Assembly: GCA_963667785.2 (NCBI GenBank)
Contig: CAXXMU010000005.1
Span: forward strand, 64,001-128,000
Direction: 5' to 3'
From: Alphaproteobacteria bacterium
GTDB taxonomy: Bacteria > Pseudomonadota > Alphaproteobacteria > UBA828
Length of the DNA stretch: 64,000 nt
The notes under the pieces: model-generated
What the model saw: only the letters and a program-made list of their open reading frames with translations
The model's database searches: none
Told to the model about the DNA's origin: nothing
Shown here: piece after piece, positions 1 to 64,000 of the stretch
Layout: every line of letters begins with the position of its first letter
Position numbering within the stretch: the first letter of the stretch is position 1
Translations under genes and position numbers: made by a program

Positions 1-388
1 CGTCGACCTGCCGGGCTACGGCTACGCCGCCGCCTCCAAGACCAGGATCAAGGCCTGGACCCGGCTCGCGGACACCTACCTGCGCGGCCGGCCGACGCTG
101 AGACGGGTCTGCCTTCTGCTCGATGCGCGTCGCGGCATCGGCGCGGCCGACGAGCCGGTGATGGCCGCCTTTGACCGGAGCGCCGTCTCCTTCCTCGCGG
201 TGCTGACCAAGTGCGACAAGCTCGCGCCGGAGGCGCTCGCCGCGCAGACCGCCGCGCTCGAGAAGGCGCTCGCCGCCCACGTCGCCGCCTACCCGACCCT
301 GATCGCCACCAGCGCGCGCACCGGCGCCGGCATCGAGGCGCTCAGGAGCCACCTCGCGGCGCTGGCCACGGCAGACAGAATGGGTTAG
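1..388 (+). CDS. engB: Ribosome biogenesis GTPase EngB/YihA (5'-truncated by window edge)
   Basis: Frame from nt 2 reads VDLPGYGYA (G3), later LLDARRG and LTKCDK (G4), TSA (G5); stop at 388; engB-argB synteny. Confidence 0.93.
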   Translation, partial: VDLPGYGYAAASKTRIKAWTRLADTYLRGRPTLRRVCLLLDARRGIGAADEPVMAAFDRSAVSFLAVLTKCDKLAPEALAAQTAALEKALAAHVAAYPTLIATSARTGAGIEALRSHLAALATADRMG

Positions 389-451
389 TGATCCGCGGCC
401 GGGCGGCGCGCAGAGGCCCGCCCGCCCCCCTCGCCACCCGTCGAGCACCCC

Positions 452-1354
452 GTGCAGCGCATCAGCGACACCAAACATTGGCTGCGCACCGCGGCCACGA
501 TCTCCGAGGCGCTGCCCTACATGCGGCGCTTCGCGGGCCGGAGCCTGGTGATCAAGTATGGCGGCCACGCCATGGGCGATGCGGCGCTCGCCCGCAGCTT
601 CGCGCGCGACGTGGTGCTGCTCAAGCAGATCGGCATCAGGCCGGTGGTGGTCCACGGCGGCGGCCCGCAGATCGGCCGGATGCTGGCCCGCCTCGGCATC
701 GAGAGCGACTTCGTCGACGGGCTGCGCGTCACCGACGCGGCCACCATCGAGGTCGTCGAGATGGTGCTGGCGGGCGCGATCAACAAGGAGATCGTGACCA
801 CCATCGGCGCGGAAGGCGGCATCGCGGTGGGCCTCAGCGGCAAGGACGGCAAGCTGATCGAGGCGGAGCCCCTGGCCCGGCGCACGCGCGATGCCGAGAC
901 CGGCGCCGAGCGCCTGGCCGAGCTCGGCTTCGTCGGCGAGCCCCGCCGCATCAATGCCGCACTGCTCGACCATCTGGGCGATTCCGACATCATCCCGGTG
1001 ATCGCGCCCATCGGCGTCGGCGCAGGCGGCGAGACCTACAATATCAATGCCGACACCGCCGCGGGCGCCATCGCGTCCGCACTCTCGGCCGCGAAGCTCC
1101 TGCTGCTGACCGACGTCCCCGGCGTGCTCGATGCAGACGGCACGCTCATCAGCCAGATGACGACCGCCGATGCCGGGCGGCTGCTCGCGAGCGAGGCCGT
1201 GAGCGGCGGCATGATCCCCAAGCTCGAGACCTGCCTCGCGGCGATCGAGCGCTCGACCGAGGCGGCCCACATCCTGGACGGCCGCCTGCCCCACGTGGTC
1301 CTGCTGGAGCTCTTCACCGAGCACGGCACCGGCACCATGATCGTGCCCGGCTAG
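452..1354 (+). CDS. argB: Acetylglutamate kinase
   Basis: [40 protein letters not shown] motifs. Confidence 0.96.
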
Positions 1355-1582
1355 GCCCCAAGTGACACAGCCCCCCCTCGTTTTTTATGCGGAATATCCC
1401 GGGACAACCCGGCACAAAGCGGCACGAACCGGCATAATTTGGGGGGGCAAACGGCGGCGGTGCGGGGCTCGCCGCCGATCCTGCCTCCGCCTGCCGTCGC
1501 TCGCTGACTCGTCCGACCCATGACGCGAGCCTGACGCAGAGGCCACGGCCTGTGCACCGCACCATGGTCCGGGGTCGCGCGG

Positions 1583-1745
1583 GCCTGAGTCGCTCGCGCC
1601 TGCAAGGTCGCGAGCGCGGTATGTGAGTCCGCGCCTGAGTCGCTCGTGCCTGCAAGGTCACGAGCGCCGAAAGAAAGTTCGCGCCCGAAGGGTCGCGAGC
1701 GCGGTACATCAAAGTCGCGAGCGCGGACGAAGAGTTCGCGCCCGC
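1583..1745. repeat. Array of about 3 short hairpin-forming repeats plus partial copies
   Basis: 35-bp unit at 1583-1617 and 1633-1667, variant at ~1677-1704, fragments to ~1745. Confidence 0.75.
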
Positions 1746-1811
1746 CTTGACGCGGCCGGGGCGCTTGGCTATTCAGCGGAGCAGGATCGCCAACCGGGGG
1801 CTTCGCAACCC

Positions 1812-1970
1812 ATGCCCTGGGACCTTGGACTGCCGCTGCTGGTCGCGCTCGCGACGCTCATCCTCTCGATCGGGATATTCTGGTCGGCGAAGACGCTGCT
1901 CTTCGACGCGCGCCAGCGCGAAGGCACCGACGCGGGCCCCGGCGACGTGGACGCGGGCGCCCACGACTAG
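1812..1970 (+). CDS. Small single-pass membrane protein (52 aa), hypothetical
   Basis: MPWDLGLPLLVALATLILSIGIFWSAKTLLF hydrophobic helix followed by acidic tail; ATG at 1812. Confidence 0.5.
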   Translation: MPWDLGLPLLVALATLILSIGIFWSAKTLLFDARQREGTDAGPGDVDAGAHD

Positions 1971-1990
1971 CGCCTCGCCGCCGCGCGCGG

Positions 1991-2139
1991 CTAGATAGTT
2001 TCAGTTTCTTACGGAAGCGCTCCAGCTATTTTCGCTCACGGCAGCCGGCCTGCGGCCGGCGCCTCCGCGAGGGCGCCGCATAAGCGGCGGGCCGCAGTCG
2101 CGGCCTGTCGCGAGTCCGTCAGGGACGGACTCGCTCTAG
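1991..2139 (+). repeat. Palindromic MITE/REP-like element, family 1, copy 1
   Basis: CTAG...GCTCTAG ends; core TCGCTCACGGCAGCCGGC...GCGCCGCATAAGCGGCGGGCCGC shared with 19464-19641 and 52782-52931. Confidence 0.85.
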
Positions 2140-2984
2140 CTCACCGGCACGTTGTCGATGAGCCGCGTCTCGCCCAGCCACGCGGCGGCGAGCACCCGCG
2201 CCGGGCCGGAGACCCGGTCCACCGGCTCCAGCGTCTCGGCATCGCAGACCGCGAGATAGTCGATGCGGGTAAACCCCGCCGCCTCGAGCGTCGCGGTGCC
2301 GTCCGCGATCTGATCGGCCGCCGCGGCGCCGCCTGCGAGCGCCGCCGCCATCCCGCTCAGCACCTGGAAGAGCCGGGGCGCGATCCGCCGCTCGTCCGCC
2401 GAGAGATAGGCGTTGCGCGACGACAGCGCGAGCCCGTCGCCTGCGCGCACCGTGGGCACCGCCTCGATCCGGCAGGGGATGTCGAGGTCGGCGACCAGCC
2501 GGCGCACCACGATGAGCTGCTGGTAGTCCTTCTCGCCGAAGAGCGCGACGTCGGGCAGGCACTGCAGCAGCAGCTTGGTGACGACCGTGGCGACGCCGGC
2601 GAAGAAGTGGGGGCGCGCGGCGCCCTCCAGCCCGGCGCTGACGCCATCCACCGTCACCGTAGTCGCGAAGCCCGGCGGGTAGACCGCCTCGGTCGGCGGC
2701 ATGAAGACCGCGTCGACCTCGGCGGCGGCGAGCTTGGCGAGGTCGTCCGCCTCGTCGCGCGGGTAGAGCGCGAAGTCCTCGCCGGGCGCGAACTGGGTCG
2801 GGTTGACGAAGAGGCTGACCACGGTGCGCCCGCCGTGGGCGCGCGCGGCATGGACCAGCGCCAGGTGACCCTCGTGCAGCGCGCCCATGGTGGGCACGAG
2901 CGCGACCGGGAGCCCGCCCGCCCGCCAGATGGAGACGGCCTCGCGCAGGCCTGCGACGCTCGGGAGGACCACCGGCGCCGTCAC
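2136..2984 (-). CDS. panC: Pantoate--beta-alanine ligase
   Basis: VPTMGALHEGH, FVNPTQF, FGEKDYQQ, GLALSSRNAYL, RLIDN. Confidence 0.97.
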   Translation of the reverse strand: MTAPVVLPSVAGLREAVSIWRAGGLPVALVPTMGALHEGHLALVHAARAHGGRTVVSLFVNPTQFAPGEDFALYPRDEADDLAKLAAAEVDAVFMPPTEAVYPPGFATTVTVDGVSAGLEGAARPHFFAGVATVVTKLLLQCLPDVALFGEKDYQQLIVVRRLVADLDIPCRIEAVPTVRAGDGLALSSRNAYLSADERRIAPRLFQVLSGMAAALAGGAAAADQIADGTATLEAAGFTRIDYLAVCDAETLEPVDRVSGPARVLAAAWLGETRLIDNVPVS

Positions 2985-3022
2985 CGGCCGTAACCTTGGG
3001 CGGGAGCCGGCGCCGGCCCTCG

Positions 3023-3865
3023 TCAGGCCTTGGATTCCTTGCGCGGCGCCGCCGGGTTCGCCGTGTGCTCCGGTCCCGGGAAGCGGCGCGCGCGCACGTC
3101 GGCGGCGTAGTCCCGCGCGGCCTGCGCGAGCCCGTCGCCGAGCGCGGCGTAGCGCTTGACGAAGCGGGGCGTGAACGCGCCGGCAAGGCCGACGATGTCC
3201 TCGGTGACGAGGATCTGGCCGTCGCAGGCCGGCGAGGCGCCGATGCCGATGGTGGGCACCGCGAGCTCGTGGGTGAGCGTGCGCGAGAGCAACTCGACCG
3301 TGTTCTCGATGACGATGCCGAAGGCGCCGGCGGCCTCGACCGCGCGGGCGTCGGCGAGGATGCGGCGCGCGCTCTCCTCGGTCCTGCCCTGCACCCGGAA
3401 CCCGCCCGCGGCGTTGACCGACTGCGGCATCAGCCCGACATGGCCGAGCACGGGCACGCCGCGCGCCGTCAGGAAGCCGATCGTCTCGGCCATCTCCTGC
3501 CCGCCCTCGAGCTTGACCGCGGTCGAGCCGGTCTCCGCCATGACGCGGGCGGCCGTCTCGAAGGCCTGGGCGGGCGAGCCCTCGTAGGAGCCGAAGGGCA
3601 GATCGACGACGATGCAGGCCCGCCTGGTGGCGCGAACCACCGCGCGGCCGTGGCCGATCATCGTCTCCACCGTGACGCCGACCGTGGACTCCATGCCGTA
3701 GAGCACCATGCCGAGCGAATCGCCCACGAGAATGAGGTCGCAGGCCTCGTCGACGGCCCGCGCCACCGGCGCGGTGTAGGCGGTCAGGCAGACGATGGGC
3801 GCGCCTCCCTTGGCGCGGGCGATGTCCCGGACGGTCAGTCGCCGGACTGCGCTGTGGTCTGGCAT
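3023..3865 (-). CDS. panB: 3-methyl-2-oxobutanoate hydroxymethyltransferase
   Basis: [37 protein letters not shown]. Confidence 0.97.
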
Positions 3866-3923
3866 CTCACTGCCTCCCTGGCGAGGCCTGCGGGTCTCCC
3901 GCGGCCACCCCGGCGCGCTATGT

Positions 3924-3990
3924 TGCGCCGCAGCAATTACTCATTGTAACAGGCTCAACGCGTTTGTGAACGGATTGTTGCAGTGCAGCA
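3924..3990. promoter_or_regulatory. Two putative PhaR (AniA)-type boxes upstream of panBC
   Basis: TGCGCCGCAGCA (3924-3935) and TGCAGTGCAGCA (3979-3990) both fit TGCRNYGCASMA, in an AT-richer intergenic stretch. Confidence 0.55.
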
Positions 3991-4014
3991 TAACCCTGCC
4001 ACGGTCTCGATATC

Positions 4015-4332
4015 TCAATTGAGGCTGCGCACGGCGCGGTAGCGGCCGTTCTCGAAGCCGCCGAAGAGCTGCGCCAGCAGCCGGTGGCGAATGGGGCCGC
4101 CGTCGGCATCGGGCTCCAGATGGCGCTCCGCAACGTAGGTCGTGTGCGCCGCGTCGTGGACGAGGACGTGATACCAGGGCCGGTCCTTCGGCGGGCGCGA
4201 GCGCGCGACCTGCTCGTACCACTGCTCGCTGCCCTGGAAGCAGGGGTCGACGTCGAAGACCACCCCGCGGTAGCCGAAGCGGCGGTGGTGAACCACCTGG
4301 CCGACCTCGAACTCTGCGGCGCTGACGGTCAC
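4015..4332 (-). CDS. hspQ: Heat shock protein HspQ / YccV-like
   Basis: FEVGQVVHHRRFGYRGVVFDVDP, PWYHVLV, TYVAERHL. Confidence 0.9.
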   Translation of the reverse strand: MTVSAAEFEVGQVVHHRRFGYRGVVFDVDPCFQGSEQWYEQVARSRPPKDRPWYHVLVHDAAHTTYVAERHLEPDADGGPIRHRLLAQLFGGFENGRYRAVRSLN

Positions 4333-4380
4333 GGCAGGCCTCCTGCGCCCGTGGCGCCCCCCTGCGAGCGGGTGCCGGCA

Positions 4381-5445
4381 CTATAATGCGCGCCGGCCGC
4401 CGCGGACAATCGGGCCTGCCGCCGCCGGCGGCTCCGGGGAGGCCCCTTGCGCATCGCCCGCCCGCCGCCGCGCCCCGCCGCGGGCGAGCAGGTTCTTCCC
4501 CTCGGCGAGCTGCCAGGCAAGCAGGCCGGGCACGCCGATCACCAGCTCGCGCACCCGCTTCACCAGCGACAGCGCGAGCGCCACCTCCGGCCCGAGGCCC
4601 ACCATGCTGCCGAGCAGGACCATCACGCCCTCCTGCACGCCGAGCGCGCCGGGCACGAAGAAGGCGGCGGTGCGGGTCGCCAGGATGAGGCTCTCGATCA
4701 GCAGCGCATCGGCGATGCTGATCTCGTAGCCCATGAAGTAGAGCGCGGCGTAGACCTCGGCCGCGCCGAGGGTCCAGGCGGCGAGCTGGCCGGCCGCGTT
4801 CCCCGCCAGCAGCCAGCGGTGCCGGTAGAGATCGAGGACCGCCTCGTCGAGCGCCTGGGCGCCGCCGATGGCGTTGTCCCAGGCCCGCCCTCGGGCGAAG
4901 CGCGCCGCCAGGCCCATGATCCGGCCGAAGAGCCCGCGCTGCTGGAAGACGCAGAGCAGGATGACGACCACGAAGCCGCCCGCGACGCAGTAGCCGATGG
5001 CCCGCGCGATCTCGCTCTCGCCGTGGTGGGCCATCAGCAGGCCGATGCCGACCAGCGTGAAGAAGAGCAGGGTGATCGTGCTCAGCGTGAGATCGACCAC
5101 GACGCTCGCGCCCGCGACCCGGCCCGGCACGCCGCGCATGACCATGAGCCGCGAGCGCACCACCGCGCCGCCGACCTGGAACGCCGGCACCAGGGTGTTC
5201 ACCGATTCGCCGATCCAGCGCGCCCAGAGCGCCGTCAGCACCGACGGCCGGTGCTCCTTCAGGAAGAGCAGGCGCCAGACGTAGCCGTCGAGCATGATCG
5301 GCACGAGGCGCACCAGGACGACCACGGCGATGCCCCAGCTCACGGCGGCCACGGCAGCGGCCACGTCGCCGGCCCCCTGGAAGACCACGAGGCCGATGAC
5401 CAGCGCGATGCCGACGATGAGTGCGACGTAGCCCCAGCGCCTCAC
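4381..5445 (-). CDS. Lysylphosphatidylglycerol synthase TM-domain / HpnL-like membrane protein
   Basis: Multi-TM; WIGESVNTLVP, FFVPGALGVQEG, LSLVKRVREL; GTG start at 5445 chosen. Confidence 0.75.
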   Translation of the reverse strand: MRRWGYVALIVGIALVIGLVVFQGAGDVAAAVAAVSWGIAVVVLVRLVPIMLDGYVWRLLFLKEHRPSVLTALWARWIGESVNTLVPAFQVGGAVVRSRLMVMRGVPGRVAGASVVVDLTLSTITLLFFTLVGIGLLMAHHGESEIARAIGYCVAGGFVVVILLCVFQQRGLFGRIMGLAARFARGRAWDNAIGGAQALDEAVLDLYRHRWLLAGNAAGQLAAWTLGAAEVYAALYFMGYEISIADALLIESLILATRTAAFFVPGALGVQEGVMVLLGSMVGLGPEVALALSLVKRVRELVIGVPGLLAWQLAEGKNLLARGGARRRAGDAQGASPEPPAAAGPIVRGGRRAL

Positions 5446-5577
5446 CGGCAATCCCCTTCCCGCTCCTGCGCGCGAAAGACCCCCGGCGCCACCGGGGGGC
5501 GATCCATTATACCGGCCCGCCCGCCGAACGAGGCGACCCATTGTCAGGCTTGTCGGGCCGGCCGGGCGGCACCGGCG

Positions 5578-6801
5578 TCACGGGCCGAGCAGCTCGGCCG
5601 GCGGGCGCCGGAAGGTCATGCGCCCGCGCTTGAAGCCGTAGAGCGGCTGGGCGATGGCGGCCACCGCCTCCGCCGCGTCAGCCGCATCGAGAACCACGAG
5701 GTCGGCCGCCTTGCCTCGGGCGATGCCGTAATCGTCGAGGCCGAGGATGCGGGCGGAGCGGCGCGTGATCATCTCGAAGCAGTCGAGCATCTCCGAGCGC
5801 GCGCCCACGTGGCCGACATTGGCGTAGAGGTTCGCCATCCGCACCAGCGAGCAGTCGCCGAAGGGCGTGAACGGGTTGAGGATGTTGTTGGAGGACAGCG
5901 AGCAGTTGACGCCGTGGCCGAGCATCCGGTGCGCGGGCGTGACGCCGCGCCGCACGTTGGCCTCGTCGCCGCGCCCCATGAGGAAGAGGTCGGTCGCCGG
6001 CAGCACCGTGCAGGCGACGCCGGCATCCGCCATGCGGTCCGCGACCCGCGCCAGGTGCTCCGGGTCTGCGGCCGAGAGCTTGGTGACGTGGCCGACCGTG
6101 ACCCGCCCACCCCAGCCGAAACGCTCGGCGAGCCGGCAGACCTGATCGAGGTCGAGCGCATCCGCGCTCTCGCCGAAGTCGAGATGCATGTCGATATCGA
6201 CGTCGAAGCGCCGGGCGAGCGCGAAGACGCGGTCGATCTGTCCGGCGGGATCGCTGTCGGTGTAGGGGGCGGCGCCGACGACGCGGGCGCCGCGCTCCAG
6301 CGCGTCCACCATGAGCTCGTCGGTGCCCGGGTTGTTGAGCAGCCCTTCCTGCGGGAAGACGCAGATCTCCAGGTCGATCGCCCAGCGATAGGCGTCGATC
6401 AGCGGCAGCACGCCCTCGAAGCCGCGCATGCCGATGCCGGGATCGACCTCCAGATGGGTGCGCATGTGGGTGGTGCCCTGGGCGATGCAGGCATCGAGCA
6501 CGCGGCGTGCGCGCGCGTTCACGTCGGCGGCGGTGAACTCCCGCTTCACCCGTGCCACCTCGTCGATCGCCTCGGCGAGATCGCCGGTCTCCGCGCGGCA
6601 GCGGTCCAGGATGCAGGCCTTGTCGAGGTGGATGTGGGTCTCGATGAAGCCGGGCGCCACCAGGCGGCCATCGAGATCGAGCGCCGGCGCGTCCGCCTCG
6701 ATCTCCGGCGCGATCTCCGCGATGCGGCCGTCCGCGATGCCGATGTCGAGCCTGGTGCCGTCGCCGCCGGCGACGACCGCGCCGCGCAGGATCAGGTCCA
6801 C
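5578..6801 (-). CDS. Metal-dependent amidohydrolase, CodA/AtzC-like fold, substrate unknown
   Basis: PGFIETHIHLDKA, GTTHMRTH, FPQEG, HLDF, GHVTKL, SSNNILNPFTPFG. Confidence 0.85.
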   Translation of the reverse strand: MDLILRGAVVAGGDGTRLDIGIADGRIAEIAPEIEADAPALDLDGRLVAPGFIETHIHLDKACILDRCRAETGDLAEAIDEVARVKREFTAADVNARARRVLDACIAQGTTHMRTHLEVDPGIGMRGFEGVLPLIDAYRWAIDLEICVFPQEGLLNNPGTDELMVDALERGARVVGAAPYTDSDPAGQIDRVFALARRFDVDIDMHLDFGESADALDLDQVCRLAERFGWGGRVTVGHVTKLSAADPEHLARVADRMADAGVACTVLPATDLFLMGRGDEANVRRGVTPAHRMLGHGVNCSLSSNNILNPFTPFGDCSLVRMANLYANVGHVGARSEMLDCFEMITRRSARILGLDDYGIARGKAADLVVLDAADAAEAVAAIAQPLYGFKRGRMTFRRPPAELLGP

Positions 6802-6840
6802 CGTTCGGCTCTCTCCCGCGTGCCCCCGTGCCCGCGCGCC

Positions 6841-8553
6841 TCAGCGCAGCATGTAGCGCTGGGCGAGGGGCAGAGTCTCGGCCGGCTCGCAGGTCGCGAG
6901 CTCGCCGTCCACCGTCACCTCGAAGGTCTCGGGATCGACCGCCACCTCGGGGCAGGCGCCGTTGTGCAGCATGTGGCCCTTGGCGAGCTTGCGCGTGCCC
7001 TGCACCGGCGCGGTGCGGCTCTCCAGCCCGAGCCTGCCGGCGATGTCGGCGTCGGCGGCCGCCTGCGAGACGAAGCTCAGGCTCAGCGCCTCCTTGGCCC
7101 GGCCGAAGGCGCCCCACTGGGGGCGCATGAGCAGCGGCTCGCAGGTCATCAGCGAGGCGGCGCTGTCGCCCATCGCCGACCACACGATGAAGCCGCCCTT
7201 GATGACCAGCTCCGGCTTGATGCCGAAGAAGGCCGGACGCCAGAGCACCACGTCGGCGAGCTTGCCCGCCTCGAGGCTGCCGACGTGGCGGTCGATGCCG
7301 AAGGTGCGGGCGGCGTTGATGGTGTATTTCGCGATGTAGCGCTTGATGCGCTCGTTGTCGCCCTTCGCGCTCCGCTCCGAGGCGAGCCGGCCGCGCTGGC
7401 CGCGCATCTTCGACGCGAGCTGCCAGGTGCGGCAGATCACCTCGTTGATCCGCCCCATGCCCTGGCTGTCCGAGCCCAGCATCGAGATCGCGCCGATGTC
7501 GTGCAGCACGTCTTCCGCCGCGATGGTCTGCGCGCGGATCCTGCTCTCGGCGAAGGCCACGTCCTCCGGCACCGCCGGGTTCAGGTGGTGGCAGACCATG
7601 ATCATGTCGAGATGCTCGTCGAAGGTGTTGCGCGTGTAAGGGTTGGTGGGGTTGGTCGAGGACGGCAGGCAGTTGGGCTCGCCGGTGATGCGGATGATGT
7701 CGGGCGCATGCCCGCCGCCCGCCCCTTCGGCGTGGTACATGTGGATGGTGCGGCCCCTGATGGCGGCCAGCGTCTCCTCCAGGAAGCCGCTCTCGTTCAG
7801 CGTGTCGGTATGGAGCTGGACCTGGAAGTCCATCTCGTCGGCGACGCCGAGGCAGCAGTCGATCGCCGCCGGCATGGCGCCCCAGTCCTCGTGGATCTTG
7901 AGCCCCATGCAGCCGCCGGCGATCTGATCGACGAGCGAGTGGGGCCGGGCCGAGTTGCCGCGCCCGAGGAAGCCGAAGTTGATCGGCCAGGCCTCGGCCG
8001 CCTGCAGCATCTTGCCCACGTTCCAGGCGCCGCCGGAATCGATGCCGACGGTGATCGGCCCGAGCGAGCCGCCCAGCATCGTCGTGATGCCGCTCGAGAT
8101 CGCGTGCTCGCAGAGCTGGGCGCTGTCGAAATGGACGTGGACGTCGATGCCGCCCGGCGTCGCGATCAGCCCCTCCGCATCGCGCACCGTGGTCGCGGCC
8201 CCGCACAGCAGGTCGGGGTCCACGCCGTCCATGACCGCCGGGTTGCCGGCCTTGCCGACGCCGGCGATGAGGCCCTCCTTGATGCCGATGTCGCCCTTGA
8301 CGATGCCGAGCACCGGATCGATGACGACGGCGTTGGAGACCAGCATGTCGAGCGAGCCGCCGGCGCTGTCGAGCCCGGCGACGAGGCCGATGCCGTCGCG
8401 CAGCGTCTTGCCGCCGCCGTGCAGGCACTCCTCCCCCGGCACGCCGTGGTCGTGCTCGATCTCGGCCAAGAGCGCGCTGTCGCCGAGGCGCACGCAGTCG
8501 CCGGTCGTGGGCCCGTAGAGCGCCGCATACTCCGCCCTGCTCATCCGTGCCAT
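6841..8553 (-). CDS. ureC: Urease alpha subunit (divergent)
   Basis: [72 protein letters not shown]. Confidence 0.93.
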
Positions 8554-8556
8554 CGC

Positions 8557-9252
8557 TCAGGCCCCCTTGAAGCCGCGCGACCGGGCGCGGGCCAGCGCTT
8601 CCTGCTTCACGGCGTCGGACCGCCGCGAGCCCTGGGTGAGGTCGTTGAGCCCCACCATCTCGCCGCTGCCGCCGAACTCGACCAGCGTCACCTCTTTCGT
8701 CTCCCCCGGCGCGAAGCGCACCGCCGTGCCGGCGGGGATGTCGAGGCGCATGCCGAAGGCGGCGGCGCGGTCGAAATCGAGGTGCCGGTTGACCTCGAAG
8801 AAGTGGTAGTGGCTGCCGATCTGCACCGGCCGGTCGCCGGTGTTGGTGACGGCGACCGTGGCGGTGGCCCGGCCGGCGTTGATCTCGATCTCGCCCTCGG
8901 CCGGGATGATCTCGCCGGGGCGCACGCTCTCGTCCCGCGCCTTCGCGCCGGGGCGGATCGGCTCATGCACCGTGACCAGCTTGGTGCCGTCGGGGAAGGT
9001 GCCCTCCACCTGCAGCACCGGCATCATCTCCGCCACCCCCGGCATCACGTCGTCGGTGTTGAGGACGGTGGCGCCGTGCTCGATCAGCTCCGCCACGGAG
9101 CGCCCGTCGCGCGCGCCTTCCAGGATCTCGTCGCTGATCAGCGCCACCGCCTCGGGGTGGTTGAGCGCGCACCCCCGTGCGCGGCGCCGGCGCGCGAGCT
9201 CGGCGGCGGTAAAGATGGTGAGCCGCTCCGTTTCCGTCGGTGTCAGCAGCAT
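8557..9252 (-). CDS. ureAB: Fused urease gamma/beta subunit
   Basis: Gamma part LNHPEAVA...[14 protein letters not shown] fused to beta part PGEII...[19 protein letters not shown]...[12 protein letters not shown]. Confidence 0.93.
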
Positions 9253-9267
9253 CGTGAGCCACCCTGG

Positions 9268-9960
9268 TCAGTTGCTGAAGAGTCGGACCTCCGCACTCTC
9301 GTGGCGGGCCGCGGCGACATCGGCCAGCGGCGCGTAGGCGCGCGCCTCGTGGACGCCGGGCGCGGGCTCCGCCAGCAGCGCCGCCATCCGCGGTCTGAGC
9401 GCTCGCAGCATGATCTGCCCGTCGAGGTGGCCGATCAAGCCGAGCCTGAGGCCCGCGCCCAGGATGGTGGCGCAGAGGCCGTGCAGGCTGACCGCCTCGG
9501 CCCGGGCGAGGCCGAGGCCGGCGCCCTTCAGCACCACCCCCTGCACCACGGCGAGATGGCCGGGCGCGGTGCCGGCGCGGATGCGCGCGCGATAGTCGGC
9601 GGCGCCGGGCGTCTTCATGCGCGCGTGCACGCCGAGCAGCGCAGCCCCCCCCTTGCGCGAGCCCTCGCGGAGCTCCTGCGGCAGGGTCATCGCCTCCTGC
9701 AGGTGGTCGATCTCGGCGACCGCCGGCCAATCCGGGGCAGCCCGCCAGGCGGCGGCGAGGAAGGCGCGCTCGGCGCTCGCCCAGCGCTCGGACACCTGGT
9801 CGGCGAGGAAGGCGTCGAGACCGGCGGCATCGGTCACGATGCCGTCGGCGTGCAGCGTCTCCAGCCCAAGCGAGAACGACACCGCGCCGCTCGGGAAGAA
9901 GCTGTCGCCGAACTGCAGCGCCGCGAGATCGGCGCCCGCGCCGTCTTCCGCCTCGCTCAT
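9268..9960 (-). CDS. ureF: Urease accessory protein UreF
   Basis: LQFGDSFFPSGAVSFSLGLE N-terminus; HE...RLFSN C-terminus. Confidence 0.88.
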   Translation of the reverse strand: MSEAEDGAGADLAALQFGDSFFPSGAVSFSLGLETLHADGIVTDAAGLDAFLADQVSERWASAERAFLAAAWRAAPDWPAVAEIDHLQEAMTLPQELREGSRKGGAALLGVHARMKTPGAADYRARIRAGTAPGHLAVVQGVVLKGAGLGLARAEAVSLHGLCATILGAGLRLGLIGHLDGQIMLRALRPRMAALLAEPAPGVHEARAYAPLADVAAARHESAEVRLFSN

Positions 9961-10115
9961 TGCGTTCTCCCGGCCGGGCCAGCGCCTTTCCGGCGCCCGG
10001 CCTGACCCGGCAGGAACCTTACCTGCCGCTCACGCCCGGACGAAAGCCCGTTGTCACGGGCAGCCGCCGCCGTCATGGTCCCTCGGCAAGAACGAGGCCG
10101 GAACGGGAGACAAGC

Positions 10116-11570
10116 ATGGCCGGGGCCGAGCGATACGACGTTCTCTTTGCGGGCGGCACGGTGATCGACGGCACCGGCGCGCCCCGAGCGCGAGCCGATG
10201 TCGCGGTTGCGGGCGATCGCATCGCCGCCGTGGGCCGGCTGGCGGGCGCAGAGGCCGCGCGCACGATCGACGCGAGCGGGCGCATCGTCTCGCCCGGCTT
10301 CATCGACGCCCACACCCACGACGACAACCTGCTGCTGGTCGACCCGGCCATGACGCCGAAGACGAGCCAGGGCGTCACCACGGTGATCGCCGGCAATTGC
10401 GGGGTGAGCCTCGCGCCGCTCGCGCCGGGACGCCCGGTGCCGCCGCCGCTCGACCTTCTGGGCCCACCCGCCGACTTCCGCTATCCGCGCTTCGCCGACT
10501 ACGTGGCGGCGCTGGACGCCACACCGCCGGCCGCCAACGCGGGCCTCCTGGTCGGCCACTCGGCGCTCCGCCTCGACACAATGGACGACGTGGACCGCCC
10601 GGCCACGGCGGGCGAGATCGACGCCATGCGGGAGCGGCTGGCCGACGGCATGGAGGCCGGCGCGCTCGGCTTCAGCACCGGGCTCATCTACGGCCCCAAC
10701 AAGGCGGCCACGACGGACGAGGTGGCGGCTGTCGCCGAGGTAGCCGGCGCCGCCGGCGGCCTCTACGTCACCCACATGCGGAACGAGCACGACGGCGTCG
10801 AGGAGGCGATGGAGGAGGCCTTCGAGATCGGCCGCCGCGCCGGCGCGGGCGTGGTCATCTCGCACCATAAGTGCGCGGGCAGAGGCAACTTCGGACGGAG
10901 CCGCGACACCCTCGCCCGGATCGAGAAGGCGCGGGAGAGCCAGGCGATCGGCCTCGACGTCTACCCCTACACCGCAGGCTCCACCGTGCTGCTGGCGGAG
11001 ATGGTCGAGAAGGCGGAGCGGGTGATTGTCACCTGGTCCGAGCCGCACCCGGAGCACGCGGGCCGCGACCTCGCCGAGGTCGCCGCCGCGCTCGGCCTCG
11101 ACCGGCTCGCGGCCGTCGACGCGCTGAGCCCGGCGGGCGGCATCTACTTCATGATGGACGAGGCGGACGTGCGCCGCATCATCGCCTATCCGCACAGCAT
11201 GATCGGCTCGGACGGCCTGCCCCACGACCGCCACCCCCACCCCAGGCTCTGGGGCACCTTCCCCCGCGTGCTCGGCCACTACGCGCGCGAGCTCGGCCTG
11301 CTGACGCTCGAGGATGCGGTGCGCCGCATGACCGGGCTTCCCGCCGCGCAGTTCGGGCTTACGGGCCGGGGCGAGGTGCGCGCCGGCGCCTATGCCGATC
11401 TCGTGATATTCGATGCCGAAACGATCGCGGACCGGGCGACCTTCGACGATCCCACCCGGCCCGCCGCCGGCATCGACGTCGTCATGGTGAACGGCGCCGT
11501 CGTGCGCGAAGGCGGGCGGGCCACCGGAAAGCGGCCAGGCCGCGCGCTGCGTCGCCGGCCGCCGGCCTGA
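10116..11570 (+). CDS. N-acyl-D-amino-acid deacylase (D-aminoacylase family)
   Basis: PGFIDAHTHDD, GNCGVS, HMRNE, SHHK, DVYPY, GSDG, HPRLWGTFPRVLG. Confidence 0.9.
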   Translation: MAGAERYDVLFAGGTVIDGTGAPRARADVAVAGDRIAAVGRLAGAEAARTIDASGRIVSPGFIDAHTHDDNLLLVDPAMTPKTSQGVTTVIAGNCGVSLAPLAPGRPVPPPLDLLGPPADFRYPRFADYVAALDATPPAANAGLLVGHSALRLDTMDDVDRPATAGEIDAMRERLADGMEAGALGFSTGLIYGPNKAATTDEVAAVAEVAGAAGGLYVTHMRNEHDGVEEAMEEAFEIGRRAGAGVVISHHKCAGRGNFGRSRDTLARIEKARESQAIGLDVYPYTAGSTVLLAEMVEKAERVIVTWSEPHPEHAGRDLAEVAAALGLDRLAAVDALSPAGGIYFMMDEADVRRIIAYPHSMIGSDGLPHDRHPHPRLWGTFPRVLGHYARELGLLTLEDAVRRMTGLPAAQFGLTGRGEVRAGAYADLVIFDAETIADRATFDDPTRPAAGIDVVMVNGAVVREGGRATGKRPGRALRRRPPA

Positions 11571-11582
11571 CCCGCCGCCCGC

Positions 11583-12170
11583 TCAGATCGCGTGGCGGCC
11601 GAGCCGGTCGAGAAGCTGCTCCACGCGCCGCTTGACGCCCGGCATGTGGGGGTTGTGGACCAGCGCCCGCTCGAACGCCCCAAGCGCCTCCTCCTCGTTG
11701 CCGAGCGCCAGGTGGCAGAGGCCGAGGCCCGAGAGCGCGCCGAAGTGGCGCGGCTCGCGCTTGAGGGTCTCGTCGATGTCGGCGATGGAGCCCTCGTAGT
11801 CGCGGATCAGGTAGCGCAGCGTCGCCCGGCGGTTCCAGCCTTCCGCGAGGTCCGGCCGGCGCTCGATGACCCCGTTGAGGAGCGCGTAGGAGTGGTTGTA
11901 GCGCCCCGTGGAGAGCGCGATGTCGCCCGCGTGGAGCATCCGGTCGATCTCTTCCGAGCCGCTGTCGAACCAGTGGCCCCAGATGCGCATCTCGATCTCG
12001 CGCACCCGCTCTGGGCTCTGGGCTTCCTTGAGGTCGCGGAAGAGGCCGTCCAGCGCCGGGTCGTTCTGATCCGCCGCCGCCGGGCCGGCGACGCCGAGGG
12101 CGAGCAGCAGCGCGAGCAGGAGAGCAGCCAGCCGTCGCAGTCGCCTCGGGTGCCGGGCGCGGGACACCAT
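11583..12170 (-). CDS. Exported tetratricopeptide-repeat protein
   Basis: Signal peptide; PDLAEGWNRRAT, EPRHFGALSGLG TPR motifs. Confidence 0.85.
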   Translation of the reverse strand: MVSRARHPRRLRRLAALLLALLLALGVAGPAAADQNDPALDGLFRDLKEAQSPERVREIEMRIWGHWFDSGSEEIDRMLHAGDIALSTGRYNHSYALLNGVIERRPDLAEGWNRRATLRYLIRDYEGSIADIDETLKREPRHFGALSGLGLCHLALGNEEEALGAFERALVHNPHMPGVKRRVEQLLDRLGRHAI

Positions 12171-12230
12171 GCGCCAGACTAGCCCGGTGGCGCCCTCCGC
12201 GCCAGCGGCCTCTGGCCGCCGGCGGCTGTC

Positions 12231-13433
12231 TTAGCCGGATGCCGCCGGGCGGCGGATGAGCGGCCGGTCGGGGATCGGCCAGTGCAGCACCGCCCCGACC
12301 ACGCCGAGCGCTGCGGCGGTCAGCCACACCGCGTCATAGGAGCCCGTGGTGTCGTACACGTAGCCGCCGAGCCAGGCGCCGAGGAAGGAGCCGAGCTGGT
12401 GGCTGAAGAAGACGATGCCGAAGAGCGCGCCGAGATAGCGCGGCCCGAAGATCTGGGCGATGAGGCCGCTGGTGAGCGGCACGGTGCCGAGCCAGAGCAG
12501 GCCCATCGCCGCGGAGAACACCAGCACGCTCGCCTCGGTCACCGGCGCGGCGAAGAAGCCGCCGATGACCACCGCGCGGCCGAGATAGAAGAGCGAGAGG
12601 ACGTGCTTCTTGCGGTGCCGGTCGCCGAGCCAGCCGGCGGCGAAGGTGCCGACGATGTTGCCGAGGCCGATCACGGCGATCGCCGTCGCCCCCAGCATCG
12701 GCGCGAGCCCCGCGTCGGTGAGGAAGGGCGGCAGGTGGGTAGCGATGAAGTAGACGTGGAAGCCGCAGACGAAGAAGCCGCCGCAGAGCAGCCAGAAGCC
12801 GCTGTGGGCGCGGGCCTCGACCAGCGCCTCGCCGAGGGACTGGGCGCTGCCCTCGGGCGGCGTGTGGCTGCCGCGCAGGCCGATCAGGCAGGGCACCATC
12901 ATCGCCGCGATCCCGCAATAGGCGATGAGCGCCATGGACCAGCCCACGCCGTCGATCAGCGCGCCGCCCACGGGCGCCAGCGCGAACTGCCCGAAGGAGC
13001 CGCCGGCGGCCGCGATGCCGAGCGCCATGCTGCGCTTCTCCGGCGGCACCGCGCGCCCCACCGGGCCGAGAACCACCGCGAAGCCCGTGGCGCTGATACC
13101 GATTCCCACCAGCAGGCCCTGGCCCATGTGCAGCCCGACCGCGCCGTCGGCCCAGGCCATCCAGAGCAGACCGGCGACGTAGATCACGGTCCCCAGCAGG
13201 ACGACGCGGATCGCCCCGTGGCGGTCGGCGAGCGCGCCGAAGACGGGCTGGGTGATCCCCCAGACGATGCCCTGGATCGCGATGGCGAGCGCGAAGGTCT
13301 CGCGCGAGATGCCGAGATCGAGGCTCATCGGCGTGCCGAAGAGGCCGAAGCTGGAGCGCAGCCCGTTGCTGATGGTGAGCACCAGCGCGGCGCCGACGAC
13401 GAGCCCGAAGATCCCCAGGGCGGACCGGCTCAT
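12231..13433 (-). CDS. MFS transporter
   Basis: About 12 TM segments; GALADRHG and GWLGDRH motif A. Confidence 0.9.
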   Translation of the reverse strand: MSRSALGIFGLVVGAALVLTISNGLRSSFGLFGTPMSLDLGISRETFALAIAIQGIVWGITQPVFGALADRHGAIRVVLLGTVIYVAGLLWMAWADGAVGLHMGQGLLVGIGISATGFAVVLGPVGRAVPPEKRSMALGIAAAGGSFGQFALAPVGGALIDGVGWSMALIAYCGIAAMMVPCLIGLRGSHTPPEGSAQSLGEALVEARAHSGFWLLCGGFFVCGFHVYFIATHLPPFLTDAGLAPMLGATAIAVIGLGNIVGTFAAGWLGDRHRKKHVLSLFYLGRAVVIGGFFAAPVTEASVLVFSAAMGLLWLGTVPLTSGLIAQIFGPRYLGALFGIVFFSHQLGSFLGAWLGGYVYDTTGSYDAVWLTAAALGVVGAVLHWPIPDRPLIRRPAASG

Positions 13434-13487
13434 GCGCGCAGCTCCGCGGCCGACGGGGCCGGGTATCGGGTGGCTCTCATGGCGGTC

Positions 13488-14792
13488 TCAGCCCTGGCGC
13501 GCGAGCGCCCGCTCCAGGATCGCCGCGGCGCGGTCGATCTCGTCGTCGCTGGTGCAGAAGGGCGGCACGAAGCGGAGCACGTTGCCGTGCTGCCCGCGCA
13601 CGGAGAAGAGGAGTCCGCCCGCGAGGCAGTCGCGGTAGACCGCCTTGGCCTCGTCGGGCGCCGGCTCCTTGGTGGCGCGGTCGCGCACCAGCTCGACGCC
13701 CTGCAGGCAGCCCTTGCCGCGCACCTCGCCGATCATGGGAAAGCGCTGCTGCAGGCTCTCCATCCGCGTCTTCCAGCGCTCGTCAATCGCCCGCGCCCTG
13801 GCCGGCAGGTCCTCCTCCAGAATCTCGTCGATGCTGGCGAGGCCGGCCGTGCACGCGATGGGATCGGACGAATGCGAGTGGCCGAAGGTGAGTCCGCCCG
13901 CGAGCGCGCGCTCGGCGATGGCGTCGGTGGTCACCATGGCGCTGATGGGGAGCCCCCCGCCGAAATGCTTGGACAGTGTCATGATGTCCGGCACCACATC
14001 GTGCTGCTGGTAGGCGTAGAGGGTGCCGAGCTTGCCGAGCCCGGTCTGCGCCTCGTCCAGGATCAGCAGCGCGCCGCGCTGCTCGAGCCCCGCCTTGAGC
14101 GCCTTGAGGTAGCCGGGCGGCATCTCGATCACCCCGCCCGCGCTGATGAGCGGCTCGGCGATGACGGCGGCGAGATCGTTCGGGCACTCGCGGTCGAGCA
14201 GGTCGAAGGCGATGGCGAGCAGCGGCGCCCACCAGTCCTCGCCGTCTGCCCCCACGGGCGAGCGATAGGCGTAGGGCGCGGGGATCGCATGCACGTCCGG
14301 GATCGATGGCCCGTTTCCGGCGGTGGCGGCGGCGAAGCTGATGGCGCGGGTCACGTCGGTATAGCCGTGGAAGCTCAGATGCAGCGCGCCGATGCCGTTC
14401 CGCCCGGTGGCGCGCCGGGCGAAGAGCACCGCCGCCTCGTTGGAATCGGCGCCCGACTGGATGAAGAGCGAGCGGCTGAGCGGCGCATCGAAGGTCTCCG
14501 CGAGCCGCGCGGCGAGGCGGAGCTGGGGCTCGTTGAAATAGACCGAGCTCGCGTGGGTGAGCCTGCCGAGCCCTGCCCGCACCGCCGCGGTGACGCGCGG
14601 GTTGTTGTGGCCGAGCGCGGAGCACATCTGGCCCGAATTGAAGTCGAGATAGGGCGTGCCGTCGGAATCGAAGATCTCGGCGCCGTCGGCACGGACGAAG
14701 ACCGGCCCGTCGGCGGCAGGCACCACGTCCGAGAGAAGCTCGCCCTGGATCAGATGGCGCGCGCCGGCGGCGCGCAGGGCCCCGATGTCCAC
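13488..14792 (-). CDS. Class III PLP aminotransferase, 2,2-dialkylglycine decarboxylase-like
   Basis: LDFNSGQM.SALGH, SGADSNEAA, LAAVIAEP, LILDEAQTG, PDIMTLSK (PLP lysine), SDP. Confidence 0.82.
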   Translation of the reverse strand: MDIGALRAAGARHLIQGELLSDVVPAADGPVFVRADGAEIFDSDGTPYLDFNSGQMCSALGHNNPRVTAAVRAGLGRLTHASSVYFNEPQLRLAARLAETFDAPLSRSLFIQSGADSNEAAVLFARRATGRNGIGALHLSFHGYTDVTRAISFAAATAGNGPSIPDVHAIPAPYAYRSPVGADGEDWWAPLLAIAFDLLDRECPNDLAAVIAEPLISAGGVIEMPPGYLKALKAGLEQRGALLILDEAQTGLGKLGTLYAYQQHDVVPDIMTLSKHFGGGLPISAMVTTDAIAERALAGGLTFGHSHSSDPIACTAGLASIDEILEEDLPARARAIDERWKTRMESLQQRFPMIGEVRGKGCLQGVELVRDRATKEPAPDEAKAVYRDCLAGGLLFSVRGQHGNVLRFVPPFCTSDDEIDRAAAILERALARQG

Positions 14793-14878
14793 CTCGTCCT
14801 CCTATCCGGAATCGACGGGCGCGATCCTAGCCCGTAACCCTCGCCATGGTCACGGCGCCGAGGGGCGGCGGGCACGGC

Positions 14879-15109
14879 CAGAGCACTTTTCGTTCAGGCA
14901 CGATCGCAGCGAGTTGCCGCGGGTGCCCACTCCTCGTGCGGTGCCGCCCGAGCGTCCCCCACCTCACCCCGACCCTCTCCGCCCCCAGGGGCGGAGAGGG
15001 AGAGCAGAGCGTCGCTGCTTGCGTTCCCCCTCCGCCTTTGGGGGAGGGGGACAGGGGGAGGTGGGAGTCGTTCGGACCGCCGTAAACCCTCTGGTCGGAA
15101 ATTGCCCTA
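14879..15109. repeat. Palindromic MITE/REP-like element, family 2, copy A
   Basis: Imperfect terminal IR CAGAGCACTTTTC...GAAATTGCCCTA; internal CCCTCTCCGCCCC..GGGGCGGAGAGGG hairpin; inverted near-copy at 40249-40470. Confidence 0.85.
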
Positions 15110-15868
15110 ATACTGCACGCGCTGGGTGATACCGCCGTCCACCACCAGGTTCGCGCCTGTGGTGAAGCCGGAGACCGGGCTCGCGAGGAAGGCGACCGCA
15201 TCGGCCACCTCCTCGGGCGTGCCCATCCGGCCGGTGGGGTTGCGCGCGAGCGCCGCCTCGTAGGCCTCGGGGTCGTTCTGGCGCCGCTGGTCCCAGACCC
15301 CGCCCTCGAAGAAGATCGTGCCCGGCGAGACGCAATTCGCGCGGATGCCCTGGCCGGCGAGCGCGTTGGCGAGGTTGGAGGTGTAGTTGATGAGGGCGGC
15401 CTTGACCGAGTTGTAGGGCCGCACGCCACCGAAGCTCTCCACGCCCGCCGTGCTGGAGACGGTGACGATGGCCGGCGCTTCCGACCGCTCGAGGTGCGGC
15501 ATGGCGGCGTCGACCGTGCGCACGGTGCCGAGCACGTCGACCTCGAATCCGGCCCGCCACGAGGCTTCGTCCGGCGATCCGGCCAGCGCGCTCACGTTGG
15601 CGACCACGATGTCGATGCCGCCGAGCTCGGCCGCCATCGCCGCGATCCAGGATCGCACCGCATCGCCGTCGGCGACGTCGCAGGCGGCGCCGGTAACGGA
15701 GAGGTTCCCGGCCGCGAAGCGCTCCAGCACCGAGGCGAGGGCTGCGCCGTCGCGCGCGCAGATGCCGACCCGGCAGCCTTCCTGCGCGAGCCGCCGTGCG
15801 ATCGCATGCCCGATCCCGCGCGTGCCGCCGGTGACGACGGCTCTCAAGCCGGCAAGTCTGAGGTCCAT
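15107..15868 (-). CDS. Short-chain dehydrogenase/reductase
   Basis: TGGTRGIG, YNSVK (YxxxK), VSPG, TGANLVVDGG. Confidence 0.9.
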   Translation of the reverse strand: MDLRLAGLRAVVTGGTRGIGHAIARRLAQEGCRVGICARDGAALASVLERFAAGNLSVTGAACDVADGDAVRSWIAAMAAELGGIDIVVANVSALAGSPDEASWRAGFEVDVLGTVRTVDAAMPHLERSEAPAIVTVSSTAGVESFGGVRPYNSVKAALINYTSNLANALAGQGIRANCVSPGTIFFEGGVWDQRRQNDPEAYEAALARNPTGRMGTPEEVADAVAFLASPVSGFTTGANLVVDGGITQRVQY

Positions 15869-15977
15869 GTCTTCCAGTCCGTGCGTGCAGTGGGTGGAGG
15901 GGGAGCGGGTGCGGCCGCTTCGCCGCGCCCGAGTGTCGGCGGAGGGCGCATCCTTGTCCAGCCGCGGGGCACCGACC

Positions 15978-17114
15978 TCAGGGAGCCTCCGGCACAAGCT
16001 CGCGATAGACGTCGAGAGTGGCCGCGCACATCCCCTCCAGGGTGAAGTTGCGGCGCACGTGGTCCTGGCCGGCGGCCGCCATCTGCGCGCGGCGGGCGGG
16101 GTCCGCGCTTAAGGACTGGCGGATCGCGTCCGCCAGCGCGTCCGCATCCCCCGGCGGCACCAGCCAGCCGGTCTCGCCGTGGCGCACGATCTCGCAGGCG
16201 CCGCCGTGGGCAGACGCGATCGCGGGCCGTCCCATGGCCTGGGCCTCGGCGACGACGCGGCCGAAGCCCTCGGGCCGGAGCGAGGGCGCGGCCACGATGT
16301 CGGCCAGCATGTAGGCCGCCGGCATGTCGGCGCACGGGCCGGCGAGGTGGACCCGGTGGGTCGCGCCGAGCGCCTCGATCCGCCGCTCGATGCCGGCGCG
16401 GTAGCCCGCATGGGCCGCATCGGCGCTGCCGACGAAGAGGCAGCAGAGACCCTCCTCCACCTGCGCCAGCGCATCGAGCAGGGCGAGATGCCCCTTGAGC
16501 CGCGTCAGCCGGCCCGGCAGCAGGAGGACCGGGCGGCCTGCCGGCAGGCCCCACGTCTCGCGCAGCGCGGCGATGCGCGCGCCCTCGACCCGCGCCGGGT
16601 CGAACACCGAGAGGTCCACCCCGCGCGGGATGGTCCGGAGCCTCTCGGGCGGGACGGCGTAGGTCTCGGCGACGTGGCGCGCGATGAACTGGGAGATCGC
16701 GATGACCCGCGCGCCGCGCGCCATGATCCCGTTGTAGCGCCGCTTCACCGCCCCGCCTGCCGAATAGGCGCCGTGGAAGGTGGTGACGAAGGGCCGCCCG
16801 CTGCGGCCTGCCGCGTAGCAGGCGAGCCAGGCGGGCCAGCGCGAGCGGGCGTGGACGAGGTCCGCGCCCTCGTCCGCGATGAGCGCGGCGAGAGCCCGGA
16901 CCGCGCCCGCCGCCTGCAGTGGATTGCGGCGCGCGACCGGCAGCGCCGCGTGGCGGGCGCCGGTGGCCTCGGCGGCCGCCCGGTCCGCCGCGTTCCCCGT
17001 CACGATGATCGAGCGCCAGCCGGCGGCCGCGAGCGCCCGGGAGACGTCGAGCGTTCCCCGCTCCACCCCGCCGCCGCCGGCGAGGCTCGGCAGGACTTGC
17101 AGGACCGTCGTCAT
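15978..17114 (-). CDS. Glycosyltransferase family 4
   Basis: GGVERGT, HARSR, TTFHG, PGRLTRLKGH, EGFGRVVAEAQAMG. Confidence 0.9.
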   Translation of the reverse strand: MTTVLQVLPSLAGGGGVERGTLDVSRALAAAGWRSIIVTGNAADRAAAEATGARHAALPVARRNPLQAAGAVRALAALIADEGADLVHARSRWPAWLACYAAGRSGRPFVTTFHGAYSAGGAVKRRYNGIMARGARVIAISQFIARHVAETYAVPPERLRTIPRGVDLSVFDPARVEGARIAALRETWGLPAGRPVLLLPGRLTRLKGHLALLDALAQVEEGLCCLFVGSADAAHAGYRAGIERRIEALGATHRVHLAGPCADMPAAYMLADIVAAPSLRPEGFGRVVAEAQAMGRPAIASAHGGACEIVRHGETGWLVPPGDADALADAIRQSLSADPARRAQMAAAGQDHVRRNFTLEGMCAATLDVYRELVPEAP

Positions 17115-17236
17115 TCGACTATCCGCGTCGTCCGGGCGCGCGCCGGCGCGTGGCCTCGCGCGCCTTCTCTCTGATTGTGCATCCGGTCTGGCGGCCTTCG
17201 GTCGGGCACGGGCCGGCAGCGGAAGCGAGCGACACC

Positions 17237-18025
17237 ATGCAGAACCCCCCACCGCCATCGCTGCTGCGGCGCGCCGGCCGCGAAACCATCGCCTACCGCA
17301 GGGTGGACGGCAAGGAGCCGGGCGTGATGTTCCTCGGCGGCTTCATGTCGGACATGACCGGCACCAAGGCCCAGGCGCTGGAGGCCCACTGCCGGCGCAC
17401 GGACCGCGCCTTCGTGCGCTTCGACTATGCCGGCCACGGCGCGTCCGAGGGCGCATTCAGCGACGGCACCATCGGCGCGTGGCGGGACGATGCGCTGGCG
17501 GTGCTGGACCATGTCGCCCAGGGGCCGCAGGTGCTGGTGGGCTCCAGCATGGGCGGCTGGCTGATGCTTCTCGCGGCGCTGGCGCGGCCCGAGCGGGTCG
17601 CGGGCCTCGTCGGCGTCGCCGCCGCGCCGGATTTCACCGAGGACCTGATCTGGTCCACGCTCGAGGGCGATGCAAGGCAAACCCTCGTCGAGACCGGCGC
17701 CATCGTGCTCCCCTGCGACTACGGCGAGGACCCCTATCCGGTCACCCTGCGCCTGATCGAGGAGGGCCGCGATCACCTCCTGCTGCGCGCGCCCATCACG
17801 CTCGACTGCCCGATCCGCCTGCTGCAGGGCATGCGCGACGAGGACGTGCCCTGGCGGACCGCGCTCACGATTGCCGAGAAGCTGGCGAGCGAGGACGTGG
17901 CGGTCGAGCTGGTCAAGGACGGCGATCACCGCCTCTCGCGGGAGCGCGACCTCGCCCGCCTCTGCGCGGCGGTCGACGCCGTGGCCGGCACCGGCCCCTC
18001 TTCAAATCCTGGTGAGCGCGCCTGA
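17237..18025 (+). CDS. Alpha/beta hydrolase
   Basis: GGFMSDMTGTKA, FDYAGHG, GSSMGG nucleophile, DGDHRLSR. Confidence 0.9.
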   Translation: MQNPPPPSLLRRAGRETIAYRRVDGKEPGVMFLGGFMSDMTGTKAQALEAHCRRTDRAFVRFDYAGHGASEGAFSDGTIGAWRDDALAVLDHVAQGPQVLVGSSMGGWLMLLAALARPERVAGLVGVAAAPDFTEDLIWSTLEGDARQTLVETGAIVLPCDYGEDPYPVTLRLIEEGRDHLLLRAPITLDCPIRLLQGMRDEDVPWRTALTIAEKLASEDVAVELVKDGDHRLSRERDLARLCAAVDAVAGTGPSSNPGERA

Positions 18026-18099
18026 CGGCGCTTTGCAGCGCGTCCTGCGGCCACTATCTATGGCGCAGCAGGCGGTTGGCAGACACCGGAGCAACGGCC

Positions 18100-18681
18100 A
18101 TGACCTCAATCCGCATCCTCGGGCGGCTCGCCGCCGCCCTCGTCATCGTCGGCATCGCCGCGCACGGCGGCAGCCTGCTTGCAGCCGACACGGAGGCCCT
18201 CCGCGCGCTCGACCAGCGGGTGGACGGGAGCCCCGTCCTCAACCTGGTGGTGCCCGACGGGCCGCTGGACGTGCCGCCGCTGGCCTTCACCGACGAGGCC
18301 GGCGAGACGAGGAGCGTCGCCGATTTCCGCGGCACGCCCGTCGCCGTGCATTTCTGGGCCACCTGGTGCTTCCCCTGCCGCGCCGAGATGCCGACGATGG
18401 ACGCGCTTCAGCGCGAGTTCGGCGACACGCTCGTCATCCTGCCGCTCTCGCTCGACCGGGACGGCGCCGAGCTGGTGCGCTCCTACTACGACGACCACGG
18501 GCTGACCACGCTGCCGGTGATGATCGACGAGAAGATGAAGGCGGGCCGCGCGCTCAGGGTGCACGGCATCCCCGCCACCGTCTTCTTGAACGGCGAGGGA
18601 GCGGAGGTCGCGCGCGTGCTTGGCGATCGCGACTGGACCGATCCCGACGTCATCGAGCTGGTGCGCCACATCATCCAGTAG
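18100..18681 (+). CDS. TlpA/ResA-family thiol:disulfide oxidoreductase
   Basis: N-terminal anchor; HFWATWCFPCRAEMP; GIPAT cis-Pro loop. Confidence 0.88.
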   Translation: MTSIRILGRLAAALVIVGIAAHGGSLLAADTEALRALDQRVDGSPVLNLVVPDGPLDVPPLAFTDEAGETRSVADFRGTPVAVHFWATWCFPCRAEMPTMDALQREFGDTLVILPLSLDRDGAELVRSYYDDHGLTTLPVMIDEKMKAGRALRVHGIPATVFLNGEGAEVARVLGDRDWTDPDVIELVRHIIQ

Positions 18682-18726
18682 CGCCGGGCGCCGAAAGGCA
18701 TCGCCGCCGCCGGGTGAGCGACGATC

Positions 18727-19467
18727 ATGGACCTCTCCGCAATCGGCATCGTCTCCGTCTTCGCGGCCGGGCTGATCTCGTTCCTCTCCCCCTGCGTCCT
18801 GCCGCTGGTGCCGGGCTACGTCTCCTACGTCGCCGGTGGCTCGCTCGAGGAGCTGCGGGACGAGGCCGGGCTCTCCCGCCGCCGGATGGCGGCGATGGTG
18901 CTGAGCGCCTTCTTCGTCCTCGGCTTCACGGCGGTCTTCGTGGCGCTCGGCGCGAGCGCGAGCGCCGTGGGCTCGTTCCTGCTCCAGCACAAGACGATCT
19001 TCGAGTATGCGGCAGGCGGGGTGATCATCCTCTTCGGGCTCTATCTCGTCGGACTGATCAGGATCCCGTTCTTCGAGCGCGAGATGCGCTTCGCGGGCCG
19101 CGTCACGGGCGGCCGGCCGGCGAGCGCGTTCCTGCTGGGGGCGGCCTTCGCCTTCGGCTGGACGCCCTGCATCGGCCCGGTGCTGGGCGGCATCCTGACG
19201 CTGACCGCCACCAGCGCCGATGTCGGCCAGGGCGTCGCGCTGCTCACGATCTACTCGCTGGGGCTCGGCGTCCCCTTCCTGATCGCGGCCGCGTTCACCG
19301 GCTTCTTCCTGCGCCACATGCGGCGCATCCGCCGGGTGAGCAGGCCGCTGCAGATCGGCGCCGGCGTTATCCTCGTGGCGATGGGGATAGCCCTCATCAC
19401 CGGCTATCTCAGCTCCGTCGCCTTCTGGCTGCTGGAGGCCTTCCCAGCACTCTCCACGATCGGCTAG
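18727..19467 (+). CDS. ccdA: Cytochrome c biogenesis protein CcdA
   Basis: SFLSPCVLPLVPGY and GWTPCIGPVLG cysteine motifs. Confidence 0.92.
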   Translation: MDLSAIGIVSVFAAGLISFLSPCVLPLVPGYVSYVAGGSLEELRDEAGLSRRRMAAMVLSAFFVLGFTAVFVALGASASAVGSFLLQHKTIFEYAAGGVIILFGLYLVGLIRIPFFEREMRFAGRVTGGRPASAFLLGAAFAFGWTPCIGPVLGGILTLTATSADVGQGVALLTIYSLGLGVPFLIAAAFTGFFLRHMRRIRRVSRPLQIGAGVILVAMGIALITGYLSSVAFWLLEAFPALSTIG

Positions 19468-19641
19468 AGGGTTTCCGTTTCGGACGGAAACCCTCTAGCC
19501 CTTTTTCGCTCACGGCAGCCGGCTTGAAGCCGGCGCCGTCGCGCGTCCACGCGCGCGGAGCGCACGATGCGAGCGCGCCGCATAAGCGGCGGGCCGCGGT
19601 CGCGGCCTGTCGCGAGCCCGCCGAATGCGGCCTCGCTCTAG
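19464..19641 (+). repeat. Palindromic element family 1, copy 2
   Basis: CTAGAGGGTTTCCGT...GCTCTAG; same core as 1991-2139 with an expanded central stem. Confidence 0.85.
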
Positions 19642-20543
19642 GGTGTAGCGCTGCCGCCAGTGCCTGCCTCGTCGGCGAGCAGGGCGGCGAGGCCGGCGCG
19701 GTAGTCGGGGAAGCGGAGCGTCACGCCGAGCTCGCGCTTGATCAGGTCGTTCGAGACCCGGCGGTTGTCCGCGTAGAAGCTCCGCGCCATCGGCGAGAGG
19801 TCGGCGTCCTCCAGCGGCGTGAGCGGCGGCGGCCGGGCGCCCAGAAGCGCGCAGGCGTGGGCGACCACGTCCGCCGCCGGCGCCGGCTCGTCGTCGCACA
19901 CGTTGTAGACGGCGCCCGCGCGCGGCCTCGCGATGGAGGCGGCGAGCACCTGGGCGATATCCGCCACGTGGATGCGGGAGAAGACCTGGCCGGGCTTCTC
20001 GATGCGCTTCGCCGCGCCGCGCCTGACGGCGGAGAGCGCGTTGCGCCCCGGCCCGTAGATGCCGGCCAGGCGAAAGACATGGACGGCGAGCCCGCGCTCT
20101 GCGCCGAGCGCGAGCCAGCCCCGCTCCGCCGCAAGCCGGCGCCTGCCGCGCGCGCCGGAGGGCGCCGGCACGGCGCTCTCGTCCACCCAGGCCCCACCGG
20201 TATCGCCGTAGACGCCCGTGGTGGAGAGATAGCCGATCCATTCCAGCCCGGACACGGCGGCGATGGCGTCGCCGTGGCAGTCGAGCGCGGGATCGCCCGC
20301 CTCGTCGGGCGGGATGGAGAGGAGGATGTGGGTCGCCCCCGCCAGCACCCGCGACGGATGGGCGAGCGGCGCCGCGCGCTCGAACGGCACGGCATCGACG
20401 CCCGCTGCCGCGAGCGCCCGGCACCCGGCCTGCGTCCGGCAGGTGCCGGCGAGCGAGAAGCCGGCGGGGCCGAGCAGCGCGCCGAGGGCGTGCGCCGAGA
20501 AGCCGTAGCCGAAGCAGAAGAGCCGCTTGCCGCCGGCCGTCAT
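19638..20543 (-). CDS. NAD-dependent epimerase / atypical SDR
   Basis: FGYGFSA, YLSTTGVYGD, FRLAGIYGPGR, SRIHVADI, YNVCDDEP. Confidence 0.88.
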   Translation of the reverse strand: MTAGGKRLFCFGYGFSAHALGALLGPAGFSLAGTCRTQAGCRALAAAGVDAVPFERAAPLAHPSRVLAGATHILLSIPPDEAGDPALDCHGDAIAAVSGLEWIGYLSTTGVYGDTGGAWVDESAVPAPSGARGRRRLAAERGWLALGAERGLAVHVFRLAGIYGPGRNALSAVRRGAAKRIEKPGQVFSRIHVADIAQVLAASIARPRAGAVYNVCDDEPAPAADVVAHACALLGARPPPLTPLEDADLSPMARSFYADNRRVSNDLIKRELGVTLRFPDYRAGLAALLADEAGTGGSATP

Positions 20544-21724
20544 CGCGGGCCGGGCGTCGCCGCATCGGTCCGGCGCCATTCCTCCAGCACCGCAGGGTCG
20601 CGCTCAGCCGGCGCGAAGCGGGCGCGGAGCGCGTCGTGGTCGGCCTGCGGCGCGAGCCGGGCGGACGCCCAGACCGCCATGGCGCGCACCAGCGGCGAGG
20701 GGTCCGCGAGCAGCCGTCGGGCGGCCGGCCAGACCGCCGCATCGCCGCAATTGCCGATGGCGATCAGCACGTTGCGGACGAAGCGATCGCGCCCGATCCG
20801 CTTGATCGGGCTGCCGGCGAAGACCGCCCTGAAGGCGCGGTCGTCGAGCCCGGCGAGATCGGCGAGCCGCGGCGCCGTCAGCTCCGCGCGCGGCAGGAAG
20901 GCGTGCTCCTCCGTGCGGCGCGCGTACTTGTTCCACGGGCAGACCGCGAGGCAGTCGTCGCAGCCGTAGATGCGGTTGCCCATGGCCGCGCGGAACTCCG
21001 GCGCGATGTGCCCCTTGTGCTCGATCGTGAGGTAGGAGATGCAGCGCCTGGCGTCGAGCCGGTAGGGCGCGGGGAAGGCGTCGGTCGGGCAGATGTCGAG
21101 GCAGCGGCGGCAGGAGCCGCAATGGTCGTCCTCGCCCTCGTCCGGCGCGAGATCGAGGGTGGTGAAGAGCTCGCCGAGGAAGAGCCACGAGCCGTGACGG
21201 CGGGAGACCAGGTTGGTGTGCTTGCCCTGCCAGCCGAGCCCGGCGCGGGCCGCGAGCGGCTTCTCCATCACCGGCGCCGTGTCCACGAAGAGCTTGACCT
21301 CGGCGCCGAAGCCGTCCGCCACGAAGCGCGCGAGCCTCCTCAGCCGGCCCTTCATCACCGCGTGGTAGTCGCGCCCCTGCGCGTAGGCCGAGACGATGCC
21401 CCGCGTGGGCGTCCGCAGCAGGCGCAGGGGATCGTGCGCCGGGCCGTAGCTGATGCCGACCGCCACGACGCTGCGCGCCTCCGGCCAGAGCGCGCGGGGG
21501 GCGCTGCGCCGGGCCGCCGTGCGCGGCAGCCACGCCATGTCCCCGGCATAGCCGAGGCGCAGGAACTGCCTGAGCGCCGCGGCGTCCTCGGGCGCGTCGT
21601 CGGCGCGGGCCACGCCCACCGCCTGGAACCCGAGGCTGCGGGCGTGCGAGAGGATCGCCGCCCTGGCGTGACCGGGAGCGGTCGCGGCCCGCGCCACGGG
21701 CGCGCTATCAGCGCTCTTCGGCAC
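20540..21724 (-). CDS. queG: Epoxyqueuosine reductase
   Basis: [48 protein letters not shown]. Confidence 0.95.
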
Positions 21725-22205
21725 TCTCGATCAGCATGTCGAGGGCGGCCTCCACGGTCGCCAGCCGGATCGCGGCGCGTGCGCCCGGATAGACCGTGCG
21801 CCGGTGGGAGACCGCCCCGCCCGGCCCGGCGCAGGCGTGGTGCACCAGGCCCACGGGCTTCGACGGCGTCCCCCCGCCGGGGCCCGCGATCCCGGTCACC
21901 GCGACCGCGAGATCGGCGCCGGACCGCGCCAGCGCGCCTGCCGCCATGGCGCGTGCCACCTCCTCGCTCACCGCGCCCACTTCCGCGAGCAGCGCGTCGG
22001 GCACGCCCAGCAGGTCGCGCTTGGCCTCGTCGGCGTAGGTGACGAAGCCGCGGTCGACCACGTCCGACGAGCCTGCGACCTCGGTGAGGCACGCGGCGAT
22101 CAGCCCGCCGGTGCAGGATTCGGCCGTGGCGATGCGCAGGCCCTGCGCCCGGCAGAGCGCGAGCAGGTGCTCGGCGCGGGCGATGGCAGCGGGCGGAAAG
22201 GTCAC
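21708..22205 (-). CDS. cinA: CinA/PncC-family NMN deamidase
   Basis: [32 protein letters not shown]; GTG overlaps pgpA stop. Confidence 0.9.
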
Positions 22206-22687
22206 AGCCACACCCACAGGTTCCACAGAACGACGGCCGCGAAGATGCCGGCCACCACGTCGTCCAGCATCACGCCGAGGCCGCCCTTCACGTGCCGGTC
22301 GACGAGGACGATGGGCCAGGGCTTCAACACGTCGAAGAGCCGGAAGAGCACGAAGCCGATGCCGTAGGCGGCGGGGTCCGCCGGCACCAGCAGCAGGGCG
22401 ATCCACTGGCCCGCCACCTCGTCGACCACGATCGCAGGGGAATCGCGCCTGCCCGTGCGCCGCTCGCAGGCGCCCGCCGCCCAGATGCCGATCGCGAGCA
22501 GGACCAGCGTGGCGGCGGCAAGCCCGATCGTGCCAGCATAGCTCCTGAGCAGCCACGCCGCCGGCAGCGCCAGCGCGGACGCCGCCGTGCCCGGCGCCCA
22601 GCGGACGAGACCCAGGCCGCAGCAGGTCGCGACCAGGGTCGCCGGATGGCGCAGGTCGAGGCGGGCGGCGCCTGTGTCAGCCGCCAT
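22202..22687 (-). CDS. pgpA: Phosphatidylglycerophosphatase A
   Basis: [39 protein letters not shown]. Confidence 0.93.
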
Positions 22688-23903
22688 CGCCCGGCGCCGT
22701 CGGGAGGCGGACCGTGGCGAGCGCCTGCGCGGCGATGCCCTCGCCCCGCCCGGCGAAGCCGAGACGCTCGGTGGTGGTCGCCTTGAGGCTGATCCGGGAC
22801 TCGTCCAGGCCGAGCAGGGCGGACAGCCTGGCCAGCATCGCCGCACGGTGCGGGCCGATCCGGGGCCGCTCGCAGATCAGCGTGACATCGACATGGCAGA
22901 GCCGCCCGCCGCGCTCGCCGAGCAGCGCCAGCGCATGGGCCGCGAAGCCGGCGGAATCCGCGCCTCGCCAGGCCTCGTCCGACGGCGGAAAGTGGGTGCC
23001 GATGTCGCCGGCGGCGAGCGCGCCCAGGATCGCGTCGACGATGGCGTGAAGCCCCACGTCGCCGTCGGAATGGCCGATCACGCCGCTTTCGTGCGGCACC
23101 GCCACGCCGCACAGCATGAGATGGTCGCCCGGACCGAAACGATGGACGTCGAAGCCCATGCCGACGCGGGTCTCGAAGGCCGCCTCTGCCGCGCGCGCGC
23201 TGCGTCCGTCGTCCGCCGCCAGGATGCGCTCGGCACGGGCGAAGTCCCGCTCGGTGGTGATCTTCAGGTTGTCCTCGTCGCCGGCGGTGAGCGCCACGCC
23301 GAGGCCGGCGCTCTCGGCAACCGCGGCATCGTCGGTCAGCGTGCCGCCCGCGGCGCTGCGGTGGGCGGCGAGGATCGCGGCATAGCGGAACCCCTGCGGG
23401 GTCTGGGCGCGCCAGAGGCCCTCGCGCGGCACCGAGCCCGCGACCACGGCCTCGCCCGGCGCCGCCCGCTTGAGGCTGTCGCTCACCGCGAGCGCGGGCA
23501 GCGCGCCCTCATGGCCGGCCAGCGCGGCGAGCGCGCCGTCGATCACCGCCGCCGGCACCAGGGGACGGGCGCCGTCATGGATCAGCACCAGGTCGGGCGG
23601 CACGTCGGCCAGGCTCTCGAGGCCGCGCAGCACCGATTCCTGGCGGCTCGCGCCGCCGGCGACGGGCGCGAGCAGCTTGCCCGCCCCGGTGTCCACGCTC
23701 CCCCGCATCGCATCGTCGTAGAGCGGCCGGTCGGAAGGGTCGATGACCACCCGCACCCGGTCCACGCCTGGGTGCGCCGCGAAGCGCCGCACGCTGTGAC
23801 CGAGCACCGCGCGCCCCGCGAGCGGCCGGTACTGCTTGGGAAGCGGCCCGCCGACCCGCACGCCGCGCCCGGCGGCGACGATCAGGGCCGCGGTGGTGGC
23901 CAT
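22677..23903 (-). CDS. ispDF: Bifunctional IspD/IspF
   Basis: AAGRGVR, PKQY, HDGARP, QTPQGF; GFDVH, GHSDGDV, KATTTE. Confidence 0.95.
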   Translation of the reverse strand: MATTAALIVAAGRGVRVGGPLPKQYRPLAGRAVLGHSVRRFAAHPGVDRVRVVIDPSDRPLYDDAMRGSVDTGAGKLLAPVAGGASRQESVLRGLESLADVPPDLVLIHDGARPLVPAAVIDGALAALAGHEGALPALAVSDSLKRAAPGEAVVAGSVPREGLWRAQTPQGFRYAAILAAHRSAAGGTLTDDAAVAESAGLGVALTAGDEDNLKITTERDFARAERILAADDGRSARAAEAAFETRVGMGFDVHRFGPGDHLMLCGVAVPHESGVIGHSDGDVGLHAIVDAILGALAAGDIGTHFPPSDEAWRGADSAGFAAHALALLGERGGRLCHVDVTLICERPRIGPHRAAMLARLSALLGLDESRISLKATTTERLGFAGRGEGIAAQALATVRLPTAPGDGG

Positions 23904-24132
23904 CCTCCCCCTCAGTCTCCGGCGGAGCCGGCAGCGGGGCGACGGCTGGCCGCGCAATCCGTTGCAATAGCGCCCATTTCCCCACCAACGATCCGTCTGC
24001 CCCAGCCACGCGGGGAACCTCGCGCGCCCGACGATGCGGCAGGAATCGAGCCTAGCATAGCATCAAGGCAGCGCTCGGGTGGGGAGCGCCCGTTCCGCCA
24101 GGATGGGATCGGGCGGACCGGCCAGCCTGCGC

Positions 24133-25566
24133 TCAGCGCGTGCCGCCGAAACCCGCGGCCAGGTCTTCGCGCACGAGAACGCCGCCCATGCCCTCGTGGC
24201 TCGGGCCGAAGAACACGCCCGTCACCGTGCCGGCGTCGCCGCCGGTCCGGACGAAGCTGTTGCCCCGCACCTCGATCCGGTAGCTGAGGGCGCCGGCGCC
24301 CCACATGGTTCCGCTCCCCGCCGCTCCCGGCGCCGCATCGGCCGGCCAGCGTTCGAGCGCGCCGAGCTCCAGCACGCCGGAGAGCGTTTCCAGGGCGACC
24401 CTGAGGTCGGCCGCGCCGGCCACGGTCTCGGCCTCGGGCGTGAGTCCCAGCAAGCGGCCGGACCAGAGGACGCTGCCCGAGAGCCCGGCGTTGTCCTCGA
24501 GATCGGCGCCGGGTGTCGGCCCGGTCGCCCATGGCTGCGACAGGCCGTTCCGCAGCGCGGCGCCGAAGGCGATCTCGCCGCCCGCCGCGGCGAGCGTGCC
24601 GCGAACGTGCAGCGACGCGTCCGCCCAGGGGCCGAGCTCGTCCGCGATGGCGCCCGGCAGGGTCGCGGCCTCGAAGCGGTCGTAGACCGCGAGCAGCGCC
24701 TCACGGTCGAGCGGGTGGAGAATGTGGCCGGAGAGCTCCTCGCTCCCGCCCCCCACCATGAGGGTCTCCGGGAACCGCCCGGCGTCCACGTGGCCGCGGC
24801 CGAGCAGGTGGATGAGCTCGTGCGCGATGACGCCGAGCCGCTCCAGCCCGGCGGTCAGCGCGGGGTCCACCCAGACCCGGCCGGCCACGATCTCGATCGC
24901 GAACGGCAGGGCCGGGTCTCCGGTGGGCTGGATCGCGTAGCGCGGCACCGCGATCCCGTAGTCCTCGTCTGCCGGCACGATGGCCTCGGCCGGCCACTCC
25001 CCTTGCGGGGCGAAGGTGACCAGGATCTCGCCGTCCGGGAGATCCGGCGCGTCGGCGGGCAGGGGTTCGGCACCGAAGCCGAGCTGCCAGTGGCGGGGCA
25101 GGGCCGCGTTGATCGCCTGAACCACGCGCACCGTCTCGTCGAGCAGCGCGGGCGGCGTCCCCTGCGCCACGCGGACCGTCGGCGGCAGCGCCCCGAAGCG
25201 GAAGACGAGGCCGTCGGGAAGCGGCTGCTGGTCCGCGCCCTCCCCATCGCCCTGGTCCCCGAAGGAGGCCGCGTCCGCCCGCAGATAGGCGATCACCTCC
25301 GCCGCGCCGAGGCCGTCGCGGATCGACCCGTGGGAAACCTGCGTCTCCCCGTGGCGGGCGGCGGGCGCAAGTCGGGCGGCCGGCGCGGCCACGTCCGCCC
25401 CCACATGCAGCCTGCCGTCGAGGCTCACCAGGGGAGCCTGGGGCGCATGAAGCGGCGTCTGCAGCGGCAGCGCGGGGGGATCGGCGGTCGGCGCGTCGTC
25501 CTTTCCGGCGCAGGCGGCCAGCAGCGCCGCGACGCAGACCGCGAGACCCGCCCTCACGAACGCCAT
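24133..25566 (-). CDS. Lipoprotein with metzincin Zn-protease motif and C-terminal TbpB-like barrel
   Basis: Lipobox LLAAC; HELIHLLGRGH with TLM Met-turn; C-terminal VTGVFFGPSHEGMGG...AGFGGTR. Confidence 0.7.
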   Translation of the reverse strand: MAFVRAGLAVCVAALLAACAGKDDAPTADPPALPLQTPLHAPQAPLVSLDGRLHVGADVAAPAARLAPAARHGETQVSHGSIRDGLGAAEVIAYLRADAASFGDQGDGEGADQQPLPDGLVFRFGALPPTVRVAQGTPPALLDETVRVVQAINAALPRHWQLGFGAEPLPADAPDLPDGEILVTFAPQGEWPAEAIVPADEDYGIAVPRYAIQPTGDPALPFAIEIVAGRVWVDPALTAGLERLGVIAHELIHLLGRGHVDAGRFPETLMVGGGSEELSGHILHPLDREALLAVYDRFEAATLPGAIADELGPWADASLHVRGTLAAAGGEIAFGAALRNGLSQPWATGPTPGADLEDNAGLSGSVLWSGRLLGLTPEAETVAGAADLRVALETLSGVLELGALERWPADAAPGAAGSGTMWGAGALSYRIEVRGNSFVRTGGDAGTVTGVFFGPSHEGMGGVLVREDLAAGFGGTR

Positions 25567-25615
25567 GGCATGGCTCCCGCGGCCGGGCCTCCACAGGAAC
25601 CGGGAGGGAGGCCGG

Positions 25616-25691
25616 TGGTGCCGGCGGCAGGACTCGAACCCGCAACCCCTTGATTACAAATCAAGTGCTCTACCGGTTGAGCTACGCCGGC
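25616..25691 (-). tRNA. tRNA-Thr(TGT)
   Basis: Reverse complement GCCGGCGTAGCTCAACCGGTAGAGC..CTTGA-TT-TGT-AA-TCAAG..GTTCGAG..ACCA, 76 nt. Confidence 0.96.
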
Positions 25692-25823
25692 CGATCCATG
25701 GCGGTGCCCGCGGATGGTCACCCTAGCCCCGCCTTCAAGCGCGACCGCCCATGCGTGTCAAGCGCCTCGTCCGCCGCCGTGCCCGCTCGCGCGGCCGATC
25801 GGGCGCGCTGGCGGCTGCCCCGC

Positions 25824-26660
25824 TCATCGCCGCGCGACCTCGTAGAGGGCGATGGCGGCCGCGTTGGAGACGTTGAGGCTCGCCATCGCGCCCGGCAAGG
25901 GAATGCTGGCGGTCAGGTCGCAGCGCTCGCGCGTCAGCCGCCGCATGCCCTGGCCCTCGGCCCCCAGCACAAGCGCGAGCGGCGCCTGGACGTCGACGGC
26001 GGCCAGCGGCTCGGCGGCATCGGGGTCGAGGCCGAGACACCAGAAGCCGAGCTCCTTCAGCACGACGAGCGTGCGTGCGATGTTGACGACCCGGGCGAGC
26101 GGCACCGTTTCCAGCGCGCCGGAGGCGGCCTTGGCGAGCGCGCCGGCGCTCTGCGGCGAGTGGCGGTCCTGGATGACCACGGCGTCGACCGCGAACGCCG
26201 CCGCCGAGCGCAGGATCGCGCCGACGTTCTGCGGATCGGTCACCTGGTCGAGGACGAGGACCGTGCCCGCGCCGCCCTCCGCCTGTGCCGCCGCGCGGCA
26301 GGCCGAGGCGAGATCGACCGCCGGCAGCGGCGCCGTTTCCAACACGATGCCCTGATGCACGGCGCCCTCCGGCAGGAGCGCCGCGAGATCGTGGCGGGAG
26401 ACGATCTGCGGCGCATCGAGGAGCGCCCGGGCCGCGAGCGGCAGCGCGCGGGGGTCGAGGCGGCCGGCGAGCTGCTCGGCGCCCTCCTGCGTCACGATCA
26501 GCCGGTGGCAGCGGCGGCTCGGGTTGGCGAGCGCGGCGGCCACCGCGTGGGCGCCGTAGAGGCGCTCGCGCCGCGGCCGCGCCTGCCGGCGCTGCTCCTG
26601 ATGCGTGCGCCGGCGCACTGGCGTTCGCTCGCGCGGGCGTCGAGAACTGTTGCGTGACAT
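25824..26660 (-). CDS. rlmB: 23S rRNA Gm2251 methyltransferase RlmB (TrmH family)
   Basis: LYGAHAV, HQG, DQVTDPQNVGAILRS, GAEGQG, SLNVSNA. Confidence 0.88.
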   Translation of the reverse strand: MSRNSSRRPRERTPVRRRTHQEQRRQARPRRERLYGAHAVAAALANPSRRCHRLIVTQEGAEQLAGRLDPRALPLAARALLDAPQIVSRHDLAALLPEGAVHQGIVLETAPLPAVDLASACRAAAQAEGGAGTVLVLDQVTDPQNVGAILRSAAAFAVDAVVIQDRHSPQSAGALAKAASGALETVPLARVVNIARTLVVLKELGFWCLGLDPDAAEPLAAVDVQAPLALVLGAEGQGMRRLTRERCDLTASIPLPGAMASLNVSNAAAIALYEVARR

Positions 26661-26793
26661 GACGCACCCTATTATAAGACATCCATCCCTATTGCGAGAC
26701 GCCCCGGCAAGCGGGCCGCTTGGCGCGCGCGGCGACGCCGCTGCCGTGGCGGACGGCGGTCTCGTGGGCCTTCGGGGAGAGTTCCTTTGGGCG

Positions 26794-26821
26794 TTGACAT
26801 TCCATCGCTAATCTCCATAGT
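26794..26821 (+). promoter_or_regulatory. Sigma70 promoter of the tRNA-Tyr/Gly-tuf operon
   Basis: TTGACA (26794-26799), 16-nt spacer, CATAGT (26816-26821), GC-rich discriminator. Confidence 0.6.
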
Positions 26822-26858
26822 GCGCGCTTCCGAGTCCCGGGCGCGTCCACCTCGGCGC

Positions 26859-26944
26859 GGAGGGGTGGCCGAGTGGTTAAAGGCAGCAGACTGTAAATCT
26901 GCCGACGTATGTCTACGTAGGTTCGAATCCTACCCCCTCCACCA
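26859..26944 (+). tRNA. tRNA-Tyr(GTA)
   Basis: GGAGGGGTGGCCGAGTGG..GCAGA-CT-GTA-AA-TCTGC, long variable arm, GTTCGAATCC, CCA end. Confidence 0.97.
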
Positions 26945-26996
26945 CGCGTGCGCGCCGTTCGCACGGCGTGTGCTGGGCGTGGCGGGCACGGGTCGG

Positions 26997-27070
26997 GCGG
27001 GTGTAGCTCAATGGTAGAGCCCCAGCCTTCCAAGCTGGTTACGTGGGTTCGATTCCCATCACCCGCTCCA
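26997..27070 (+). tRNA. tRNA-Gly(TCC)
   Basis: GCGGGTGTAGCTCAATGG..CCAGC-CT-TCC-AA-GCTGG..GTTCGATT..CCA, 74 nt. Confidence 0.97.
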
Positions 27071-27161
27071 GCGTTTCTGGCCGGCACCGGTTCTTCGGCG
27101 CCCGGTATGTGACTCCTCTAGAACCGCCGCGGCGATGCGGCGGCCGCAGGAAAAGGCACCG

Positions 27162-28352
<1,191 letters not shown>

Positions 28353-28386
28353 AGCGCGAGATGCAGGCGCGACGCGCAGACGGAAT

Positions 28387-28462
28387 AGGAGTGTAGCTCA
28401 ATTGGTAGAGCGCCGGTCTCCAAAACCGGAGGTTGGGGGTTCGAGACCCTCCACTCCTGCCA
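28387..28462 (+). tRNA. tRNA-Trp(CCA)
   Basis: AGGAGTGTAGCTCAATTGG..CCGGT-CT-CCA-AA-ACCGG..CCA; typical position between tuf and secE. Confidence 0.97.
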
Positions 28463-28490
28463 TCCGCACGGGCAGGGGAGCGTGCTGACC

Positions 28491-28688
28491 ATGGCCCGCA
28501 CGCCGCCGCTGGAGTTTCTGCGCCAGGCACGACAGGAGATCGGCAAGGTCACCTGGCCCACGCGCAAGGAGACGACCATCAGCACCATCATGGTGCTGAT
28601 CATGGTGATCCTCATGGCGATCTTCTTCTTCCTGGTCGATCAGGTGCTGTCGCTCGGGGTCCGGGCGGTGCTGGGGCTCGGCGGATGA
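28491..28688 (+). CDS. secE: Preprotein translocase SecE
   Basis: [10 protein letters not shown] followed by a TM helix. Confidence 0.95.
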
Positions 28689-29263
28689 CCGACATGCAGG
28701 CAGCGGACGTGCAGGCGAACGGCGGCGACGGGCCCGCCCGGCGGTGGTACATCGTCCACGTCTACTCGGGCTTCGAGAAGAAGGTCGCGCAGTCGATCCG
28801 CGAGCAAGCGCGCCAGCAGGGTCTGGATCATCTGATCGCCGACGTCATGGTGCCCTCGGAAGAGGTCGTCGAGATGCGGCGCGGCGCCAAGGTGAAGTCG
28901 GAGCGCAAGTTCTTCCCGGGCTACGTGCTGGCGCACATCAGCATGACCGACGAGACCTGGCACCTGATCAACAACACGCCGAAGGTGACCGGCTTCCTCG
29001 GCAGCGGCGGCAAGCCGGTGCCGATCAGCGACGACGAGGCGGATCGCGTGCTGAGGCAGGTCAAGGAGGGCGTCGAGCGGCCCAAGCCCTCGGTCATCTT
29101 CGAGATCGGCGAGACCGTGCGGGTCTGCGACGGCCCCTTCACCTCCTTCAGCGGACTGGTGGAGGAGGTCGACGAGGAGCGGGCGCGCCTCAAGGTCGCG
29201 GTATCGATCTTCGGCCGGGCGACGCCGGTCGAGCTGGAATACGCCCAGGTCGAGAAGGCCTGA
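28685..29263 (+). CDS. nusG: Transcription factor NusG
   Basis: [36 protein letters not shown]. Confidence 0.97.
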
Positions 29264-29281
29264 CGGCGGGGCGGGAGCGAC

Positions 29282-29713
29282 ATGGCCAAGCGAGTGACGG
29301 GGACGATCAAGCTGCAGGTGCCGGCGGGGCAGGCCAACCCGTCGCCGCCGATCGGGCCGGCGCTCGGCCAGGCCGGCCTGAACATCATGGAGTTCTGCAA
29401 GACCTTCAACGCCCAGACGCAGAACCTCGAGCCCGGCATGCCGATCCCGACGGTGATCTCGGTCTACCAGGACCGGAGCTTCTCGTTCGTGACCAAGAGC
29501 CCGCCGGCGAGCTACTTCCTCAAGAAGGCGGCGGGCGTGGACAAGGGCTCCGAGACGGTCGGCCGGATCGACCCGGTGGGCCAGGTGAGCCGCGCGCAGG
29601 TGCGCGAGATCGCGGAGAAGAAGATGGTGGACCTCAACGCCGACGACATCGACGCCGCATGCCGCATCATCGAGGGATCGGCGCGCTCGATCGGCATCCA
29701 GGTGGTGGGCTGA
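29282..29713 (+). CDS. rplK: 50S ribosomal protein L11
   Basis: [20 protein letters not shown]. Confidence 0.98.
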
Positions 29714-29718
29714 CGGCG

Positions 29719-30429
29719 ATGGCTGGGCAGGGCAAGAGGATGCGACAGGCCAGGGAGCGGATCGACCGCGACCGGACCTACCCGCTCGGCGAGGCGATCT
29801 CGCTGGTGAAGCAGGGCGCCAAGGCGAAGTTCGACGAGACGGTCGAGATGAGCGTCGGCCTCGGCGTCGACCCGCGCCATGCGGACCAGATGGTGCGCGG
29901 CGTCGTGGCGCTGCCGCACGGCACCGGCAAGTCGGTGCGCGTCGCCGTCTTCGCCAAGGGCGACAAGGCCGAGGACGCGCGCGCCGCAGGCGCCGACCTG
30001 GTGGGCGACGAGGACCTCGCGGCGGACGTGCAGGGCGGCAAGATCGAGTTCGACCGCTGCATCGCGACGCCCGACATGATGCCGATCGTCGGCAAGCTCG
30101 GCCGCATCCTCGGGCCACGCGGCCTGATGCCGAACCCGAAGCTCGGCACGGTGACGGCGGACGTGAGCGAGGCCGTGCAAGCCGCCAAGGGCGGCCAGGT
30201 CGAGTTCCGGGTGGAGAAGGCCGGCATCGTCCATGCCGGCATCGGCAAGGCGAGCTTCGAGGAGCAGGCGCTGGCCGAGAACGCGCGCGCGCTGGTGGAT
30301 GCGCTCAACCGGGCGAAGCCGAGCGGCGCCAAGGGAACCTACATGAAGCGGGCGGCGCTCAGCTCCTCCCAGGGACCGGGCGTGAAGCTCGATGTCGCCG
30401 CCCTGCTGGCGGAGAGGGCGGCGCCGTGA
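29719..30429 (+). CDS. rplA: 50S ribosomal protein L1
   Basis: [31 protein letters not shown]. Confidence 0.98.
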
Positions 30430-30456
30430 TGGCTGCCCGCCAGGCCGGAGGACGTC

Positions 30457-31023
30457 GTGGAACGGCTTAGGAAGGAAGAGATCGTCCAGGCGCTGCGTGG
30501 CATCTTCGAGAGCACCAATCTCGTCGTCGTCACGCAGTTCAGCGGGCTCTCGGTGGCGGAGGCCTCCGACCTGCGGCGCCAGATGCGCGCGGCCGGCGCG
30601 ACCTTTCGGGTCACCAAGAACCGGCTGGCGAAGCGCGCGGTGGAAGGCACCTCCTTCGCCGGCCTCGCCGACCTCTTCACCGGCTCCAGCGCGATCGCCT
30701 ACTCCGACGATCCGGTGGCGGCCGCCCGCGTCGCGGTGGCCTATGCCAAGGACAACGACAAGCTGATCATCCTCGGCGGCGCCCTCGGCGGCGCCGCGCT
30801 GGACCGCCGCGACGTCCGCTCGCTTGCCGAGCTGCCCTCGCTCGACGTGCTGCGCGCCCGGCTGATCGGCCTCTTGAACCAGCCGGCGTCGAAGCTCGCC
30901 GCCGTGCTCAACGCGCCGGGCGGCCAGCTCGCGCGCGTGCTCAACGCCTACTCGGAAAAAGGAGACAGCGCCAGCGGAAGCGCACCGACCGACGACGACA
31001 ACCCCGACGCACACCAGGACTAG
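30457..31023 (+). CDS. rplJ: 50S ribosomal protein L10
   Basis: [25 protein letters not shown]; operon position. Confidence 0.95.
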
Positions 31024-31042
31024 CCCCCAGGAGACCGACGAC

Positions 31043-31420
31043 ATGGCTGATCTGGCCAAGATTGCAGACGAGCTCTCGACCCTGACGGTGATCGAGGCCT
31101 CGGAACTGAGCAAGATGCTCGAAGAGAAGTGGGGGGTCTCCGCGGCCGCCCCCGTCGCCGTCGCCGCTGCGCCCGGCGCAGCGCCCGCGGCCGAGGAGGC
31201 CGAGGAGCAGACCGAGTTCACCGTGGTCCTCGCCTCGTTCGGCGAGAAGAAGATCAACGTGATCAAGGAGGTGCGCGCGATCACCAGCCTCGGCCTCAAG
31301 GAGGCCAAGGCGCTGGTCGAGGACGCGCCCAAGCCGGTCAAGGAAGACGTGTCCAAGGAAGACGCGAAAAAGATCAAGGAGCAGCTCGAGGCTGCCGGCG
31401 CGACCGTCGAGGTCAAGTAG
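31043..31420 (+). CDS. rplL: 50S ribosomal protein L7/L12
   Basis: [28 protein letters not shown]. Confidence 0.98.
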
Positions 31421-31623
31421 CGACGATTGACTATCGCCGGCGCGCATCCGGGCGGGCGCCCGAGAGGCGCCGGCCCCGCCGCTGCGCCGCGCTCAGGCGT
31501 GGGCGCGCACGGGCGCGAGCAGCCGCACCCGCACGGCGTGCGCCGCTGCAGCGCGTGAACGATTAACCTACGGCCGGCCGCGGCGCAGCAGCCGCGGCCC
31601 GGCCCGAGAGTCCGAGGGGTAAG

Positions 31624-35937
<4,314 letters not shown>

Positions 35938-35963
35938 CGCCGCACCGGCACGGCCACCGGTAA

Positions 35964-40226
<4,263 letters not shown>

Positions 40227-40248
40227 CGCGCGGACCAGCCGCCAGCCG

Positions 40249-40470
40249 CTAGAGCATTTTCCGACCTGACGGGTTCACGGCGGTCCGAACGGCACCCACC
40301 TCCCCCTGTCCCCCTCCCCCAAAGGCGGAGGGGGAACGTAGGTAGCGCCGCTCTGCTCCCCCTCTCCGCCCCCGGGGGCGGAGAGGGCCGGGGTGAGGTG
40401 GGGGCGTCTGGGCCGTACTGCTGGCAGAAAGAGGAACGTGCGGCAACCGGGCGCGACTCCGTCCGGTCAG
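40249..40470. repeat. Palindromic element family 2, copy B (inverted relative to copy A)
   Basis: CTAGAGCATTTTCCGACC start; reverse complement of ~14950-15109; right boundary approximate. Confidence 0.8.
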
Positions 40471-40487
40471 GGCCCGCCTCGGCCGAG

Positions 40488-41732
40488 TCAGGCGGAGGCC
40501 CGGGCCACCGGCGGGATGTAGTCCTCCAGGTCCTCCTCGCCGAAGCGCACGGTGCGGCCCAGCTCGGCGGAGCGGTAGAGCGCCATCAGGATCTCGGTCA
40601 CGGCAAGCCCGTCGCGGAAGGTCTCGGAAGGCGTCGCGCCGGTGCGGAAGCACTCCACCATGTGGCGGTTCTCGCTGGTATAGCCGTAGACGCCCGCCTC
40701 GTCCTCGAGCGCCGGCATCAGCCCCTGCTCGGCGTTCTGCTTCTCCACCAGATCCTCGCCGGCGGCACCCTTCACGGCGCGCGAGATGAAGACCTTGAGC
40801 CCGGTGCCGAGCGAGGAGAACTCCATCGAGTATTCCGGCCCCAGCAGCTCGAGCTGGATGCGGAGCCCTGCGCCCACATAGGCCCAGGAGGTGGTGGTCT
40901 CGATCATCGCCTCGTTGCCGTCGGGGTCCTCCAGCACCAGGGTGCCGCGGGCGAAATCCTCGGCGGGCCGGCGGCCGTAGTCGACCTCGCGCCCCATCTC
41001 GCGCTTGAGCCGGCGCACGTAGGCCGGCCGGGTCCACTTGAGGTTGGCGATGGTGGCGTTGGCGCTGATCACCTTCAGCGAATCGCGCGATTCGCCCGGC
41101 GCGGTCAGCAGGTGGCGGGCGACCTCGACCGAGTGGCACATCATGTCAGACAGCACGCCGCCGCCCTGCCTCTCCCCCTGCCAGAACCAGGGCATGTGCG
41201 GGCCGGAATGCTCCTCGGCCGCGCGCGCGAGGTAGGGCCGGCCGGTGAGCGGCACGGCGCGGCGCCAGATGATCTCCTTGCCGCGCTCGACCGCCGTCGA
41301 GAAGACCTGGTTCTCAAGATAGCCGGTGGCGAGCCGGGCGTCGTCCGCGAGCCGGACCATGGCACGGGCCTCGGCGAGGTTGCGGGCGAGCGGCTTCTCG
41401 CAGGCGATGCCGCGGAGCCTCTTGCCGCCCTTCACCGCCTTGTGGATCGCCTGCATGGTGGCGACGCGGGTGTCGTTGGGCGAGAGGATCCAGAGCGCGT
41501 CCACGTCCTTCGCTGCGATCAGCCCGGCGAGCGAGCGGTGGGCGGTGCAGGGGCCGAGACCGAGCTCGTCGGCGCGCGCGGCCAGCGCCGCGCGGCTCTC
41601 CCTCGACGGGCTGTAGACCCCGGTGATGGCGCAGTTGCGCACGCCGGTGAAGGATTCGAGATGGAAGCGGGCGATGAAGCCCGCGCCGATCATCCCGATA
41701 CGCAGCGTCTTCAGCGGTTTGCGCCGGGCCAT
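40488..41732 (-). CDS. Gfo/Idh/MocA-family oxidoreductase
   Basis: IGAGFIARFH, CEKPLA, GGGVLSDMMCH. Confidence 0.88.
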   Translation of the reverse strand: MARRKPLKTLRIGMIGAGFIARFHLESFTGVRNCAITGVYSPSRESRAALAARADELGLGPCTAHRSLAGLIAAKDVDALWILSPNDTRVATMQAIHKAVKGGKRLRGIACEKPLARNLAEARAMVRLADDARLATGYLENQVFSTAVERGKEIIWRRAVPLTGRPYLARAAEEHSGPHMPWFWQGERQGGGVLSDMMCHSVEVARHLLTAPGESRDSLKVISANATIANLKWTRPAYVRRLKREMGREVDYGRRPAEDFARGTLVLEDPDGNEAMIETTTSWAYVGAGLRIQLELLGPEYSMEFSSLGTGLKVFISRAVKGAAGEDLVEKQNAEQGLMPALEDEAGVYGYTSENRHMVECFRTGATPSETFRDGLAVTEILMALYRSAELGRTVRFGEEDLEDYIPPVARASA

Positions 41733-41886
41733 GGTCTCACCCTCCCCCTGCCGCGGATACGAGCCCCATTATGGCACCTCGGCCTCGGGCGAGACATCGC
41801 GCGCCATCCGTCCCCGACGGTGGACAGGGCAGCCGGCCTTCGCCACCATGACGGCAGCATCGGCCGGACCAGGTGAGGAGGCGGTC

Positions 41887-43125
41887 ATGGTGAGGGGATG
41901 GGCCGGAGTCGTCGGCATCGCGGCGCTGGGCCTGTGCGTCCTGGCCGCAGCTCACGCGGCGGCGAAGGTGGAGGGGGACACCGTCTACCTGGGCGCCGCC
42001 GTGTCGCTGACGGGCAAGTACACCACCGCCGGCGAGCACACCCAGCGCGGCTACGACCTCGCCGTCAAGACCGTCAACGACGCGGGCGGCATCACGGTGG
42101 GCGGCAAGGCCTACCGGCTCGAGGTCATCTACTACGACGACGAATCGACGCCCGCGCGCGGCGCCCAGCTCGCCGAGCGGCTCATCAACCAGGACGGCGT
42201 CGAATTCATGCTGGGCCCCTACAGCTCGGGCCTCACCAAGGCGATCGCGCCGGTGACCGAGCAGTACGGCGTGCCGATGGTGGAGGCCAACGGCGCCTCG
42301 GTCCAGCTCTTCAACAAGGGCTACCGCTACCTCTTCGCGGTTCTCTCCACCACCGAGCAGTATCTCGCGAGCGCCGTGGCGCTCGCGGCCGAGCTCGCCG
42401 AGCGCGAGGGCCGAGACCCGGCGACGCTGAGGCTCGCGGGCGCCTTCGAGAACGACCCCTTCAGCCAGGACATCCGCGCCGGCGTGCTCGCCGATGCGGC
42501 GCGCTTCGGCATCCAGATCGTGATCGACGACCAGCTTCCGCCGGAGCTCAACGACATGGCGGCGACGCTCGCCAAGACGAAGGCGCTGAAGCCCGACATC
42601 CTCGTCGTCTCGGGCCACTCCAAGGGGGCGGCGCTGGCCGTCAGGCAGGTCGAGGAGATGCGGGTCGACGTGCCGATGCTGGCGATCACCCATTGCGACA
42701 GCGCCGACGTGATCGGCAAGTTCGGCGCGGCGGCGGAATACACGCTGTGCGCGAGCCAGTGGGCGCCGACGCTCTCCTACCGCGACGACGCCTTCGGCTC
42801 GGCGGCCGAATTCGCCGCAACGTTCGAGGCAGCCTACGGCTACGCGCCGCCCTACCAGGCCGCGGAATCGGCTGCGGCGGTGCTGGTCTTCGCCGATGCG
42901 TTCGAGCGCGCAGGCGGCTTCGACAAGGACGCCGTGCGCGATGCGCTGGCCGCCACGGAGATGCAGACCTTCTATGGCAACATCAGGTTCGACGAGACGG
43001 GCAAGAACGTCGCCAAGCCCATGGTGCTCTACCAGATCCAGGACGGCGCCTACGTGGTGGTCGCGCCGACCAAGTGGGCCGACTCCGAGGTCCGCCACCC
43101 GACGCCCGCATGGTCCGAGCGGTGA
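41887..43125 (+). CDS. Branched-chain-type ABC transporter substrate-binding protein
   Basis: Signal peptide; SLTGKY, YYDDES, LGPYSS, YGNIRFD. Confidence 0.9.
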   Translation: MVRGWAGVVGIAALGLCVLAAAHAAAKVEGDTVYLGAAVSLTGKYTTAGEHTQRGYDLAVKTVNDAGGITVGGKAYRLEVIYYDDESTPARGAQLAERLINQDGVEFMLGPYSSGLTKAIAPVTEQYGVPMVEANGASVQLFNKGYRYLFAVLSTTEQYLASAVALAAELAEREGRDPATLRLAGAFENDPFSQDIRAGVLADAARFGIQIVIDDQLPPELNDMAATLAKTKALKPDILVVSGHSKGAALAVRQVEEMRVDVPMLAITHCDSADVIGKFGAAAEYTLCASQWAPTLSYRDDAFGSAAEFAATFEAAYGYAPPYQAAESAAAVLVFADAFERAGGFDKDAVRDALAATEMQTFYGNIRFDETGKNVAKPMVLYQIQDGAYVVVAPTKWADSEVRHPTPAWSER

Positions 43126-43207
43126 GCGCCGCCGGCGCGCGCTTCCGGCGGCGAGAGGCGTAGCCGTCCCCCACCGCCGCCCCGGCGACTGAGCGGGCCG
43201 GGCCGCC

Positions 43208-44110
43208 ATGGCTGCCAACGTCGCGCTGCTCGCGGACGCGCCGTTCCTCATCCTCCAGCTGCTCCTCGACGGGCTGATGATCGGCGCCATCTTCGCCGTC
43301 GCGGCCTACGGCATGGCGCTTGTCTGGGGCGTGATGAACGTCATCAACGTGGTCCAGGGCGAGCTCGTCATGCTGGGCGGGTTCCTCACCTACCAGCTCA
43401 CCCTCTGGGGCCTGAGCCCGCTCTGGGGCGTGCCGGTGGCGGCCGCGGTGCTCTTCGTAGTCGGCTATTCCCTCCACCACGCCGTGATCCGGCGGGTGGC
43501 GGATCGCGACATGTTCATCTCGCTGCTCGCGACCTTCGGCCTCTCCATCCTGCTGCAGCAGCTCATGAACCAGATCTGGGGCGGCGACGTGCGGACGGCC
43601 TCGTCGGGGCTCGGCACGTGGTTCCTCCTCGACTACACGGTGACCGTCTCCCAGATGAAGGCGGCGGCCTGCGGCGGCGCCATCGCGATCGGCGCCGTGC
43701 TGGTGCTCTTCCTGAAGAGGAGCAGGATCGGCCGGGCGATCCGCGCGACCGCCCAGAACCCGCGCGCGGCCCGTATCCTCGGCATCGACACCAACCGCGT
43801 CTTCGCCGTCACCTACGGCATCAACGCGGCCCTCTGCGGCGCCGCCGGCGCGCTGGTGGTGATGGCCTATTCGGTGCATCCCTATATCGGGCTGCCCTAC
43901 ACCGTGCGCTCCTTCATGATCGTGATCGTGGCGGGGCTCGGCAATCTGCCGGGCGTGATCGCGGCGGGGCTGGGCCTCGGCGCGGCCGAGAACTTCGCCG
44001 GCTTCATCCTCGGCGTGCAGTACCAGGTCGCCTTCGTCTTCTGCCTCCTGGTGGTGATCCTCGTCATCCGCAGCGCGCTGCTGCAGCGGCAGCGGCAGTT
44101 CCTCAAGTGA
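43208..44110 (+). CDS. Branched-chain-type ABC permease (LivH-like)
   Basis: LVWGVMNVIN..QGE, GRAIRATAQN, AGLGNLPG. Confidence 0.9.
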   Translation: MAANVALLADAPFLILQLLLDGLMIGAIFAVAAYGMALVWGVMNVINVVQGELVMLGGFLTYQLTLWGLSPLWGVPVAAAVLFVVGYSLHHAVIRRVADRDMFISLLATFGLSILLQQLMNQIWGGDVRTASSGLGTWFLLDYTVTVSQMKAAACGGAIAIGAVLVLFLKRSRIGRAIRATAQNPRAARILGIDTNRVFAVTYGINAALCGAAGALVVMAYSVHPYIGLPYTVRSFMIVIVAGLGNLPGVIAAGLGLGAAENFAGFILGVQYQVAFVFCLLVVILVIRSALLQRQRQFLK

Positions 44111-45081
44111 GCGCGCACCGCCAGCGGCTGCTCATGCTCGGCATCGCCGCGGCCGGCATCGCGCTCCCCTTCGCGATCCCCGACTACCGGGCGCAGATAG
44201 CGATGCTGTGGGCGCTCGTCATCATGGCCCAGACCTGGGACATCACCGGCGGGCAGACGGGCTACAACAGCTTCGGCAACATCCTCTTCTTCGGCGTCGG
44301 CATGTACGCCTCGGTCGTGGTGCAGCGCGACGCGGGCCTCGCCTACTTCCCCGGCCTCGTCCTCGGCATGGCGACGGGGGCGGCGATCGCGGCCACGCTC
44401 GCCGTGCTGCTGGGCTCGATGATCCTGCGCATGCGCGGCCACTACTTCGCCATCGCGACGCTGGGCTTGGGCATCGCCGCCGGCGAGATCGCGGGCGGGT
44501 GGGACTATGTGGGCGCGGGCTCCGGCCTCTCGCCGCCGCTCTTCCCGGCGCCGCCTGCGACCGCCAACCTCTTCTTCTGCTATCTCTTCTTCGCGCTCGC
44601 GGCGCTCACCTTCGCCCTGCTCGCCGCGCTCTACCGCACCCGCTTCGGGCTTGCGCTCAACGCCATCCGCGACAACGAGGACAAGGCGGAGGCGATGGGG
44701 CTCCGCACCGACCTCTGCAAGGTCACGGCATGGACCGTGGCGGCGTTCATGCTGGGCCTCGTCGGCGGCGCCATGGGCAACATGCTGGGCTTCGTGGACC
44801 CGCGCGATACCGCCTTCGCCGGCGCCACCTTCGGCGTCTGGATGGTGCTCATGGCGATCCTCGGCGGCAAGGGGACGCTGTGGGGCCCGGTGCTTGGCGC
44901 CACCATCTTCCACATCACCCAGGAGCTGCTGTGGACCCACCTGCTCGGCTGGCAGCGGGTCGCGCTCGGCGTGATCATCGTGGCGATCGTGGTGTTCTTC
45001 CCGCAAGGAATCCTGGGCTGGGCGCGGGCGCGCTGGCCCCAGCGCCACGAAGGTCGCGAGCAGGGGCGCGGGCGGGCATGA
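44107..45081 (+). CDS. Branched-chain-type ABC permease (LivM-like)
   Basis: GQTGYNSFG, RGHYFAIATL, AIRDNEDKA, GGKGTLWGP; GTG overlaps upstream stop. Confidence 0.9.
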   Translation: MSAHRQRLLMLGIAAAGIALPFAIPDYRAQIAMLWALVIMAQTWDITGGQTGYNSFGNILFFGVGMYASVVVQRDAGLAYFPGLVLGMATGAAIAATLAVLLGSMILRMRGHYFAIATLGLGIAAGEIAGGWDYVGAGSGLSPPLFPAPPATANLFFCYLFFALAALTFALLAALYRTRFGLALNAIRDNEDKAEAMGLRTDLCKVTAWTVAAFMLGLVGGAMGNMLGFVDPRDTAFAGATFGVWMVLMAILGGKGTLWGPVLGATIFHITQELLWTHLLGWQRVALGVIIVAIVVFFPQGILGWARARWPQRHEGREQGRGRA

Positions 45082-45821
45082 GCGTGCAGCTCGCGATCCG
45101 TGGCGCGACCAAGCGCTTCGGCGGCGTCACGGCCAACGACGCCATCTCGCTCGAGGTGCCGCAGGGCCGGGTGGTGGGGCTGATCGGGCCGAACGGCTCG
45201 GGCAAGTCGACGCTCTTCAACTCCATCGTCGGCTACCACCCGGTCGACGGCGGCTCGATCCGCTTCGAGGAGCGCGAGATCACGCGCCTGCGCACGGCCG
45301 AGATCGCGCGCCTCGGGCTGATCCGGACCTTCCAGCAGACCCATGTCTTCGTGCGGATGACCTGCATGCAGAACATGGCGATCGGCGATGCGGAGGCCGG
45401 CCACGGCCTCTTCCGACTGATGCGGACGGTCTCGGCCGAAACGAGCGAACGGGCGGAGGCGCTGCTCGCCTTCTGCGGCCTCTACGGCAAGCGCCACATG
45501 GTGGCGGGCGAACTCTCCTTCGGCCAGCGCAAGCTCCTGGAGCTCGCCATGGCGCTGATGGTGCGCCCGCGCATGCTGCTGCTCGACGAGCCCACCGCCG
45601 GCATCAACCCCACGCTGATCAACGGCGTGATCGAGCGGCTGCAGCGCGCCAACCGCGAGTTCGGCGTCACGCTCTTCGTCATCGAGCACAACATGCGCGT
45701 CATCATGAACCTGGCCGAGCGCATCCACTGCCTCGCCCACGGCCGGCTGCTCGCCAGCGGCGCGCCCGACGAGGTGCGCCGCGACCAGCGCGTGATCGAC
45801 GCCTATCTGGGGGCGCGGTGA
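45078..45821 (+). CDS. ABC ATPase (LivG-like)
   Basis: GPNGSGKST, LSFGQRK, LLDEP, IEH. Confidence 0.92.
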   Translation: MSVQLAIRGATKRFGGVTANDAISLEVPQGRVVGLIGPNGSGKSTLFNSIVGYHPVDGGSIRFEEREITRLRTAEIARLGLIRTFQQTHVFVRMTCMQNMAIGDAEAGHGLFRLMRTVSAETSERAEALLAFCGLYGKRHMVAGELSFGQRKLLELAMALMVRPRMLLLDEPTAGINPTLINGVIERLQRANREFGVTLFVIEHNMRVIMNLAERIHCLAHGRLLASGAPDEVRRDQRVIDAYLGAR

Positions 45822-46681
45822 TGGCGACTGGGCGGCCCGAGGCGCCGGACATCGGCGCGCTCGACTTCGAGACCGCGCTCTCGGTGGATGCGGTGGAGGA
45901 GGCCGCGCGGGCGCTCGCCGACGAGGGGCCGGAGCGGGCGGCGCTCGAGGCGCTCTGCCGGGGCGAGCCCGCCATCGACATCGCCGGCCTGCGGGCAGGC
46001 TACGGCCGCATGGAGATCCTCCACGGCGTCGACCTCGTCGCCGGGCGCGGCCAGTCGCTCTGCCTCATCGGGCCGAACGGCGCCGGCAAGTCGACCGTGC
46101 TGCACGCCGCCTTCGGCTTCGCCGACGTCATGGCGGGCCGCATCTCCGTCGGCGCGCGCGAGGTGACGCGGCTTGCCCCCAGCCGCCGCCTGGCCGAGGC
46201 GGGCGTCGCCTACGTGCTGCAGGACAACTCGGTCTTTCCCGACATGACGGTGGAGGAGAACCTGCTCATGGGCGGCCATCTGCTCGCCGGTCGGGGCGCG
46301 GCGCGGCAGGCCACCGAGCGCGTTTTCGACCGCTACGGGAGCCTGGCCCGGCGCCGGCACCGCCGGGCGGGCGTGCTCTCCGGCGGCGAGCGCCGCCTGC
46401 TCGAGATCTCCCGCGCGCTCATCATGGAGCCCGACGTGCTGCTGGTGGACGAGCCCTCCATCGGGCTGGAGCCGCGCTTCATCGACATGGTGTTCGAGAT
46501 CCTGGGCGACCTGCAGCGCAAAGACGGCAAGACGATCGTGATGGTGGAGCAGAACGCCAAGAAGGGGCTGGAGTTCGCCGATATCGGCTACGTGCTTGTC
46601 TCGGGCCGGCTCGCCATGGCCGGGCCCGGCAGCGCGCTGCTCGAGGACCCGGAGGTCGGCCGCCTCTTCCTCGGCGCCTAG
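45821..46681 (+). CDS. ABC ATPase (LivF-like)
   Basis: GPNGAGKST, LSGGE, VDEPSIGL, VEQN. Confidence 0.92.
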   Translation: MATGRPEAPDIGALDFETALSVDAVEEAARALADEGPERAALEALCRGEPAIDIAGLRAGYGRMEILHGVDLVAGRGQSLCLIGPNGAGKSTVLHAAFGFADVMAGRISVGAREVTRLAPSRRLAEAGVAYVLQDNSVFPDMTVEENLLMGGHLLAGRGAARQATERVFDRYGSLARRRHRRAGVLSGGERRLLEISRALIMEPDVLLVDEPSIGLEPRFIDMVFEILGDLQRKDGKTIVMVEQNAKKGLEFADIGYVLVSGRLAMAGPGSALLEDPEVGRLFLGA

Positions 46682-46756
46682 CCCCGTGCCCGTGCGGCGT
46701 GCGAGACTCCGTGCGCCGCGATCCACTCTTCCTCCCACAGCCGCAGGCCCTTCGCC

Positions 46757-47731
46757 ATGGAGTCCCTGAACCGCCAGTTCACCGCCCGCGCGGAGGATTT
46801 CGACCGGCCGGTGCTGGTGACCGGCGCCGGCGGCTGCATCGGCAGCTGGGCGCTCGCGATCCTGGTGCGCGCGGGCGTGCCCGCGGTCGCCTTCGACCTC
46901 GATGCGTCAAGCCACCGGCCGGGCCTGCTCATGGCGGCGGACGAGCTGGCGCGGGTGACCTGGGTCGAGGGCGACATCGCCGACCCCGAGGCCGTGGACC
47001 GCGCGGTGTCGGCGCACGGGATCGGCGCGATCCTCCATCTGGCCGCGCTGCAGGTGCCCTTCTGCAAGGCGGACCCGGTCGCCGGCGCCCGCGTCAACGT
47101 GGTGGGCACCGCGGCGGTCTTCGAGGCGGCCCGCCGCCACGCCCTGCGCCGCCTCGCCTATGCAAGCTCCGTCGCCGCCCACGGCGCGCCGGCCGAGAGC
47201 GCCTACCTCGCCACCCTCTACGGCGCCTACAAGGCGTGCGACGAGGCCATGGCCCGGGTCTACTGGCAGGACTGGGGGGTGCCGAGCGTCGGCATCCGTC
47301 CCGGCGTGGTCTACGGCGTCGGCCGCGACCAGGGCATGACCTCGAAGACCACGGCGGCCATCCTCGCGGCCGCCGCCGGGCGCGCCTACGAGGTGCCCTT
47401 CCGCGGACTCACCTCCTACCTTTACGCGGGCGAGATCGCCTCGGCCTTCGTCCGGGCCGTGTCGCACGAGCGGGACGGCGCGCCCGCGTTCGACTGCAAC
47501 GGGACCTGCGCCTCGGTCGAGGAGGCGCTGGAGACGCTGGTGCGCCTCGCGCCCGGCGCGCGGGTGCGTGCCGGCGGCGATGCCATGCCGTTCCCCTTCA
47601 GGGATGAGGATTCGCTCTTGCGCGCGCACATAGGCGACTACGGCACGATCTCCGTCGAGGACGGCACGGCCGAGACGCTCGACGCCTTCCGCATCCTGCT
47701 GCAGGACGGGCGGGTCTCGGCCGACGTCTGA
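46757..47731 (+). CDS. NAD-dependent epimerase/dehydratase (extended SDR)
   Basis: TGAGGCIG, HLAA, ASS, YGAYK. Confidence 0.88.
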   Translation: MESLNRQFTARAEDFDRPVLVTGAGGCIGSWALAILVRAGVPAVAFDLDASSHRPGLLMAADELARVTWVEGDIADPEAVDRAVSAHGIGAILHLAALQVPFCKADPVAGARVNVVGTAAVFEAARRHALRRLAYASSVAAHGAPAESAYLATLYGAYKACDEAMARVYWQDWGVPSVGIRPGVVYGVGRDQGMTSKTTAAILAAAAGRAYEVPFRGLTSYLYAGEIASAFVRAVSHERDGAPAFDCNGTCASVEEALETLVRLAPGARVRAGGDAMPFPFRDEDSLLRAHIGDYGTISVEDGTAETLDAFRILLQDGRVSADV

Positions 47732-47741
47732 CGCGCGCCGC

Positions 47742-47918
47742 TCATCTTCCCTCCCCGTCCGCCACGGGATCGAAGTCGCTCGTGGGCGCCCGGCAGTCGG
47801 GGCAGCACCAGTCGTCCGGCAGATCCTCGAAGCGGGTGCCCGGCGGCGTGTCGCGCTGCGCCTCGCCCCTGGCGGGATCGTAGACGTAGCCGCACCAGCG
47901 GCACTGGTAGCGCTTCAT
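47742..47918 (-). CDS. Rubredoxin
   Basis: [12 protein letters not shown]...[17 protein letters not shown]. Confidence 0.92.
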
Positions 47919-47988
47919 GGCAGCCGCCGCCGAAGAATGACGACGCGCGGCCGGCCCGCCTCGGACCGGCCGCACGCCGCCGCCTCGC

Positions 47989-49158
47989 TCAGTGGATGCC
48001 GAGCTTCTCGGCCGCCATCCGCGTTCCCTGGATGCGCGAGGCGATCTTCTGGAAGGCCACGTCGCGGGCGTAGTCGGGCGAGCCGTGGTTCGGCTTCACG
48101 TCGATGCTGAAGGGCGAGAAGCCGCAGTCGTCGGTGGACGCGATCTGCTCCTTCGGCAGGTGATTGGCGGCGGCGACGAGCTGCTCGCACACCTCCTCGG
48201 GCGATTCGACCCGCGGGTTCTGCGGGTTGATGACGCCGATATAGGCCATCTGCACGACGCCGTTCGCGTCGGTCCGGATGCTCGCCGCGATGTCCTTGTA
48301 GACCTGCTCCTGGTTCCGCTCGCTCTTGAACTGGATCATGAAGTAGCCCGCGTTCAGCTCGAACATGCTCGGCAGCAGGTCGTTGTAGGGGACATCGGCG
48401 CTGTGCACGGAATCGCAGTCGCCGCCGGGGCAGGTGTGGATGCCGATGTTCGCCCGCTCGTCTGCCGTGAAGCGGTCGAGCACCCCGTTGATGAGCTCGA
48501 TGAAGTGGGGAAGCATCTGCCGGCCGGTCCAGGGGTTGCGCGAATCGTTGCGGCAGGAGAGCCGGCCTTCGGTGAAGTCGATGGAGACGCGCACGGCGCC
48601 GGCCGCGAAGGCCTCGCGCACGTCCTTCTCGCATTCGTCGATCAGGTCGGCCTCGAACGCCTCGCGCGAATAGCCCTCGATCTCCTCGTCGAGCGGGTAG
48701 AGCAGCGCCAGCATCGAGGGCGCGATCACCGCCTGCTTCATCGGCTTGGTCGCGGACTTGATCGAGAGCTTGAGCGAATCGGCGGCGAAGCTCTTGTAGC
48801 GGAAGGGGCCGCCGGTGAGCCGCGGCAACTGGCGATGGTGGCCGTCGGCGAAGATGGCGAAATACTGGCCGCCGCCCGCCAGGTGGTCGGCAAGCCCGGT
48901 GCCCGCGAGCGTATCGGTGATCGGATAGGTCGCGAAGCTCGACCAGCGCTGCTCGCCGTCGGAGACGATGGGCGAGCCGGTCGCCTCCATGCGCGAGATC
49001 GAGTCGCGCACCGCGGCCTCCTGCTCGGCCTCGAGGTCCGCCTTCGCGATCTCGCCCACGTCATAGGCGGCATAGGCGGCCTGGAGCGTGGACGGGCGCG
49101 GCAGGGAGCCCACGGGCTCCGTGGGGATACCGGTGTCGGTTCGTGGATCATAGGTCAT
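47989..49158 (-). CDS. Cobalamin-independent methionine synthase-like (single barrel) protein
   Basis: [20 protein letters not shown] (HxC), DDCGF. Confidence 0.8.
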
Positions 49159-49257
49159 GGTGCACCTCCCTTTTGCCGCCATGGTGCCACACTTGGCCGT
49201 CGCGGCGTGACAATTCGGCAAGCGGGGCGGCGCGCGATGCGCCCGCCGCAGCCCCCG

Positions 49258-50298
49258 TCAGGCGGCCGGCACCGGCGCGTCCTCGTGCAGCAGGCGCCGG
49301 GCCTTCAGCTCCGCCCAGAACGCCGCCGGAATCGACTCCTCCAGCAGGGCCGCGTTCTGCCGCACCTCGCGCGGCGTCATGGCGCCGGGAATGACGCTCC
49401 TGACCGCGGGATGCGCCAGCACGAACTGCAGCGCCGCTGCGGGCAGCGTCACGCCGTGGCGGGTGCACACGGCCTCGAGCCGGCGCACGCGCTCCATGAC
49501 GGCGGGCGGCGCGGGCTCGTAGTTGAACTTCGCGCCGTCGACCGCGCCGGTCGCGAGGATCCCTGAGTTGAACGGCCCGCCGAGGATGATGCCCACGTCG
49601 CGCGCGAGGCAGGCGGGAAGGAAGCTCTCCAGCGGCTCCTGCTCCAGCAGGGTATAGCGGCCGGCGAGCAGGAAGCAGTCGAAGTCGCCGCGCTCGAGCA
49701 GCGCCGCGCAGGCCTGCCATTCGTTGACGCCCGCGCCGATGGCCGCGATGCGGCCCGTGGCCCTGAGCTCCTCCAGGGCGCGGTAGCCGCCGCCCTCGAA
49801 GAGCTCGCGCACCTTCTCGTCCGCCAGCGCCTGGCTGCCGTGGGTCCAGACGTCCACGTCGTGAACGAGCAGGATGTCGAGAGCCTCGATCCGCAGCCGC
49901 CGCAGGCTCGATTCCAGGCTGCGCATCACGCCGTCATAGGTGTAGTCGAACACCACCTTCTTCTGCGGCACGTCGACGAATTGCGGCGTCTCGGTCGCCT
50001 CCTCGGCCGGGCAGTCGACGATGAGCCGCCCGATCTTGCTGGAGAGCACGACCATCTCGCGCCCCATGGCGTCGAGCGCGGTGCCGAAGCGCTCCTCCGA
50101 GAGACCGAGGCCGTAGAAGGGCGCGGTATCGAAGAACCTGATGCCGCTTGCATGGGCCGCGCGGAGCGTGGCCTGGGCGTCCTCCTCCGACACGCCGCGA
50201 TAGAGATTGCCGAGCGGCGCGCCGCCGAAGCCGAGCCGCGTGAGCCCGAGGGGGCGGGAGGTGCGCGCGTTGAGCAGCGCCGTGTCGCCTGCCTTCAC
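49258..50298 (-). CDS. Aldo/keto reductase (pyridoxal/aldose dehydrogenase-like)
   Basis: GFGGAPLGNLY, FDTAPFYG, SSKIGR, LAGRYTLL, GGPFNSG. Confidence 0.9.
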   Translation of the reverse strand: MKAGDTALLNARTSRPLGLTRLGFGGAPLGNLYRGVSEEDAQATLRAAHASGIRFFDTAPFYGLGLSEERFGTALDAMGREMVVLSSKIGRLIVDCPAEEATETPQFVDVPQKKVVFDYTYDGVMRSLESSLRRLRIEALDILLVHDVDVWTHGSQALADEKVRELFEGGGYRALEELRATGRIAAIGAGVNEWQACAALLERGDFDCFLLAGRYTLLEQEPLESFLPACLARDVGIILGGPFNSGILATGAVDGAKFNYEPAPPAVMERVRRLEAVCTRHGVTLPAAALQFVLAHPAVRSVIPGAMTPREVRQNAALLEESIPAAFWAELKARRLLHEDAPVPAA

Positions 50299-50327
50299 CG
50301 ATCGATTTCCCTGCCGCTGCCGCCCCT

Positions 50328-50390
50328 TAGGAGCGTGTCCGTTTCACCTGGAAACGCTCCAGACTCCTTGTCGCTCGCGGCAGCCGGCCG
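50328..50390 (+). repeat. Palindromic element family 1, truncated left arm
   Basis: GGAGCGTGTCCG..GGAAACGCTCCAG..TGTCGCTCGCGGCAGCCGGCC matches the reverse complement of ~52870-52928. Confidence 0.7.
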
Positions 50391-50397
50391 TCCAGCG

Positions 50398-50528
50398 ATT
50401 CCGTACGCCTGCCGGCGCGACAACTCCGCGCGCCTGCCGGCTGTCATTGGATTCCGCGCGCCTGCCGGCGCGACAACTCCGCGCGCCTGCCGGCTGTCAT
50501 TGGATTCCGCGCGCCTGCCGGCGCGACA
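50398..50528. repeat. 53-bp tandem repeat, about 2.5 copies
   Basis: Unit ATTCCGCGCGCCTGCCGGCGCGACAACTCCGCGCGCCTGCCGGCTGTCATTGG at 50398, 50451 and 50504 (partial). Confidence 0.9.
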
Positions 50529-50944
50529 GTGAGTCCGGCGGCGGGCCATGTCAACGGCGCCGCAGGCTGTGCGGCGCGACAGCGGCGCCGTGCGTTCCGG
50601 GTGCGAACCCCGGCCGAGGGACCGGAATGGGTTCCGTCCGCACGGCTCGATCGGCTAGAAGACCCCGATGGAGCCGACCAGGGTCTCGGGGCCGGCATGC
50701 CGGCCCTGAGACGAACGAGCTTGGGTTTTCTCGCATCCGGTGGTCCATCATCGGGGGCACGTCCATCGTGGTCCGTCCTGGCTCCCGCGCCTACGGGGAC
50801 CAACCGGTGAGGGGTGGTCGACGGTGAGGAGCCCAATCGGCCACCTCACCCGAGGGTCTGGCGGAAGCCTCTATCCCCCTCGTGCAATGCAGGAGCGGGC
50901 TCCGGCTCCCTACGTGGAGCCGCGGGACGGCACAGGGTGACGCG

Positions 50945-52009
50945 ATGTCCATGTTTCGCGCCTCACCCCGGGATGTCGCCGCCTGGCTCGAGCAAAACCG
51001 GGTGGAGCATGTCGTTCTAAGGTATGGACCCCGCACGCTCGACACGCGGGTGGGGGACGTGGACCTGCTGATGGACGACCGGGCGATCGCCGCTCTCAAG
51101 ACGGCGTTCCGGGGCCGGAGATCGGGCACCAAGATCGACGTTTACGGGATCGAGGGGCTGCACGGGAGCGACTACCACGGGTTCCCCCACCTGCCGGAGC
51201 GGCTGGGCCGGCAAATCCTGGCCCGGCGGCGCCGGGTTGCAGGCGTCTGGGTGCCGCATCCGCTGGACGAGCTGAACGGCCTGCTCTACCACCTGGCCTA
51301 TCACAAGAGCGTTCAGTCCGGGGTTCACGTCAGCGATCCGGCGCGCTCCGCACCGACCCAAGGGACCGAGCGTCTCGCGGCCCTCCAGACGGAATGCGGC
51401 ATCGCCGTCACCTGCACTCTCGAGGGCTTTCACCGCCATCTCGAGTCCTGCGGCCTGACGGTCAGCGAGGCACGCCTCGTCGCCTATATCGAGCACGACT
51501 TCCGTCACGGACGAAAGTCCCTCTTCCACGCCCTGCTGCAGGACCGGCATCCGGGCGAGCTGAACCTGTTCGTGATCCGCGCAGTGGCGCTAAGATACGG
51601 CAAGAGCGAGGCGCTGATCGAGCGCCTCGGCGAGCGCTACCGGATCGTCTCCGTCAAGGCCATCGACCGGTGGACCCGGCTGACCCGGGCCGGACGCATG
51701 CGCGGCGGCAAGTGGCGCCGTGGCGGAAGGCCTCGCATCGCGGTCGTGGTGTTCGATCCCGCACCCGTCCCCACCACGGCCGAAGAGCGCGAGGTCCATC
51801 CCTTCGTGTTCAACCGCAACCAGTTCGTCAAGGTCGAGTGGCGCGACTGGTTTTGCCGTGAGACCGCAGCGCGCGCCAAGGACAACCCGATTCATTCGAC
51901 CGACAACGAGGCGGAGGCGCTGGGCCATCTGCCGCTGTTCTTCTCGGCCGAGGAGCGGGAGCAGATCAGGCGGTCCCTGCCGGCGCTGCGGGCGGAGGCT
52001 TCACGGTGA
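50945..52009 (+). CDS. Hypothetical: nucleotidyltransferase-like N-terminus plus NDP-kinase-like C-terminus
   Basis: VVLR..GDVDLL..KIDVYG; C-terminal LFVIRAV..YRIVSVK..PRIAVVVFD..NPIHSTDNEAEA..LFF. Confidence 0.6.
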   Translation: MSMFRASPRDVAAWLEQNRVEHVVLRYGPRTLDTRVGDVDLLMDDRAIAALKTAFRGRRSGTKIDVYGIEGLHGSDYHGFPHLPERLGRQILARRRRVAGVWVPHPLDELNGLLYHLAYHKSVQSGVHVSDPARSAPTQGTERLAALQTECGIAVTCTLEGFHRHLESCGLTVSEARLVAYIEHDFRHGRKSLFHALLQDRHPGELNLFVIRAVALRYGKSEALIERLGERYRIVSVKAIDRWTRLTRAGRMRGGKWRRGGRPRIAVVVFDPAPVPTTAEEREVHPFVFNRNQFVKVEWRDWFCRETAARAKDNPIHSTDNEAEALGHLPLFFSAEEREQIRRSLPALRAEASR

Positions 52010-52815
52010 GGGCGCTATCCCGCCTCTTGCGGCGCGAGTACGCGAGCCTGCGCATCGCCCCGCGCAAGCGGCGATTGATCGGGCAGCTCTCGACACACTT
52101 CGAGCACCCGGTCTCGCTGTATCGAGCCGGGTCACGCGGGCGGGACAGCGTGTTTCTGGTGAGGGACAGCAGCGCAATCCTGGGCGCGTTGCGCCTGTGC
52201 AATCCCTATCTGCGACGGAAGCCGCTTTCTGCCGACATGCCCTTCACCACGCTGAGCGACGGCGAGCGCCTCTCGCGCGAGTGGCGCTGCTACGCCGAAG
52301 CGGGCCCCGCGGGTATCACGCCCAGCCCCCTGTGGCGCGACGAGGACGCGTTGATGTGCGCATTTGTCGCGGGGCCCCGCTTTTCCGACCGGCTGTCGCA
52401 AGACCCGTCGTCGTTCTGGGGCCTGCTGGTCCGCGCCAGCCGCGCTCTCGCCAGCCTGCATGCTCTCGGCATTACCCATATGGATGCGTCGCTCGCCAAC
52501 ATGATCGACACTGGCGACGGCTGCCGGTTGATCGATTTCGAATACGGGCCGCGGGCCGGTATCACCCTGGAACAGCAGATGGCCTACGACCACCTGCGCC
52601 TGCTGGAAAGCAGCCTCAAGTTCATGCCCGCCGGAGAGCAGACGAGGATCGACACCTGGCTCGACGCGCTGGACGCGGTGCTGCCGCAAGAGGTGCGCGG
52701 GGTCGATGTCGCACCCCTGGCTCCCGCCCTCACGCGGGTGCTGGCGTGGCGCGATCTCAGCCACCGGCTGGCGGCGATCTTTAGAGCGTATCCGTCTTTG
52801 ACGGATACGCGATAG
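52006..52815 (+). CDS. Protein-kinase-like fold phosphotransferase (Kdo/Bud32/RIO-like)
   Basis: LHALGITHMDASLAN catalytic loop, LIDFE; GTGA overlap with upstream gene. Confidence 0.7.
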   Translation: MRALSRLLRREYASLRIAPRKRRLIGQLSTHFEHPVSLYRAGSRGRDSVFLVRDSSAILGALRLCNPYLRRKPLSADMPFTTLSDGERLSREWRCYAEAGPAGITPSPLWRDEDALMCAFVAGPRFSDRLSQDPSSFWGLLVRASRALASLHALGITHMDASLANMIDTGDGCRLIDFEYGPRAGITLEQQMAYDHLRLLESSLKFMPAGEQTRIDTWLDALDAVLPQEVRGVDVAPLAPALTRVLAWRDLSHRLAAIFRAYPSLTDTR

Positions 52816-52931
52816 GCCGCGACTGCGGCCCGCCGCTTATGCGGCGCCCTCGCGGAGGCGCCGGCCGCAGGCCGGCTGCCGTGAGCGACAAAGAGGCTGG
52901 AGCGTTTCCGTGTAAAGCGGACACGCTCTAG
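52782..52931 (-). repeat. Palindromic element family 1, copy 3 (inverted)
   Basis: Reverse complement of the 1991-2139 core; TAGAGCG...CGCTCTAG ends. Confidence 0.85.
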
Positions 52932-53253
52932 ATCTATCGACGAGCGTGGCTGACGACACTCGGCGTGCCGGGGCGGCGGGGAGGAGTCCGCGCCCTCCTC
53001 CCTGCCCGCCTACCGGCGCGCCGCCGCGCACACCCGTCACTCCGCCGGGCAGCCGTGCTCCGGTGCGATCATGGGACGCCTCACGCCGTTCCGCCGCACC
53101 CCGCGGCGGTGTCCCAATGGCATAGACGACCAACCGAATAACAATAAATTATAGGATGAATCAGAATTCGGTGTTGGACCATATTCGAAGGCGCCGCCAC
53201 ATGGTGAACTGCGCGACATGCAGTTGATCCCCTGCGGGACGGGGAACGCCACT

Positions 53254-54177
53254 ATGTTCGAGAAGCGAAGAGATCTGATCAAGTTCCTCGCCGTGGTCGA
53301 GACCGGCGCCATACTCGCCGCCGCCGACAAGCTCGGCATCTCGCAGCCCGCGCTTTCCCGGGTTGTCGCGAGGATCGAGCGCCAGTTCGGCGGGCGACTG
53401 TTCGAGCGCCTGCCCACCGGCGTCCGCCTCACGCCGCTCGGCGTGGTGGTCGCCGATCTGGCGCGCCACATCCTCTCCGAGATCGAAGCCGCCGAGGAGC
53501 AGATCGGTGCGACGCTCTCCGGCCGTACCGGCTGCCTGCGCGTCACCGCGGGCCCGATGTGGATGCAGGCCATACTCCCCGTGGCCATCGCCAAATTCCA
53601 CAGGACCTATCCCGGCGTGGAATTCAGGCTGCACACCGCCACCCGGCACGAGGGCATCCGCCTCCTCACCGACGGCGAGACCGACCTCCACTGCGGCGGC
53701 ATCGAGACCGAAGAGCCCCTGCCGCAATTTCTCAGGCACGAACGACTCCTCGACATGACCTGGGGTATCGTCGCCCACAAGGACCATCCGCTCCATTCGC
53801 GAACGGTGAGCGACGACGCGCTCGTCGACTACCCGTGGATCGACTACGACGCGTCGCTGCGGGCGGTGAACGGTGCGCGGCCGGTGCTGGCCGACATCAT
53901 CGACCAGCTCCACAACAGAACGGGACGGCGGGTGAGGGTCGCCATCCGCGGCGGCTCGGCCAGCCTCTCCCTGATGGAAACGGGCCCCTACCTCTCGTGG
54001 CTCTCGCTGACCTTCCTCGAGAGACTGCCCGAGCCTGCGCTCCGACCACTGGCGGTGGCCTTCGGCACGCACCGCTACCGGGCCGGGATCGTGTCGCGGC
54101 GTTCGTCGGAGGATCGTGCCCCGTTCGGACTCTTCAAGGCGATCCTGCGGGAAGAGATCTCGGCAAACCACACGTGA
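53254..54177 (+). CDS. LysR-family transcriptional regulator
   Basis: FLAVVETG..AADKLGISQPALSR..LFER..LTPLG. Confidence 0.92.
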   Translation: MFEKRRDLIKFLAVVETGAILAAADKLGISQPALSRVVARIERQFGGRLFERLPTGVRLTPLGVVVADLARHILSEIEAAEEQIGATLSGRTGCLRVTAGPMWMQAILPVAIAKFHRTYPGVEFRLHTATRHEGIRLLTDGETDLHCGGIETEEPLPQFLRHERLLDMTWGIVAHKDHPLHSRTVSDDALVDYPWIDYDASLRAVNGARPVLADIIDQLHNRTGRRVRVAIRGGSASLSLMETGPYLSWLSLTFLERLPEPALRPLAVAFGTHRYRAGIVSRRSSEDRAPFGLFKAILREEISANHT

Positions 54178-54549
54178 CCTCACATATTGAGAATGCCAAC
54201 TGCCTCGTTCTCCTTCCCGGCGCTCCCGGCCGTTCTAACCGGATCGATTCGCCGATCGTGCGGCGCTGTGTCCACCGAGGGAGAGGCATCCGAAGGCCGT
54301 CATCGGCGCGCAACAAGCGCCACCATGTGCGCCTTCTCCCCCGCTACGAAGCGGGATGAGAGCGCTCGTTAGCGGATCGACATGTGAAATTGTGTCAGAA
54401 TTACTTGAACACTGACGTCTCCTTATACCCGGTGAAATAAGTGATATGCTAAAGCAGCATATTGCTTCTTATCCCTGCCATAACCAGACAGTAACCTGCT
54501 ATAAAGTGGAAATTTATTTTTTCAATCACACTCGGCGGAGGGTGCATTC

Positions 54550-54833
54550 ATGGCCACGAGATCTCCGACCCGGATCGACGAGAGCAATCTGACGAAGGCG
54601 CAGCGTCGCAAGCTCGACGCATTGCGCCGGTCGGTGGGAGACGAAATCGGCAACCGGGCGTTCGTCGCGTGGCTTTCCGCGCAACCGGCGGCGGCGGCCG
54701 AGCTGGACGAGAACGCGGTGCTGATCGCCGAGACGCTCTGGGCGCTCATCGAGGACGGCAGGCTGGCGATCCCGCGCGGCGGCTATCTCGTCAGGCGCGG
54801 CCACGGCCGGGTCGTCGTCGAGAAGGCGAGAGG

Positions 54834-54837
<4 letters not shown>
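54550..54837 (+). CDS. Small hypothetical protein (95 aa)
   Basis: GGAGG RBS; basic N- and C-terminal segments; AT-rich upstream region. Confidence 0.65.
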
Positions 54838-55244
<407 letters not shown>

Positions 55245-55316
55245 GATGCCCTCCCCCGGCAGCGCGCCGCCCCGCCCCGATCCCCCGATCGCCGGGCACG
55301 CACGGCATGTGTCGAG

Positions 55317-55392
55317 CGCCACGCGCTCGCGGAGTATGCCCAACGCCACGCGCTCGCGGAGTATGCCCAGCGCCACGCGCTCGCTGACTATG
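55317..55392. repeat. 27-bp tandem repeat, about 2.8 copies
   Basis: CGCCACGCGCTCGCGGAGTATGCCCAR at 55317 and 55344, degenerate at 55371. Confidence 0.9.
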
Positions 55393-55458
55393 GACTATAT
55401 AGTACGCCCGGCGGCACCGGCAGGCGGACGGCCCGCCGGAGAGGTCGGGGAGGCACCC

Positions 55459-56421
55459 ATGGCACGGCCCGCACCTGCGGCAGTCGACTCCATCGCATTG
55501 CTCGGCACCGGGACCATCGGCGCAAGCTGGGCGACGCACTTCCTCGCGCGCGGCCTTGCGGTCACGGCCTGGGATCCGGCGGCGGACGCCGATGCCCGGC
55601 TGCGCGCCTTCATCGACGCCGCCTGGCCGACGATGGAGCGGCTCGGGCTCGCAGACGGCGCCGATCCGGCGCAGGTCCGCGTCGTCGACGATCCGGCGAA
55701 GGCGGTGGAAGGCGCCGTCTTCGTGCAGGAGAACGCGCCGGAGGACCAGGCGCTCAAGCGCGAGCTCTACCGCCGGATCGACCCGGCGCTCGGTGCGGAC
55801 GCGGTGCTCGCGTCGAGCTCGTCGGGCCTCCTCATCAGCACCCTGCAGGAGGGCATGCGGAACGGCGCGCGCTTCGTCGTCGGCCATCCCTTCAACCCGC
55901 CCCATCTCATTCCGCTGGTCGAGGTGGTGGGCGGCAGCGGCACCGATCCCGAGGTGGTGGCGTGGACGCTCGCCTTCTACAACGCCCACGGCAAGCGGGC
56001 GATCAGGGTCGAGCGCGAGGTGCCGGGCCACATCGCCAACCGGCTGCAGGCGGCGCTGCTGCGCGAGGCCTTCCACCTGCTGCTCTCGGGTACGGCCAGC
56101 GCCGCCGACATCGACGCGGCCGTCGCCCACGGGCCGGGCCTGCGCTGGGCCTTCATGGGGCCGTTCCTCACCATGCACCTCGCCGGCGGTGAGGCCGGCT
56201 TTCGCGGCGCGCTCGGCCATTTCGGCCCTGGGCTGGAGAGCTGGTGGGCCGAGCGCGGCACGCCGCGCCTCGATGCGGATGCGATCGACGCCCTGAGCCG
56301 CGCGGTCGACGAGATGCTGCACGGCCACCCGATCGCGGCGCTCGCGGCCGAGCGCGATTCCAGGCTGCTCGCCCTGCTGGCGGCGCTGGAGGGCTCGGGC
56401 CCGCCGCCGGACACGGCCTGA
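55459..56421 (+). CDS. 3-hydroxyacyl-CoA dehydrogenase family (carnitine dehydrogenase-like)
   Basis: GTGTIG, QENAPE, SSSS, HPFNPPHL, GHIANRLQ, GPGLRWA. Confidence 0.88.
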   Translation: MARPAPAAVDSIALLGTGTIGASWATHFLARGLAVTAWDPAADADARLRAFIDAAWPTMERLGLADGADPAQVRVVDDPAKAVEGAVFVQENAPEDQALKRELYRRIDPALGADAVLASSSSGLLISTLQEGMRNGARFVVGHPFNPPHLIPLVEVVGGSGTDPEVVAWTLAFYNAHGKRAIRVEREVPGHIANRLQAALLREAFHLLLSGTASAADIDAAVAHGPGLRWAFMGPFLTMHLAGGEAGFRGALGHFGPGLESWWAERGTPRLDADAIDALSRAVDEMLHGHPIAALAAERDSRLLALLAALEGSGPPPDTA

Positions 56422-56451
56422 CCCGGAATTCGCGCCGCGGGAGAAGCCCCG

Positions 56452-57537
56452 TCAGGAGTTCTGCCGTCGGAGGGATGCGTCTCGCCCGCCGGAAGCCCCG
56501 GCCATGCTGCCCGGCGGTCGACACGTGGAGCCGCGCACCTTGATCTCGCCGTGCAACCTGACCGAGGGGATCGGCGTTCCGTCCGTGAGGAAGTCGCAGA
56601 TCGCCTGCGCGCTCTCCTGGCCCATCGCGGCCACGGGCAGGCTGATGCAGGTCAGGCGCGGATGGCTGTGCTCGGACCAGGAGATGTGATCGAACCCCAT
56701 GACCGACATGTCGCGGGGCAGGAGGAGGCCGCTGCGCTGAAGCTCGAACATCGCGCCGAGCGCGATGAGATCGGTAACGCAAAGCAGCGCGGTCGGACGC
56801 CGGTCCAGCGCCAGGGCCTCTCTCGCAGCGGCGACGCCGCCTCTCACGCTGATCTCGGTCTCGATCTTCTGCAGCGAGCGCACGCCCTCGACCGATTCCG
56901 CGCCGCGAATCCTGAACCGGGCCCGGTCGTTCTGCGCCGTGGGCCCAGAGACGAGCGCGACATCCCTGTGGCCGAGGTCGAGCAGATGCCGCATGGCCTG
57001 GCGTCCGAGCGCGGTGTTGTCGTAGCCGATGGTCGGCAGCGGGGCGGAGGCCTCGTAGATCGAGGTTGCGACCACGGGCGCTCCGAACCGCTTGGCCATG
57101 CCGGTGAGCTCGGGCTCGTGATCCAGCCCGGTGACGATCAGCGCCCTCGCGCCCATCTCGAGCAGCGAGCGGGCGCGCTCGAGCTCCACGCGGCGGTCCA
57201 TGCCGGTCGTGGCGATGAGCAGGCAGTAGCCGTTGGCGTCCAGCCTGGCCTCCAGGGCTTCCAGAAACGCCGCGAAGATCGCGTGGTTGATGCTGGGGAT
57301 CACGGCGCCGACGGTGTTGGTGCCGCCTGCGTTGAGAGCACGCGCGAGAGGGTCGGGCGCGAATTCGAGGCGGGCGAAGACCCGCAGCACGTCCTCGCGA
57401 GTTGCCGGGGAGACCGACGGCGAGCCGTTCAGGACCCGCGATGCGGTGGCGATCGAGACCCCGGCCTCGCGCGCGACATCCCGCAGGGTGATCCGTCCCG
57501 AGGATTGCTTGCTCCGCAGTGGTCTGCGTTCGGGCAT
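56452..57537 (-). CDS. LacI-family transcriptional regulator
   Basis: ITLRDVAREAGVSIATASRVLN HTH; ARAL hinge; SVMGFD. Confidence 0.93.
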   Translation of the reverse strand: MPERRPLRSKQSSGRITLRDVAREAGVSIATASRVLNGSPSVSPATREDVLRVFARLEFAPDPLARALNAGGTNTVGAVIPSINHAIFAAFLEALEARLDANGYCLLIATTGMDRRVELERARSLLEMGARALIVTGLDHEPELTGMAKRFGAPVVATSIYEASAPLPTIGYDNTALGRQAMRHLLDLGHRDVALVSGPTAQNDRARFRIRGAESVEGVRSLQKIETEISVRGGVAAAREALALDRRPTALLCVTDLIALGAMFELQRSGLLLPRDMSVMGFDHISWSEHSHPRLTCISLPVAAMGQESAQAICDFLTDGTPIPSVRLHGEIKVRGSTCRPPGSMAGASGGRDASLRRQNS

Positions 57538-57897
57538 TCCGACTCCGGTGCGAGTTATGCCGCGGGCGCCATGCGCCCCTTTGCCGAGGGCACCCTGCGG
57601 GGGGCTGCACGGCCTAAGGCGCGACGAGCCGGGCCTCGCCTCCTGCGATCAGGACGCCCGGGACGACGCCGGGCCCGGCGGAGCCCCGCATGCACCCGCA
57701 GTGTATCCCTAGGCATCGAAATTCTGTCGTTCGGAGGCTGATCGGTCAAGCATTGGCGCACTGAGCGGATTTCCCGCCCCCGACACGGTCCACACGGCCC
57801 ACGCCCAGCGCAGGCACGCCCGCGTTAGCGAACGGGCGCGGGACATCGCGGGGCGCCCGTGCCCCTCTTCGCCGTGGAACCGTGCAACGGGCTTCCC

Positions 57898-57962
57898 TGT
57901 AACCGGTCACAAGTGCTACAGTTCGCATATGTAACCGGTACCATCAATTGTAACCGGTTGCA
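57898..57962. promoter_or_regulatory. Three LacI-type operator palindromes upstream of tauA
   Basis: TGTAACCGGTCACA (57898), TGTAACCGGTACCA (57930), TGTAACCGGTTGCA (57949). Confidence 0.75.
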
Positions 57963-58117
57963 TGGGTCGAAGGAACCGGTCCGCGTGCGCCCCGAATTGG
58001 GGCCCCGACGTGATGGCGAGATGTCGCTATGACCGCATCGGTAGACAATCCCGGACGCAGCGCGGAAACCCCAATCGCACAAATCGTGCACATTGCGCAT
58101 CGAAAGGAGTGCTCGAC

Positions 58118-59092
58118 ATGAAACGCACCGGCTTCATGGCGGTCGTCGCTGCGGGGGTGGCGATGCTGTTCGCTTCGTCGGCATCCGCCCTCGACAAGAT
58201 CACGGTGGCCTACTTCCTCGAATGGCCGACCGCGAACCAGGTTGCGCAACTCGAGAAGACCTATGACGAGGCGATGGGCGTCGAGGTGGAGTGGCGCGCC
58301 TTCGGCAACGGCAACGAGATGAGCCAGGCGATGGTCTCGGGCGACGTGCAGATCGCCTATTCCCAGGGGCTGGTTCCCTGGGTGGTCGCGGTCACCAACG
58401 GGCTCCCGCTCAAGCTCGTCGGCGTCGCGGTGAGCTACGCCGAGGCCGACAACTGCGTCGTCCACGCCGACACCGGCATCACGCAGGCGAACGCGGCCGA
58501 GCTGGAGGGCATGCAGATCGCGACCCCGATCGGCAACGTCACCCACTACAAGCTGCTGCGCACGCTGGATCATCTCGGCGTCGATGCGTCGAAGGTCGAC
58601 ATGGTGCAGATGAACGGCGCCGACGCGTCGGTCGCGCTCGCGCGCGGGGACGTGGCTGCGGCCTGCGCCTTCGGCGGCCCGCTCCAGCGGATGAAGGAGT
58701 ATGGCGACGAGCTGATGACCCCGGCAGAGCAGGAGGCGATCGGCATTCGCGTCTTCGACGTCGTCTCGGTGACAGAGAGCTTCGCCAACGAGCATCCCGA
58801 CCTGCTGAAGAAGTTCATGGCGGTGACCGACCAGGCGAACGCGGCCTACAACGCGGATTCGGCGCCGTTCGTGGAGACCATCTCCAAGGCCGCCGGCATG
58901 GACCTCGCCGCGACGGAAGACATGCTCGGCATGTTCTCCTTCCCCTCGGCGGCCGACCAGAAGTCGGAAGCGTGGATGGGCGGCACCGTGCAGGCCTTCA
59001 CCAAGGAAGTGGCGGACTTCTTCGTCCAGCAGGGCCAGCTCGACAGCGCTCTCGACAGCTACGACTTCGCGATCGACGACAGCTACCTGTAG
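58118..59092 (+). CDS. tauA: Taurine/sulfonate ABC transporter substrate-binding protein
   Basis: AAGGAG RBS, signal peptide, ITVAYFLEWPT, EWRAF..G.EMSQAM.SGDV; linkage to xsc. Confidence 0.8.
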   Translation: MKRTGFMAVVAAGVAMLFASSASALDKITVAYFLEWPTANQVAQLEKTYDEAMGVEVEWRAFGNGNEMSQAMVSGDVQIAYSQGLVPWVVAVTNGLPLKLVGVAVSYAEADNCVVHADTGITQANAAELEGMQIATPIGNVTHYKLLRTLDHLGVDASKVDMVQMNGADASVALARGDVAAACAFGGPLQRMKEYGDELMTPAEQEAIGIRVFDVVSVTESFANEHPDLLKKFMAVTDQANAAYNADSAPFVETISKAAGMDLAATEDMLGMFSFPSAADQKSEAWMGGTVQAFTKEVADFFVQQGQLDSALDSYDFAIDDSYL

Positions 59093-59296
59093 GCACTGTC
59101 GCTCGCGGCCGGAAGGCCGAGACGGGGCCTGATCTCCCCGCCTCGCCGCATCCTTGAGGAGCGGCAGGGCGGGGAGCACCGGCCGCCGACACCCTGCCTT
59201 CGCGCACGGTGAGCGGCGGCGCGGCGCGCGTGTGGCGCGGGGCACTTGCCGCTGTTAGGGTCCGGACTGTGCCGGATCCCGGATGAGGAAGGCGCA

Positions 59297-60100
59297 TTGG
59301 ACGGGCTCGTCATCGACAATGTCTCGATGGTCTTCACCTTGCCGAACGGCGGCCAGGTCCATGCCCTCGAAGACGTCTCGCTGCACCTGAAGCCCGGCGA
59401 ACTGATGGCCGTGCTGGGCCCTTCCGGGTGCGGCAAGACCACGCTGCTCAACATCGTCGGCGGATTCCTGGCGCCCACAGCAGGCCAGGCGCTCCTCAAC
59501 GGCCATCAGGTGACGGGCCCGCACAAGGAGCGCGGCGTCGTGTTCCAGCAGGGTGCGCTGTTCGAATGGATGACGGTCGCCCAGAACGTGAGCTTCGGCC
59601 CCCGCATGTGCGGGGTGCCGCGCGCCGAGATCAAGCAGACGGTCCGGCGCCTGCTCGACACCGTGGCGCTGCGGGACTTCGCCGACAAGCCGGTCTACCA
59701 GCTCTCGGGCGGCATGCAGCAGCGCGTGGCGCTGGCGCGGTGCCTCGCGAACGATCCGGACGTGATCCTGATGGACGAGCCGCTCGGCGCGCTCGACGCG
59801 CTGACCCGCGAGAAGATGCAAGGGCTCGTGCTCAAGCTGTGGAAGGAGACCGGCAAGACCATCATCCTGATCACCCATTCCGTCGAGGAGGCCCTCTTCC
59901 TCGGCGAGCGCCTGGTGGTCATGGCGCCGCGCCCGGGGCGCATCCACAAGGAGTACGCCCTCCCCTTCGCCGAGCAGGGGGTCAAGGGGGACGCACGCTC
60001 GATCAAGGCCCAGCCCGACTTCATCGCCGCCCGCGAAGAGATCCTCTCCATGATCTGGGAGATGGAGGAGGAGATCATGAGCGGCGCGGACGTGGGCTGA
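59297..60100 (+). CDS. tauB: Taurine/sulfonate ABC ATPase
   Basis: GPSGCGKTT, ERGVVFQ, LSGGMQQR, MDEPLGALDALTRE; TTG start inferred. Confidence 0.85.
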   Translation: MDGLVIDNVSMVFTLPNGGQVHALEDVSLHLKPGELMAVLGPSGCGKTTLLNIVGGFLAPTAGQALLNGHQVTGPHKERGVVFQQGALFEWMTVAQNVSFGPRMCGVPRAEIKQTVRRLLDTVALRDFADKPVYQLSGGMQQRVALARCLANDPDVILMDEPLGALDALTREKMQGLVLKLWKETGKTIILITHSVEEALFLGERLVVMAPRPGRIHKEYALPFAEQGVKGDARSIKAQPDFIAAREEILSMIWEMEEEIMSGADVG

Positions 60101-60110
60101 CGGGCGGGAC

Positions 60111-61019
60111 ATGGCGAAGCGCAAGCAACCCCCGCGCTGGGGCGTCTGGCTCGGCATCGCGGACAACAGCTTCACCCGGCAGAAGACCGTCAAATTCGGC
60201 GACGCGTCCGCGGTGAACTCGGGCCGCCTGTGGTCGGTGCTCACCCTGATCATCCTGATCCTGGCGTGGTGGATCGCGACCATCGGCGGGATCATCGATC
60301 CCCTCTTCTGGCCGCCGCTGGAAGGCAGCCTCTATCCCTGGGACAACCCCAACCGGGCCAGGCCCGGCGTCGTCGACCGCTTCGTCAGCCTCTTCGTCGA
60401 CGGCTACCGCAACATCTCGCTCTGGGAGCATGTCGGCACCTCGGTCAAACGGGTGCTCCTCGGCGTGGTCATCGGCGCGCTGGTGGGCATCCCGCTTGGC
60501 TTCGCCATGGGCCTGAACTCGGTGGCGCGCGGGCTATTCGACCCGATCGTCGAGTTCATCCGCCCCATTCCGCCGCTCGCGCTCATCCCGCTGGTGATCC
60601 TGTGGCTGGGGATCGACGAGGTGGCCAAGATCTTCCTGCTCTTCCTGGCGGCGCTCTTCATCATGCTGATCGCCGCCCGCGCGGGCGTGAACTCGGTGCA
60701 GATCTCCAAGGTCCACGCGGCCTATTCGCTGGGCGCCTCCAAGTTCCAGGTGCTGCGCTACGTCATCCTGCCGAACGCGCTGCCGGAAATCTTCACGGGC
60801 CTGCGCACCTCCATGGGCGTCTGCTGGGGAACGCTGGTCGCCGCCGAGCTGGTGGCGGCGGACCAGGGTGTCGGCTCGATGATGATGATCGCCAAGAACT
60901 TCCTGCAGACCGACGTGGTGGTGATCGGGATCATCATCATCGGCGCGATCGGCTTCGCCATCGAGATCTTCATGCGCATGCTCGAGGCATGGCTGATCCC
61001 CTGGAAGGGGAAGGGGTGA
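60111..61019 (+). CDS. tauC: Taurine/sulfonate ABC permease
   Basis: RPIPPLALIPL, AAYSLGAS, LPEIFTGLR, LVAAELV. Confidence 0.85.
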   Translation: MAKRKQPPRWGVWLGIADNSFTRQKTVKFGDASAVNSGRLWSVLTLIILILAWWIATIGGIIDPLFWPPLEGSLYPWDNPNRARPGVVDRFVSLFVDGYRNISLWEHVGTSVKRVLLGVVIGALVGIPLGFAMGLNSVARGLFDPIVEFIRPIPPLALIPLVILWLGIDEVAKIFLLFLAALFIMLIAARAGVNSVQISKVHAAYSLGASKFQVLRYVILPNALPEIFTGLRTSMGVCWGTLVAAELVAADQGVGSMMMIAKNFLQTDVVVIGIIIIGAIGFAIEIFMRMLEAWLIPWKGKG

Positions 61020-61092
61020 TGTCCGGGAACCAGGCAGCCCCCGTGCGGCCGCAGCGCGGGACCGAAACGAACAGGAACAGGAACGTATCGCC

Positions 61093-62859
61093 ATGAGAAT
61101 GACGACCGAAGAGGCCTTCGTGAAGGTCCTGCAGCGACACGGAATCGAGCACGTGTTCGGCATCATCGGCTCCGCCTTCATGCCGATATCGGACCTGTTC
61201 CCGAAGGCCGGGATTACCTTCTGGGACGTGGCGCACGAGAGCAACGCGGGCTTCATGTGCGACGGCTACACCCGCGCCAGCGGCAAGATCGCCATGTGCA
61301 TCGGCCAGAACGGCCCCGGCATCACCAACCTCGTGACCCCGGTGAAGACCGCCTACTGGAACCACACGCCGCTGCTGCTGGTGACGCCCCAGGCGGCCAA
61401 CAAGACCATCGGCCAGGGCGGCTTCCAGGAAGTGCCGCAGATGGCGCTGTTCGAGGAGATGGTCTGCTACCAGGAGGAGGTGCGCGATGCCTCCCGCATG
61501 GCCGAGGTCCTCAACCGGGTGATCGAGAATGCGGTGCGCCAGTCGGCGCCGGCGCAGATCAACGTGCCGCGCGATCTCTGGACCCAGGAGGTCGATATCG
61601 CGCTGCCGCCGATCGTGCACCTGGAGCGCGCCGCGGGCGGCGAGGAGTCGGTCGCGGAGGCCGCGCGGCTGCTCTCGGAAGCCCGCTTCCCGGTGATCCT
61701 CTCCGGCGGCGGCGTGGTGATCGGAGACGCGATCGACGAATGCCGGGCGCTCGCCGAGCGCCTCGACGCCCCGGTCTGCTCCGGCTACCAGCACAACGAC
61801 AGCTTCCCCGGCTCGCACCCGCTCGCCGCAGGCCCACTCGGCTACAACGGCTCCAAGGCGGCGATGGAGCTGATCGCGCAGGCCGACGTGGTGCTGGCGC
61901 TGGGCACGCGCCTCAACCCGTTCTCGACGCTGCCGGGCTACGGCATCGACTACTGGCCGAGGGACGCGGCGGTCATCCAGGTGGACATGAACCCGGACCG
62001 CATCGGCCTGACCAAGATGGTCACGGTCGGCATCTGCGGCGACGCGAAGAAGGTGGCGGGGCAGCTTCTCCAACAACTCTCCCGCAGCGCAGGCGATGCC
62101 GGCCGCGAAGAGCGCCGGGCCGCGATCCACCGCACCCGCTCCGCCTGGCTCCAGACCCTTGCCGGCATGGACCACGAGGACGACGATCCGGGCACCACCT
62201 GGAACGTGGACGCGCGGACGCGGGAGCCGGACCGGATGTCGGCACGGATGGCGTGGCGCGCGATCCAGGACGGCCTGCCGAAGGACGCCATCATCTCGTC
62301 CGACATCGGCAACAACTGCGCCATCGGCAACGCCTATCCGACCTTCGAGGAGGGGCGCAAGTACCTGGCGCCCGGCCTCTTCGGCCCCTGCGGCTACGGC
62401 TTTCCCGCCATCCTCGGGGCCAAGATCGGCTGCCCGGACGTGCCGGTCGTCGGTTTCGCCGGCGACGGCGCCTTCGGCATCTCCATGAACGAGATGACCT
62501 CCTGCGGGCGCGAGGGATGGCCCGCGATCACCATGGTGGTCTTCCGGAACTATCAGTGGGGCGCGGAGAAGCGGAACTCGATCCTCTGGTACGACAACAA
62601 CTTCGTCGGCACCGAGCTCAACCCCGACCTGAGCTACGCCAGGGTCGCGGACGCCTGCGGGCTGAAGGGCGTGGCGGTGAGCACCATGGAGGAGCTGACG
62701 ACGGCACTCCGCGAGTCGTGCGCGGCGCAGGCAGACGGCGTCACCACCTTCATCGAGGTCATCCTCAATCAGGAGCTGGGCGAGCCCTTCCGCCGCGATG
62801 CCATGAAGAAGCCCAACGTCGTGGCCGGCATCGAGGGCGGCGACATGCACCCCCAGTAG
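61093..62859 (+). CDS. xsc: Sulfoacetaldehyde acetyltransferase
   Basis: MTTEEAFVKVL..FGIIGSA, AYWNHTP, GDGAFG ThDP motif, QWGAEKRN, ELGEPFRRDAM. Confidence 0.95.
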   Translation: MRMTTEEAFVKVLQRHGIEHVFGIIGSAFMPISDLFPKAGITFWDVAHESNAGFMCDGYTRASGKIAMCIGQNGPGITNLVTPVKTAYWNHTPLLLVTPQAANKTIGQGGFQEVPQMALFEEMVCYQEEVRDASRMAEVLNRVIENAVRQSAPAQINVPRDLWTQEVDIALPPIVHLERAAGGEESVAEAARLLSEARFPVILSGGGVVIGDAIDECRALAERLDAPVCSGYQHNDSFPGSHPLAAGPLGYNGSKAAMELIAQADVVLALGTRLNPFSTLPGYGIDYWPRDAAVIQVDMNPDRIGLTKMVTVGICGDAKKVAGQLLQQLSRSAGDAGREERRAAIHRTRSAWLQTLAGMDHEDDDPGTTWNVDARTREPDRMSARMAWRAIQDGLPKDAIISSDIGNNCAIGNAYPTFEEGRKYLAPGLFGPCGYGFPAILGAKIGCPDVPVVGFAGDGAFGISMNEMTSCGREGWPAITMVVFRNYQWGAEKRNSILWYDNNFVGTELNPDLSYARVADACGLKGVAVSTMEELTTALRESCAAQADGVTTFIEVILNQELGEPFRRDAMKKPNVVAGIEGGDMHPQ

Positions 62860-63833
62860 TGGACATCGTCGAGCGCCTCGTCGCGCAGGCGAAACAGCGT
62901 CGGCGCACCGTCGTCCTGCCGGAGGGCGACGATGCGAGGATCGTCGAAGCGGCGAGGCGCCTGCACGAGGGCGGCATCGCCCGCCCCATCCTGATCGGCG
63001 AGCACACGGCGCTGGAAGACGCCGCCGCATCGGCCGGCGTATCGCTCGACGCCATCGAGAGCGTGGCGCCGGCCGAGAGCGGGGCACTCGATGCCTACGC
63101 GACGCTCTACCTGGAAGGCCGACCGAAGGCGCGCGACGGGGTGGCGCGGCGCCTGCTGGCGAAGCCGCTCTTCTACGCGGCAATGGCGGTGAAGGCGGGC
63201 GATGCCGATGCGCTGGTGGCCGGCGCGACCCAGCCGACGGCGCGCATCATCGAGGCCGGGCTGATGTCGGTGGGGCTCGCGGACGGCATCGCAACGCCGT
63301 CCAGCTTCTTCATCATGGTGCCCCGCGCAGACGGCGAGCCCCTCGTCTTCGCCGACTGCGCGGTCAACGTCGAGCCGGACGCGGATGCGCTCGCGGACAT
63401 CGCCATCGCGTCCGCCGGGAGCGCCAAGCGCCTGCTCGGGACGCCCGCACGGGTGGCGATGCTCTCGTTCTCCACCCATGGCAGCGCCAGGCACGCGCGG
63501 GTCGAGAGGGTCCGCCGCGCCGTGGAGATCGTGCGCGAACGGGCGCCGGACATCGCGATCGACGGCGAGCTCCAGGCGGATGCGGCGCTCGTGCCGCGCG
63601 TGGCTGCGCTCAAGACCACCGGCCAGAACGACGTGGCGGGCAGGGCCAACGTCCTCGTCTTCCCGGATCTCGACTCCGGCAATATCGGCTACAAGCTCTG
63701 CGAGCATCTGGGCCAGATGCGTGCGATCGGCCCCTTCCTGCAGGGCTTCGCGCGGCCGGTGTGCGACCTCTCGCGCGGGGCGACGGTGGACGACATCGTG
63801 GCCGCCGCGGCGATCACCGCGGCGATGGCGTGA
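62859..63833 (+). CDS. pta: Phosphate acetyltransferase
   Basis: VLPEG, FADCAVN, LSFST, DGELQADAA, FPDLDSGNIGYK, DLSRG. Confidence 0.93.
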   Translation: MDIVERLVAQAKQRRRTVVLPEGDDARIVEAARRLHEGGIARPILIGEHTALEDAAASAGVSLDAIESVAPAESGALDAYATLYLEGRPKARDGVARRLLAKPLFYAAMAVKAGDADALVAGATQPTARIIEAGLMSVGLADGIATPSSFFIMVPRADGEPLVFADCAVNVEPDADALADIAIASAGSAKRLLGTPARVAMLSFSTHGSARHARVERVRRAVEIVRERAPDIAIDGELQADAALVPRVAALKTTGQNDVAGRANVLVFPDLDSGNIGYKLCEHLGQMRAIGPFLQGFARPVCDLSRGATVDDIVAAAAITAAMA

Positions 63834-63837
63834 GGGT

Positions 63838-64000
63838 TTATCCCCGCTCCTCGATGGGGACGTAGTCGCGGGCCTCGGGCCCGGTGTAGAGCAGGCGCGG
63901 GCGGATCAGGATGTTGTTCTCGAGCTGCTCCATCGCCTGCACCGTCCACCCAGGAATCCGGCCGATGGCGAAGATCGGCACGAACAGATCCTCCGGGATC
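63838..64000 (-). CDS. Citrate/methylcitrate synthase family, C-terminal part (truncated by window edge)
   Basis: IPEDLFVPIFAIGRIPGW...LIRPRLLYTGPEARDYVPIEERG*. Confidence 0.8.
   Translation of the reverse strand, partial: IPEDLFVPIFAIGRIPGWTVQAMEQLENNILIRPRLLYTGPEARDYVPIEERG

Follow-up and report, generated by a model that had tools for sequence, protein, structure and literature searches.

The stretch of DNA analyzed here (the window; 64,000 nucleotides) carries, at 6841..8553 on its reverse strand, a gene for a urease alpha subunit (UreC) with a changed substrate pocket, and it thus raises the question of whether the encoded enzyme still hydrolyzes urea. In soils, oceans, and host-associated communities, urea use is traced by means of urease genes, and the clade to which this gene belongs is automatically annotated as "urease subunit alpha". 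No urease that has been assayed or solved has the same structure as this clade at the very place where the urea amino group is held. The initial annotation of the gene had proposed a urease paralogue possibly acting on a substituted urea or a related nitrogen compound, forming an undescribed catabolic unit with the amidohydrolase encoded next to it and perhaps with a D-aminoacylase-like protein encoded on the opposite strand.

Results

The G+C content of the window is ∼70%, and coding frames were picked out by their G+C content at third codon positions. The ureC frame begins with ATG and encodes 570 amino acids, and the protein, where it is named, is given as urease subunit alpha. It scored 864.6 bits against NF009686 (cut-off 354) and 807.5 bits against TIGR01792 (cut-off 680; canonical UreC in a 250-genome sample scored 927–1002), and it aligned end to end with UreC of Klebsiella aerogenes (E 1e-207). 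All six nickel ligands (H134, H136, K217, H246, H272, and D360 in K. aerogenes numbering) are identical in the two proteins and invariant across a 55-sequence alignment, and the catalytic and flap residues H219, D221, C319, H320, and R336 are present as well. The motifs carrying these residues are HVH (H134/H136), GLKIHEDWG (its K being K217, with H219 and D221), LHTD (H246), a 13-letter motif containing H272, MVCHHL (C319/H320), AFAESRIR (R336), and GSDSQ (D360). An AF2 model of the protein (pLDDT 88.9, pTM 0.93) is predicted to have the urease fold, a TIM barrel with an N-terminal beta domain, and the 39 best PDB matches that Foldseek returned for this model were all ureases (TM 0.94–0.96, rmsd ∼1.9 Å). 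Within the core of the model, confidence was lowest (pLDDT 67) for residues 161–170, in the changed loop described below.

In urea-bound S. pasteurii urease, the urea nitrogen that is bound to Ni(2) is held by Ala170 and Ala366 (Ala167 and Ala363 in Klebsiella) through their backbone carbonyls, according to a review of the mechanism (PMC7433671), which confirms the statement in the initial annotation that these two alanine carbonyls contact urea. Both of the segments concerned are altered in the window UreC. The Ala167 loop has a net deletion of three residues, a canonical stretch of 20 letters being replaced by one of 17, so that the loop in its place (8026..8073, reverse strand) has 16 residues as compared to the canonical 19. 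The second alteration is found at SDSQGMGR (7450..7473, reverse strand), which retains the nickel ligand Asp but has Gly for Ala363, the canonical 11-letter segment SDSQAMGRVGE being replaced by a different one of equal length. A third changed segment directly follows nickel ligands His139 and His141 of the window protein, where HVHFDSAQL (8113..8139, reverse strand) aligns with canonical HIHWICPQQ, so that DSAQL stands for ICPQQ. Neither of the canonical urea-holding segments, i.e., the 19-residue GGGTGP..ATTCTPG loop and SDSQAMGR, is found in the window UreC. The alignment with K. aerogenes thus bore out what had been read from the sequence at the outset, namely that the metal ligands and flap residues are retained while the loop is shortened, ICPQQ becomes DSAQL, and Ala363 becomes Gly. 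Because the alanine contacts are made by backbone carbonyls, these segment changes do not imply a loss of function.

Canonical ureases (those of K. aerogenes, S. pasteurii, H. pylori, jack bean, Y. enterocolitica, and Ureaplasma parvum) are 51–57% identical to the window UreC. The solved canonical enzymes share with it the metal ligands, the carbamylated Lys, the flap Cys-His pair, and Arg336, whereas the window clade differs from them in its 16-residue loop (19 residues there), in DSAQL for ICPQQ, in Gly for Ala363, and in changes at residues 465–480. The window UreC and 80 relatives were compared with 21 canonical UreC over those columns conserved to at least 90% in both groups. There were 288 such columns, of which 248 were the same and 40 differed. 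Fifteen of the 40 clade-fixed differences, two new Asp residues (143 and 172 of the window protein) among them, lie within three pocket segments (residues 140–147, 163–174, and 365) that together account for only ∼21 of the 570 residues, and 6 more lie at residues 465–480. The short loop was absent from all 32 distinct PDB urease sequences, and because each of these aligned to the canonical stretch without any change in length, the short loop is shown by no solved structure. Both results support the earlier description of the pocket as remodeled.

When each species was represented by one genome, 511 relatives were identified, and the best 80 loci were used for the counts over loci given below. 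UreC in these best 80 of the 511 loci is 76–96% identical to the window UreC, and the hosts include the Pseudomonas syringae group, Stutzerimonas, Acidithiobacillus ferrianus, and many uncultured Alpha-, Beta-, and Gammaproteobacteria; identity this high across bacterial classes indicates strong constraint. In all 80 of them, the three pocket segments (a 12-letter loop motif followed by Cys or Ser and GG; HVHFDS..; and SDSQGMGR) are nearly unchanged, and such near-identity throughout the set is not attributable to chance.

A 72-row UreC tree was built that included 15 of the loci, 14 distant representatives, and 42 UreC drawn from the window genome, from its relatives, and from a sample of the phylum. 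The UreC with the long (19-residue) loop all fell into one clade (24 rows, support 100), and the window UreC fell into another (25 rows, support 98) that includes the Pseudomonas, Stutzerimonas, and Acidithiobacillus loci. Sequences with the GGSLGP-type loop are therefore set apart, with good support, from the canonical long-loop clade in a clade of their own, as the initial annotation had envisaged. Outside the canonical clade the loop has 15–16 residues in every lineage and is even shorter in two distant rows, and a single change in loop length accounts for this tree, its direction (a gain by the canonical clade or a loss by the others) depending on where the root is placed. The pocket changes are a trait of a whole widespread clade, extending well beyond the window gene. 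When 50%-identity representatives were searched, canonical and short-loop UreC were merged in the same few clusters, and many more distant urease-like lineages were found; the members of 10 representative clusters bore only the name "urease subunit alpha", with no characterized member among them. In the literature that we searched, no member of the clade was found to have been assayed, solved, or mutated, and locus tags of its known members were found only in PMC2492869 and in one unrelated transcriptome paper.

The ureC gene belongs to a row of five closely spaced genes on the reverse strand. Upstream of it are ureF (9268..9960; 230 amino acids; Pfam UreF, 110.3 bits) and ure(AB), which encodes a fused gamma/beta subunit of 231 amino acids (8557..9252; NF009671, 367.1 bits with a cut-off of 243; Pfam Urease_gamma and Urease_beta); the window UreC belongs to the fused-gamma/beta ("type 2") clade. 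Downstream are a gene for a cytosine-deaminase/AtzC-like amidohydrolase of 407 amino acids (5578..6801), occupying the site at which other clusters have ureG-ureD, and a gene for an HpnL/flippase-like membrane protein (4381..5541; TIGR03476, 302.6 bits). The four successive gaps are 15, 3, 39, and 36 nt, and no terminator-like site was found between ureC and the downstream genes through the HpnL-like gene. On the forward strand, a gene for a D-aminoacylase-like amidohydrolase (Amidohydro_3; 10113..11570) diverges from this row, 152 nt from the start of ureF. The sole nickel-insertion helper gene remaining in the window operon is ureF, whose product shares 37–57% identity with the UreF encoded by intact clusters and 77–86% with that of its closest relatives, and neither a Urt transporter nor an amidase gene was found near the window ureC.

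This arrangement is not the usual one. Among the best 80 of the 511 loci, ure(AB) lies upstream of ureC in 79, ureF in 71, and ureE in 60; downstream of ureC, ureG and ureD were found in 65 and the amidohydrolase gene in 7, while 3 had neither ureG nor the amidohydrolase and in 5 the locus ended too close after ureC to tell. The usual order in the clade is ureE-ureF-ure(AB)-ureC-ureG-ureD; Stutzerimonas stutzeri and Pseudomonas cedrina are among the isolates with an intact cluster. The same order was described in 2008, on the basis of gene order and a UreC tree, for Bradyrhizobium sp. BTAi1 (Bbta_1962/4442) and Pseudomonas syringae B728a (Psyr_2197) (PMC2492869), and the available part of that report neither mentions the pocket changes nor gives an activity for the ureEF(AB)CGD type. 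These clusters share with the window the fused Ure(AB), the UreC clade, and the three pocket segments, and UreC of the P. syringae-group copies among our loci is 76–78% identical to that of the window; however, the window retains only ureF-ure(AB)-ureC rather than the full order and has the amidohydrolase gene after ureC. The unit initially called undescribed is thus not wholly so, since a fused gamma/beta cluster type was already in print (PMC2492869). The window gene belongs to this type, known since 2008 and routinely annotated as urease, and its pocket differs from those of all characterized ureases.

The host genome (4.09 Mb in 14 contigs) encodes three UreC: that of the window, one in a separate-subunit ureABCEFGD operon (locus A), and one in a ure(AB)C-ureD cluster (locus B). 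The short loop is present in all three, and none is canonical. Locus B UreC is 64% identical to the window UreC and belongs to the sister group of the window clade. A second ureE-ureG pair is found on another contig (C6). Since the genes that best match the helpers encoded by intact type-2 clusters are spread over C6 (ureE and ureG), locus B (ureD), and the window (ureF), the helper set is complete but scattered, and the host genome encodes the gamma/beta partner together with UreD, UreE, UreF, and UreG. Sixteen of 20 same-genus genomes likewise have three UreC, and only one, distant, of 41 relatives has a canonical UreC. Two genomes of the same family (G021 and G022) have an intact ureEF(AB)CGD operon (loci L102 and L104), whereas in this genus the operon has been broken up, with ureE/ureG and ureD relocated. 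The host genome had no canonical UreC, and neither urea carboxylase nor UrtA was found in it above the respective cut-offs. It does have two arginase-family genes, and arginase-family proteins typically release urea.

Discussion

The window UreC is probably a genuine nickel urease, both its dependence on nickel and its use of urea as the substrate being what we infer from the features above. It would associate with the adjacent fused Ure(AB) into the usual urease assembly and would hydrolyze urea at a di-nickel center bridged by the carbamylated lysine and covered by the His/Cys flap. The Ni(2)-side wall of the pocket, where the Ala167 and Ala363 carbonyls of canonical enzymes face the urea amino group, would in this lineage be built from the shorter loop. 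Helpers would be shared: UreF is still encoded within the operon, the genes for UreE and UreG are on another contig, and that for UreD is beside the second fused-type urease, which probably draws on the same set. The place of ureG-ureD has been taken by the gene for a conserved, catalytically crippled cytosine-deaminase-like protein. The two arginase-family genes of the host, and its lack of a canonical UreC and of a urea carboxylase above cut-off, speak for urea as the substrate, and the lack of a UrtA above cut-off speaks against it.

The alternative that survives best is that the fold, the metal center, and the chemistry are the same but that the preference has shifted to another small amide or urea derivative (e.g., formamide, acetamide, N-methylurea, or hydroxyurea) brought in by an amide-type Urt-like transporter. 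We consider this less probable. Urease is known to act at low rates on formamide, acetamide, and N-methylurea (cf. Dixon et al. 1980, as listed in PMC7433671). The concentration of fixed differences in the pocket, in all of the best 80 of 511 loci, would fit a shifted preference. However, the first-shell residues are unchanged apart from the two carbonyl-bearing positions, contacts made by the backbone may survive a change in sequence, and the short loop occurs in every lineage outside the canonical clade, including the host's own ureABCEFGD-type paralogue.

The genes found next to type-2 clusters also bear on this alternative. Genes for a Urt-type five-gene ABC transporter lie near 41 of the best 80 of 511 loci, and those scanned exceeded the urea-transporter cut-offs, which supports a genuine urease. 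In 23 of the same 80 loci, a gene for the aliphatic amidase AmiE lies between the transporter and urease genes. An amidase-signature enzyme above the PRK07235 cut-off is encoded by three loci, and a 76% relative of it by a fourth; five loci, one of which (L138) also has the amidase-signature enzyme, have an AmiC-like binding protein beside the cluster. In a UrtA tree, moreover, the UrtA of type-2 clusters was sister to UrtA linked with formamidase or aliphatic amidase and stood apart from UrtA linked with canonical urease, and amidase-linked Urt-type copies were suspected by the authors of the transporter models of carrying amides other than urea (PMC3098086; similarly PMC13209695). The amidase and AmiC-like neighbors and the grouping of UrtA would agree with a shifted substrate, but the amidase neighbors would also be accounted for if one transporter served urea and short amides alike.

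The co-occurrence of type-2 and canonical ureases can be read in either direction as well. Stutzerimonas stutzeri has both types. In 3 of the 10 genomes checked, the type-2 protein is the only UreC, which speaks against a shifted substrate. The other 7 have a canonical urease too, one of them in a genome of just 2.0 Mb, and two of the 7 carry a canonical urtABCDE-ureABC system directly beside an AmiC-like gene, a second urtABCDE, amiE, and ureEF(AB)CGD. Two systems lying side by side with their own transporters, together with a canonical copy in 7 of 10 genomes, argue against simple redundancy and favor a distinct substrate. We nonetheless retain a genuine nickel urease as the best reading because a transporter may be shared and because backbone contacts are able to survive sequence change. 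That type-2 ureases are instead nickel amidohydrolases preferring some other small amide or urea derivative, and not spare ureases, is therefore put forward only tentatively; it would, if true, explain their retention beside a canonical urease in small genomes, their amide-type Urt-like transporter, their frequent amidase partners, and the AmiC-like binding protein seen in five loci.

The proposal that the urease paralogue forms a new pathway for a substituted urea or other nitrogen compound with the neighboring amidohydrolase (called the HLDF amidohydrolase in the initial annotation) and perhaps with the D-aminoacylase-like protein, is far less probable. The 39-nt gap, the absence of a terminator-like site from it, and the presence of the amidohydrolase gene directly after ureC in 18 of 20 same-genus genomes are what one would expect of such a unit. 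At the species level, however, only 7 of the best 80 of 511 loci have the pair, as compared to the 65 with ureG-ureD, and thus the expected co-occurrence of GGSLGP-type UreC with this amidohydrolase did not hold beyond the lineage. The pocket changes are present in the 73 loci without the amidohydrolase and predate the association. Genomes of the same family have the ureEF(AB)CGD operon intact, with the amidohydrolase gene elsewhere or absent: in G021 the homologue adjoins a family-5 solute-binding ABC transporter away from the urease operon, and two other genomes (G032 and G038) have homologues of 65% and 55% identity, respectively, but no type-2 UreC. Among homologues outside the genus, no recurring neighbor that would name a function was found. 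The D-aminoacylase-like gene is a divergent neighbor in 7 of the best 80 of 511 loci and in L102, i.e., in this lineage only, so its membership in a catabolic unit is not upheld either.

The amidohydrolase itself offers little to such a pathway. Its best NCBIfam score was 266.7, below the cut-off of 408. In comparison to E. coli CodA, it has the HxH motif, Gln156, His214, and His246, but the catalytic Glu217 is replaced by Phe, and Asp313/Asp314, of which Asp313 binds the metal, are replaced by Asn-Asn. The same losses were found in 121 of 121 aligned homologues. Because it lacks the equivalents of Glu217 and Asp313, its hydrolytic step is doubtful, and judging from these residues the protein is unlikely to be a normal hydrolase. 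The association of its gene with ureC is therefore recent and local, the product of a gene shuffle rather than a new pathway.

That the window UreC is a catalytically silent or regulatory paralogue left after duplication, as the presence of three paralogues in a 4.1-Mb genome and the loss of helper genes from the operon might suggest, is hardly credible given that its ligands and catalytic residues are intact, that 76–96% identity is maintained across bacterial classes, and that UreF is kept and conserved.

Two other kinds of urease invite comparison with the genuine nickel urease that we propose. Helicobacter mustelae has a second urease, UreA2B2, which is iron-dependent and does without helper genes. 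Like the type-2 enzymes of two-urease genomes it exists beside a canonical urease, but its loop is of canonical length, and the complete UreEFGD set of the window clade points to nickel. Bare ure(AB)C pairs have been described in Streptomyces (SCO5526 and SAV2715; PMC2492869; cf. PMC5489568). Along with locus B of the window genome, they share with the window a fused gamma/beta subunit and few or no helper genes nearby; the Streptomyces pairs are placed here by the description in PMC2492869, and the short loop was seen in locus B.

Either outcome for the substrate would matter. Should the enzymes of this clade have normal urea kinetics, the two alanine-bearing segments would be less essential than the textbook view holds. 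Should they prefer another compound, surveys of ureC would overestimate the number of organisms using urea, and there would be a nickel-dependent activity still to be described.

An Rfam scan of 9 related loci found no riboswitch tied to the type-2 genes. Matches to 5_ureB_sRNA fell inside ureC itself and seem to reflect conservation of the coding sequence, and a Guanidine-I riboswitch in one locus (L143, also among those with the AmiC-like protein) lies at the far end and points away. In three RNA libraries from two studies, there are contigs that match parts of ureC and ure(AB) at 90–95% identity. These are a weak hint of transcription in relatives and weigh little against a silent gene, since DNA can be carried over into such libraries. 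Near-identical DNA also occurs in sponge metagenome runs, and the clade as a whole is common among Pseudomonas associated with plants, Burkholderiales of fresh water, and Proteobacteria of marine and sponge habitats.

Results and Discussion

The gene downstream of the short-loop ureC (6841-8553, minus strand) encodes a cytosine-deaminase/AtzC-like protein (5578-6801, minus strand), which was compared with E. coli CodA. The HxH motif, Gln156, His214, and His246 of CodA are retained, the catalytic Glu217 is replaced by Phe, and Asp313/Asp314 are replaced by Asn-Asn. Because the same pattern of kept and replaced residues was found in all 121 homologues (67-92% identity), which come from many different metagenomes, the gene is a member of a conserved family whose active site is predicted to be rebuilt or dead, and not a gene in decay.

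In the window's own 4.1-Mb genome (G000), UreC is encoded three times, each time in the short-loop form, and a canonical UreC is absent; all three paralogues are present in 16 of 20 genomes of the same genus. Urease genes outside the window were located at L008 (contig C1, 220738-226075), L009 (contig C1, 524160-527628), and L010 (contig C6, 7552-8666). One UreC paralogue sits in a complete ureABCEFGD operon, has a long branch in the tree, and reads HPH, GGGNAPD, and CHN at its motifs; another is arranged as ure(AB)C-ureD, and there is also an isolated ureE-ureG pair on C6.

Beyond these, full-length urease-alpha-like representatives with at least one metal ligand replaced (HxH, the carbamylated Lys, His246, His272, or Asp360) were found in 11 cases (P0134, P0157, P0164, P0166, P0168, P0175, P0182, P0189, P0197, P0246, and P0248; 36-47% identity), and from their sequences these appear to be pseudo-ureases. 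Several deep urease-like lineages, represented by nine proteins (P0126, P0129, P0131, P0136, P0139, P0149, P0151, P0176, and P0187; 39-54% identical), retain every metal ligand, with pocket loops that are still shorter or different and altered flaps (e.g., AVHALRG in place of VCHHL). The members of one cluster of these lineages include a Nanopelagicales record.

Other genes accompany the type-2 urease cluster in relatives. In Acidithiobacillus ferrianus (L055), a gene of the allantoate-amidohydrolase/carbamoylase family just upstream of it appears as a pair of neighbouring ORFs (3824-4456 and 4469-5113), which correspond to the two halves, N- and C-terminal, of that family and may represent a frameshift or a split gene. 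In a Chloroflexota genome (L086), sarcosine-oxidase-family beta and alpha subunit genes (549-4955) lie ahead of the cluster, an arrangement that would fit creatine breakdown as a source of urea. Two whole loci, L143 (genome G298) and L144 (genome G296), are double urea/amide islands in which a canonical urtABCDE-ureABC unit directly adjoins a second, type-2 unit consisting of an AmiC-like gene and urtABCDE-amiE-ureEF(AB)CGD; counterparts in the two transporter sets share only 38-50% identity. In L143, the outer end of the canonical urease/transporter unit carries a Guanidine-I riboswitch (19781-19891, plus strand; 79.5 bits), whose controlled gene lies beyond the stretch examined. In Pseudomonas syringae and Stutzerimonas stutzeri (L080, 215-298, and L076, 225-309), the type-2 cluster's UrtA gene is immediately preceded by the Rfam livK RNA motif (77 bits versus a gathering score of 65).

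Elsewhere in the window, the region 31567-40226 (plus strand) contains two very long ORFs whose coding signal is strong; judging from their size and position, they are probably rpoB and rpoC.
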